A stretch of DNA of 62,849 nt, counting the filler. It is 13 parts of 13 records of this genome, joined end to end, with 100 filler letters (N's around TTAATTAATTAA, not from the genome) between each part and the next. Parts side by side here need not be neighbours in the genome. Positions count along the whole stretch, not along the records: positions 34,611 to 42,711 come from SRR7504441_12213; positions 42,812 to 46,481 come from SRR7504441_12214; 11 more parts are not named here. The stretch is one strand, 5' to 3'. Shown here piece after piece: positions 1-62,849 of this stretch. The translations under genes and the position numbers were made by a program. Each line of letters starts with the position of its first letter. Position 1 is the stretch's first letter. The notes beneath the pieces were generated by a model. The model ran no database searches. It saw only the letters and a program-made list of their open reading frames with translations, and had not been told where the DNA came from.

Positions 1-1495
1 AGCCCAGCGAGCGAGCTCAGCTGCCGGCTGTGGTGAAACCCGAGTTCGAGCTGCTGCAGCCTCACCCCAAGCCCGACCATCCCGTCCGCCAGTGCCGCCA
101 TGTCCCCAGCAAAGCACCGGCTCCCGAACCTGAGAGCCAGCCGCGCCACACTCAGCTGGGCCAGGCCACACCCGAGCCCGAGCCCGGCTAAGTTACTCAG
201 CTGCTCCATTCCAGTCAGCTCGAGCACCAGCTCCTCGCTCGGCCCTTCAGCGGCCACCGCCAGTGCCTGCCGGAGCAGTCCGTGGCTGGCCGCTGTCCGG
301 AGCGAGGCACGCCCGAACATCGCCCGGATCGAGCTGTTGAATGCCTCGTACCCGCCAGCCGGGACCACAGACTGCAGGATGGTTTCCCTGTCGTACTGCG
401 CAGTGCCAGTGGCTGCTTCAGCGTCCAGCCTCCAGCAGTGCTCGAGCGCGCCCACCGGGAAGCCCTGCCGAGCCTTAGTCTCGCCTGGCTAGGCCCTCAC
501 CGCCTCACGCTGCGCCTTGCTCCTGTATCCGTTCCCCAGGCTGTTCTGGCCATCCGCCAGCTCCATCGCCGCCTCCGCCTCGGTCAGACCTTGCGTGATC
601 AGCTCCGGTCGCCCGCCTGGCGCCGCCCCCATGTCGACTCGCAGCTTGTTGGCCGCCTGGAGCTCAGCAACCAAACCAATCTCCAGGCAGCACCAGGCCC
701 TCCCAACTGATCCGCCCTCCGCGTCCAGAAGCAGCACCGCCCCGGTCGCCCGGCGCAGCGCCGCCCGAGCTAGCCCGCCTGGCGGCAGGTCGGGCTGGTG
801 GTCTGGGTTGACAGCTGCCCCCGGGGTGAGGCACGGCCCGCCAGCCGGTCACCTAGTGCCGCAACAAACCACATGCAGCTATCCGGCAGCCGGCGCACGG
901 TGGCGTGCCGGTCGATTACCGCCACTAGCCCACAGAGCGGTTCGGTCCAGCTGTGGGACACGAACCAGTCGCCGTCGCGGGGCGAGCTCGACGCGCTCAT
1001 CAACTCGACCAGCGAGCATCCATGCGCGCTCGCCACCGGCCGGAGCACCCACTCGGTCAGCTGCTCGAAGTCGAGCGAGTCCTGGTGCAGGAACGCCCCA
1101 GGCGTCCCGCTCTCCTCGGCCGAGCGGCGGTCCCACCAACGGAGCAATCCGTCCGAGTCGCCTGGGGCCAGCTGATCCTTGGGCAGCCGGTGCCGGCCGA
1201 CGAACTCAACCAGCCGGTGCAGCTGCTCGAGCGAGGCCGCCCGCCGCTCTGGGGCCCCGATCGAGGCCGGGCGCTGGCCGAGCGGGCTGAGGTCGAGCTC
1301 GGCGGGCGAGAGTGGCACCAGCGGCTCGGCGCCTGCGATGGCCGGCAGCTGCTCCTTGGTGAGCGGCTCCGGGTCAGCGCTGCCACTATGCAAGGCGAGT
1401 CCGTTCCAACCGGCGGGAGGGGTCGGATCGTCGCTCGCAACATCCCCGCCACCCAGCCCGCAGCTGCAGCAGCGCGAGGAGCAGTCGGCCCCCAT
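1..1495 (-). CDS. TIR/HET-like domain protein with probable C-terminal leucine-rich repeats; spliced, 3' end truncated by window edge
   Basis: Motifs RAASLEQL, CSLVE, WFVSHSW and RAWCCLE, spread over ORFs 770-1495 and 489-737. N-terminus MGADCSSRCCSC resembles a myristoylation/palmitoylation signal. LQQLELGF-type LRR-like segment near position 50. Confidence 0.55.
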
Positions 1496-1784
1496 CAGGC
1501 TGTCAACGGATGAAGCCGATGCCGGAGAGCTGTGAAACCTGCGGCTTGGAACTAGGTACGGTGCTGGTTCATCTTCGCGTTACTAGTGGCTTGCTCCCGC
1601 TCCCCGGGCAATCCACACCGCTCGCAACAGGTACTCGGTACGAAGATTCCATACAATGACCTAAGCTAATGACATTGTACGTATTCGTACGGGTTTGATG
1701 CCGCCGGGGTTACTAATCGTCACTAATGAGTACATAATGACACCATGAGTGTATAATGACATCTATATTGAAATCGACTGAGCC

Positions 1785-2505
1785 TCAGTAGCCGTTGTTC
1801 GACCAGCTGACCTGGGCGTCCCCAAACCTGCCCCAAGCTCAGTCTGCCCTGCCAACCAGCCACCGCTTCTCTAAGAGCCCTGCTGCAATTTTGTTGCAAT
1901 CCTGGCACCGCCCAAACGTGGCCGAGTAGCCATATACTTCCATGGCTGACCCCTCTCGCCGCAGCCGCCCGCCGCCCAGGATGCTTAGCTTTACGCCGCC
2001 GGCCAGCCGCTTCGCCTCCCTACGCGCCGCTTCATAGTTATCCGCATGCAGTTCAAACTGCGGACTCTGACACCCAGCTAGCTTGCCCCGCCCCCCTGGG
2101 CAATACACACCGCTCGCACCAGGTACTTGCGCTCGCCACCAGCCTGCACCTCCCGGTAACAGCCGGTCGGGCCGCGAGCGCACCTCGGCCTCGAGGAGCA
2201 CGTACTTGAAGGTCCCCTTCGACTGGACATCCACGGTCGGAAGCTGTCCCCGTGTCCCGCTCGGCCCGCGCCCAGCCCACCCTGTGCAGCGGGCTGCCCG
2301 GAGAGAGCCGGAGGGTGGCCGGGCGCGGGTCGTGCCGCTCGTCCTCGTCCAGTCCTGCCGGGCACTGACAGCGGCCCCCCGGCGGGGCACCGAGGTAGTC
2401 GTCGGACGGGTTGTCCAACAGATCGGCCGCTGCCTGTTCAAACGCCGACGGCGCCATCGCGGCAGCCAGCCCCACCCCGAGGAGGAGGAGCTGCCAGCTT
2501 ACCAT
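1785..2505 (-). CDS. Janus/Ocnus-family phosphohistidine phosphatase-like protein with signal peptide; 5 small introns
   Basis: Spliced product contains VDVQSKGTFKYVLL, KYLVR, ELHADNY, LGGGR, VYGYS and ends VSWSNNGY*, matching PHPT1/Janus hallmarks. Confidence 0.8.
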
Positions 2506-2576
2506 CAGAGCAGAGCCGTTGTAAAGTGCCGTTACGGTTGCGCGGTCGGCCTAAGGGTCACGCGCGACGTACTGTA

Positions 2577-3889
2577 ATGCCGCGCAACACAACCTGGCGG
2601 AGCAGCGACCCTGAGAAGAGCGCTTACTTCGGAGTGCCCTGGCAGGAGGACGACGAGGTTCTCGAGTGTCCGCTATGTCTGAGCGACTTCGGCATGTTCA
2701 ACCGGAGGCACCACTGCCGTTTCTGCGGCGGCGTCTTCTGCGCCAAGTGCTGCTACCAGAAAGTCAAGCACCCTCGCACCAAGGAGATGGAGCTCATGTG
2801 CCGCACGTGCTACGGCGACCACGTCACCAGCCTGCACACCAAGCGCACCTCCGCCGCGGCAGCCTCTGGCGCCTCCAGGACCGCCGACCCGCCTCCGTAC
2901 AGCTCCGGAGCCGCTGACACTGCCAAACAGTCGGCCGGGCTGCACGCAGCCGGGTCGGTGGCTCAGGCAGTGCCCGCGGCCGCTCCAGCCAGCGCTCCCC
3001 GCCCGCCGGCCGCCAGCCAGCCCAACGAGCCAGCACGGCAGATCTCTCCGCAGCACCTAACTATGCTTCGGGCGGACCCCGGGTTGGCCAGCAAATTTGA
3101 CGAGGTGTACGGCCCCGGGGCGTCGGCCGCCGCGCTGGCTGTCCCGGAAGCGGCGCCGGCTGTGGAACTAGTGGGGCAGGCCAGGGTGCAGGCGGATCTC
3201 GAGTCTCAGGTCCAGGCCCAGATCGACGCTCGGATCAAGCAGGAGCAAACCAACCGGCGGGAGGCCGAGCAACAGGCCCGGCTCAAGGCCCGGCAGCAGG
3301 CGCTCGGGTACCAGGGAGAGCAGCCCAAGTCCGCGGCTGCTCAGGCGGAGGAGACGCGGCGGGCTGAGTGGGAGAAGCAAGCAATGGCCGAGGCAGCAAA
3401 GGCAGCAACGGAGGAGGCCGAGCGGGCAGCGGCGGAGCGGCAGGCCGAGCAGGCAGCCCGAGCGGCGGCATCCGAGGCGGAATCCGAGGCGAAAGAGCGG
3501 GCGGCAAGAGATGAAGCTGAACGGAGGGCGGCCGAGCAGGTAAGACAGGCCGAGATTGAAAGGCTCGCAATGGAGGCGGCGCTGGCTGCAGCTGAGGAAG
3601 AGAAGGAGGCCCAAGAGCAAACAGCTAGAGAGCAGGCTAAAGAGAAACTGAAGCAAGCCAAGCGGGAGGAGGCCGAGAAGATCAAGGAAGCAGCCAAGCA
3701 GGCAGCGAGGGATGAGGCCGATAAGGCAGCCAAACAGGCGGCTGAGCGGGCGGCTCGGGAGATGGAAGCGGCGGAGAAGGCACGGGAGGCCGCCAGGGAG
3801 ATGGCGCGGAAAGAAGCGGCCAAGCTGGCTGCGGCCCAGGAGAAGAAGGCAGCCCGGCTGGCTGCAGAGCAGGCAGCCAAGCAGGAGGC
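2577..3889 (+). CDS. FYVE zinc-finger protein with Ala/Glu/Lys-rich coiled coil; 3' truncated
   Basis: WQED...CPLC...F.MFNRRHHCRFCGGVFCAKC...CRTC is a canonical FYVE motif. Confidence 0.85.
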
Positions 3890-3989
3890 NNNNNNNNNNN
3901 NNNNNNNNNNNNNNNNNNNNNNNNNNNNNNNNNTTAATTAATTAANNNNNNNNNNNNNNNNNNNNNNNNNNNNNNNNNNNNNNNNNNNN
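3890..3989. other. Artificial contig spacer (N44-TTAATTAATTAA-N44). Also at 8387-8486, 16701-16800, 20046-20145, 26498-26597, 29740-29839, 34511-34610, 42712-42811, 46482-46581, 51787-51886, 55689-55788 and 59577-59676
   Basis: Identical 100-nt layout 12 times; the core has stop codons in all six frames. Confidence 0.98.
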
Positions 3990-4059
3990 CTTTCCCCGCT
4001 TTTTCGCGGATGGTATGATCAGCCCGTTGACTGCTGGATGTGCCGGCAGTGCCCAGAAG

Positions 4060-4460
4060 CTATACTATACGCTCTAAGGCCTCCAACATTACCACACTAT
4101 TGCCGCGGATCACCTACAGACGCTCAGCGCCGGTGCGGGGCTGTCCGACTCACCACCATGCCGATTTCGTTCCGCTCAGATGCGGACACCTCCTCGACAG
4201 TCTCGTCCACCACTAGGTTCATAAATTGGTCAAATCCGCGCAGCGTCCCGGTGATCCGCCGGTTCCCATTGAGCTTCACTGCCCCACCAAAGCTCAACCC
4301 AAGTGCCGGCCGGGCTGGCCTCACGCGAGAGCTTCTTGTCCATGTACCTGCCACACCCAAGGGTCAGTCTTCCCGAGGCTGGGCAGCGCTAGGCGGAGAG
4401 GCAACCGAGGGCCTGGGGCGCGGGATACCTCCGAAGATCGGGTCCGCCCTTGCTCGACAT
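4060..4460 (-). CDS. SNRPG: Small nuclear ribonucleoprotein Sm G; 3 introns
   Basis: Spliced: [47 protein letters not shown]...IGMVVIRGNSVVMLEALERIV*. Confidence 0.93.
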
Positions 4461-4515
4461 CCTTGGAAGCGCGCTCGAGACAGATGAGACTCGCACGGCC
4501 GTTACTGCCGCTGAA

Positions 4516-6030
4516 ATGGCCGAATCGGAAGAGGACAAGCAGAAGTATGTCGTGGACCTGGACGCTGGCAGCACACCCGCAGTGGTCAACCCCGCGCGGA
4601 ACGCCGATCTGACCATTCCAGTCGCGATCATCCAGAACCAATCGCCTCCCGACGCCACAGACAGTGGCGCAGAGCCCCAACACAGCTTTCCGTGGCTGCT
4701 GGTTTTCTGGAGCGTCATCATTCTATCGGGACTCGCGCTGGTCCTATACCCCCCGTTGCCTGGCCTCACCGCCTGCAGGGCATCGTCTACTTCATCGTAA
4801 AGGTGGAAAAGGACGACTGCTCTGATGGCGTGGCGCTCCCAGGCGCTGCTGCGTCTTGCTGGCACTGCTAAGCGCGCTGCAGGAGACATCACCGCGCCCA
4901 ACTCGCCGACGTGGTACGATGTGCTGTCAGTGATGTATGGCTATGTGCCGTATCTGCTGCTGATCCTGTGCATCGCAACACTGGTGCGCGCCTGCACCGG
5001 CCTGGCTAACGTCCCTGCCCGTTCCAGTTTTGGAGGCGCACGCTCTGGCCGCTCCAGCTGCTCCTAATGGGAGGACTGATGGTGATTCTGAATGAAGGCG
5101 TAATCAAGCACATCGTGAATCAAGCTCGGCCGTCGGCATCGTGCCTCAAAAGCCCTGGAATGCCATCGTCACATGCTGCGCTGTCCATCGGCTACTGGTT
5201 TTACCTGCACTTGGAGGTGCTGCCCGTCATCGGATTATGCCGATGGTTCGGCCACAGACACTGTTCAAAGACCACTTGACCAGCACGTATTGCTGGAGAG
5301 TCAAGGATAAGGCTATTGTACTGCTCATGGTGTGGCTACTGCTTTTCCCTGTTCCATTTACTCGGGTAACAAACCAATGTAGACACCCCTCAGCATAGTA
5401 GCTGTGCCCTCTGCAAGTGCTGGACATGCGCGGTCACAAAACCCTTGATTCGAGTATGACAGGTCGTTTTGCAAGATCACACATGGGGACAGGCAGCCAG
5501 CAGGATTGCAGCATTTTGATAGTTATTGCAGGTCGGAGTTGGGGCGCTGGTCGGGGTTGTGGTAGCTGCTGTTTGGTTCATGCTGTTATGGAAATGTGGA
5601 TGCCAAGTATCAGCCAGTTTCCCTAACCTTAAGCAACGCACCCTCCCCCATCCGCGCTGTACCCCTGATCAGTTCGCCTCTCCCCAGAATTACCCCAGGA
5701 TTGTAATGTAAGGTTTGTCTGATTAATTGGTTCTGGCAGCACTTTGATCGAATTTGCGACTGGATCTCCAAGTGCAAGTGCCTGTTCAGCAACTTTAAGA
5801 ATGATTATTTCCCAACTCCATCCAAACTTTACCAGACAGAGAACCAAAATGATTTGAGAAAGGTGCAAAACTCCAGCAAAATGGAACTGATCAGCTCACA
5901 GGCTTGTTTCAAAGAAACAACCAGTAGCGAGCCACAAACGAGTACTGCAAGTGTAGACGAAATCAATCCACTGCCGCCATCCATGGGATCCAATCCTGAT
6001 GACGAGTCTAACGATCAAGATCATGCTTGA
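4516..6030 (+). CDS. PAP2-superfamily lipid phosphatase (dolichyldiphosphatase-like); multi-exon
   Basis: IKHIVNQARP and PGMPSSHA motifs plus several hydrophobic segments. The 3' exon structure is approximate. Confidence 0.75.
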
Positions 6031-6279
6031 GTTCAGAGGTACTGCGATCACTTCACTGTGTATACTCACTGAACTCCACTGTGTATAAGCTTATTCTGTT
6101 CATGAATCTGTCTGCTGGCGAATTCAGAAGTTCTGTTTTGAGTGTTAATGCTGGTGTCTACTACTTGTTAGTACGTACCTGGCTACCTGCGCATTCAGTC
6201 AGTAACTCAGTATACCGGCGTATAAAACTGACCCACTAACTGAACTAAACTATTGTACAGTATGCATATGTATTTTATT

Positions 6280-8227
6280 TTACGATTTTATGTACGCCAG
6301 TGAAGCAGCACAAAGTGCAGTTTGAACATCATGATAGTCTAGGTAGTTATCTGAAGAGCCATCAGTGCACTTTTCAGAATAAGTTTTGTGCGTGGATTCA
6401 AGTGCTTGAAGGAACTTGTGAGCACATGATGGCGTTGAGGCAGTTTCTGTACAAAGTTGTTCGAGAAGCAGGACATAGTGTGCATGCCCAGTATCCAGAT
6501 GCACCCGAACAAGTTGCTCAGCAATACATGCAGCAATCCCTTCCGAATGGAGGGCTGCCCGCACGAGGGCCCTATGTGCCAGGTCACAGCTTTTAATGTT
6601 GCTGGTACAGCACAAGTGAGCCAACAATCAAGCACGCACTTGCCTTGAATTTGAGTTGACAGAGCTCGAAATTAGCAACCGAACCGCAGTCTTTTGTGCT
6701 TTTGACCTGCAGTCGAATGAAAGCTATGAGCAAAGAAGTCCACACAGCTCAAGGCTACCTTCGATGATAGCACGCAGCTCGTAGCAACATGAGAGTTACT
6801 CCATCAATATATTGTGAGCTTACTAGGGACTCCAATGCCTCCTTGGACAAGGAACACAAGGGTTCTTGCCACGGCTTCTCTGCCATCTCAAGCAAGTACA
6901 TGAAGGACATCATGCCTGAAAGCAACAATACACGATCAATCAGATATCCAGCAGCAATGTCTGTGACACACCAAGTTTGCCACCAAGATAGGCTGCAACT
7001 TGGTGCCTATGCTTCTCCACATCAAAGGCTGCTTGTTGCTGCACCAACTAGACAAAACAACGATAATGAGCGTCCTTAGCATTCAGGTCAACTGACCTGT
7101 CTGGTGTCTTTCACGAGGTTGTTCAGCGTCTGAAACTCATTGGCGGCACCTTGTGTGATATGGAGCCATGAAGTTGGCGAGACTTGGCACGCTACGAGTT
7201 GCTGCCAACATCAGACAAGCTTACACAACATGGCAGAGTGGTTGCTATACCTGCTTCCCACTTGGTGACAGCTCTAGCTCAATTTCTGCTTGCCTTAGCT
7301 GCAAATTTTCTTTTTGAAGTTGCTCCGGGGACAGTGGTGCCCTTGGACTTCGAGGCGAAGACGGTGCTCGCCTATGCTGAGCTATCATTGACGGCCGGGG
7401 AGCCCGTGAGGATGCTGAAGAGGTTTTGCTCATACCAGCACCCATTGACGAGCCACCCATGGTTGGCGCGGCAAAGCTTGGTGCTGAACCGGGTGTCTTA
7501 GAACTGAATTCCGCTAGAGGTGATACTCTAGGGCTCACAGGCAATGTCGGGGATTCAGAATTTGATGGGCGCGGTGCCCTGGGAGAGTCCGACCGCGGCG
7601 GTGATGGCGTTTTGAATGGTTGCGACAGCCCAGTACCCTTCAGAGCTCCAGGAGCCTCCGGGGGAGAAGGGAACTGATCAGGGGAGCTCGCAGCACCTAT
7701 TGGGCTCGGTCGTGAGCCAGCCTCGTCAGTCTGGCGCTCGGCGAGTTGGCCGCTACTTGATGCGAAAGCATCAGTTGGGCTCGGCACTGGGCTTGACGGG
7801 GACGGTGTGGGCTGGCCGACGCTGGCCACCGGTGCGGAGCCACCCGCGCTAAGGGACAGTATTTGGGAGACCAGGGGAGCCGATGTGCTCGCGTCTGACT
7901 TTAGCCATGAACTGACGGCGTCCACTCCGGCCTCCGTCTGTGGCTGCTGGTTGCGGAAGCTCGTGCCGACTTCCTTAAAGGTCTGAAAGACACCAGCGTG
8001 ATCTGAGCTGGCAGCGCTGGAGTCCACCATGAGCTCCTGCTTCCAGGAGCGGCACAACTCCAACATCTCCAAATGGTCAGGGGAAAGCACGGAAGCCAGG
8101 TGATCAGCCTCATCCTCCGGACCTACACTAGGCGATCGCGGCGTGCCTGGCCAGGCGAATATGAGTGCCAAGGCGGGGCTGGAGCCATACCTGGCCGGTG
8201 TGCACCGTAGTCTGGCCCTTGTAGCAT
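6280..8227 (-). CDS. Hypothetical multi-exon protein (Ser/Pro-rich middle, helical C-terminus)
   Basis: ORFs 7245-8255 and 6280-6627 with GT-AG introns between them; no family recognised. Confidence 0.45.
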
Positions 8228-8486
8228 CGCCGACCTCCCCCCTACTAGACAGCACGTCCCATTACAACGCACGGCAGACTCACCGGCTCCGACACAAGGA
8301 TCTGTCCCAAGATAGTGGTGTATGCATAACCCCGTCAACCGGAGGGTAGGGGGGTAGTAGGGGGGTGTTGGGATTGAATTAAGAGGNNNNNNNNNNNNNN
8401 NNNNNNNNNNNNNNNNNNNNNNNNNNNNNNTTAATTAATTAANNNNNNNNNNNNNNNNNNNNNNNNNNNNNNNNNNNNNNNNNNNN

Positions 8487-9141
8487 GTCGCCACCAGGCC
8501 CGCACATCCATGCAGTAGTCTCCGTCCCCCAGCTTGCCCATCCGCAGCCGGGGCAGCTCCCCCGGCGCCGGTGGATCCACCGCCACCTGGGCGCTCCGTC
8601 CGCCGGGCAGCTCGCTCGCAACGCGGCACACCACGCCATGCGGCCCACCCGTGAGCCGGATCACCACCGGCACGTGGGCCGTCGCGCATGGCCCCATCAG
8701 CCGCGGCCAGTCCACCGCCTCCAGCCGCGGCGCGAACCCGTCCGGTACCTCGGTCAGACACCAACACCGCCCAGCCACTTTCCGGCTACGGCAGCACTCT
8801 GCGCAACGGCGGCGGGCCACTCGGGCCCGGTGCTTGCCGGCGAGCCTGGCCGGGATGTTGCCTCCGCACAGCATCCGGGCCCGGGCTGGGAGGGCCGACT
8901 CCCACAGCCGGTCTGCCCCGTCCAGCGCCTCCCGCCAGCTCCGGCAGACCCGCCCGATCCGGCCAAGCTGCCGCAGACTGCACCCGGACCAGCTGCGGAC
9001 CAGCAGCTCGGCCGGCAGTCGGAGCTCGGGTCGACGGGCCGGCCGGCGGTCGGGTGGGCCGGGCCGCTCCCACGGGAAGAGGTCGCCGCGGAGGAGCGAG
9101 CTGGCGGTGATGGCGCGGCGGGGGCCCCGGGGTGGCTGCAT
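8487..9141 (-). CDS. F-box protein; 3' truncated
   Basis: LPAELLVRSWSGCSLRQLGRIGRVCRSWREALDGADRLW fits the F-box consensus. Confidence 0.7.
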
Positions 9142-9190
9142 GCTCGACTGCGGGCGGTCGTTGGAGCCGTTGGCCGGCAAAGAGGCACCG

Positions 9191-10024
9191 ATGTACGGAG
9201 CCGCGCCGGTGGGGCTCGCGCTCTCTGGGGCGGTGGCCTGGCGGCTGAAGAGCCAGCCGGCGTACGAGCCGCCGGTGGCGTCGTGCGGGCAGTTGGGCCT
9301 GTCGGGGCTGTCGGACTACCTCGGGCGGCCAACATCGAGTCAGTCGGTGCTCCAGGTGCCGCCAGCCCCCGGGCCGGCCCCAACCGTTCCCAGGCCACAA
9401 AGCTGCCCACCGCGGACGGGAGCGCGCTGCTGGTCAAGGAAGCGTGCGCCGGGCCCGCGGCCGGCCGGCGACGGGGAGGGCAGGCTTGCGGCTGACCACG
9501 GGACATGGCTGCTTCTGGCGCTGGGGGTGCCGGCCGAGCAGTGGAGGGGGCTGAGTGAGATTGAGCGCAAGTGGGTCGAGCTTGAGGCGGCCGAGATCGA
9601 CCTGCTCCGACCCTGGGGCCCGAGCGCCGGCCAGGCCTCCCCGGCCGACGCGCTGGCGGCCCCGGCTCGGCTGGCTCGGCTGCTCGAGTTCGAGGTGTCT
9701 CAACTGACCAACCGGCTGGAGGAGAAGATCGGGGCCCGACGGGCTCAGAACCGCAAGTTTGCGGACAAGGCGAGCGGGCTACGGGACAAGGCGAGCGATT
9801 TGATAGAGAAGGCGCTGCCAGAGAGGGATGCGCTGATTGGGAGGACTGAGGAAAGGGCGGCAGTGCTGGTGGACTCGAGCAAGCAGTTTCAAGAGACGTC
9901 AACAGACGTGTTCAAGTGGCTCCGGTGCGAGAACCGCAAGTGCTGGATCGGTATCGCAGTGGGTGCTGTGCTAGTGGTCGGGCTGCTCGTCGGTGTCATC
10001 GTGCTAGTTACACAATCGAATTAA
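9191..10024 (+). CDS. Tail-anchored R-SNARE (synaptobrevin/VAMP-like) with atypical N-terminus
   Basis: ALPERDALIGRTEERAAVLVDSSKQF aligns by eye with the synaptobrevin coil; C-terminal TM helix. Confidence 0.65.
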   Translation: MYGAAPVGLALSGAVAWRLKSQPAYEPPVASCGQLGLSGLSDYLGRPTSSQSVLQVPPAPGPAPTVPRPQSCPPRTGARCWSRKRAPGPRPAGDGEGRLAADHGTWLLLALGVPAEQWRGLSEIERKWVELEAAEIDLLRPWGPSAGQASPADALAAPARLARLLEFEVSQLTNRLEEKIGARRAQNRKFADKASGLRDKASDLIEKALPERDALIGRTEERAAVLVDSSKQFQETSTDVFKWLRCENRKCWIGIAVGAVLVVGLLVGVIVLVTQSN

Positions 10025-10150
10025 AATTATCATAAATAGCGTTAACACTCATGCAGGTGCACTCGCGTCTGCTTACATGCATGCTGTATACCGAGCTGTA
10101 GAACTAATGATAGAGACTATAGATACATAAATAACACACTTTATCTTAAG

Positions 10151-10588
10151 TCAGCGGAACAACGCGCGCTGGAGCTCCCTAGTCGCCCTTTGCTCCTTGC
10201 TCTCGCTGTCGCCAGTCGGCCGCTCGGGGGACCACAGCCGCACAAAGTGCTTGGCCCTGCTGAGCTGCCGCTGCACCTCGCGGCACTTGGCCTGAGCCTC
10301 CAGCCGGCCCTCCTCCTCCTGCTGCCGGGCCTGCCTCTCCGCGGCAAGATCGGCTCGCACCGCCGCCACCCGCCGATCCCTGGCCCGGCACTCCTCCCGC
10401 AGCTGCTCGATTTCTTCCCGCTTGTCGCTGCACTGGCAGGCCGCCTGGTCCAGTGCCGCCTTGACCGCGCGCAGCTGCTCCCTCACCGCCGGCGGGATCC
10501 TCGGGACCGGCAGCTGACTCGGCGGGCCCCGCGGCACTGGGAGCTCCCGGCCCTCCAGTGCGCCGCAGAACCGGCCGCGGAAGGCCAT
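10151..10588 (-). CDS. Small coiled-coil hypothetical protein
   Basis: GC-rich ORF with heptad pattern, followed by an AT-rich 3' region. Confidence 0.5.
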   Translation of the reverse strand: MAFRGRFCGALEGRELPVPRGPPSQLPVPRIPPAVREQLRAVKAALDQAACQCSDKREEIEQLREECRARDRRVAAVRADLAAERQARQQEEEGRLEAQAKCREVQRQLSRAKHFVRLWSPERPTGDSESKEQRATRELQRALFR

Positions 10589-11132
10589 GCGGTGTGCAAC
10601 TGGCACTCTTCCCGCAGCTGCACACAGGCGTAGGCAGGTAGGTGCCTTTCAGCTGACCGTTATTCTCAGATTAGGCCCTTGAGTCCGGCACGGAGAGCAG
10701 CAACAACTTACTACATACAGGTATAACATAAGTATCCTAAATAATAGGGGACAAGTGATGAAGCGCTTCTACACTACAAATTGGGGCATGAGAAACTCAA
10801 GTGCCCGCGCAGCTCGCCTGCTCGTTGCGCTGCCACGCAATGGTACAACAAGGTGCGCGCGTGCCGACCTTCCTTAGGCTCAAGCCGCCGACCCGCCGTG
10901 AACAGGAAGGTCGAGCTCTCCCATGAGGAGCTCAACAAGCTCGAGTCCTCGGTCCTCACCGCGCTCAGTGCAATCGCGGTCCCGATCTTGGAGCTCGACG
11001 GCGTCGTCCGGGCTCTTGGCTACCTCACGGCTTACCGCGAGGCTGTCGAGGAAGAAGATGGGCGCCAAGCCGCTGCTCTCCTGATGAATCGAAGACAACA
11101 ACACCGACGTTGGCGACTATCTCCCTCATCAA

Positions 11133-14100
11133 ATGGCAGCCACAGGGAGCTGGCTGGCGGGTGCGGTGCTCCTGCACGCGGTGGCGTCGTGCTGGGCGGT
11201 CGAGCTGGCCGAGCTGGGGCCCGGCGACCCGATCCTGCTGCTCGACCTGCCGCCCGCCGTTCCAATCGTCCCCCCGGCGGCGCGCGCAAACCCCGGGCTG
11301 ACCGACCAGAGCTTTGAGCGCGAGGTGATCGGATCGGCCGAGCCGTGGCTGGTCATGTTCGGGGCCCCCTGGTGCGGGCACTGCAAGCGGCTGGCCCCGG
11401 CCTGGGCGCGGGCGGCGGAGGAGCTGGAGGGTGAGGTGCGGCTGGGCAAGATCGACGCCTCGACCCAGAAGAAAGTTGCCCGCCTGTACAAGGTCCAGGG
11501 CTTCCCGACCATCAAGTACTTTGGCCCGGGCAAGAAGCAAAGCCCGGAAGACTACACCGGTCCCCGGACCGCCGCCGACCTGGTGGCTTTCTGCCGGGGC
11601 AAACGTCCTAGCCCGGCTCATCGGCTCGAGGCGGCAAGGTTTGTAACGCCGTACGGAGTCGGGATGCGTCGCTACGTCGACCTCACCGGGATTGCCGGCC
11701 AGATCGATCGGCTGCAGATCTCGATCGACACATGGTCCGTTGGCCCGTGCGGCAGGCTGATCCGTGCGGCAGGGCGCCAGGCTCGCCTTCAGTCCAGCTG
11801 ATCTATCATGCCAACGAGAGCTGCGCGGTGGTATCCAAGTGCGACTCGGCCCAGACGCCGGCTGATCCTGGGGGCAGACCGGTTGGGGACGGCTGGCGGG
11901 TATCGGCGTCGCTGGTTCTGCGCGATGTGGAAGGGTGTGACGTGAACAGGCTAGTTTCCATCCCGTTGACTGACGGTATGGAGAATTTCCCAATCGGGGG
12001 GAGCGGTGCGGTGCCGGCCCGGCTGCGCGGCACTCGTCTGGAGCTGAAGCAGCCCGGTCAGTTTGACGATTACACAGCGTGCAATGGTACGGTTGTGCAG
12101 CTGCAGGAGAAAATGGGCTGGCAGCACGCGAGGGAGCGGCAGCAGGAGAAGCCGGAGCTCACTCCAGAGCAGCTGGCCGGCTCCGGGCAGTACGACCGGC
12201 TTGTCGGGCTGAGCCGAGTCAAAGTGCTTTCTGTGGACAGCAAGTCCTGGGAAGTTGAGCTGGGAGATCTGACTGCTCCGATTGAGCCTAGTTCAGTGTT
12301 GTTCATCCGACCTCTCACCAACCGGTCCGGGTTCAGCTGTGGCGAGCGGACATTCCCCGGCCCGATGCTCCAACGGCTCGGCAAGATCAAGAGCGTGACG
12401 ATGGCCGCAAACCAGTCTCAATGTTCCGCTCAGCTCGACGTGGATCCAGTCAATGCAACAATGCCTTGCGTGGCCGGGCATGGCTGGGCGGGGTATGTTG
12501 CTCGCTCCGAGGCCAAGCTGCGGCAGCTCGGGCAGTACTCGCCCCGCAACCCGACGTGCACAGAAGTCTCAGCCGCGCTGAACAGCTCCGCGCTCATTGT
12601 GAAGAGCGAGTCGCTGCCATCTGGGAACGTAACAGTGCTCGGGCGTAACCGCTCGGGCCTGGTTCTAGACCGACCGCTCGATCTGGCACTGGCGCTGGGA
12701 GAGAGTGCGGAGCTCGAGGTCACGATGACCGGCCATGGGCAGTTTGGAAAGCTGCAGTGTGCGGAATTCTGTGAAGTGAGACTCACTGTGCAGCTGGACG
12801 GCCGCGAGCTTGGCAAGGTGAAGATCCCGCCGCGCGACTGCGCCCAGAACCCCCTGAAGCACCAGCGCGGCTGCTGGGAAGGCCCGCGAGCGCAGTGGTG
12901 CCCTGGGAGCGTGGTGCTGCCGTCCGCTAAATTTGACATCAGCGCCGCGCTGCGTTATGGGAGGACAAATCACCGAGTCCGAGTACTGGCTGCAGTCCGG
13001 GAGATGGGCAGCGACCAGCCGTTCGAGCCGTACAGCGACACGAGCGGGTTCGTGTTCGGGTCCAACTCTGTGACTGGAGAGGCGGCCGCTGCTCACCTGA
13101 GGCTCTCGGTGGCAGTCCATGTATCGGCCCGAGCTACAACGCCTGGCAAATGTGACGCAAAAGACCGCTGGTCTCGGGTTCCGGACCTAGCGTTGGTCCG
13201 GTTTGTGGCGCCCGAGCTGCCTGGAATCCTGGAGCGGACCACTCCACTGCTCGAGCATCAGGCGCGGCGGCACCGGCATCTCGGGATGCAGCTACCTCTG
13301 ATCAGCAACGCGACTGCCAACAAGACCCAGCGCACGCTAGTCTCTCGCCGCCTGACCCGGGCGGAGCGCACGGCCATACAGAGCTGGCGGGCGCGAGGCA
13401 AACAAGTGGGGCTGCTACTGGAACTGGGTGCACCTGACGGAGGCGCCGCTGACAGCTGGGACCGGCTTGGGAGTGTTTCACTGGTCGAGCCCGCTTCGAC
13501 TCCAAGGCGGCTGCCTTCGGGGCCCGTGCTAGTTGGCTACGCCAATTGGGGCCAGTGCGATCACAAGATTCGGACCGCGGTCGAGCACGGGGTGAACGTG
13601 GTGGTCTGGTTTTCTATCAATCTATCAGTGAACACAACCACCGGTCGGCCTGGCATCTCCGGGCCCGCCTCGTCCGACACTTTCCTCAAATGCGTCGCCG
13701 AGCAGGCTGAGCGGATGCCAGGCGAGATAGTCCACTTGGTCTCAATCGGCGGCTGGAACTCGCCGCATCCGGACGTCAAATTTGGGGCACACGTCTGGTG
13801 GCAGACATGGAAGACGTGGAACCGGAGGGCTGTCACTGGCGGGTGGCGAGGATTCGATGGAGTTGACTGGGATGTTGAAGGCAACGACGACAAAGAGAGC
13901 GCGTTCAACCGATTCAGCACGGCCACTCTTGATCTGATGGGGCGGCTCTCGCAGCTTGCCAAGGCGGACGGCTATCTTGTGGCCATGGCCCCGGCCCAGT
14001 CTTACCTTGACCCGAGCACCAGCCAGTTCAGTAGGTCTGTGGCCAACCCTCCCAGGAGCCCGTGGCAGCACCAGTTCCGTCACGCTGGCCGGAACCTATA

Positions 14101-14929
14101 CGGCTACCTGCTGGCCAAGTTCGGGCTAGAATCGTTCGACCTGGTGATGGTGCAGCTGTACGAGGGATGGTCTGGGCTTAATTACAACATCTCGAAGACC
14201 AACCAATCAGCTGCGGACTATCTGGCTCGGTGGGCCGACCACATGTACGCCGGCTGGGAGGTGGACTTTGGCACTGACCCTGACTTGGACGTGGCTGCGC
14301 TGGGTAAGGTGCGGCTGGAGGTGCCGAGCAGCAAGCTGGTGGTTGGGCTCGCGAATGGGTGGGCTCGCCCTGCTGGGGACAAAGAGCACAAGTTTTTGAT
14401 GGTCTGGCCTGAGCAGCTGGCCAAGGCCTACTCTGAGCTGGCCAAGGCTAGGAAGCAAATGCGCGGCTTCATGTTCTGGAACATTGGTGATGAAGGCCTT
14501 GCGGTGATGAAAGATGGCAATCGAACCGAGGTTTGGATGGCCAAAGGGCTGAACGCAATTCTGTCGAGGGATCCGGTCCGGGCCAAGAGGGAGTCGAGGC
14601 TTGTAGGGGCGCCCGGTGAGGTGGCTCTGAATGACAAGGGGATGCTGGCGGCCTTGGACGCGGGGATGGCACTGCTGAATGCTCGGAGCGATTCGCTGCT
14701 CCAACGGGGGAGCCCCACCAAGGCGACGAGACAGGTGGTGGCCGGACTCAAGTATACAATCAGCGTGCCGGTGGGGCCCTCGAGCTGTGACAAGGCAACG
14801 GCTAGCGAGAATGGACTCGATGAGTGCAGCTTGTTGGCCGGAAAGGCCCAGGAGCGCGAGCTGGTGGTGTTAGACCAAGCCTGGATGAAGCCTCGTTACA
14901 CAATATTAGAGCAAGCAACACAATATTAG
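11133..14929 (+). CDS. Secreted multidomain protein: PDI-type thioredoxin + unknown region + GH18 chitinase-like domain + cystatin-like domain; one intron at 11735-11772
   Basis: Signal peptide; FGAPWCGHCK; SIGGWN...FDGVDWDVEG (DxxDxDxE); QVVAG...AW at the C-terminus. A 38-nt GT-AG intron joins the two ORFs in frame. Confidence 0.75.
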
Positions 14930-15079
14930 AGCAAGCGACATAGTTAGAATGACTTAGAATGTAGACTTAGTTGAATACAATCATACTATCAATGATAGAC
15001 TTACGAGTACCTACCGAAGACTTAGTATCGCAATGGATTCCTAGAAGAATCTGGCTCTATGTTTTAGTATACCGTACTT

Positions 15080-15141
15080 ATCTATACTAGAGTACTCTAC
15101 CAGTGGTTAACCAATCTATACTAGAGTACTCTACCAGTGGT
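15080..15141. repeat. 28-bp direct repeat (15080-15107, 15114-15141) containing the palindrome TAGAGTACTCTA
   Basis: ATCTATACTAGAGTACTCTACCAGTGGT occurs twice. Confidence 0.9.
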
Positions 15142-15339
15142 AGCCAGTGGGAACCAGTATAGTACGAGTGCTTACTCATCTTTGCTAGGATGTCGACGCT
15201 TTTACAGGACTATCACTGGCTTGCCGGCTGGTCAGACACCGTGCCGCAGGAGCCGAGTTCGTTGGGAAAGCCCCAGAGGTACTGGCTACCGACTGGCCGT
15301 CTAACTGCAAACGAGCGGCCGGCGAAGCCAGCCGAAAAC

Positions 15340-15693
15340 TCATTCCTCGCCCTCCTCGTCGCCCTCATCCTCATCCTCCTCCTCGCCCTCATCCTCCTCG
15401 CCCTCATCCTCCTCCTCGCGGGCGGCGAACCTGGCTCTGAGCTCTTCGATCGGCATCTCGGCCAGATCCTCCAGCTCCTTGAGCTCGTCGTCGTCCTCCT
15501 GGTCCTCATCGGCCTCGATAAGACTCTCATCGTCCTGCTCGCCCGCGTCCTCGAAGTCCGCGTCGGCATCCAGGCTCTTGGGCCGCTTGCCCTCGGGTCC
15601 GGCCCCAGCCTCCTCCTCGCGAGCTCGCTTCCCCTCCTCCGGCACAGCCTCCGCAGCAGCCTCCATCGCAGGTGCCTCCTCGGGCGTGGCCAT
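15340..15693 (-). CDS. Small, highly acidic, probably nuclear protein
   Basis: 117 aa, D/E-rich, bipartite NLS-like KR...KRPK, motif ELKELEDLAEMPIEELRARF. Confidence 0.7.
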   Translation of the reverse strand: MATPEEAPAMEAAAEAVPEEGKRAREEEAGAGPEGKRPKSLDADADFEDAGEQDDESLIEADEDQEDDDELKELEDLAEMPIEELRARFAAREEEDEGEEDEGEEEDEDEGDEEGEE

Positions 15694-15725
15694 GGCTGCC
15701 GGGCGTTCCGTTACGAAGCTGTCAC
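15694..15725. promoter_or_regulatory. 32-bp divergent intergenic region containing CCGTTAC
   Basis: The same heptamer lies at 2529, 4499, 15708 and 60928, each between divergent start codons. Confidence 0.55.
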
Positions 15726-16700
15726 ATGGCTGCGCCGGGCGAGGAGATCGAAACCGAGGAGGGCGACGGGCCGGCGGTGCTGCCATGCGAGCACCCGCTC
15801 TCGGTCCAGTGGTCACTCCACCGGACCTTCCAGGCCTACCAAGCCTCACAGAGCCCCGGGGAGCGCACCGAGCTCCTGGTTCAGTTCTTGGATGAACACC
15901 CATTTGTCAAGAGTCAGACCGCCGCGCTCGAGAGGCCGGACCATCGGTTCAGGCTCACCCGGTACCAGCTGGACGTCCGCGGCTTCCAGAAATGGCTGCA
16001 GCGCGACCCGAAAGGCCGAACGCTCAAGAAGCGGGCCGGCGGAGTGAGCGACGACGGGCTTTATACCGTGTCCCCAATGCTGCGCGAGCTGCTCCCCCGG
16101 GGGCTGCACCTGGTCGAGGCCGAGCCGCGGGGCGACGGGCAGGGCGGGCGGATCTGGTTTCGAGGGATTTACAAATTCACCGGGCTGCTCGCCGGGGATG
16201 AAGACGAGCAGAGCAACTCGCATCAGACCAACTTCTTTTACGGCGGGAGCAGCATCGGGCAGGCGGCCGAGCTGGTGGTCACGCGCAAGTCGAACGGCGA
16301 GAACGCCAAGATGAGCATGACCGAGTCGGGTGGCGTGCGGTACCTCCTGGCTGGGTCTAAGAACACTTGTCTGATCTGGCCGGCCGACCACCGGTCGGAC
16401 CAGTATTACAACACCAGCCGGGAGCCCGATCAGCCCGGGAGCGACGTGGGCTGCTGGGTGGCTGCGCTGTTCTCCGAGTGGTACCTCGCGAAGAGCCCTC
16501 CAGAGCGGGATTGCTTGTTTGATGAATTTAGAGAGCGGCGGCTGAGCACAATCATGGCCGAGATCAACCGGCCGTGGGCCGAGCACCTGGTCCCGATCCG
16601 GACGCTTTACATGGAGGCCTACTCGCTGCTCGGGCCGGACGGCCGGTCTGTCGAGCCTGCGGCCGCTTTTGATTTCTTCTCGAGGCATGGGATACCACCA
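15726..16700 (+). CDS. ATP-dependent RNA ligase-like nucleotidyltransferase (Trl1/T4 Rnl1-like); 3' truncated
   Basis: RGIYKF, motif I TRKSNG, GSKN and TIMAEI...EHLV in the expected order. Confidence 0.6.
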
Positions 16701-16819
16701 NNNNNNNNNNNNNNNNNNNNNNNNNNNNNNNNNNNNNNNNNNNNTTAATTAATTAANNNNNNNNNNNNNNNNNNNNNNNNNNNNNNNNNNNNNNNNNNNN
16801 TAGAGCTCTATAATGTCTG

Positions 16820-18549
16820 CTAGCAGTTCGTCCACTCGTCATCTAGGCTAATCGTTGGGCCATCTCTTATTAGCGCAGCAAACCGAGTGACATTACTGCT
16901 GTAGGTGCACACTAGTACCACCGCTCGAGCCATCAAATCAAGCTCAGCCATCAATTGAATCGTGGCCGCCATCCGAGCCTGGCCGCCAACTCAGCAATTA
17001 AACTAACTCGGCGAATAGCCTGGCCGGGCATCTGATTAAACAATTGCTGCTCGTGCCCGCCATGACTAGGGTCCTGGCCCGGGTGCCGACTCTGTCGACT
17101 CAAATCAGCACTTGCCAGCTTGAGGCTACCCACAGGGTTGGCGTTCATCACTCTCCACTGCTTGCCCTGCAATCTGGCTTCAGCTTCAATCCCAGCGGCA
17201 GAACCCGGATCATCCGAGCAGACCACCTGCCCGGCTCTCAGCACCGCATTGGCTTGCCCAATAGGACCACACTCTCCCAGGAGCCGGCGTTGTCGATCAG
17301 AGCCTGCACGTACGCTTTGTATGGTTGGAGCACTGCCTCTCGAGGGCCTTCCCCGTGAACTTTGTCCCCTCTCCGGACATGGACCTGCCCAGCCTGTGGC
17401 CAGCCCTTGGTTTGCAGAGAAACCGCGGCGTATGGACCGGCCGGCGCACCGAGCGTTTTGAGCACCTGAGTCACCTGTGCAACGCTTCCACCCTCGACAA
17501 AACCCCACTTGCACCTGGGCCATCACTGTGCTACTTCGCTTAGACCAGAGCTCGGCACGGGTAAACTCGCGCTTTTGGGCGAGTGAGATCTGCCGGGGCC
17601 TGGTCAGTTGGCCCGAATGTACTGAACGGACATTGTGCCGTCGCATCATGAACCACGGCGAGGTTGCGATCCCCTTGGCCCGCCACAGGTGCATCGGCCG
17701 AGCGGAGTTGTGAGGCTCGTCGCCGACCAAAAGGAACGGCGAGTGCTCAAAGAAGCAGCGCCACTGGCCGCCTGCATTCCAGCAGCTGTCCTCGATCACG
17801 AGTGGCAGGCTGCCAGCGTCTCAAAGCACAGCCACAGCCGGCTCACCTGTGTGCCCGGCAGAACATGGCGCAACTGATCAGATTGTTCACTTCTGAGCCA
17901 AACCCCCGGCCGCCCAGATGGAAGTTCAGGCACCTACCTCGGCCCTGCTCGTCCGCACAGGGCGGGGGGCTCACGAGAATTGGTTGGGCTGGAGCTGCAG
18001 CTTCATGTTGTCCAATTCGAACTGCTCGGCCACCCCATCGGGCAACGGCTGGCCCTGGTTGAGCAGCAGCGCCAGCTCGATCATGAACGAATCCCCGGGG
18101 ATGCGCCCTCCGCGCAACAGGCTGCCCCGGCCGCTGGAGCGTCCGCCCGGCAGGCGGGCGCACTGGTGCAGCGCTGATACCCCGCGGGCGCCGTCCTGCC
18201 AGCTGTCCTCCCCCTCGGACGGATCTACTGCAGCTGCCTCCTCCGGCCCACTGTGCTGCTCGGCGGCCAGCGCCTCCTCGGGCGTAGGCGGGTGCCACAG
18301 GCTGGTCCCGCTGGCCTCATGCCAATAGAAGGGCTGCGGGCCCTCGGAGGTGCAGCGCTCCCACCCCGACGGCAGGCAGCTCTGTGCGTGTCGGCGCCGG
18401 CCAAGGGGCGTCTCGAACTCTGCGCTGCACCACTGGCACCTCACTGTGCCGCCGGTGCTGGTCATCCAGTGCACACAGGTGCGCTGCCCAACTTTTGTTG
18501 CGGTCGTGTTGGGATCGAAGAACGGGGTGGTTTGGGGCTCGTTGGCCAT
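16820..18549 (-). CDS. GT23/FUT8-NodZ-like fucosyltransferase with N-terminal C2H2-like finger and WW domain; multi-exon
   Basis: GFGSE, VHVRRGDK, VCSDD, CTYSSNV and SLDDEW motifs; CQWC...H and LPSGWE...FYWH...SLWHPP. Confidence 0.7.
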
Positions 18550-18820
18550 GGGCTGACCAGTGCTATATGTGGTTTCAAGCGTGCATGCGTGCATGAGTGT
18601 ACGTATACGACGTAATGCGGCCAGAGCGAGGTGATCCGCCTGGTCGGGGCGGCGACCGGGCGGGCGGCTGAGCGCGGCGATCTCCGCGAGTCTCGAGCAT
18701 GCTTGCGTGCTTGCTTTAGAATTTATTAGGATCTTTAATCAACCCTTGTCACATTATGTCACATTCATCACAATAATTGTCATGTTGTACAAAGTGTATT
18801 GCAAATCACGAACACCTTTC

Positions 18821-19978
18821 TTATGCCATCCAAGATGGGGTCACAACAGCAACCGAAACATAGCGATACTCCTCGAGCGACGAGTTGGACCGCTCGAACA
18901 CGACTGCGATCTTACCATCAGGCAGCTCGACAAGGTCACTATACGCTGCGCGGTCCTTGTATATAAGCCCCCACGGCTCGATCACCCAACTTGCGCCTCC
19001 ATCAGATGAGCTGGCGACAGTCATGTTTCGCCGGTACGCACAAGAGCCCTGCGTGTGCGGGCCACACTGAGGCCGCTGGCCGGAGGAGTCGCCGTGGAGG
19101 GTTGCGGTTGGCTTTGAGAGTAGCAGCTTGCTCTTGTTGTGCGCTGAGGTCAGCCCGTGCTCCACATTGTAGCCGGGACCAAAGTTTACATCAAACGGCT
19201 GGTCAGCAGGGAATGACCACGATTTAGCCCAGCTTCGGCCACCATCGTGCGAGATGGAGAAGCCGCGCTGGATGGGCAGCCAGTGCCAGCCGGGCTGCCG
19301 GAGCGCTGAGAGCCGGCTGGTCAGCACCACTGAGCCATTGGAGAGCTCTGCAACCATGCTTTCACCCCAGCCCTGCTTGCTGGGCAGTGCCGGGGTGAAA
19401 TTTCCCGGGCGCCAGGAGCCTCCGCCGTCGTGCGAGATGATCACGTAGCTGCCCACTCCGTGTCCAAACGGCGAGATCAGCGCCCCCGAGGACAGAGCGA
19501 TCCCGCCGCAGCCTTCTCCGGAGCCTCCGCCTGTGTGGTTCTGGTGGCAGCCCGCTGGCTCGGAGGGCGACCAGCTGCCACCCTCGTCTGTAGACTTGCT
19601 CATGCAGCTATACGGGAGCGGGCAGCTCGCCGAAGCGGTGCAGCTACCCCCATACGCGGGGGGCGGGCTCAGACTGATAATCGCGTTGCCCGCTGGATCG
19701 TAGATGAACTGGGCCAGGTCCCCGGCCCCGAGGTGCGGCTGCCGCACGGCCGGCTCCCACGAGACTCCCCAGTCGGCGCTTCTCCGGAGCCAGATAGACC
19801 GGTTGAGAACACCAGCGCCGCCGCCGCAGATCCCCCAGACCAGCAGCGAGCGGTCGGTCCGGACCAGCTGGGCGCCGCTGCACTTTTGGGCGTCGCCGCC
19901 CGGCTGCCCGAACAGGTCTATATACGGCGCGTAGGCCGCGCTGGACGCAACCAGCAGTAGATCTAGGGCGATCCGCAT
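18821..19978 (-). CDS. Secreted BNR/Asp-box beta-propeller (GH33 sialidase-like); intronless
   Basis: Five SxDxGxSW Asp-boxes, WGE, AAYSDL, signal peptide. Confidence 0.8.
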   Translation of the reverse strand: MRIALDLLLVASSAAYAPYIDLFGQPGGDAQKCSGAQLVRTDRSLLVWGICGGGAGVLNRSIWLRRSADWGVSWEPAVRQPHLGAGDLAQFIYDPAGNAIISLSPPPAYGGSCTASASCPLPYSCMSKSTDEGGSWSPSEPAGCHQNHTGGGSGEGCGGIALSSGALISPFGHGVGSYVIISHDGGGSWRPGNFTPALPSKQGWGESMVAELSNGSVVLTSRLSALRQPGWHWLPIQRGFSISHDGGRSWAKSWSFPADQPFDVNFGPGYNVEHGLTSAHNKSKLLLSKPTATLHGDSSGQRPQCGPHTQGSCAYRRNMTVASSSDGGASWVIEPWGLIYKDRAAYSDLVELPDGKIAVVFERSNSSLEEYRYVSVAVVTPSWMA

Positions 19979-20145
19979 GCTGCAGGCACTTTTGCCGTTA
20001 TTGTGCTTTCCAGCGAAGCTGTCGCGCTCTGTTTTTCCAGCCGGGNNNNNNNNNNNNNNNNNNNNNNNNNNNNNNNNNNNNNNNNNNNNTTAATTAATTA
20101 ANNNNNNNNNNNNNNNNNNNNNNNNNNNNNNNNNNNNNNNNNNNN

Positions 20146-22699
20146 GGTCCAACTCGAGATCGCTTTGGTAGCTGGGGTGTCGGTGGAACCAAAATGTGGT
20201 CCAACCACTGGGGGAACACTTGTGACGGTTACAAGCGCCGATTTCATCAACTCCACTACCGCGGTGTGCAAGTTCGATTGCAGCAGCAGAGTTGACAGCA
20301 GCACATTTACAACACTAGTACCGACCCGTTATATCTCAAGCACCCAGATCAGCTTTGTCACTGCCAACTTCAATGGACCAGCGCATTGCTACGGGTATGT
20401 CGGAACGAGCCCACAGAGCCTTTGGCCTCTCAGCTTCGAGTTTGAATACTACGATCCTCCAAACATTGTAGCCACGCACATTCCCGACAATGGCTGATCT
20501 TGTGTCTGTGGCAGACACGGCTAGACCCGTCGACAGGACCCTCGAGTGGCGGTGTCCCTCCATTGTCACGGGCCTGGCTCAAATTATTGGTCTGGCAGGA
20601 ACCTTGATGACGGTCCATGTAGACTACAACATGGATATGCGGATCCCAGATTGGTGCGGAGTGTCTCCGAGGCAAATGCTCTGTTTAATCCTGCTTAATC
20701 CGTTGGAACAGGTGCCTCTTTGACGGTGTGAGTACCCCCGGAGTGCTCATGACTGACATCGCCCTGCCACCCTTTTATTTCGACCCCGCGAAGTACACTG
20801 GCGGTTCGACGAGTGGCTCCACAGAGGTGACCATGCAGTGCGAAACCCCAGCTTTTATCTTCGATGGAGCACACAAAGTATACAATTTTTCCATATCTAT
20901 GAATCACCAGCAAGAGGCAGAGCCTCGAGACTTTTTGTTCTATGACCCAGCAGTGGCAATCACATCAGTTGTACCACCTCGCGGATCTAGCAGTGGCGAA
21001 GCCACCTCCGTAACATTCACCAGCACTGGCTTCCCGCCGGCAACGGAAGCTGCAGTGTGCCGCTGGGGGTTTGAGACGCAAGATGAAGTTAAGGTAAGCC
21101 TTAGTCAGGCGTTCGCTTGCAATACCCGCCGTTGTAGGTGCCTTACATCACCAAGGCAACCAAACTTGCAGCCCCCCCAGGAGCTTTCACATGCAAGTGG
21201 GTGTGCTTTTGCATTCCGCAATTGATCTACTGGCGGACAGGACTCCCAACTACGTTACATCCCTCAATAGTCCAAGAGTTGACATTCCATTGGACCAACC
21301 ATGGATTATTGCAGGGAAACCCCGCATCCCATGGCAACATCCACCGAAGTCTGGTGCCACAGTATGGCTACAAGTTGCCATGAATGGTGTCGACTTCACA
21401 GACAGTTCCCAACCATTTGAGTTTTATGACGCGAGTGTACTTTTACCTCTGAGCGTGACCCCCAACGACTTTGATCCCTCTGGCAATACGCTCGTCAATA
21501 TAGTTGGCATTACCCCTTCTTTCGACACCGGTGCAGCAGCCGCCTTCACTCCGGAACAGCGGGCCTCTCGTGCTTTTACTTGGGCTCGCTTCAGGTCAGA
21601 CTGTTCTGAATTACAAGACGGGAGCACCTGTGAAAATATCACCATGTTGGCCACGGTCACCCTGACAGGGTTTAAATATCAAACAGACGGGGTTCACAAG
21701 GGGAACACTTTGTGCACAGGGGTAGTCAGGGCCCCTCGTTGGTGCAAAGATCTCTCACATTCAGGGGAATGTACGGCCAGCACAGGCCCGGTCATAATCG
21801 ATATAAGCTTGAACGGTGGCCAGACTTACAGTGATAATATCTTGAAAGGGCTGTACACCCCGATAGCGGAGCCCGTCATGCTCAGGCAAGCCCTGTCGAG
21901 AGTGCATTGCTTTGTGCTGAGCTTGCTGGTGCAGTGTTTACTTCGGGCCTGTGGATGGTTCCACGCTGATTACTGTCCGTGGCCGAGACTTCACGAACAC
22001 TGGAAATACTCGTTGCAAATTCGGGCCAGATGGACATTCCACTGTAGCAAGATTCATAAGCGAGACCGAAATGGGATGTCTCACACCGCCTCAACCGAAG
22101 CCCACTGCCTTAGCAGCCTATTTGACATTTGATGGCCAGCAATGGATAAGACAGCAACACTTTAGGGAGTTCGAATTCGTGGCGACTCCTGTAATTGAGT
22201 ACCTGATGCCTTCAGAAGCTGCCTGGTCGGACCAGCGCAACATTGTAGTGGCTGGTACAAATTTTGTTGAGGATGGATACCAATCGGCTCCAGCTTGCCG
22301 GTGATTCTGAGCTGTCTGTTCGACATGTGCTGACTGTGGACTTGCAGGTTTGGAACATCGATTACTGTCCCCGACCCATCCTCGATCAACGGGACATATA
22401 TGTCATGTCCCACACCAAGGAATAACCAACAGGTCGGAAATGTTCCATTCTCCATAACTTTCAATGGACAAAATTGGCACCGGCTCGAGTCCGGTTTCAC
22501 TTTCACAGCAGAAGCGCCGTGCTATACTTGCGCAAGTAATGTGGCACCCCCGATACACTTCGGGCCGCTGACCAGATTTAAAGGGACTCGAAGACGAAGG
22601 TATACTATCACGGACCAAGCCTCGCAAGTGAGGCTGAGCATCATGCCAATCTTGGTCGCCTTTGCTTTGATCATGCTAGCTGGCCCACAAAATACGTAG
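20146..22699 (+). CDS. IPT/TIG repeat surface protein with C-terminal hydrophobic anchor; 5' truncated, multi-exon
   Basis: Repeated VxPxxGPxxGGTxVTVxGxxF...C.F and ISLNG modules. Confidence 0.75.
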
Positions 22700-22900
22700 G
22701 CACTCAATTATAATATAAGCCGAGGCCCCTTTGCGCTTTCTTCCTTTCACAATGTACATACAAAGCTCTGTAAACAAGACTTTAGTAAATCAATTGCCTA
22801 CAATCGGTTACAATTAGATTATAGATATGAACCGAAAGATTTTTACACCGAACTGCCGGTCATTTGGCGTCATACTAATCTCATACCAAAGGCTCTAATA

Positions 22901-24001
22901 TCATAGTTGTTCATCGGCAAACTGTGCACTCGTGCTGCTCAGTGAATCGTGGTCAAAATTCGAAGGTCTGACTAGGCTGTTTGCTCCGCTATCATTGCCG
23001 TTTACTCCCGTCCCTGTGCTCGGCTGTGTTGGTTGGCCCAAGATGTCCTGTGAGTCCAGGAATCCCGAATTGTCGACGTCCATCTCGTCGAAAAGTTTCC
23101 AGCACGTGAGCAGCTCTTTCTTAGTCACTTTGCTTTGGGCAAGCAGTTTAACCAGAGCGAATTCGCATCTGTCTAGTTTGCCGTCCTCACCGCCGAATTG
23201 CTCCAAATCTGTGAGCGTTATTGGCTGTTTGAGCCTCTGTTTCTGCCAGCGCTTGAGTTTGGCTTTGATGTAGATGCTTGCCACTAGGGAAACCCAACCG
23301 GCAAAAACAATCACGCCTATTAGCACCCAAAAGACAGAAAACATGCGAGCGCCTTCGGTGGTGGGCGAAACGTCGCCGTAGCCAACCGTTGTCAGGGTCA
23401 TTGCACTCAAGTAGAATGCGTCCAGCCACGAGATGTCTTCTGGCTGGTATCCGCCATAGAAGAACATACCAGTCAGTGTCGTCAGCACCACAAGCAGCGA
23501 GGTTCCCCATAGACGCCGCTTGTCAGCTGTGCCACAAAGCTTTCCACAAATCGAGCTCTGAACACCGGTCTTCTCCTCCTTCACTGAGAGACTCCTTGCT
23601 AACCGCTCGGTGGCTAACGCGACGTGAGCCCCCAGTGAGGAAGCGAGTAGCAGCATGGCCACCCAGGTGTATGCCACAGTGAAGAGCTTGGTACCGGTCA
23701 TCGAGGGCGACATGTCCCCGTAGCCCACAGTGGAGACTGTCACCACCACGAAATACAACGAATCGATCAGAGTCCATTCTTCCGCGGCCGCGTACACCCC
23801 CACGCCCAGCCAGATGTAAATCACCGCCACCGTCACTTCGAGCACAAGTAGACAGAACTCGTCATCGCTCCAGCGCTGGCGCTCCCGATCATCCTCCGTC
23901 TCCATTGTAAAAGCCTCAGATTGCGCCGCATCGCTGCTCCGTACTGGCCCGAGTGACAGTCCAACGGCCTGTGGCCCAGCCGGGGAGGGCTGGCTCTTCA
24001 T
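22901..24001 (-). CDS. Two-pore K+ channel with C-terminal EF-hands (TPK/KCO-like)
   Basis: Two TVGYGD pore loops, four TM helices, EF loop DVDNSGFLDSQD. Confidence 0.9.
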   Translation of the reverse strand: MKSQPSPAGPQAVGLSLGPVRSSDAAQSEAFTMETEDDRERQRWSDDEFCLLVLEVTVAVIYIWLGVGVYAAAEEWTLIDSLYFVVVTVSTVGYGDMSPSMTGTKLFTVAYTWVAMLLLASSLGAHVALATERLARSLSVKEEKTGVQSSICGKLCGTADKRRLWGTSLLVVLTTLTGMFFYGGYQPEDISWLDAFYLSAMTLTTVGYGDVSPTTEGARMFSVFWVLIGVIVFAGWVSLVASIYIKAKLKRWQKQRLKQPITLTDLEQFGGEDGKLDRCEFALVKLLAQSKVTKKELLTCWKLFDEMDVDNSGFLDSQDILGQPTQPSTGTGVNGNDSGANSLVRPSNFDHDSLSSTSAQFADEQL

Positions 24002-24088
24002 CCGCCCCCCCCCTTCGGCCGGGCTTTCTGGTCGCCCCCCCCGCAGGGTCCCCTGGTCGTGTGCCACCGCCGCGGAAAAAAAACTGAA

Positions 24089-24967
24089 ATGGAGAATGGC
24101 TGGGAGTCGGCTATGGACCCAGCTTCCGGGCGCGCCTACTGGTACAACCAGCAGCTGGGGCTGAGCCAGTGGGAGCCACCGGCCAAGCGGCGGCGCACCA
24201 TGGGGCTAGACCGGGCCGGGCGGGAGGCCAAGGCCGAGGCCCTGCGGAAGGCGGCCTACAACGGCTCGATACCCAAAGTGGAGGCAGCGCTGGCCGGGCT
24301 GAGCACGGTAGAGAGGCTGCTGGTGGTGGACGGGCTGGATCCAGAGGACGGGTACGCACCGCTCCACCTGGCCACCATCCAGGGCCACCTGCAGACCGCT
24401 GAGCGGCTGGTGAAGGCCAGGGCCGACGTGGACGTGGCTTCCCACACGGGGGACACGCCGTTGATGTGGGCGGCGCACCAGGGCAAGCTGCCGATGCTCA
24501 AGCTGCTGCTCAGGCTGGGGGCCGACTGCCTGCTCAAGAACCACCTCGGGCGGACGGCGTCGGTCCAGGCCAGGGGGAGCAAGCACGTCAGGATCTACGA
24601 GATGCTAGACAACCGGGAGGCCGACGTCCAGCTCGGGCTCTCGCGCAAAGCGGCCAGCGCCATGAAGGCAGCGGCCGGCCGGAGAGCGGAGAACGCAGCC
24701 AGAGTATCCCGGGCGGAGGCGGGCGCGCAGCCAAGGGCAGAAGAGGAGCCCAGGGCCGTGGGTGCCAGCGGGGGGCTGTCGGCACACTATAGGGTGCTCG
24801 GCCTGGAGGAAGAGGCGGCGACGGTGGAGGAGGTGAGGAAGGCGTACAAGCAACTGGCGCTGAAGCACCATCCTGACAAGAACCGTGGTGACGAGGACAA
24901 TGCTAAGAGCAGGTTCGAGCAGCTGGCCCTGGCCTACGAGGCGGTGATGAGCGCGCTAGGCGCATGA
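24089..24967 (+). CDS. WW + ankyrin repeat + C-terminal DnaJ domain protein
   Basis: GWES...YWYN...SQWEPP; APLHLA and TPLMWA; HYRVLG...HHPDKN. Confidence 0.9.
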   Translation: MENGWESAMDPASGRAYWYNQQLGLSQWEPPAKRRRTMGLDRAGREAKAEALRKAAYNGSIPKVEAALAGLSTVERLLVVDGLDPEDGYAPLHLATIQGHLQTAERLVKARADVDVASHTGDTPLMWAAHQGKLPMLKLLLRLGADCLLKNHLGRTASVQARGSKHVRIYEMLDNREADVQLGLSRKAASAMKAAAGRRAENAARVSRAEAGAQPRAEEEPRAVGASGGLSAHYRVLGLEEEAATVEEVRKAYKQLALKHHPDKNRGDEDNAKSRFEQLALAYEAVMSALGA

Positions 24968-25153
24968 AGAGCCTCGAACCCAATAAACTGCCTCGCATTA
25001 AACTAGAGATTCAATGAGTGGATCTCGAATCGCTTTCATCCACAGGCGACTCTATAGATACCCTGCAATCCGCTTCTAATCTTAAATCGGTCCTTTGTCT
25101 ACCCAATGTCGGATTCGAAAAGCGCACTCGCATTTGAGCATTGGTTTGACCAC

Positions 25154-26497
25154 TCAGCAGCCGCCGGCCACCCTATCTCTCAGCTCGACTGCGCTGATCC
25201 GCTCCTTGGCCAGCAGGAAGCACTCACCGAGCAGCTCCTGCAGCGGCTGCACGTGGTCCAGCAGCTGCCGCGAGTCTTCCCATATCGGGCCCCGATTCTC
25301 GGGCGGGCTATAGTCGGTCTTGAGCCGGCCCTTGATGTGGTAGTCGTCCAGGTGAGCTGCCGGGCGCTCAGTCAGGCCGGCCTAGGCGTACCTAGAGGAT
25401 CCTGCCCGGACCACAGCTCAAACAAACAGACGGCCATCGCCCACACGTCGGCCGGCTGGCCATACGGCTTCTCCTTGATCATCTCCGGGCTCATGTAGGC
25501 CACGGTGCCGGGCGAGCCGGTGTGAATGCAGCTCGATTCATCACAGGCAAACCCAAAGTCGGTGATCACGCAGCGCGAGATGCTCTGCCCGTCCAGCCGG
25601 AGCAGGAAGTTGGCCGGCTTGATGTCCCGGTGGCAGATCCCGCCCTTGCCCAGCGTGTGCATGAACGCGAGCGCCTCGAGCATATGACCAGTCAGCTGCC
25701 CCCCCGGTCAACTGGCCCGCACCGGGCAGCACCTCGGCCCGCACGGCCTTCCAGGCGGGCATCTCCGCCATCGGCACCCGGCGGGCCGGGGTCTGGGTGC
25801 CCCGGTAGATCCAGGCGTCCAGAGACATGTCGTACCTGCCGCAGCTCGCAGGAGGCGGAAGGCCACTCACTTGTCCAGCACGATCGCAAAGTGCTGCGGC
25901 GAAGTCATGTACGCCCCGTGGTACTCGACCACATTCGGGTGCCCGTTGAGCGCCTCGTGGATGCACAGCTCGACCACCACCTCGGGCTCGCTCACTGTCT
26001 CGTCCACCCGCATCATCTTGATCACCACCTCCCGGTCTGCCCCGGCTCGATTCGGCCCACCCAGCCGGCACCCGTCTCCTTCCGCCGGGCCCGGAAGATC
26101 CGGCCAAAGCAACCGGCGTTGGCGTCCGACTCTGCCGGCCCGGGCTGGCTGGCTGGGCTGGGGGCGCGCACTCTTGATCAGCGGCTCCATGTCCTCGAAA
26201 TCCTCCGGCTTGACCGCCAGCGCCAGCACCCCAGTGTGCAGCCCTGCCCCAGGGTCGGCACTCTCAATTGGGGTGCCCCCTCGCCTTTGGTCCGCCGCTG
26301 GATCCACGCTTTCTCGTTCTGGGGGAGCCGCCGGTTTCCGACCGCCGGTTTCTCAAAGGTCGGCCGGCCGGCTTTCTTGGGCGAGGGCGACGGCTTGTTG
26401 CCAGGGCTCTGACCGAGCAGGATCGGCGAGTCGGGCGAGCCCGAAATGGCTTCGGGCGCGGCCCCTGAACTGTTGGACGGGGCAGTACTCATCACTG
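25154..26497 (-). CDS. Ser/Thr protein kinase; multi-exon, 5' truncated
   Basis: VVIK, HRDIKPAN, TDFG, GTVAYMSPE, ADVWA. Confidence 0.9.
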
Positions 26498-26928
26498 NNN
26501 NNNNNNNNNNNNNNNNNNNNNNNNNNNNNNNNNNNNNNNNNTTAATTAATTAANNNNNNNNNNNNNNNNNNNNNNNNNNNNNNNNNNNNNNNNNNNNGGT
26601 CAAGGGCAGATTGAAGGGCACGCGGTCGTCTGGTGATCGCGTTTGTCTGCTGGTGGAATTTATGGTGCTGGTCCACTTCGGTTTCGCGGGCGGTCCGGGG
26701 TGAATGTTGCGTGAACCGCTTTGCCCCGACCCCGCCCGTTTGCCGCTGACCTCATCTCCACCCAGTCACGTGACGTGCCCTGGCTGAGATATTGGCGTTT
26801 AGCGATTGAGCCTCCGAGCCCTTCGCCCCAATGGCCCCATTGTTCTAATTTCGCATCCCGCGCGTTAACACGGGTCCATTGAACTCATTGCGCCGTTCGA
26901 CAACTCACCGGGCAATCACACCGCAGCA

Positions 26929-28298
26929 ATGGCAACCCCTCAAGAGCAGGCAGCAGCCATGATCAAGGCGGGCCGGGGGGGCGGGCCGGGTGGGAGCGGG
27001 CGGGGCAGGCGATCGACGTCAACATGGACAAGGCGCTCCAGAAGTCGGAGATGATCGCTTTCTTCGAGGGGCTCAAGACCGCGCTGAACATGCCCGCGGA
27101 GGACCCCTCCCGCCGACCGTCGGAGGAGGAGGCCGACGACCTGATCAACACCTACGGCGAGAACGGCGAGATCCCCGGTACCGCACCTGCCCGCCGACCG
27201 AGCCCGAGCCGGCTGGGCAGCCGAGAAGTTTGAGGCTTTCCTTGTGCAATTCTGCACCGACGACGCGGAGAAGGCCCAGCTGGTGCTGGATGGGATGGCC
27301 AAGATGGGCGGGCAAGACAAGGAGCTGTTCGCCCAGATGCTCGCCCGGGTCAAGGACTTTGACGGCTTCCTGGCCGCACTGGACCAGTCCGGCGGCTCCA
27401 CGCCCAAGGCCCTCGCAGCCTACGGCGTTCCGGCCGACCAGTACAACGGTGCGGCGTCGGGGGGTGGAGGCCGGAGTGGGGGCAGGCGACGAGGAGATGT
27501 TTGACGCGGTGCACGCGATGCGCACCAGGATCGTCACCTCGCCGGCGTTCTGTGGCGAGGATGTGCTGGGTGCGATCCTGTTCGAGATGACGATGGACCG
27601 TGAGTTCGAGGGCGTGCCGGCCGCCCAGTTCCTATGGGAGAAGAAGAACATTGTCCCGTTTGTCAAGTGCGACAAGGGGCTGGCCGGTGCGCTGGGTGGC
27701 CGGGGCAGCAGCTCACTCGGTGCTGGCAGATGAGGCTGATGACTGCCAGGTGATGAAGCCGATGCCGCAGCTGGACGCGCTGCTCACGCGGGCCAAGGGG
27801 CTGGGCGTGTTCGGGACCAAGATGCGCTCGCTGATCAAGAAGGCCAACGAGGCCGGGATTAAGGCCGTAGTGGCGCAGCAATTCGAGGTCGGTAAGCAGA
27901 TCATTGGGCACGGCCTGTGTCCTATCATCGAGCCCGAGGTAGACATCCACTCCGAGACTAAGGCCGAGGCCGAGACGCTGCTCAAGGCTGCGATCATGGA
28001 GGAGCTCAACAAGCTGGACGTCGAGAAGGGCGAGCTCGTCATGCTAAAGCTCTCGCTTCCGACTGTGGAAGGATTCTACACAGAGTGCATTGAGCACCCT
28101 GCAGTTGTCAAGGTGGTCGCGCTCTCGGGCGGGTTCAGCCGCGAGGAGGCAAACGCGCGGCTGGCCAAGCAGCCAAAGATGGTGGCTAGCTTTTCGAGGG
28201 CACTCACAGAGGGGCTGTCGGCGCCGCAGAGCGACGAGGAGTTCAACGCGATGTTGAAGGCGGCGATCGAGAGCATTCACAAGGCGTCGAGCACATAG
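26929..28298 (+). CDS. Bacterial-type class I fructose-bisphosphate aldolase with N-terminal EF-hand extension; 4 introns
   Basis: [56 protein letters not shown]. Confidence 0.92.
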
Positions 28299-28561
28299 GT
28301 TGAGGCATGAGTCTGCTGGAAGCTGATGCGGGCGTACGGTATGCACGTCAGACGTTGAGGTAGTTGTGAATCATTTGAGTGGAAAGAGTTTATATTTATT
28401 TTTGTGCACACGTTAGGACGGACAACAATCGTCACGGCATTCTCTCTCATATGCGTGATGCCGATTGCGCATTGTACCTAAGTTGCAGTCAAGCGTATTG
28501 CACGTGTACTGGCGTCAGTCGCCTTCTTGCATTCGTATCACATAGCCCGCTCTGCCTTGGA

Positions 28562-29248
28562 CTATTCGCGCCTCTCGTCTGTTAGGAACTTATAGCCAGA
28601 AATGAACCATTCGGTTGGCTCCGGCCTGCCAGACAGCGCGTGGAACCCTTTTCTAAACACCCGATTGCTCTTCGCGGCTATCTCCAACGCCCTCACTTGG
28701 TTATGCAGGGACAAATTGTGCGCCTGGCACGCGGCCGAGCTGCATGCATACTCGGCTCTTGCGGCCTGGCTCCAGCCGGCCAGCTGCCGTTGTATCAACT
28801 CCCGTTCGGTCCGGACTAGCAGCAGCCGAATCAGCTGCACCAGCAGCACTAGCCCATCCCGCTCACCCTTGAGCGCTACAACCGCCGCCGACCGCCGACC
28901 GGCCGAGTCGACCAGCTGCGCCAGCATCGATCCAGCCCACCGGTGCTGCCATCGCCGGACTTCATGGGCGACTGCCGCCGCCACCAGGCAGTTCTCGCGC
29001 CAACGACGGCACACCCGGTCCATATCGGTTCGATTCATTCGGCGGAGCGCCCGGTGAATCATCCCGAAGGCGGCGGGATTGGCGGTAAGGAGCGCCCGGG
29101 TGCGGAGGGTCTGCTCGCGCCAGGTAGACTGGACCAGCCGATGCTCGAGCTCCTCGATCCTCCGGTTGGCTTGGGTCATCTCGTAGGCGTGCTGCACCGC
29201 CGGAGTTGACCAGGACGAGTGCGTTGCGTTGTTGCGGAGAGCCATCAC
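28562..29248 (-). CDS. Hypothetical helical protein
   Basis: 228-aa ORF with coding-like composition; no motif recognised. Confidence 0.4.
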   Translation of the reverse strand: MMALRNNATHSSWSTPAVQHAYEMTQANRRIEELEHRLVQSTWREQTLRTRALLTANPAAFGMIHRALRRMNRTDMDRVCRRWRENCLVAAAVAHEVRRWQHRWAGSMLAQLVDSAGRRSAAVVALKGERDGLVLLVQLIRLLLVRTERELIQRQLAGWSQAARAEYACSSAACQAHNLSLHNQVRALEIAAKSNRVFRKGFHALSGRPEPTEWFISGYKFLTDERRE

Positions 29249-29839
29249 CCCGTGGATCAGGGCGACCAGGGTTGAACCCGGGCCTTCTCAGCCAATCGAT
29301 TTGGAGCCTCTTGAACGCCGGAGCAATGGCGCGGTCTTACCGGTGGCGTCCCAACCGCAGCCAACGGCCTTTACCTATCTGGACGTACAGGCGTTTGCCT
29401 CTGTATGTAATGGCTTCACGAAAACAATGATTTCTCGTATCATGAATTCATCATTTAACTTTAAGAGTGCGCCTGATTGCGGTCGTCAGCGCCTAACTCC
29501 CATGCTAGCTCCATGGTCGCCAAGTGGGCCGGTCTATGGATTCGCTCCAGATCGTACTCGCACTAGCCTGCTCAAGTGCACTAGGCGTCTCACTATAATT
29601 CTCATCGATCCTCAATAACTTGTCGCAAATGAACTCATCGAACCTGAAGGCATAAAACTTCGGGTGGATTGCTGTGATGCCCCTTGGGTTACCGAAAAGG
29701 GGGCAGCATCCAAGTATCCATTGGAGTAGTTTACCCTGTNNNNNNNNNNNNNNNNNNNNNNNNNNNNNNNNNNNNNNNNNNNNTTAATTAATTAANNNNN
29801 NNNNNNNNNNNNNNNNNNNNNNNNNNNNNNNNNNNNNNN

Positions 29840-31235
29840 CATCCAAATCAAACGCATAGAACACCTCCTCCAGCATCTTCGCACGACGTTGCTGTGTGCT
29901 CACACTGTTCTGAGACGTCTTATTCTTTTCAGGTGTCAGTGGCTTGTCAATCACAGAACCAAGCTGGCGGGAAAGATTCAAATCTTTGAGCCCTGCGGTG
30001 GCTCGGGCTGCATCAGCCACCAGAGCAAAGTCACGTAACTGCTCATTGAATTTTACCTTATCATTAGACATAAAACCACAGAAAGAACTTACAAACTCTG
30101 ATTTGCTCAATTTGCCATCACCATTTGCATCGATCTTAGCAAACAAGCTTTCGTTCTTGCTGTGCGACCAGTCACGTGCTTTCTGCCCCAGGGCCTGGCG
30201 CGTCTGGCCGAGAACCGACAGCTCTTGTTTCTCTATGTAACCGGATCCATCCAGATCAAATGCATCAAACAGCTTTTCAAGCGTATGGACCTTGTATTTG
30301 CGGAGAGATTCCGAGCTTGACCGCTGCACCTGCACACAAATAAATGGCTCACGAGAGAGACATCCAGCAGTGGTAACCTGTAGCAGTCGATCAGCTCTCT
30401 CGGCATCTTCCTTTGACAGCTTGAGCGGTGAAGCCGGACCTGCAGCAAGAGTTGGGTTAAGTAGCCAGTGGCCGGAGTGTGGAGGGCGATGGGCTGCAAG
30501 CATTGCTACACTCTGCAAGGATCGGTTACCTGGCCTCCGAGACCCTTGCAGGATCCGCTCGGCCCGTGCTTGTTCGATTTGGAGCTGCTTCTGTGCGATT
30601 TCAGCTGCACGCTGTGCCCATTCCCAGTCCTTCCCTGGTGAGTCGCTCACGCTACCACGCCGCCGCTCCGGTGCGGCTCCTGGAGCTTGGGGGGAGTCAG
30701 TGTTGGAGGGAGCCTCAGACTGCTCGCCGCTCCTAGGGCTCGTCGGGCTCGGCTGCCTGACACTGGCGACCTCGGGCGAGTGCCGGGGGCTTGACCCGAA
30801 GAAACGACTCTCTGTGCGCACCGGACTCTCGGGGGCGGCCTCGGGCTCAGGGTCCGGCTCAACGGCAGTTGCGGTCGCGGCCTCCAGCTCGCGCTCGGCC
30901 TCGAGCTGGGCGGCCTCGGCCTTGGACTGCTCCTCGGCGTGCTGCTCCAGAATCCGCCTCTCGAGTTCTATCCGCTCCTGCTTGGAGAGCCGGGCCGGCG
31001 ACCTGCTCGGCGTGCTGTTCCCGCTGTTCCGCCCCGGGCTTTGTGGGGAGTCGTCCTCGTCGGAGAGGAATACTGGCTCGGCCGGCTGCTCCTCATCCAG
31101 CTCCGGCAGTTGGACCGGAGGCTCGGACGAGGTCGGCTGCTCCTCCTCCGGCAGTTGCTCTTCCAGAGTGTCGGAAGTGTCGGACGGAACGTCGGACGGA
31201 ACGTCGGACGGTACGTCGTCCTCCGGTTCTGCCAT
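29840..31235 (-). CDS. EF-hand protein with long disordered N-terminus; 3' truncated
   Basis: FDLDGSGYIEKQE, IDANGDGKLSKSEF and a third FDLD at the contig edge. Confidence 0.85.
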
Positions 31236-31444
31236 CCCCTCGGGCCGGAGCGTCCTTGCTCGGGCAGCTGGGGCAGCTCGAGGCTTTGATTCGGTTGCAG
31301 TTGGTTCCAACGGAAAGAATTTACTCATCACCCGAGTTCACCCGGTGGTGCCTGCTGGCGGACGGCAGCTGCCACGAATTCGGGTGAGCCTCACAGGAGC
31401 CGAGCGGTCCGACACACGGCACCACAGTCGGGCCGGCACTACTG

Positions 31445-34400
31445 ATGGCTCGGCCAACTCGAGCAGTGGGGCTGCGAGCTTCGGCGCGGGCGGGCGGATC
31501 GGGTCGGCGTGAGTTGCAGCATCGGCGGGCGGATCAGCTGGAGGCCGCGCTGACCATGCAGACCAACGTGGCTCTTGGCCTGGAGAGGGAGCTCGCCGAC
31601 GTCCAGATGGGCCGCGTGCGCGCCCAGGCCGAGCTGCAGGCGATCATAGCCGGCGATCCGGCCGCCGCGCCGCTCATCGACGAGCTGAGCGGCGACTGTA
31701 TGGAGCTGTTCTGCTCTGCGCTTCGGGATGTGGTCCGGCTCTGCAAGTGAGCGGGCCCTGGCCGCACGCCGCTCACGTGCTGGCTGCAGGCGGGCGTTCG
31801 GCACTCCGGGGGGCGAGGTGTCGCGGTCGGTGCGCGCGCTCAAGGAAGCGCAGATCAAGGCGATGACCGTGCAGTCTGAGGTGTGCGCAGCCGCGGGGGG
31901 TGGAGCGCGATTTGGTCGGTCAGATACAGTGCCTGCTGGACGACTTGGGCGGCCCAGCAGCCCTGCCAATGCGAGCAATTGAGGGCAACTCTGTGCTGGA
32001 CGAGGAGGAGCACGGCAGGCACCAAAGGCTCAGCTCGATGTGGGCAGCGGTAGGGGCCCTGTGAGCTGATATCTAGCTGACGGCGCCACTGCAGATGACA
32101 CATGTGGTTCAAATCATTGCCTGTGCGATCGATGGCAGCAGCGCATCGGATGACGCGCTGCAGCTATTGACCGACACATTAGCCAAGGAGTCTGGCAATG
32201 CGGAGCCTCCTGTAGCCGCGCTTGTGGCGCGGCTTGAGTCTCAGGTGCCCACGCTTGTTGTGATGAGCACTGATCGGACCGACAATAGGTGCAGCAACAG
32301 ATGTCGCGTGTGAGAGTTGGGAATTCGCAGCAGTCGCCTGGAGTGGAGCGGCAAGTCTCTGAAGGCCCATTAAATCACACATCTCCTAGTCATGCTCAGC
32401 TCCAAGAGCAGCACGCTGAAATTGTCATGCTCAGGCAGCAGCTACAGCAGGCAATTGAGGTGGTCGGGTCACTCCGCCAAGCCAGAGTTAGTGAACTTGC
32501 AAAAGTGTCGGCTCAATTAGAGCAAGATAGCGAGGCGGTGTGCGAGGTCATGCAAGCCGAGATTAGTGAGATTAAGGCGCAGTGCGAACAAGCAGAGAAG
32601 CGCGCTCAGGATGCAGAAGCACAGGTAGAGGAGCTCCGCAAGCTGCTCAGGGAAATGGAGCTTTGTGGCGACTTGGAATCAAGTGAGCAAGCAGTCCAAA
32701 GTCAAAAGCTTCAGAAGGCCCAAGCTGAAGTGTCCAAGCTAAGCAGTCTGGTTGAAGACGCCGAGAGAAGAGCTGAGGAAGCCGAGATGGACGCTGAGAA
32801 AAGGGCTGAGGACGCAGTTTGGTACAGTGATGAGCACGGTGCCGTGACGCAAGGCAATGGTCAGACGAAATGGCGAGCTGAGCAAGAGAATAGGCGGGCT
32901 GCTGAAAGGCGAGCAGTTGCTGCAGAGAACCGAGCACAGCAAGTTGAATTGCAGTTGAAGGAGGTCACCGCAAGAGCAGAAGAAGCGACGATGAGGGCAG
33001 TGGAAATTGAGAGAGCGGCTGAAAGTGATGCACGTCTACAGGGGCAGTCTGGGTCTCTAGAGTTGGACAAACGAGTCAGCTCAGCAGAGATGAGAGCCAT
33101 TAATGCTGAACTAGCAGCTGAGGAGTCCCGAAAGCAAGCAGAAGAAGCCGATTCGAGAGTGGGCGAGGCAGAGCGGAGAGTCACAGCAATGAAGAAGGCA
33201 TTAGCCGAAGCGCGAGTTGTCAAGAGCAAACAGAACGTCGAAGCTGCTCTGGATAGAGCAGATCTTAACTTAGCTGATGCTAAGAGGGAGAACGAGGAGC
33301 TGCATCAGAGGTCTCTGGAGCTACAGTCTGAAAGGGATGATGCCAATAGGCATGCTCAGGAAGCAGATGCTGAGCTCAGAGAATTCAAAGAGCGGTGTAG
33401 TCACTTGGAAGCGAAAGAAGAAGCCAATATAGAAAAGCAGCAAGCCACAGAAGAGGCAATGAAGCTTGTAGCTCAGGAGGCCAAGCAGGTCATGACACAA
33501 CTGGCCCTCCACCGAGAACTTGAGAACGATAATGAGACGCTGAGGAGCGAACTCACGAAATTGCAGGAAGCATGTGACGAAGCTGAGGGGGAAAATGAAG
33601 AGATCCGCAAGATCATGTGTGTTGAAATTGAACAAATGAGAAAGAAACAGGACCAGCTGATGGAAGCGGGCATGCAGCGAGCCAATCAGGAGTGTATTAA
33701 ACTGCGAAATGCCAAGAGTGAAGCTGAGAAACGAATGAGTGAGGCCGAGATACAGAGTCAGGAGAAAGAAACTCAATTATTAGCGGCACAAAAGCAAGTG
33801 AAGTATGCTGAGAACCAGTGCGACTCCGCTACAGAGCGCATTGTAGAGTTGCAACGCCATTTAGATGATGCCCTCCGATCCAACTCCGAGCTCGAGAAGT
33901 CCAAAGAATCGGAGTACAGTCAACAAGATCAGAAGCTGCTGCAGGCGAACGAGATGTTGTTCCAAACACAAGAAGAGAATGCTCGTTGTGTCGAAGAATT
34001 TGAAACACTTGACGAATCGCACAGATCTCTAGTGGCGTTGTACGAGCAGGCGGCCTCAGAGTTGGAGAGCTCGCAGAGCGAGAGTGCAGAGACTAAGGCC
34101 GAATCTTTCCGAATGCTTAATGAAATGCAGGCAATACACGAGGTCCTGCAGGCCGAGAGGGACTCAAAGCTTCAACTAGAACTTGCATTAGAGTCGGCTG
34201 AAGAGCAAATACAGCAGTTGCTTGCTGGCAGGGATATTCAAGGACAGGGGCGACGGAGTGATGAGGGAACTCAAGCTAGCATTGGATTCACGGAATCGTC
34301 ACCAACATCTCCACCAGGCTTCTTACAAACAATTGAGGATCACCTTGATGATTGCATCTCGGCACTCTCAAATACACATGGGTCATCTGTTGGACGATCT

Positions 34401-34496
34401 AAAGTCAGCTTCATGATAGATGACCCGGCTGATGCAAGTTCGAGTTCTCGGATTCCTGCAGATGTGGTATCGCCAGTACCATTCGCAGGGTTTTGA
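31445..34496 (+). CDS. Long coiled-coil protein; multi-exon 5' part
   Basis: 735-aa E/Q/A/K heptad ORF preceded by short exons with GT-AG introns. Confidence 0.7.
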
Positions 34497-34621
34497 ACCT
34501 TTTGATGCCGNNNNNNNNNNNNNNNNNNNNNNNNNNNNNNNNNNNNNNNNNNNNTTAATTAATTAANNNNNNNNNNNNNNNNNNNNNNNNNNNNNNNNNN
34601 NNNNNNNNNNGGAAGCTTTCA

Positions 34622-34975
34622 ATGGCTTGGGAGAAGTGGCAGTATGTGTACCTCTGGATGAGGCGGCTTGCAATACTGCAAGAAATTGTCATGAAGATGT
34701 TCTCTTTGAGTTGGGCCGCAATATTCGACTACTGGAAAATTGTGACTAGGACCACAAAGAAGCAGCTCAGGGATGCACAAGATGTCTGGGTTGAGCCAAG
34801 GCTCTCACCAAAGAGTACATCTCCAATAGTTCGTCCTTCTCGCGAACGTAAATCTCGTAACTTTACGAACTTGGGTGACTTGCAAAAGATGCACATGTCA
34901 AAGTTCATGAAGCGCTTGGTGAAAGAAGAAGCGATGCAAGATACAACGTTGGAAACTGATTTAAATCTGAATTGA
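34622..34975 (+). CDS. 3' fragment of a hypothetical protein
   Basis: ORF at contig start with Trp-spaced helical repeats. Confidence 0.4.
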   Translation: MAWEKWQYVYLWMRRLAILQEIVMKMFSLSWAAIFDYWKIVTRTTKKQLRDAQDVWVEPRLSPKSTSPIVRPSRERKSRNFTNLGDLQKMHMSKFMKRLVKEEAMQDTTLETDLNLN

Positions 34976-35344
34976 TGCTTTTTGTATTAGACAAGTCAAT
35001 GTCGTGTACAAAGAATGCAAGCACAGTTACGTCACAGAAACCCGAAACATAACAACGAACTTTAAGTTCGGTACAATTTAATAAATCGTAATTATCAAAA
35101 TTGATCAGCACTTGACATGCAATCATGTACATGTACAAAACCTGATTTTCACGTCAGTCGTGTACATGAAACTGATTTTAAATCATCATCTCGAGTCACC
35201 GAGTTCAATTTACGCCTTAAGTAATTAGCTAAACTGCTGCTTGCGTCGCATAAAGGCTTGCCCCCCCACAAACCATCCGATCTGCACGCCATTCCCAGGG
35301 TCTCCTCAAGATCGACCGTAAAGAGCGCATGTCCCACCCTAAAG

Positions 35345-38094
35345 TCATCGCCACTCGCGAGGAGCTCCATTCGGTGCCTTGGCTGGAGTGGTCCTCGCGC
35401 TCCGAGTGAGTGCCATCGACTTGGCGATCCGCTGCACGTATCCCGGTGCCTGGTGGATCTCCGGTTGAAAGGTGCATTCGGCCAGCTCAGCATCCTGCTG
35501 ATCAATCTGGTGCTGGATCATCCGGCGATCCTGCTCCATCTGTTCTTGCTGCACTCGCGCAATGTATGTATCAGGCTCTGACAGGATCCGCAGCCGGCCT
35601 GCCACGCGATCAGTGGCATCCAGCACTGAGCAAAGCCCACCTTCGACGCCTGGCGTGGACAGGATCCGCGGCTGGAAGGTGGCCCCCTTCATCTCCTGCT
35701 GCTGTGCCCGCAGCCGGAGCGCCTCTTGTGTGGCCTCTCGCTTCAGAGCGTCGCCTATCTCCCCGTAAGCACCGCTCACCAGCTGGCTGGACCTGTGCTT
35801 AGCTCCTCCACAGATCGAGCCCGTTGCTCCATCCCCTTGGCAGAGATACGAGGCTTGAACGTGCACTCACGGTCACGGCTCTTTCGGTGGAGCAGCTGAT
35901 CGTTGTGCGCCTTCTGCTGCTGGTGCTGCTGCTGCCGCTCCAAGAAGCTGTCAGCTCGACCCTGCCGCTGGGTGATCGCCAACGACTTCTTGCACAGCAT
36001 CGGCTCGTGAGACGGCTCGAGGGCTTTCTGCATCTTGCTTATCTTCACCCGCCGCGCCTCCTCCTGCAGAAACCACTCAGTCGTCAGCCCCGATCAGGCA
36101 CAAACCTTCTCCTTTTGCCGCTCGAGGAACCCATCGACGCTCTTCTGTCGATCTGCCTGGCTCGGGCGTGACACTGAACTGCTCCGGCGGGGGGGCGACT
36201 GGCTCCGCCGCTGAGAGCTACTCCGAGACTGGCTGTAAAGCCTCTCGAATGGGTCAGCTTCCAGGTAAGAGTGGGCCGAGCTCATGTGTCGAGCCACCTG
36301 CCGCCACTCAGCCGGGGCTGCCAGGGGCGGTGCCTTGTTAGTCTGCGGGTTGAAGGTGCAGTCCTGGGTGCCGGTCGGAAGCGGCTTAGGACGGTTGGTC
36401 TTGTGCTTTGACGGCGAGTCAAGGTATCGAGCAGTCTGGCTGCCATCGCCTGGGTTGATCCGAGGCCGGAACGTGCAGGTGCTGCCACCAGGCTCAGCAC
36501 CGCCAACCGAAGCCAGAAGACCGCTGGATCTCCTGCTCCTCGAGCTGTTCTTTGAGCTCGCTGTAGTCCTTGCGGTTCTTGGCTAGTTGATACCTGCCCT
36601 CAACCCTCAGCTCAAATTCGCCCCATGTCGCGCACAGCCGCTCCGTCGCCTTCTCCGCCACGTCATGATCGGCACAGACAGACGCCGGCCGCGAGGACAC
36701 AGACCTGAAGGTGCAGGAGAGTGCTTCGTCCTGCGCCCGATCACGGCCTCCCTGGCCGGAGCGGCGTGCCTTCTCCTTGTCCTGCCGCTTGGCCTGCGAG
36801 CGATTGTCCCTGTCGCGTTTCCACTTTGTCGTCCGCTCGTAAAACGCCTCCGAGTCGCGCCGACTGACCGAACTGGACCGGCGCCGGCCGCTCGCCGGCT
36901 GGACGCTGCTGCTCACGGAAGATTCCTCCGAGGCTGGCGGTTGGGCTTTCTCCCGCTTGCGAGTCGAGGACAGCCTGAACTCGTTTGGCTCTGTGGGTGC
37001 CCACTGGCCAGGCTGCCGCTTGGACGGCCGGGCGGTGGCCGGGGTGCGCGGTCGGCGTTTGGATTGTGCGGCGGCGGCCCGACCGGTCGGTGTCGCGGCT
37101 GCCCACGAGTGAAGCTCGGGCACGACTCTGTCGGCAGTGACTCTGTCGGCAGTGGCCGGCCGGTCAGGCAGCGTGTGCTTATGCAGCATGTGCGCGATGC
37201 TCTGGTTGAGCCCTCGCACAAACTGCTGCTGCTCCGCCCTGCGCACCCGGCTCGACCCTCATCTTTGCCCGCACAGGCACCGGCTGCCGTTATGTGGCGA
37301 AAGCTGCTTCGGCTCAGCGTGTGCGCGCGTCTCGATGGGCGCAGTGGACGCGTCCGCAGGCTCCCTGCCGACTGAGTCAGTCCAAGGCAGGTGGCTGCGG
37401 CTGCCTGGTGTCGGCAGGCGGCTCCGACACGCTCGCTGGTGATCCGTGCTCTCCGGCCTATCCCGTGCCGTCAGTCAGCGCCCGCAGCGCAGCCCACCGC
37501 GGCGATGTAGCCCTCGTTCCGTTGGATTAGCCCGCGGTACCGCTGGTAGCTCTGCTGCAGCGCCTCGCCTCCTCCGCTGAGCAGCTCGTGTAATCGCTGC
37601 CCGTCCGCACTGCCCGACGGCATCTGCTGTCGCCGCTTATCCTCGATCAGCCGTTGAATGATCCCACGCCGCTCCTCGTCGGTGCCTGCCGGCCCGCTCC
37701 CGTCCGGCGACAGGGCGCGCCCCACCTGCTGGCCGCGACATGGCTCGGACTGCCTCGCTTAAACTCAGCGCGCCCTCCTTGTCGGAGGCGTCGGCTGGCC
37801 GCGGGGTGTGATGGCGGGCGGGGCGGGGCGGGGCACCGGGCATGTTGACATCCCGCGTGGTCAGCGGGGTATGCCCGCCCGGCGACGGGGCCGGGGGCGG
37901 CCGGGCGGCTGGCTGGTTGTAACGATTGTTGCTGTGGTGGCCGTGCACCTTGGACAGCTGCGGGAGGACGTGTTAGGCCCGGGCCGGGAGGGCGTGCCGG
38001 GCACCTGGTCGAACAGCTCCTGCTTGCTGATCTCGCCCGCCTTGAGCTGGCTGACCAGCGCGGCCACCGAGGTGGTGGCAGTGGGCCCAGACAT
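35345..38094 (-). CDS. TFxP-repeat protein, putative microtubule/cilia-associated; many introns
   Basis: Repeated CTFRP, CTFNP, CTFKPRIS, TFQPRI and CTFQPEIH motifs. Confidence 0.65.
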
Positions 38095-38115
38095 GCCTCT
38101 CAGCTCAGTGGGACC

Positions 38116-38160
38116 ATTTCACACAGATTTTCGTGAGTCAAAATTTCACAGAGATTTTCG
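38116..38160. repeat. 18-bp near-perfect direct repeat in a divergent promoter
   Basis: ATTTCACACAGATTTTCG (38116-38133) and ATTTCACAGAGATTTTCG (38143-38160). Confidence 0.85.
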
Positions 38161-38180
38161 GTTTCACGGCAGCAGCAGGG

Positions 38181-41100
38181 ATGACGACTGTACGGGCCTT
38201 CTCGCTGGCCCTGGCCCGGAGCGGGGGCGGGGCCGAGCAGAGCCTGGACCTCGACGCGTTCGCCGACACTCTGGTCCCCGCCACCCCGCCCGCAGCCCGC
38301 TCACCGGCCGGCTAGGCCGCCGCGCTTCGGGTTGAGCCCTGGAGCATTTCCGTGGCCGCCGACCCTTCGGGGCCTGCGCCGGTGCCCTGCGGCCCGCGGG
38401 CCGGGCCGACTGGGCGGCACAGTTGGAGGCCACCTTGTTCGCCGCGCCCGCGCTCCCTGCCGAGTCGCTCTCCCGCCTCACAGGCCGGGTGGTGCAGGAC
38501 TCCGAGGCACCAGCCCCGGGGCCGGCCCGGGGCCGATCCCGCGGCCAGGCTAGCGCAGGATTCCGCATCGAGCGGCTGGAGCTGACCGACGCGCCACTGG
38601 TCCCACCGCCGCCAGGGTTTGGTGCGGCTATCGGTCGGGCCGTTGGCGGAGGCCGTCGGGACAGCCGAAGCGGCGCCGTTGACCGACGATGAGCGGGATC
38701 GGGCGGTGGGGCTGTTTGGCGCGATGGACACGGAGCGGACTGGTGCGGGCGGGCGGGGCTGGGGGCGAGGTTGGAGGCTCAGGCCGACTCCGTCCCGGCA
38801 AGGAGCTCAAGCTGCTGGGCGAGGCTGCTGGCAACACATTGGGCTGGCTCACGAGCAGTTCAAGCGTCGGGCTAGCCGACTGGTTCTTGTATCTCGAGTT
38901 GCTCAAAGGTGCCCCTGCGCAGCTGGTGCTGGCCAGCCGGTGGCAGCGAGCGGCGGAGCTGAGGTGCTCGGATCCCGGCTGCAAGTACGGCTGATTGCTG
39001 GATCGGGTCTGAGTTATTGGCAGGGCTGGAACGAGCAAGCGGCGGCTCGGGCGGCCCCGCGCACAGAGCTGAGCGTCAGTGACCGCCGGGCGGTGGGCCG
39101 GCCGGCCGGCTGGGTGCGAGTGCCGGGTCAGATCAAGTCATGGGAGAGGGAGGTGGTCGGCTGGGCGGTCGCTCAGGGCCAAGGCGTAGCCAAGTGGCCC
39201 ATCCAGCTGGCCGATCATCTGGCCGCCGGGGAGATCAGCTGCCGCGACATGCTCTGCACGCTGCTCCGTCAGCACTCTGCCGAACTAGTAGCAGGCCAGA
39301 TACACCTCGAATTTCTTTTCGAGCGGATCCCGGCCGCGCCCTCCGAGGTGACCACCCGCCCTGACCCTGCCGACCCCTGGCAGGTGATCGACGGCGCCCG
39401 GATCAAGAGCCCGAGCCCGAGCCCACAGCCCGCCAGCCCGGCCCGAAGCCCGCCGAAGCCCGACCCAGCAGCCGAGTGCCTGGAGGCGGCTGAGCAAGTC
39501 TTCCAGATGTTGGATCGGGACGGGAACAAACTTGTGACTTCCGATGAGATTCGGGCCATGATCCTGTGCGAGCTCCCAATGGCCATACCGGAGTCGCAGA
39601 TTGAATCAGGCATCTCGCACAGCCAGTGGATTGGTTCGTGGCAAGAGGCACTCGACGCACTAGATCCGGGGTCTGTCAGTCAGATGCTCCAGCAGCTTCT
39701 CGAGTCAGCTGCTCTTGTACTCTCCAGGCCGAGCTTCAACCGGTGCTGCGAGCTGTACAACGAGCACGGCTCCGGGCTTGGAGCCATGCTCCAGAAAGAA
39801 GCGGATGCTGGGAGTGCGCTGGCAAGTCGTTTGATACAGGCTCAGTTTGGCTCCATGAGTGAATGGCTGCAGCTAGCTGCTACCGAGGCTCGGGCCCAGG
39901 GCGGGGCACATGCACTCAGTGAGCTTCTCGCCCAGGCATGTTAGCGCCTGGGGCAGGCTGAGCCGGCTGGCAGCTTGACTCACCCGATGAGCCCTCGCCG
40001 GCCAAACCGGCAAGCCGCTCGCCTTCACCCGCCAAGGGGGGCAAGGCCAAGCCAGCAGAGCTCCAGCCAGTGAACCGCGAGCAGCCCGGACGAGGCCGGC
40101 CGACCACCAAGGAAGGGGCCAGGCTGACGGCCATATGGGACTCGATGAACTGCCGCCCCGACGAGCGACAGGCGAGCAAGCAGGCGACACCGCGCGACCA
40201 CGTCGACATCCAGGCGACTAACTGGCCAGCTAACCGTCGAGTCTGTGGGGCAGGACGTTGAGTTTTCGGTGCGGGGAAGCCTGAGCTTGCCGGAGGTGGT
40301 CTGGTTGATCAATTGGCTGTACAGCACCGCCGAAAAGCCGCCTCCTGTCGACAAGGGCGACCACACGGCCACAATGCGACTGGAAGTGAGCCGCGCCGAC
40401 TGGGAGCACGGCATGTGCACGCTCAAAAAGTCTCTGGGCCCGGAGAAATTCGGAGAGTTGCTTGAAAAGATCCTCTCCGGGCTTGAGAGCTCTCCGAGTG
40501 AGCTGCAAGCCGAGCTCGACCAAGTGTGGCATCCCGAAGCGGCGTCGGGTACCAACGGAGCCCCGTGGGAGCCGCATTTGGTGCTGGTGGCGGTGGCACA
40601 GCCAGGGTTGTGCAAGAGGCTTGGTCGGGAGTCGTTCATTGATCAGTTTGACATGCGGCGGGACGTGGATGCGACCGTGATTCTCGCGTCCAAGGCTGAC
40701 GAGACCAGGAGATCAGCTTTCTCTGAGGAGAATGCAGTCGCGTGCGGTCCAAGGCCGAGGCCGGACCAGTCTAACCCAAAGCATGAGGGCGTTCTGAAGG
40801 GACTAGCCTGTTTCCCAGGGAGCAGGCCGTCCTCGACAGTTATAAGTTTCCCAGGGAGTGAGACGCAGGGCGCGTTCGAGCAGAGTATGTGGCAATACAA
40901 TGCGAAAGCAGGGGTCGAATATGGTGACTCCGTGCTTCACGTGGCTGCTCGGCACCACAATTTGCTCGCAGTCAAGTGGCTACTCAGCCAGGGCGCGTCT
41001 CTTGCTCGTAGGAACGAAGCAGGGCGCACAGCATACGAGTGTGCTGAGCAGTATGGGGACCTGGCAGCAGCCAAGCGGACTCAAGAGTGCTTTTCTGCCG

Positions 41101-42504
41101 AGTATCAGGAACTAGTGGCCTCTCGCAAGGTTGTCAGCCCACACTATTATCAGGGATTAATTGGTTTGGGTCAGGCTGCAGGCAGGCAGGCTTCGCCAGT
41201 GCTGCGCGCACGACAGGAGGCTCGTCGGAAGGCAGCGCTTGAGCAGGGAGAAGAACAAGTCCAACAGGTTGGTGGCAGCCGTGCTTGCAGCTGACAGCCA
41301 GCGCAGGAGTTTCTCTCAGAGATAGAGAAGATCCGGGCCATGAAGGATGCCGCAAAGTTCATCCGCAACCAAGAGCGGGACCAGCGCAACGAGGTGCACC
41401 CAGCTTAAGAGCAGGCGAGGTGCACACACGGGGGCTGCAGGAAATCTGGTCCAAGCGAGCCGCTCAGAGGGCAGTCGGGCTGGGCAAGAGTGACGGGCTA
41501 GACGAATATGAGACGGGCGACATGCACCTGGCGCAGTCGCAGCTGGCGTGCGTGCACGTGCTTGGCGGACAGGTGGCTGGCCGGGCTGGCTCGGCCTGAG
41601 TGTGTTGTTCAGCCAAACCGGTTCGACCAGGCCATGCAGCAACAAGAATCAGACGGTAAGTTTGGGCCGACGGAGTTGGCCCGGGAGGAGATCCGACTCC
41701 GGAATGAGGCCATCCGGCAGCAGCAGAAGGCAGAGGTGGATCTGATCCCCACGCCCTCTAAACGGGCCGCGCAAACACGGAGGTCTGCAACCCGGCAGAA
41801 GAGTCCAAGCCGGGTCAGATCTAATCGGAGGGGTGTTTCTCCTATGAACAAGTCAGCTGCCCGGCTGAGTGGCTACGCGTCAGCCAGCCAACGCCACATA
41901 GAAGCACTTGCAGAGTTCGAAGAGGAGATTGAGGGGATGGACGACCAGCTGGAACAGATTGCTGTGCCGCGACCCAGTGCCGCTTCGACTGGAAAATTCA
42001 GCCGTGCCGGCCGTTCTTCTTGCCCCAGGTGCGATTAGGCCTGCTGTGCGGCGTCTGAGAGGCGCATGCTGGTGCAGCAAGAGCCCGCTGTTCCGATCCG
42101 CCGTCCGGACTCTTGCAGATATCAACCCACGCCAAGGATACGCCAAGAGGGGTGGTCCTGAGCCAGCTGCAAGCTTCTCAGCCGTGCAGTCTGCTCCTGA
42201 TGAGGCGCAGTGGCACGAGGGCGAGAAGTGGCTGATGGACCAGATGAGTGCTGTGACGTCCACAAAGAAATCTACCCCCAAGTCACTAAACCGACAGGCC
42301 TCGCCAGGCCGACCCAAATGGAATAGCTCACCAAGTTTGAGGAGCCAGACTGCGAGCGGAGCATGGAGGCAAGAGCTCAAGCATGCACAGCCCAAGCACT
42401 CAATGAGCGGAGTGCGTGGCGGCCCTAGCACAGTGCAAGAGTGCAATTTCACAACCTATATGATCGAAAAAGAGGACCGAGCTTATGGGATCACGCACGA
42501 TTGA
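38181..42504 (+). CDS. Large multi-exon protein with EF-hand and ankyrin repeat
   Basis: LDRDGNKLVTSDE; GDSVLHVAARH...GRTAYE. Exon structure approximate. Confidence 0.6.
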
Positions 42505-42853
42505 TTGAGCTCAAAGGAGACATTACTTAGGCCAGCAGTAGGCTGCCTAAGGAGGGACGTCATGAGTTCACAAATGCCTGTTGTGGTTACGTACGGCTGG
42601 TGTGTCGTAATTATTTTCATCGGCGGTGTACGTGCACATTTTAGAATACAATATTTGATCAATATTTAATCGCTCCACTCCAACATGTATTAACATAGAC
42701 TAATAATTTGCNNNNNNNNNNNNNNNNNNNNNNNNNNNNNNNNNNNNNNNNNNNNTTAATTAATTAANNNNNNNNNNNNNNNNNNNNNNNNNNNNNNNNN
42801 NNNNNNNNNNNGCACGGGCTTCATCGTCGGTGCCATCGGTGCCGGGATCCGAA

Positions 42854-43564
42854 ATGCAGCTCAGCGACAACCCGAATTGGTACTATCTGCTGCGCGAAAT
42901 GTACGAGCTGTATCGGAAGATCCCGGCCGGCGGTAGCCTCCCTATCCGCGAGCACCAGCGTGCGGTGCGGGAGGCCGTAGAAGCGGTGCTTCAGGAGAAT
43001 CCGCCGCTCCGGCTGGGCTTAGCCAAAGACAAGCCGGTGACGGCGCACATGCAAAGAGCGCTGGACGAGGGGCGGCTCGAGCGCGGCAAGCTGGCGGCGA
43101 TAGTGCGGTCTATCGATGCGATCAAATCCGACTTAGTCTGGCGGTGGGGATACGACCACGGGACAATGCCCGAGCGCCTACGGGCTTCGTACGCGTTTGC
43201 GGAGATGATTGGGCCGTCTGGACCGGTTGTCACAGATAAGGTGACGCTTGGTTTGGTACTTTTTGAAGGGGGCTGCTCATATCCGTCGCACGCGCACGAC
43301 GGGATCACCGAGTCATACGTGTGTCTATCCGGCTCGGTAAGCGAGAACAACCACGGGGTGTACACCCCTGGATCGATGATCTTCAACGAGCCCGGGTACG
43401 ACCACCAGATCACCGTGAGCGACCTGGAACCTGCGCTGCTCGCGTACGCGTGGATGGGTTCGCCAGATGGGCTAAAGCATTTCAAGATGGAATTCAACGA
43501 CATAAAGGCGCAGCCGCAGAGTGACCCACCCTGGCGTCCCGACATATGGCGCCCTTCGCAATAA
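42854..43564 (+). CDS. dddL: DddL-like cupin dimethylsulfoniopropionate (DMSP) lyase; intronless, frame open upstream to the contig edge (42812)
   Basis: LSDNPNWYYLLRE...AGGS.PIR.H, KPVTAH..RALD.G, W.WGY, YA.AE.IGP.GPV, LGLVLF, YPSHAHDGITESY, SEN..GVY.PGS.I.N.PG..H.IT..DLEPALLAYAW. Collinear, from memory, with alphaproteobacterial DddL over the full length. Confidence 0.85.
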   Translation: MQLSDNPNWYYLLREMYELYRKIPAGGSLPIREHQRAVREAVEAVLQENPPLRLGLAKDKPVTAHMQRALDEGRLERGKLAAIVRSIDAIKSDLVWRWGYDHGTMPERLRASYAFAEMIGPSGPVVTDKVTLGLVLFEGGCSYPSHAHDGITESYVCLSGSVSENNHGVYTPGSMIFNEPGYDHQITVSDLEPALLAYAWMGSPDGLKHFKMEFNDIKAQPQSDPPWRPDIWRPSQ

Positions 43565-43769
43565 ATCAGGCGTGGTGGGATGATACAAATACCACCACAC
43601 TGGTCGTCTACTATTACATGTACATAATCCGGCTTATCGCATGATTCTGGCCGTGATGCTTGAAATCGAGTACGTCAAGTACGTCGCGTATGATGTCTAT
43701 CATGGTCCAGAGTTATAATGATGAAGTTTCCACCTCTCATCTAATTCTTGCTGAAGTACGTGTGTCTAT

Positions 43770-46478
43770 CTACTTGTAATAATCTATCATCTGTTTGTAG
43801 TATTGATCAAGTCCGTACGGCTTCTCCCACTGGGTCTCCTTGGTCCGCATGTTGGAGTAATAGAATTTCCTTGACTGATCCATGAATGTACCCCAAATGC
43901 ATTTCCCGTCGTAGGGCGCTGGAGGTTCGACCCTGCCCACTGCTCTCAGCAGCCGGCCAACAGCGCGCATTAGTTGGCATGTACGCACCCACACTCACAG
44001 CACGTCTCCCAATATCGCCCGCGCAGGTAGTCCTGATGTGCTTCGGCCATGGGGCTAGATGGTCCAGACTTGAGCACCCTTGCGTGCACTCCATCGACGG
44101 GGCACTTACCGCAGTAGGCCAAGAATTCGCCGTGGGCACACACCACTCGCCCGTCCGGTTTACCTTTGACCTTCTTGACACCAAACTGAGCCCCGACGCA
44201 CTTGCAAGCATAGCCGTCGGCATTGCCATCTGCTAAAACTGACGCACTTTTGCAGCAAAGCGACTCGTACTCATTGTGCCAGCAGACCACCTCTTCGTCG
44301 TCTTCGAGCCTGCCCCACAGTCAGCCCACATGTGATTGCATGGGTGCTACATCACACAGTACTGCCCGTCCTGATGGCATTTGCCGCAATATCCTCCGTA
44401 CCGCTCGTGATGGCACACCAGCCTCACCATCTTCATGTCCGGCTCGCCCAGAAGCCGGTGAGACTCTTTGAATTCGAACGGCTCGTCTGCGCTGAGCAGC
44501 TGATCCGATGAGATCGACCCGCACCAGAACTTCTCAATGTGCATCGCCACCAGGTGCGTGCCTTGTGTATGCTTAACGAACGGGGGCGATTCCGGGTCAT
44601 AGAGCGTATCGGTCAAGTCTCTCAGCAGGACTGGCTCATTCCCGTGGATCACCTGGCCTGCTCCGTCAGACAAACAGCCAGGTGCGGAGCGCCACCATCT
44701 GTCTCACACCAAACCCAGCCCCGAGCAATGAATAGTTGGCGTGCACTCCGCACATGATGACGTGCTTGCGGTTTTCTTTCTTGAGCAGGTCGAGAGCCTG
44801 GAACTTTTCGCAGAGTTGGTCACCAATCTCAAATAGGTCGTATCGCCACTTTGTATTGCACCGTTTGAGATCCTTTCGGCACTTGCCTTGCTCGGCTGGA
44901 CAGGAGCACCCAGTGTGCGCTTGCGCTTCCCAGCCCTCATCGCCAATGTCAGATATCGGCAAACAAGGCTCCTGCCTCGCGTGGATACCCTCAGACTTGC
45001 CTCTGGTGCACCAATCTTCTGGTATATTTTGAGAGCCCACCTGGCCCAAGTCGTGCCCCGAGGCGGCCAGCGTGCACCGTGGCTGTGACGGCCTGCGAAA
45101 CGCGGTGCTGGTTCCCGAGGGTGCCAAGGAACGCCTTGAGATCGACAGTTTGCTGTCGGCGCATTGACGGAGGCATCGCACTATTCGCGTGGATGATCTG
45201 GACGCCCTGCGAACGGAGCGAAGAAGCCACGTCCTTGATCCGGGCCTCCATCTCGTCTATCCGGCCAGTGGCCCCCTTGCACCAGTGCTTTTGCCACATG
45301 TCGCATATCACCAAAGCAGTCTCCTCCGGCGCCCAGCTGAGCTCCTGGTCGGGCTGGCCGGTCCGCCGGGCCGTCAGCTTGATCGGGCGGCTTCCCGTGG
45401 GCGGCCAGCGGGCGTTGATCTCGGGGTTTGTGAGCTGATAGTCCTGGATTAGGCGCGCGCATTGCTCCTCGGCCCATTGGTCGTCGGCCGCCTCACCGCC
45501 CGTGATGTCTCTGTGCACTCGACTCACCTGAACCATTACTCGTGAGCCCATTCCAGCTCAGCCAGGCACCTTGTACTCAGACTGGTCACTGCTCGAGTCC
45601 ACAGAACACACCAGCACCATGTCTGAAAGCAGCATCAGCGCCAGCTCCTGAAACTTGGTGTCCTCCGTATGCAGCTTACCGAACCCTGTCACAGAACGGA
45701 CCAACCGACGGGTCATGTCTGCGTGCAGGTTGCAGTTGAGCCCGGTCACGCCGGCCTCGGCCTTGAGCAACATCTGGTACTCCTTGTACACCCGATCCAC
45801 CTTCTGTTCGGCCTCAATAAACTCGCCCAGCACAGCAGTCAGCTCATTGTGATCCGCCGCCTCGGGGCCACTCTCCTTGATCAACTCCATCAGGCTCGCG
45901 CGATAATTGATAAACCCCTGCATCGGCGCCATGCACATGCTGGACAGCGTCGGGCCTTTAAACCCTGCCTTTTGGTCCTGGACCGCCTTCAAGGCGTTGA
46001 GACAGGTTTTGACGCTGCGATTCTTCAGCGCCTTCATGATCGGCGCATGAAAGCAGGTCATGCAGAGAAACTCGACCACCTGGTCGTGCTGGGCGCCGCG
46101 CCGGTAGACCGGGGCGAGCGGCCGGCCGTCCGCCAGCGCGGCCTCTGCCTCGCTGGCCCGATCGGTGCGGTCCACCAGCATAGTCTGGCAGCAGGCCACC
46201 AGCCTGCCTATATCGTCCAGCAGCACCTCGTGCGGGACATCCAAGCTGGTCGGCCACTCGAAGGTCTCGCCGCGCTGGCCATCCAGCTGCAGGTCGAGCT
46301 TGCCTTGGCGCATCATTGTCTCCAGCGGGAGCAGGTAGCTCTCGAGCATCTGAGAGGCCGTGTCCCTCAGCTTGGCCGCCACCTCGACCAGCTCCTTCTT
46401 GACTGAATGGATCATCCGCTCCTGCTTTGTGCCCGCCACCCGGTCCAAGTCCGCCGCCAGCGCTTGCTCACCCGCCAT
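43770..46478 (-). CDS. Fusion: DH (RhoGEF-like)/PH + isochorismatase-like hydrolase + Cys/His repeats + WW; multi-exon
   Basis: LSSMCMAPMQGFINY..L.EL (DH-like); TALVICDMW..HWC, GVHAN, LRDLTD..Y.P (isochorismatase-like); W...FYYSN...TQWEKP (WW). In-frame intron at 45528-45569. Confidence 0.65.
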
Positions 46479-46581
46479 CTCNNNNNNNNNNNNNNNNNNN
46501 NNNNNNNNNNNNNNNNNNNNNNNNNTTAATTAATTAANNNNNNNNNNNNNNNNNNNNNNNNNNNNNNNNNNNNNNNNNNNN

Positions 46582-47376
46582 GTGTGCTCCGGGAGCTGGA
46601 GGAGCAGGTGCAGGGGCGTCGGGAGAGGTGCGGAGCGGGGGCAGGTCTCCCGGCTGGAGCGGCAGCACCGTCTGCACGAGTCGGAGGTGGCGCAGATCCG
46701 CGACCAGAAGGCCGAGGCCTCACCGCGCGCCGTGCGCCGCCCGAGCCGGCCGGGCAGATGCGGGAGCGGCTGGGGAAGTTGGGCGAGGTCAAGCAGGTGA
46801 TGGAAGCCCGGGTGGGCAAGCGCCAGCAGGTGACACGGAGGCCCGAGCCCGGGCCAGCGGGGGCAGCGGGACGCGCTGGAGCGGGCAGTGGCGGCGATGC
46901 GAGCGGACCGGCTGCGGCTGGCGGAGGAGGTGCGTGGGCTGGCGGGGCAGAAGTGCCGGCTGCTGGATGAGGTGAGCCGGGCCCGGGGCCGTGTGGGAGG
47001 GTTGGGGAAGGTCGACGGGTTGGATGACGAGATAGAGAGCCTGCTGCAGCGGGGGCGGCAGTCGAGCGCGGCGCACCGGCGGTTGGCGGGCGGGTGAGTG
47101 GGGCTGACCGGAGGGGGCAGCGAGGAGCAGCAGCACGAGCAGCTGCGGGAGGAGGTGGTCAGGCTAGAGCAGGCCTGCGCGGAGCAGCAGACGCGGTACG
47201 CTGCACTCGAGCTGAGCATGGCGCAGCTGCGGGCGGACGAGCAGGCTTTTGCGGACTTCCAGCCGCCCGAAGGCTCGGTGCTCGCCCACGAGCGGGCGCA
47301 AGGCCGGGCGAGCACATTGCGGGCGGCCAAGCAGTCTGGGGAGAGTGCTCGGACTGATCCGGCTCACTCAAACTAG
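46582..47376 (+). CDS. 3' part of a coiled-coil protein
   Basis: Short exons with heptad content separated by tiny introns. Confidence 0.5.
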
Positions 47377-47504
47377 AGAGCCCGGTTCCATAAACTCGTA
47401 AATTAATGGTTAGCACTATCTGTAGCAAGCGCCTCCAGAGCCGCCCACCTCTCAGCATTCAGGCAGCAGAAGCGTCCCGCCACGGGAGGCTCAGGCTGCT
47501 CAAA

Positions 47505-50500
47505 ATGTTCAGTCACAAAAGCCGATTTCGCGGATTGACCAAAACCGTCAGCCAGATTGCCCTGGGCGCGGGTGCTCCGGGGGGGCTCCACACAGGGGAT
47601 GCGAGCGGCCAACACGGGAAGCGCGGTGGGTCGGCTCAGCTAAGCAACCGCCGCCGGAGGGCAAATGCCGAAGCGGCGGAGAGCCAAGGCCGGCAAGAAG
47701 AAGCCGCGGCGGCTGGTGAGCGGCGGAAAGGTCAGCCCGGGTGCCGGCCCAATGGCCAGCCTGGCGGGCAGAACAACCAGCCGGGGAGCGTGTCGGTGCT
47801 CAGCCAAAATGATTCGCAGGACCAGAACGGGCCGGAGGACGAGGAAGCCGCGCGTGTCGGGGCCGGGGCGTGCATCTGCTTTGGGGACATCCTGGTAGTG
47901 TACGACTTTGAGCGGCATGGCTACATCACCTGCGAAGGGTGGGCGTTGGGCCGGTGCTTTGGCTCAGCAGCCGGCAGGGTGCAGCAGCCTAAGCTATACT
48001 CCCAGCTGCTCCAGCAGGATATCGAAATGCCCTCCGACCTGAAAGGTCCCCCGGCCTCCAGGCCGTGCTCACCTGCCGTCAGACTGCTGCTTCCAAGTTT
48101 GCCCCAAGCTCGGGTACTCCAACGCCACTCTCTTCGAGTCGGCGCTGCACAAATACGGGTGCCCGCCAGGCGCACGCCCGAGCTGAGTGCTGTGGCAGAT
48201 TCTCATCACTGTCCAAGTATCTAACTGCACGGCAAAGCCAGCCAGAGATCGACGGGCTGCTCGAGAAAGTCAAGTCCGAGCGGTCCAACAACGCCAGTCT
48301 AGTAGCCAAGGCCCAGGGCCGGTCTGTCGAGTATGGAGATATCGTACAGGCGCTGCACGCGGGGCGCGGCGGCGGCTGAGCCTGGCAATGCAGTTGATTC
48401 ATGTGCGCAGCGGGTTGTTTCTGACAATCAAACAGGACAAGTCGTTCACCGAGGAGAACAGCCAGAACATCGAAGTGCTTCCCAACGGGTGATGCTTGAC
48501 TGAGCGCCGCAATGACCGGTGGCAGCAATCCGCTCTCATGGCTGCGAATTCTACCTGGATACAAGATAATGAAGCTCCACGACCAGGTGGGCGCCTCTAC
48601 CCTGCGTGGGTTAAACGCGCGGGCAGGTCTTGTACGGGGACGCGCTGCAGTTCGAGGCAGTCAAGCAGCCACAGCTCTCACTGAACATATCAACCATTCG
48701 AGGCGACGCCGACACATCCGCCGGGACAACGTCTGTTTCACCACCGAGTGGCAGCTAGACATGCTTGGAGGCTCAGCGCCCTACCTGGGCGGCCAGGCAA
48801 GCGGGCCATCCTCCGCCTTGTGGCCAGCCCGTGTGGACAGGTGTTACTCAAGAGCCGACTATGCGATTTGGTGGATCTGGTCCTAGGTACGAGGACTGTG
48901 TTGGGATTGTGCAGAATTATGCAGAGCTCAAGGTGGCTACGGATGTGGACCAGCAGCTGAATCCTAGCCAGAGGTTGCTGCATAAAAGCATATGCGACAT
49001 GGGCGCCTCTTTGCTGGTGCATGGCTGCCTACACATTAAAGACAGGCCCATGCTGGTGCCAGACATCCAAAAGATGTCTGAGTTCCTGGAGCCATGGATG
49101 GCATTACTATCGTGCGACCGTCAGATTTCTAACTATGAGGAGAGATTTGCCTTCAATGACAATACTGAGACAACGATCTTAACCAAACTGCAGATCCTCA
49201 AGCAGCTTAAGTATGCCACTGACTGCTGCATCGAGGTTCAGCTGCAGGCCGCCTTTCAGCAGTACAAGCAGCTCTTCAGTAATGGCCATGCCAAGCCCAG
49301 GTCCAGCGCTCGCACCAAGCGCGACCATCTGGACCTGAACCCCTTACATTATCTGGATGAGAAGAAGCTCTGCATGCGATCCGCTGATTCTATGAAGTCG
49401 CCGAGGATGCTTCTCTGCATTGTGATATTGCCATTCTGGGACAGGCCAATCCCGAGATGCATCCCAGCCATCATCATTTGTGGATTGTAACTAGAAACTG
49501 CGCTCATCACGCAATCACTGGCACCCAGATTAACGTACTTGTTCTGGACCCATTGTAGCAGCTTGGTCCGATAGTACGCAGGCATGGATTCACTGCCTTT
49601 GGTGAGATCCTCGCTATTGCAATACATATTCCAGTTATCTTGAAGTCGGTACTGCTGTGGGTCATCCATATACCTGCAAACAACGACATGATCCTCTGTG
49701 GTGCTGAAACTGATGTGTGGCATCTAAGAATTCTAATGAACTGCCAACAGCAGATTACCAACTTCACTTCACTCCCCGGTCAACAGTGCGCCGACGTGAA
49801 CGCGGCCTTCTCAGAAATCTTTGTTCAAAATTTGATGTCAAGAGGCGACAATTCTGAGCACAACGACCACCTGAAGCATAAAACGGGTGACCCTGCCACG
49901 CCATAAGGCTGTTGTCATGGCTTCGTGTGCAGGTCCCGTTTATGCTAAATGATCGCTCACGCCTGCTCAGGAGTCTTAAGGATCACCAGAAGGCGTCTGC
50001 AGGTTCTCACAGCGTCGACAAGATCCGTCGGCTGCTAAACTCCAACGCTAGGGAAATCGAGACTGTGGAAAACATGCTCAAAATGCGGCCATGGCACAGA
50101 AGCTTGATGTCGACGAGGAAAGTAAGACCATCCACAAAGAAGCAAAAGCCCAGATAAAAGCCCAGGATGAGAGCGCAAAGGTGGTTAGAAAAGTCAGAGT
50201 CCAAAACGATGCAGCATGGAGCTTTGATATAAACATTGAAATGAGTACACTGGGCTTGAAAGCTATGTAGTTGAGAGCTTCAACCGGATGGACCCGTGCT
50301 TCATTCCTGTGGGCATCTGCGTGGCAACCAATTCCCTCGGCAGTGGGGCTCAGGAGGACTCGGAACAGACTCGGGGTAGGGGATCAAGTGCGGGCACTGC
50401 TCAACAACTCAGTGGCTTGATTGAAAAGATTGCTTCCCTCGAGGAAAGCATCAAGGAAGCAGGTGATATAGCGTCCATCAACCGCAACGACGTACTCGCT

Positions 50501-50587
50501 GGGCTGCTAGCAACGCAGAGTCCGGAGACGTTGCAAGCAGTAGCTGATCTTCTAGCGGAGCGAGCTGCCCTAGAAGCGGAACTTTAG
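47505..50587 (+). CDS. IP3-receptor-like protein (N-terminal/MIR-like and RIH-like segments); apparently truncated or degenerate
   Basis: FGDILVV...GYI, YGDIVQLIHVRSGLFL, SWLRILPGYK and TKLQILKQL resemble ITPR motifs. The 3' splicing is unresolved. Confidence 0.55.
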
Positions 50588-50737
50588 ACACACTCCGTAC
50601 TTTAAGACAACTCGACGCTGTTGTCTCGAGTACGAGTACTCGTATGGTTCACTTTAGCCGGTGGTGGAATTTGTAAATATGCGCTTTAGCTGTAAATAAA
50701 GCTAACCAGCGTCCTAGACATTCAAGGCACCATATGA

Positions 50738-51410
50738 TTAGACCATTTCAGCATTGCTTTTACTACCAGTTCGGCCTCGCGGTCGCACGCCACACGCATT
50801 TTTAGTTGTGACGGGCATGAACCAACCACAGATAGGCAGCGCCAAAAAATACAGCATAAATGCACCCAGTGGCGCTAGGACCGCCCATGCCTGGCACAAC
50901 TGTGAGCGATGGAGTGATGGGCCTGGCATACCAATATAGCCTGGCACACCATCACTCTTCCGAGGGCCATCGCCCCCGAGAAGTCGCTTCGAAGCATCTG
51001 CAGCGAGTCGGTCAGCGGCCAGTGGGCGAGCACACCGTGAGCAGCTGGACTGCGCTCACGCCGGACCCGCGCGAGAAGGTGAGAAGCTGACCCACCCAGA
51101 CGAATGCAGGGAAGGCCGCCAGCATCAATGGCGTGGACAGCAGGTTGAAAACCTGGGAAACCACCGGATTGATATTGTACCCAGCGTACGCGAACATGAG
51201 CACGAGCCCGGCCACGGGCAGGAACCCGGTCCCTGGGATCGGCCAAATCCCCCCGTAGAGTCCTACTGCCACGGCGAGCGCGAAGTCCCGCTGGTTCAGC
51301 CCGCTTTTGAGAGCAGCGAGCAGCGGCCCGCGCACTTTGGACTCGAAGAAGCCAGTTCCGGCAGTGGAGCCAGTGCCGGGCGAGCTCTTATTGACAATCC
51401 CCAGCGCCAT
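50738..51410 (-). CDS. DUF2062-like membrane protein; spliced
   Basis: ALAVAVGLYGGIWPIPG, FNLLSTPLMLA, CQAWAVLAP. Confidence 0.65.
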
Positions 51411-51510
51411 GTTGTGCGGAGATAGCCGGTGCACTGCAGCGGCAGCAGGTGGCTGAAACGACACGCTCCGGCAACGGGAAACGGCACCAGCCACGCTGAG
51501 CGCTCTCGTC

Positions 51511-51786
51511 ATGAGCGGAGAGCTGGATGAGGAGGAGGGCGGCGAGTTCCGGCCGTTCATAGACGTGCTTGCGGATGTACGCCCCGCGCCGGCCCCGCAG
51601 CCGGCCGCCGCCCCCGCGCTGCTCAGTCAGATCCGGCGGTCGGTGGTCGGCCGGCTGCGCCCGATCCGGTCGCCTTTCGGGCGGACAGTGCCTTTGGTGT
51701 ATGCCGACTGGACAGCCTCCGGCCGGCCGCTGGGCTCGATCGAGCGGTACATGCAGCACCAAGTGATGCCTCTGTACGCCAATACG
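51511..51786 (+). CDS. Class V aminotransferase / cysteine desulfurase-like protein; N-terminal fragment
   Basis: PFGR..LVYADWTASGR....IE.Y....V.PLYANT. Confidence 0.85.
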
Positions 51787-52147
51787 NNNNNNNNNNNNNN
51801 NNNNNNNNNNNNNNNNNNNNNNNNNNNNNNTTAATTAATTAANNNNNNNNNNNNNNNNNNNNNNNNNNNNNNNNNNNNNNNNNNNNAGGCCGCCCACGAC
51901 ACACGCGGCCGCGGCCACCGAGGGGCCGCCGATCATCTGCAGGGCCACTGCCGGGCTGATCTCAGGCCGACCGTGCTGATTGCACAGGTGGCGCACCCCC
52001 AGGTGCACACGGGGCTGTGGTAGTTGTGGAAGTCTTTCAATCTTGTGGCCAGCGTTGGGAGAAATCAGCGCAGGAAAACCGGCACCCAATTAAAAAATTA
52101 TTTTGTGGCCAAAGCCTGCTCGACTGGCTGCACACTGGAAATAAAAA

Positions 52148-54159
52148 ATGAACCCGAACGCCCTGCCGGCACTTCAGGGAGCGTGTCTGGGCACTGCCGC
52201 GGCAAGCCCTCACACCGTCTGCGGCACTAGCCAGCCACACGTATCTGCCGCGACTCGCACCGGGCCCCCCACCACGCTGCAACTGATGGCTTGGCTGCTG
52301 TTGCTCCGGAGCCGAGTGCCGGCCGAGCTGCATCAGCCCTTCGACGACTGGTGCGCCCGGCAGCTGCCCGCGAGCCGCGGCTGGAGCCCCGACCGGTCCG
52401 AGCACCTGGTCTGGCTCCGATGCGACCAGCCTGATCTCGACAGCTCGGCTGCCCGGCTCCAGACCCGCTGGGCTGACCAGGTGCGCACCACCCGCGAGCT
52501 GTATCAGGTGGCCGCGCCGGATCCCAGCCCGCCCGAGGCCGCGGTGGTGGGCCTTGCAGCGGACGCGGCGGCAGTGAGGCCTGAGGGCGAGGAGCCCGCA
52601 GCGAGGCCTGAGGCCGAGAAGGGAGCAGTGGAGCCGGTGGCGCCTGTGGTCAAGCGGCCCGGGGCTGTGCGGGTGTGCACGGCCGACGCCAGCCACGGGA
52701 TAGACGTGCTACGACTGGTGATCAAAGAGAGCTGCTGGCTCCGGCAGGTCAAGGCCCGCAGTAAGGCCGACCTCCATTGGTTTGCCACCAGTAGCGGCGA
52801 TGGGTTCTTGGACCGTTGCGCTGGGCTGAAGCCAGGCCAGTGGATGAACAAGCTAATGGGGGCGCACGAGGGCTGTAAGAAGGCCGTGCTCAGCCGGGCG
52901 TTTGGCCGGTTCTCGCTGTATCGGAAATTTGGGTTCCTGCCAACTTCGTGGATCCTTCCGCAGCAGACAGAAGCGTGTGCAGCTAGCATGCAGAAGGCTG
53001 GCAAGGGATCCCATTGGATATGTAAGCCCACTGGTGGCTCACAGGGCAAAGGAATCTTTCTCGTCTCGAACTGGCAAGATCTGGCCAACAAGCTGGTACG
53101 GGCGGGGCTGGCGGTTGCGGATTGGATGGGCAGTTTTCTCACGGGATAGACAAGAGCAAGTCCCTGCTCGTCCAGAGGTACATCTGCAGCCCGATGCTAC
53201 TCCAAGGCCACAAATTCGATCTCCGGTGTCCATTCGCGTGTGCTCTCTCACGGTTGGGCAGGCTATATGTGCTTCTTGTTCAACCGGAAGGCGGAGAGTA
53301 TCAGTTGTACTTGTGCCCTGAGGGCCTGGTAAGGGTGTGCACTGAGCCTTACAATCGGCCTACCGTAAAGAACTTGCACAAGCTAATGGGGCATTTGACC
53401 AACTCTTCTCTCAATGCCCAGTCTGATAAGTATGTTGCTGCCGGCTCCGCCAATGATGCAGAGTCTGGCTCCAAGCGCACCATGAGTGCAGTGATGGCCC
53501 AATTGGCCCAAGTCGGACTCGACACTGGCCAGCTCTGGGCGGCCCTGGGCCAGCTGTGTGCAGAGTCCGTGTGGGTGATGCTCCCCGGGCTCAACGCCGC
53601 CCGGGCCCGGACACAGGCTGCGAGTGGCGGGCTAGCTGGCGGAGCCTTTCAGGTTTTGGGCGTGGATGTGCTGCTCGGAGAAGACGCTCGGCCACACCTG
53701 ATGGAGGTCAATGCCAACCCAAGCATAGCGCTGTATCACACGAGCAGCCCAGACGAACCGGTGAACCCAGTCGATATGGCTGTCAAGCGAGCAGTAGTGG
53801 CCGGGGCGCTTGCGGTGGTTCTAGGTCACAGCCATCCGGACTGTCCTGTGTACGAGCCACTGGATATGCCGGAATGCGACACCGTTTGGCACCGCATGGC
53901 GCAGGCATATAGTCAGGCAGTTGGAGGCGCGCACGAGTTGACAGGGAACAGCTTTCGCCGGCTGCTGCACGAGAGTGGAGTTGCCCCACCGCTGATAGCC
54001 GACGAGGTGTTCCGGCAGATGCGGCACCAAATGAATGAGCAATACAAAGGGATCGGTCTTGAGGCGTTCTTCGATATGGTAAAAGAGATAGCATGCAAGC
54101 GCCACAGGGATTCTGACGAGCTCGAGGCCCTGCAACTCATATGCGAGTCGTTTGAATGA
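52148..54159 (+). CDS. Tubulin-tyrosine-ligase-like polyglutamylase (TTLL family); at least 2 introns
   Basis: WICKPTGGSQGKGIFL, VQRYI..P.L...KFDLR, HLTN.SLN, LGVDVLL, MEVNANPS. Confidence 0.92.
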
Positions 54160-54243
54160 TCGGAATAGCCGATTAATACACTACATGTAATTTTGAGTTA
54201 TTAGCTTATGTTTAATCCGACTCATTGGCTTTGCTTGGAGGAA

Positions 54244-55518
54244 TCACGCTTGACGTTCACCGAGGAGTGCCCATTTCAACTCGTAGCCTACACACACAAT
54301 CCCCCGCGCTATGTACCCAAGAGCGTTCATCCTAGGCTGATCGTCCGTGTACCCAGAGATCTTAGAGTCGCCGGAGCTTGCGCTACCACACGTAGAACCC
54401 GCAAGACATTGTCCACTCCTCGGACAATTTTCCGTCCCGAGAAGCACGGGATATCTCGCCGGGTCATCACCGATGTGGCGCCCCGGACCATCGGGATTCA
54501 GCCACGTCGTCTTTAAAACCCCGAGACAATCGACTAAATCAGAACGGTCAAACCTCCTTTTGAGTGCCTGTCGCTGATAGAGTGTGTCGTCCGTCGCGAG
54601 GCGAAGCACATATGATGCACGCGGAGCCCGAGGAGGATCCTCTTGGTGCGGCGGTGGGAGGCTCCGATGGGCGATCTCAAACGAAAAGAGGAGGACATCC
54701 CCTCGCGCTGGGCAAACAATCTCCGTGGCTCGACTGCCTTTGCCACCGGTACTCGTTGCTGCTCCCGTCGTCGTCTCCGTCGACCAGAGACCCAATCGAC
54801 GCAGGGTTGGCTCCAGATTAGACGTCGTGTACATTGCCTGGCGCAACCTCTCCTCCAAATGAGGCGGGACCCGGTCCTGCGGAAGAAACTCGGTGCATCC
54901 GTACCCTTCCGCCATGTTTACCAGCGGCACAAACAATGTCATAACCGAGCTCGGTGGCCACAGCCGGAAGTTGCCATCAATGTGGAATCGCCGGAACCCG
55001 CGTTGGGGTTCTTTGATGTGCTGCCTGTTGAGGAGCAAAGCATCGTACACGTAGCGGAGGCGGGTCGCATTTGACAGCACCGCCCGGCCGATCTGGACCA
55101 ATGCCGACCCACGCAGCAAGGCCGAGGCGAGCTCTGGGTCATGGATCGCTGTCCCATGAAAGAATGGGTTGCTCTGGGGCCGACGGCGCCTGTTCACCTG
55201 TGCCAGCGTGCCCTCCCGAAAGGCATCGAGCGCAGCGATTGCCGGTCGGGGCAGGATCTTCTTGAGGTGCACGAACCCCCGCCGCTGATACTGCGCCACT
55301 TCCTCCGGCGACACTGGCCTCAGCAGCGTGGGCCCGGCCGCTCTGGCACTGGAGAGCACCGACTGGCGGTGCTCAGGCTGCATGCCGACCCACACCCCGT
55401 TGAAAGCGAGCCGGAAGATCGGGGCCATGAGCTCTCCAGGCGAGACCGAAGTGAGCCAGGCCAGGACTGCCGCAATGAGCAGGCCACATGCTGAGGCACA
55501 CCGAAGAGCTGCGCACAT
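54244..55518 (-). CDS. PhyH-family 2OG-Fe(II) dioxygenase with N-terminal anchor
   Basis: YQRRGFVHLKKIL, FHID (HxD), GDVLLF...AHRS, R.SY..R. Confidence 0.8.
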   Translation of the reverse strand: MCAALRCASACGLLIAAVLAWLTSVSPGELMAPIFRLAFNGVWVGMQPEHRQSVLSSARAAGPTLLRPVSPEEVAQYQRRGFVHLKKILPRPAIAALDAFREGTLAQVNRRRRPQSNPFFHGTAIHDPELASALLRGSALVQIGRAVLSNATRLRYVYDALLLNRQHIKEPQRGFRRFHIDGNFRLWPPSSVMTLFVPLVNMAEGYGCTEFLPQDRVPPHLEERLRQAMYTTSNLEPTLRRLGLWSTETTTGAATSTGGKGSRATEIVCPARGDVLLFSFEIAHRSLPPPHQEDPPRAPRASYVLRLATDDTLYQRQALKRRFDRSDLVDCLGVLKTTWLNPDGPGRHIGDDPARYPVLLGTENCPRSGQCLAGSTCGSASSGDSKISGYTDDQPRMNALGYIARGIVCVGYELKWALLGERQA

Positions 55519-56235
55519 CACCGTCTACTGCCCGCGCATCTCAGAAGAAATCAATCCTATTCAAGTACTATAATATTAATAGTACGGGCGAGACCGCGAG
55601 AGTCCGTGCGAGGTGTCCCCAACTGTCCACTTGTCGGTTGGGTCTGGAGGAGACGCGCTGGGGGAGACATTGGCGTCCTGGCGGTGGCNNNNNNNNNNNN
55701 NNNNNNNNNNNNNNNNNNNNNNNNNNNNNNNNTTAATTAATTAANNNNNNNNNNNNNNNNNNNNNNNNNNNNNNNNNNNNNNNNNNNNTTAGAATGAGTC
55801 GGTAGAGTGATTTCCGTTATTTGAATTAATTAGTTAACTCGCTGCCTTCTGTTGTGTAGGTCATCCCTTTGCTGAGTCGCTAGCTCCCTCTCCGCCTCCG
55901 CCCTATCCCTATGGACTATGGTCTGAGTCTGGGAGGATTCAGCCCCTCGAGCCAGCAGTGTGTTATAAATATCCTGAACGAGCTCTAGTTGAACTGCGTT
56001 CTTCTCCGCCTCCTTTGTCATGTGCTTTAGACTTTTCAAGTGCGTACTAGATTTATCTATACGTCAGTCCTTAACTATTGGTAGATAGATAGACGTTTCT
56101 AGTACTGGATCTGTCTGAATATATACCCTAATCGTTGGCTCAATATGCTCAGCACTAGGTATTCTTTTTGCACTATGCATTGGCAACAATGCTTGTCGTC
56201 ATTGACCAGGTGCAATTATTCGATAATGGGTGGAT

Positions 56236-59466
<3,231 letters not shown>

Positions 59467-59676
59467 GTCAGAACCACCTCGAACCGCTCGCTCAGTGTGT
59501 GGAGCAACGGAAGAAACGGCCGGGGTGCCCTGGGCCCTGGCGTGCTGTGGCTCCGGGGTGCCCTGGCGGGGATGGANNNNNNNNNNNNNNNNNNNNNNNN
59601 NNNNNNNNNNNNNNNNNNNNTTAATTAATTAANNNNNNNNNNNNNNNNNNNNNNNNNNNNNNNNNNNNNNNNNNNN

Positions 59677-60208
59677 CATCTCGAAGAAGGTGGAGAGGCG
59701 AGAGGCAAAGCGGGAGGAGAAGGCCGAGGCGGCGGCCACGCTCGACAAAGCCATCGAGAAGGAGCTGCTTGCGCGGCTGGATTCGGTGCGTGGCAGCCGA
59801 CACTGCCGAGCGCTGGTGGCCGCGGGCTGACGGGCCGGCAGGGCACTTACGGGGACATTTACAATCTGCACCAGAGCAAGTTCGACGAGCTGCTCGACCA
59901 GAAGCAGGCCGATGCGGACGAGGACCTAGATGAGGGCGAGGAGTTCGATGACGAGGTGCGGCTGGCCCCGGGCTGGCGGCGAGCCTGGGCAGATGGAGGG
60001 GGAGCACGAGTTTGTGGAGGAGTATTTAGACATGGACGAGGAGGAGATGGAGGACCAGATGGCCGAGCCGGGGGGCAGCAAGGGGCGCAAGAGGATCTCG
60101 CGCGATGGTGAGGATGACGAACCGCAGCTGCGCCGGAAGCGCAAGCCTAGGATGGAGATAGAGTATGAGATGGAGACTGAGGGCGAGCCGATACTCAACG
60201 TGATCTGA
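59677..60208 (+). CDS. MAK16: MAK16 ribosome biogenesis protein; 3' part
   Basis: KKVERRE..RE.KA..AA.LDKAIEKELL.RL..GTYGDIYN, acidic tail, MEIEYEME. Confidence 0.9.
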
Positions 60209-60425
60209 TCCCTCAAACGCGGTCGGCCCTATGCCGATTGATTAAAATATAAATTCTTGCACGCGAGATCTCATTACGATACGCAATACATTCTACGCAA
60301 AGGCTACCGCCATATTGTTGCAACGCCAGGCAGCCACACGCTAATGGGCGCACCCAGCTGGCACAATGCTACCTAACCGTACCGAAGTCGGCGCCCGCTG
60401 TTCCAACGGTTGCGAGTGGGTTGGC

Positions 60426-60856
60426 TCACGAGGTGCGGAAGATGATGTGATAGCCCGAGTCCGAGAGCACGATCCCCGACATCTTGCCCGGCGGGGTCGC
60501 CCTGTCCCTCCGTGAGCCCGCCCCCGGCTCGGCCAGCACCGGGTGCCTTCCTCAAACTGGCTCTGCATTTCGCCCGGTCCGAAGGTTCCGAGGCTGCCCC
60601 CGTCCCTGAACGATCCGCAGTCGCTCCGCTCGGTGGCATACTTGGCAAACACTTCCTCGGTGGCGCCCTGCCGCCGCCAGTCAGCCTGGGCCGGCTGCAC
60701 CGGTGCCTCGGCGTTGATCTTTTCGATGTATTGATTCAATTCCTCCTGGGCAGCCTCGGCCGAGATCCCCGCGGTGCTTGCGCCGGTCCGCCGGCTGACC
60801 GGGTTGCGGCTGCCGGAGAACTTGATCAGCAGGTGCCTCGCGCCCATTTTTGACAT
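60426..60856 (-). CDS. Single-domain Pin1-type parvulin PPIase (no WW domain); 2 introns
   Basis: RHLLIKFSGSRNP.S, RSDCGS...GG.LG.FGPGEMQ..FE, SGIV.SDSGYHII.R. Confidence 0.9.
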
Positions 60857-60986
60857 CTGCACAAGCCGGCACGCATCAGTGGCTGGCCCTCACCGGGACT
60901 CGGGAGGTCACCTTTGAGCTGATTTGTCCGTTACAGCTGCAGTGACTGTTGGCCCGGTCAGCTTGCGGTCGAGTGAGAGAAGAGAC

Positions 60987-62791
60987 ATGGGCACGACGGC
61001 AGAGGGGGGCGAGTCCGAGGAGGCCGCCGCTGCGGGAGAGCCGGAGCAGCCCAAGCTGTCGCCCACCACGGCGTTTGCGCTCAATTTCCTCAACATGTTC
61101 GGCACCGGGTGACTCGGCCCGCCCGCCCCGCTCAGCCGCGCGCAGGCCGTTCATCACCATCCCGCTGGTGATCCGGGCCTCCAGCCCGGCCGGGCCGCAG
61201 CACCTGCTCGGCTACGCCGCCGCCGCGGTGCTCTGCGTGCTCGACTCGCTGATTTGGGCCGAACTGGGCTCCACGCTCCCGCGGGCCGGCGGGTCGTACG
61301 TCTACCTGAAGCAGAGCTACGGGCGGGAGGGCTGGGGCAAGCTGATGGCTTTCCTGTTCATCTGGCAATTCGTGTTCACAGCCCCGATGGAGGTCGACCG
61401 GCCGGGCGGGCAGCCGTGAGCGCGGGGCAGATCGCGTCGGGGTTCATCGCGATGGCGCAGTACCTGGGGTACATCGTCGGCATGAACGACCCCTGGAGCA
61501 ACTCGCTGCTGGCCGGCTGCTTCTCAATAGCCTCGACGGTGCTGCTCTACAGGGACACCTCAGGCGTGGCCGCTGTCACCCTGGCGCTCTGGCTCGGCAC
61601 TGTCGTAGCTATCGCAGTCACGCTTGGCGCCGGATTTGCGCACTTTAACCCAGATAACCTGGGCGAGCCGCCGGCGGGCACGTTCGAAGGCACTGGCTGG
61701 CTCATTGGGTTCATGGCTGCGGCCCGATTCGGAGTGTACGACTTTGCTGGGTATTACAATTGCTGCTTCTCGGGTGACAGAATGCACAACCCGAAGGTGA
61801 ACATCCCGCGCTGTGTGATCGGGAGCGCAGTGCTGGTCTCTGTGATTTACGGGCTGGTCTACCTGGCGGTGATGGGCTACTTGCCCTGGTTTGGACCGGA
61901 CGGGTTCGCTGCACCGGATTCGGCGGGTGGGCAGTACATTATGAGCGTGTTTTACGAGAAGATGTTTGGCGATGCTGCGGCGATAGGTTTCACGCTGCTG
62001 GTGGCTGTCACTATATTCGGATCCAGCTTCAGCATGATGTACGCGTACACCAGCATCCCGTACGCGGCTGCGCTGGAAGGCGACTTCTTCAGCCTGTTCG
62101 GACACACCCATCCTGCTCAGCCGGGGCTGGCAGACTATTCGCTCCTGGTCCTCTCCGGCGTGACGTGCCTGGCCGGTGCCGGCGCTGGCCGAGTTGTGGG
62201 CCAGGTTGCTGTGCTGCTTTGTGCGGCTGGAGCTTGTGATCGAGGGCATGCTCGTCGCGAGGCTGCTGGTACAGTTTGCTGCCCAAGCGGTCGGGGCACT
62301 GCTGCTCCGGAGGCGGCGGCAGAGCCTGATGGCGGAGCTCTCTGACGCCGATGCGAGCGTGGAGCCGGCGCAGAGCGGAGGAATGACTGAGACAGAGAAG
62401 GCTGAGCTGGTTGCAGAGATGGCGGATCCTGGTTTCAGGGCACCCGGAGCCCCTCTGCTCAACCTGCTGGTGGCCGGGAGCTTCCTGACGCTCTTCGGGA
62501 CCACCCAGAGCTACCTGGTCACGGGGGGCGCCCCGCTGCTCGAGGTGCGCACCGGGCTGGGCGCCGCTGAGCTGGGGGCGGCAGTTGAGCGTGCTGATGA
62601 TCTTGGCTGGTGTCGGGGCCTTCATGGTGCGGGAGATGGTGATCTACTGGCGGGGGGTGCTGGACAACCCAGCGGACTACTACGGGGTCCAGCGGCCCAG
62701 GGACACAAGCCAGGACGGAGTCGCCCTAGGACAGCCGCTGATCGAGGAAGACAGCCTCAAAGAGGATAGACTCCTCGCTCGGCTCGGATAG
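60987..62791 (+). CDS. APC-superfamily amino acid permease; multi-exon
   Basis: NMFGTGPFITIP, WAELGSTLPRAGGSYVYL, YDFAGY, multiple TM helices. Confidence 0.9.
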
Positions 62792-62849
62792 CAGGCCTTC
62801 CCTAAAGCTTCCTTCCTTCCTGAGTGATTTTATATTCCTGTAAGGTATC

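What the first reader, a model, noticed from the sequence alone, without database searches (positions are those of the whole stretch)
42812..43564. Bacterial-type DddL DMSP lyase embedded in a eukaryotic contig
Seen: an intronless 236-aa ORF with intact cupin metal ligands (YPSHAH...E, distal H) and DddL-like N-terminal motifs (LSDNPNWYYLLRE, AGGS, KPVTAH). An AT-rich spacer and a convergent gene with spliceosomal micro-introns follow on the same contig. Known: DddL is a cupin DMSP lyase characterised in Rhodobacteraceae, whereas the characterised eukaryotic DMSP lyases are the Alma family (algae) and DddP (some fungi). Inference: a protist acquired DddL horizontally and may cleave DMSP to DMS + acrylate, an unrecognised eukaryotic route in the marine sulfur cycle. 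The frame is open to the contig edge, so a targeting peptide or fused domain may be missing.
Basis: partly seen in the sequence, partly recalled or inferred. Interest (0 to 1): 0.9.

Follow-up and report, generated by a model that had tools for sequence, protein, structure and literature searches.

The report
Bacterial-type DMSP lyase in a protist
An intact gene for DddL, a bacterial enzyme that splits the marine sulfur compound DMSP into the climate-active gas DMS, sits next to a spliced eukaryotic gene on a short contig of an unidentified marine protist, which suggests microbial eukaryotes have a DMS-producing route not yet reported.

Summary
Window 42854-43564 (+) is an intronless 236-aa ORF. 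It matches Pfam PF16867 (DMSP_lyase) at 113.5 bits against a cut-off of 27, and it aligns end to end with alphaproteobacterial DddL at 54-62% identity. Cupin motif 1 and all metal and catalytic residues are intact. Nothing closer than 62% was found in 5.8 billion proteins or in 185,579 prokaryotic species genomes.

The window is 13 short contigs joined by spacers, and this contig is only 3,670 bp. Its remainder carries a convergent gene with a WW domain. One 41-nt GT..AG intron of that gene is spliced out in a poly(A) metatranscriptome contig.

Three things favour residence in the eukaryote. The ORF's codon usage falls on the host side, above all 80 bacterial dddL genes. Its 3' flank is AT-rich like host gene ends. 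A DNA contig from another sample carries the ORF end into the spacer.

Still open: read-level continuity across 43682-43774, expression, the 5' end, host identity and enzyme activity.

A second, phylogenetically separate clade of longer, mRNA-like DddL relatives also turned up.

Verdict: probable horizontal transfer into a protist (about 0.65), and unreported in the literature I searched.

The parts
42812..42853 (+). 42 nt upstream of the first ATG, in frame and without a stop. It is either 5' leader or a short N-terminal extension. The contig begins here.
   Evidence: Translation. No AG dinucleotide in these 42 nt. The first 30 nt (42812-42841) are shared exactly with an 81-nt DNA contig of run X1 that then diverges (record 1). 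They are unique within the window. The tip of the contig is therefore unsure.
42854..43564 (+). Intronless DddL-type cupin DMSP lyase ORF, 236 aa plus a TAA stop.
   Evidence: PF16867 at 113.5 bits. 54-62% identity to alphaproteobacterial DddL. 58 of 62 columns invariant in 18 bacterial DddLs are kept.
43271..43333 (+). Cupin motif 1, G-X5-H-X-H-X4-E-X6-G (residues 154-174 of P0001), with Tyr157, His160, His162, Glu167 and Tyr169.
   Evidence: Regex match. The motif definition and the roles of the equivalent DddQ residues come from passages of PMC4437653 and PMC5395565.
43370..43417 (+). Cupin motif 2 region (residues 187-202). His198 is kept, and the motif's conserved Pro is replaced by Glu193.
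   Evidence: strict motif 2 is not matched. Four of the five bacterial DddLs checked read G-X5-P-X-G-X2-H-X3-V.
43490..43561 (+). Lineage-specific C-terminal tail (about residues 227-250), mostly unaligned to the bacterial DddLs compared.
   Evidence: Alignment A1. A synonymous population variant lies at 43531 (CCC to CCA, Pro) in run X1.
43565..43769 (.). 205-nt AT-rich spacer between the two convergent stop codons. Presumed to hold the 3' UTRs of both genes.
   Evidence: GC 0.434. No bacterial-type terminator here and no Rfam match. X1 DNA contig record 2 runs from 43489 to 43681 with a 4-nt deletion at 43621.
43770..46481 (-). Convergent multi-exon eukaryotic gene, cut by the contig end. 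Pieces: RhoGEF-like (weak), isochorismatase-like (weak), a Cys-rich segment, and a C-terminal WW domain.
   Evidence: Pfam on the pieces. A path with five short GT..AG introns gives one open frame of 843 aa. Only one of those introns is verified, and the middle of the model is doubtful. RNA contigs at 99-100% identity lie on it in runs X2 and X4.
44310..44350 (-). 41-nt spliceosomal intron (GT..AG), removed in poly(A) RNA.
   Evidence: table 5 and record 8 (run X2). Recovered independently by the path search. Caveat: the shorter side of the joint is only 22 letters.
43773..43944 (-). Last exon, carrying the WW domain.
   Evidence: PF00397 at 28.5 bits against a cut-off of 26.9. X1 DNA contig record 3 covers 43775-44027.

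Best explanation
This is a dddL gene of alphaproteobacterial origin that was transferred horizontally into the nuclear genome of an unidentified marine protist. It has since diverged there, with a long branch, host-like codon usage and a new C-terminal tail, while keeping its catalytic machinery.

Inferred mechanism, from the family: a mononuclear metal ion is held by His160, His162, Glu167 and His198 in a C-terminal cupin barrel. A conserved tyrosine (Tyr169 or Tyr157) acts in beta-elimination. DMSP is split into DMS plus acrylate, and probably DMSOP into DMSO plus acrylate.

Shown here: family membership, intact motif 1 and ligands, absence of any close bacterial counterpart, physical linkage in this assembly to a spliced eukaryotic gene, and host-like composition.

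Inferred: nuclear residence, expression, cytosolic location and activity.
For: Family:
- PF16867 at E 1e-32.
- 577 homologues at E <= 0.001 among 2,991 candidates. The best 120 are 54-62% identical, and many are named DddL or DMSP lyase family from Roseibium, Roseobacter, Paracoccaceae and others.
- 59% identity over 216 aa to a Roseibium (Labrenzia) aggregatum protein. An L. aggregata dddL mutant loses about 97% of its DMSOP lyase activity (PMC10686828, passages).

Phylogeny:
- It lies inside the canonical clade: 35 rows with SH-aLRT 97 in the quick tree of 99 rows, and 42 rows with 82/81 in the careful tree of 55 rows.
- Its end branch is 1.37 against a median of 0.28.

Constraint:
- 58 of 62 invariant and 35 of 45 near-invariant bacterial columns are kept, and motif 1 is exact.
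- There is no stop or frameshift.
- The one variant seen inside the ORF is synonymous.

Not a known bacterium:
- 367 relatives were found in 185,579 species genomes, the best at 61% by tblastn.

Eukaryotic neighbour:
- A WW domain and an RNA-confirmed 41-nt GT..AG intron.
- The other 12 contigs carry eukaryotic genes, for example alanyl-tRNA synthetase in exons whose best named matches are eukaryotes at about 40%.

Composition:
- The codon log-likelihood ratio (host against bacterial dddL) is +0.079 per codon for this ORF.
- 16 of 16 host exons score +0.039 to +0.206, and 4 of 4 same-contig exons score +0.033 to +0.242.
- Bacterial dddL genes have a median of -0.171 and a maximum of +0.053, with 2 of 80 above 0.

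3' flank:
- The next 120 nt are 46% GC, lower than 78 of 80 bacterial dddL flanks (median 60%).
- 8 of 11 host ORF ends have flanks of 35-45% GC.

Independent sample:
- X1 DNA contigs at about 98-99% identity cover the ORF end plus spacer (43489-43681) and the WW exon (43775-44027), at similar depth (3 and 3.9).
Against: - The contig is 3.7 kb and belongs to a fragmented, metagenome-like assembly.
- No independent record spans 43682-43774, so the join between the DddL half and the eukaryotic half rests on this assembly alone.
- The gene has no intron, and its 5' region is missing.
- The GC drop after the stop (0.09) is within the bacterial range, whose maximum is 0.12.
- The codon score sits at the low end of the host range. 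The pooled bacterial codon table mixes many genomes.
- Four columns invariant in bacteria are changed (Y112W, A152E, P153G, R230D). So are the motif-2 Pro (P193E) and R199Q. Activity or substrate could therefore differ.
- The trees contain no labelled DddQ, DddW or DddK sequences. The outgroups are unnamed PF16867 representatives.
Confidence: 0.65

Rival explanations
1. Assembly chimera or contaminant. The DddL ORF, with some of the spacer, belongs to an unsequenced alphaproteobacterium and was joined to a protist fragment during metagenomic assembly.
For: - The contig is short and the assembly is fragmented.
- The ORF is intronless.
- No independent record crosses 43682-43774.
- An X1 contig shares only the first 30 nt of the contig and then diverges, which shows branching in the assembly graph at the tip.
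- The phylogenetic position is inside bacterial DddL.
Against: - The codon score is above all 80 bacterial dddL genes and within the host range.
- The flank after the stop is AT-rich like host gene ends. An independent sample carries the ORF continuously into that flank for 117 nt.
- There is no terminator-like site in the spacer.
- Nothing above 62% identity exists in 5.8 billion proteins or in 185,579 species genomes.
- The terminal branch is about five times the median.
- A chimeric join needs a shared repeat. The only repeat near the junction is a 14-nt pair whose two copies are both retained, which is not the footprint of a graph collapse.
Confidence: 0.18
2. A genuine protist gene, but no longer a DMSP lyase. 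Either it is a cupin enzyme with a shifted substrate (for example a preference for DMSOP or another sulfonium or zwitterion), or it is a decaying, unexpressed relic.
For: - The branch is long.
- Substitutions occur at 4 of 62 invariant and 10 of 45 near-invariant positions, including the motif-2 proline.
- There is a new C-terminal tail.
- Cupin lyases differ in their DMSP versus DMSOP preference (PMC10686828, passages).
Against: - All metal ligands and both tyrosines are kept, and motif 1 is exact.
- The frame is intact over 236 codons.
- 94% of invariant columns are retained, which is not what neutral decay at this divergence would leave.
Confidence: 0.12

Closest known systems
Bacterial DddL (cupin DMSP lyase; ratified in Sulfitobacter sp. 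EE-36, Rhodobacter sphaeroides 2.4.1 and Labrenzia/Roseibium aggregata)
   Same: - Same Pfam family.
- Collinear over about 215 residues, including the DddL-specific N-terminal half.
- 54-62% identity.
- Identical cupin motif 1 and His/Glu/Tyr set.
- Similar length (236 aa against about 216-235 aa).
   Different: - Sits beside a spliced eukaryotic gene.
- Host-like codon usage.
- Two 2-residue insertions and a C-terminal tail of about 15-20 aa.
- Substitutions at Y112W, A152E, P153G, P193E, R199Q and R230D.
- A much longer branch.
Other cupin DMSP lyases (DddQ, DddW, DddK, DddY, DddU)
   Same: A cupin barrel with a 3-His-1-Glu type metal site and catalytic tyrosines. Same reaction (DMSP to DMS plus acrylate).
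   Different: Only distant sequence similarity. Solved DddQ chains match at E 1e-4 to 0.1 with the single protein, and at 8e-8 to 1e-4 with a DddL profile. No DddL structure was found in the PDB copy by sequence.
DddP in ascomycete fungi (the known case of a bacterial-type Ddd lyase in eukaryotes)
   Same: A bacterial-type DMSP lyase present in a eukaryote. It sets a precedent for transfer (PMC4437653, passage).
   Different: A different fold (M24 metallopeptidase), a different host group (terrestrial and plant-associated fungi) and a different gene family.
Alma1 family (algal DMSP lyase)
   Same: Same overall reaction, in marine eukaryotes.
   Different: Asp/Glu/hydantoin racemase superfamily and unrelated in sequence (PMC10349084, passage). 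No such domain is present here. A 2026 review calls Alma1 the only known DMSP lyase in algae (PMC13360808, passage).
Unnamed longer DddL-like proteins P0129, P0130, P0133 and P0147
   Same: PF16867 at 96-119 bits and the same catalytic motif. They also look eukaryotic.
   Different: - Only 37-40% identical to the window's protein.
- 272-485 aa long, with N-terminal extensions.
- A separate clade next to a Thalassobaculum-type DddL.
- A single clade with the window's protein is rejected (AU p 0.005).

Membership tests
DddL / Pfam PF16867 DMSP_lyase | Scores above the family's curated threshold | tested here: met
   113.5 bits against a gathering score of 27, covering profile positions 2-161 of 162.
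DddL / Pfam PF16867 DMSP_lyase | Groups with named or ratified DddL rather than with other cupin lyases | tested here: met
   It lies within the canonical alphaproteobacterial DddL group (SH-aLRT 97; 82/81). It is 59% identical to a Roseibium aggregatum DddL-family protein. DddQ structures match only at E 1e-4 or worse. Caveat: no labelled DddQ, DddW or DddK rows were in the trees.
DddL / Pfam PF16867 DMSP_lyase | Cupin motif 1 G-X5-H-X-H-X3,4-E-X6-G with the two conserved tyrosines | tested here: met
   The match is at residues 154-174 and includes Tyr157 and Tyr169. The motif comes from passages of PMC4437653 and PMC5395565.
DddL / Pfam PF16867 DMSP_lyase | Cupin motif 2 G-X5-P-X-G-X2-H-X3-N | tested here: inconclusive
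   His198 is kept, but the Pro is Glu193. The final N is V in four of the five bacterial DddLs checked, so the strict motif fails for them as well.
DddL / Pfam PF16867 DMSP_lyase | DddL-specific N-terminal half collinear with the cupin domain | tested here: met
   The alignment runs from residue 14-16 to 229 with two 2-residue gaps.
DddL / Pfam PF16867 DMSP_lyase | DMSP-dependent DMS production; metal dependence | not testable with these tools
   Needs expression and a gas-chromatography assay.
Resident eukaryotic nuclear gene (horizontally acquired) | Physical linkage to a spliced eukaryotic gene, confirmed independently of the assembly | tested here: inconclusive
   The two are linked in the window's contig. 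Independent X1 contigs cover 43489-43681 and 43775-44027, but none covers 43682-43774.
Resident eukaryotic nuclear gene (horizontally acquired) | Composition ameliorated towards the host | tested here: met
   The codon LLR is +0.079, above 80 of 80 bacterial dddL genes and within the range of 16 host exons. The 3' flank is 46% GC.
Resident eukaryotic nuclear gene (horizontally acquired) | Polyadenylated transcript | not tested
   Only two RNA runs could be laid (the cap is one call), and these are assembled contigs. See Tried and rejected.
Alma family (algal DMSP lyase) | Asp/Glu/hydantoin racemase superfamily domain | tested here: not met
   Pfam reports only DMSP_lyase and cupin families.

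The most novel reading that the evidence does not exclude
Cupin DddL-type lyases have entered marine eukaryotes at least twice.

One entry is the recent, intronless, alphaproteobacterium-like copy in this window.

The other is an older clade (P0129, P0130, P0133, P0147). These are known only from short, mRNA-like contigs with GC-rich coding regions and an AT-rich 3' tail. They carry N-terminal extensions that look like targeting sequences.

If both are real and active, protists have a DMS-producing route besides Alma. Environmental dddL reads that surveys now count as bacterial would then be partly eukaryotic.
Probability: 0.35. Interest if true: 0.8.

Novelty: new member of a known kind. Interest (0 to 1): 0.66.

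Why it matters
[quoted passage not shown] Budgets split it between bacterial Ddd enzymes and algal Alma enzymes. Two 2026 papers still describe Ddd lyases as bacterial and fungal and Alma as the algal family (passages).

My four literature searches found no report of DddL in a eukaryote. They were DddL with eukaryot and horizontal gene transfer; DddL with MMETSP; DddL with dinoflagellate and homolog; and 'DddL-like'.

A DddL in a protist would add a third case of a DMSP-cycle gene shared between bacteria and eukaryotes, after fungal DddP and algal DSYB. It would also mean some environmental dddL counts are misassigned. It gives a directly testable candidate: 236 aa, no introns, easy to express.

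The enzyme itself is an ordinary family member. The novelty lies in the host and in the transfer.

Tried and rejected
- Expression. None of the contigs of the two RNA runs laid (X2 poly(A), X4 oligo-dT) lies on 42812-43770. They lie only on the neighbour. These are assembled contigs of runs holding 6-9% of the sampled words, so the lack of cover says nothing.
- Close relatives in JGI metagenome contigs. A scan with the protein found 37 pattern matches, and none was a relative. So there was no 5' extension and no second linked copy.
- Own genome. None is held.
- Host taxonomy. I ran the alanyl-tRNA synthetase exon in 'longer' mode by mistake, which excludes normal-length enzymes. The top named hits are only 39-41% identical (Symbiodiniaceae entries), and insects, fungi and green algae follow at 34-38%. 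The host stays unresolved.
- Gene model. A fewest-introns path that allowed introns up to 400 nt skipped obvious coding sequence, so I discarded it. The short-intron model is verified at only one of its five introns.
- A word-index search with P0129 returned only 3 proteins, none with an organism name. The eukaryotic origin of that clade therefore rests on the look of contig L081 alone.
- Bacterial signals on the contig. There are 4 terminator-like sites against 2.0 expected, none of them in the spacer. There is 1 promoter-like site against 1.6 expected. Rfam gave 0 matches.
- A 14-nt exact direct repeat lies at 43316-43329 and 43757-43770. I considered it as a chimera footprint and set it aside, because both copies and the 441 nt between their starts are present.
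- Supplementary files of PMC10686828, which list the DddL proteins assayed, were not seen.

Full report
**What is there**

The 62,849-base window is not one contig. It consists of 13 pieces of 3.1-8.2 kb joined by N44-TTAATTAATTAA-N44 spacers. The finding lies on the piece 42812-46481, which is 3,670 bp.

The frame 42812-43564 (+) is open.

The protein matches Pfam PF16867 (DMSP_lyase) at E 1e-32 and 113.5 bits against a cut-off of 27, over nearly the whole profile. NCBIfam gave only weak ChrR-cupin hits.

**Relatives**

Among 5.8 billion clustered proteins, 577 matched at E <= 0.001 out of 2,991 candidates. The best 120 are all 54-62% identical and 216-259 aa long. Where they carry a name, they are DddL or DMSP-lyase-family proteins of Alphaproteobacteria such as Roseibium/Labrenzia, Roseobacter, Roseinatronobacter, Paracoccaceae and Devosiaceae.

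A full HMMER scan of 1.84 billion representatives found 530 hits at E <= 0.001, 112 at E <= 1e-10 and 17 at E <= 1e-30. None is a long fused form.

A scan of one genome for each of 185,579 prokaryotic species found 367 relatives, the best at 61% by tblastn. So there is no near-identical bacterial source.

No DddL structure is in the PDB copy by sequence. DddQ is the nearest solved relative, at E 1e-4 with the single protein and 8e-8 with a DddL profile.

**Is it still an enzyme?**

I aligned it with 18 bacterial DddLs. The window's protein keeps 58 of the 62 columns that are invariant in those 18, and 35 of 45 near-invariant ones.

Cupin motif 1 (G-X5-H-X-H-X4-E-X6-G) is exact and contains both tyrosines. 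The papers describe these residues as conserved in cupin DMSP lyases and as catalytically important in DddQ (passages of PMC4437653, and PMC5395565).

In motif 2 the histidine is kept, but the conserved proline is a glutamate. Other lineage-specific changes are Y112W, A152E, P153G, R199Q, R230D, two 2-residue insertions and a new C-terminal tail.

The one population variant seen inside the ORF in another sample is synonymous.

The gene looks constrained and probably active, though a shift in rate or substrate cannot be excluded. Cupin lyases differ in their preference between DMSP and DMSOP (PMC10686828, passages).

**Phylogeny**

The first tree was a quick IQ-TREE run of 99 rows. These were the window's protein, 33 of the 120 close hits (the 14 named ones plus every sixth), one Thalassobaculum protein, and the 64 representatives of 190 aa or more; shorter representatives were left out. 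The window's protein falls inside the canonical DddL clade of 35 rows (SH-aLRT 97).

The second tree was a careful run of 55 rows. These were the window's protein from Met15, every second one of the 80 named loci, and 14 representatives. The protein sits in an unresolved polytomy at the base of the canonical group (42 rows, 82/81). Its end branch is 1.37 against a median of 0.28.

The donor family cannot be named. The nearest rows by path length are Paracoccaceae and Stappiaceae.

**The neighbour and the host**

A 205-nt spacer at 43.4% GC follows the TAA stop. After it comes a convergent gene on the minus strand.

Its pieces give a WW domain above threshold, plus weak RhoGEF and isochorismatase signals.

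A contig from a poly(A) metatranscriptome (run X2) joins 44308 to 44350 and skips 41 nt. On the minus strand these 41 nt begin with GT and end with AG. The shorter side of that joint is only 22 letters, and I had set likeness to 85, so the tool's own caution applies. However, the record has 2 mismatches in 143 nt and none in the 22. In addition, a path search that knew nothing of the RNA recovered exactly this intron as one of five short GT..AG introns (25-44 nt) that make one open frame.

RNA contigs at 100% identity from two poly(A)/oligo-dT studies also lie on the upstream exon.

The other contigs carry plainly eukaryotic genes. Their alanyl-tRNA synthetase exon matches eukaryotes at about 40%, with Symbiodiniaceae entries among the top named hits. 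That search was run in the wrong length mode, so the host remains unplaced.

**Resident gene or chimera?**

Four lines of evidence favour residence.

1. Codon usage. The per-codon log-likelihood ratio between a table from 16 host exons and a table from 80 bacterial dddL genes is +0.079 for the ORF. Host exons scored +0.039 to +0.206 in leave-one-out (16 of 16 positive). Same-contig exons scored +0.033 to +0.242 (4 of 4 positive). Bacterial genes scored -0.327 to +0.053 (2 of 80 positive).

2. The 3' flank. The 120 nt after the stop are 46% GC. Among 11 host ORF ends on other contigs, 8 have flanks of 35-45% GC, 2 are GC-rich (probably exon ends rather than gene ends) and 1 runs off its contig. 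Bacterial dddL flanks have a median of 60%, and 2 of 80 are at or below 45%. The drop of 0.09 is nevertheless within the bacterial maximum of 0.12, so this line is only moderate.

3. An independent sample. In run X1, a DNA contig at about 98% identity runs from 43489 to 43681, from inside the ORF through the stop and 117 nt into the spacer. It differs by four substitutions and a 4-nt deletion. Another X1 contig covers the WW exon (43775-44027) at similar depth.

4. Absence of bacterial features. There is no terminator-like site in the spacer and no Rfam hit.

Against residence:
- Nothing independent spans 43682-43774.
- The contig is short.
- The gene is intronless.
- An 81-nt X1 contig shares only the first 30 nt of the contig and then diverges. 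This stretch is unique in the window, and the divergence is unexplained.

My estimate is about 0.65 for a resident and probably active gene, 0.18 for a chimera or contaminant, and 0.12 for a resident gene with altered or lost function.

**A second lead**

Four more distant relatives are longer than bacterial DddLs: P0129, P0130, P0133 and P0147. They are 37-40% identical to the window's protein and score 96-119 bits on PF16867. They come only from short contigs.

The one contig I could fetch (L081, 1,899 nt) holds a single ORF that extends to 485 aa from an upstream ATG. The protein has an Arg/Ser/Ala-rich start and an acidic run. The contig has a 240-nt leader, a 63% GC coding region and a 37% GC 3' tail.

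This clade is well supported (98/81) and sits beside a Thalassobaculum-type DddL. Forcing it into one clade with the window's protein is rejected (AU p = 0.005). I had named the group by length before the first tree, but I ran the test after seeing the trees.

**Comparison with what is known, and novelty**

The protein is a member of the DddL family by every sequence test I could run. Activity and metal binding are untested.

What is new is the setting. The papers I read in passages describe Ddd lyases as bacterial, with DddP also in fungi, and Alma as the algal lyase. Four full-text searches found no report of a eukaryotic DddL. One of these, 'DddL-like', returned no papers at all.

I rate it a new member of a known kind in an unexpected host. 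Interest is 0.66. It would rise if linkage and activity are confirmed, or if the second clade proves eukaryotic.

Noticed in passing
L081:241-1698 (contig of P0129); also P0130, P0133, P0147: A separate, well-supported clade of longer DddL-like proteins (PF16867 at 96-119 bits), known only from short contigs. L081 looks like a eukaryotic mRNA: a single 485-aa ORF with a basic N-terminal extension and an acidic run, and a 37% GC 3' tail. A single clade with the window's protein is rejected (AU p 0.005).
   Followed up: partly
window 42812-42841: The first 30 nt of the contig are shared exactly with an 81-nt DNA contig of run X1. That contig then diverges and also extends beyond the contig start. 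The stretch is unique in the window. Possibly a graph branch or a repeat elsewhere in the genome. Unexplained.
   Followed up: partly
window 43316-43329 and 43757-43770: An exact 14-nt direct repeat. One copy lies inside the DddL catalytic-motif codons, and the other abuts the neighbour's stop codon. By my own arithmetic, about 0.03 such pairs are expected by chance in 3.7 kb. Probably chance, and not the footprint of a collapsed join.
   Followed up: partly
window 1-62849: The window is 13 contigs of 3.1-8.2 kb (54-67% GC) joined by artificial N44-TTAATTAATTAA-N44 spacers. Features must not be read across 3890-3989, 8387-8486, 16701-16800, and so on.
   Followed up: yes
window 53026-54159 (+) and 54244-55524 (-): Two long ORFs converge with only 84 nt between their stops. 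By eye, one resembles tubulin-tyrosine-ligase and the other phytanoyl-CoA-dioxygenase; these labels were not tested. The spacer is AT-rich. This is the same compact convergent layout as DddL and its neighbour.
   Followed up: no
window 56236-58350 and 58712-59419 (-): Alanyl-tRNA synthetase split into at least two exons. The best named matches are only 39-41% identical (Symbiodiniaceae entries), so the host is a eukaryote far from any named genome in that search.
   Followed up: partly
window 11612-14929 (+) and 18821-20089 (-): Very long single-exon ORFs (1,105 aa and about 407 aa) that by eye resemble secreted glycoside-hydrolase-like and BNR/sialidase-like proteins. These could be further bacterial-type acquisitions. 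Not tested.
   Followed up: no
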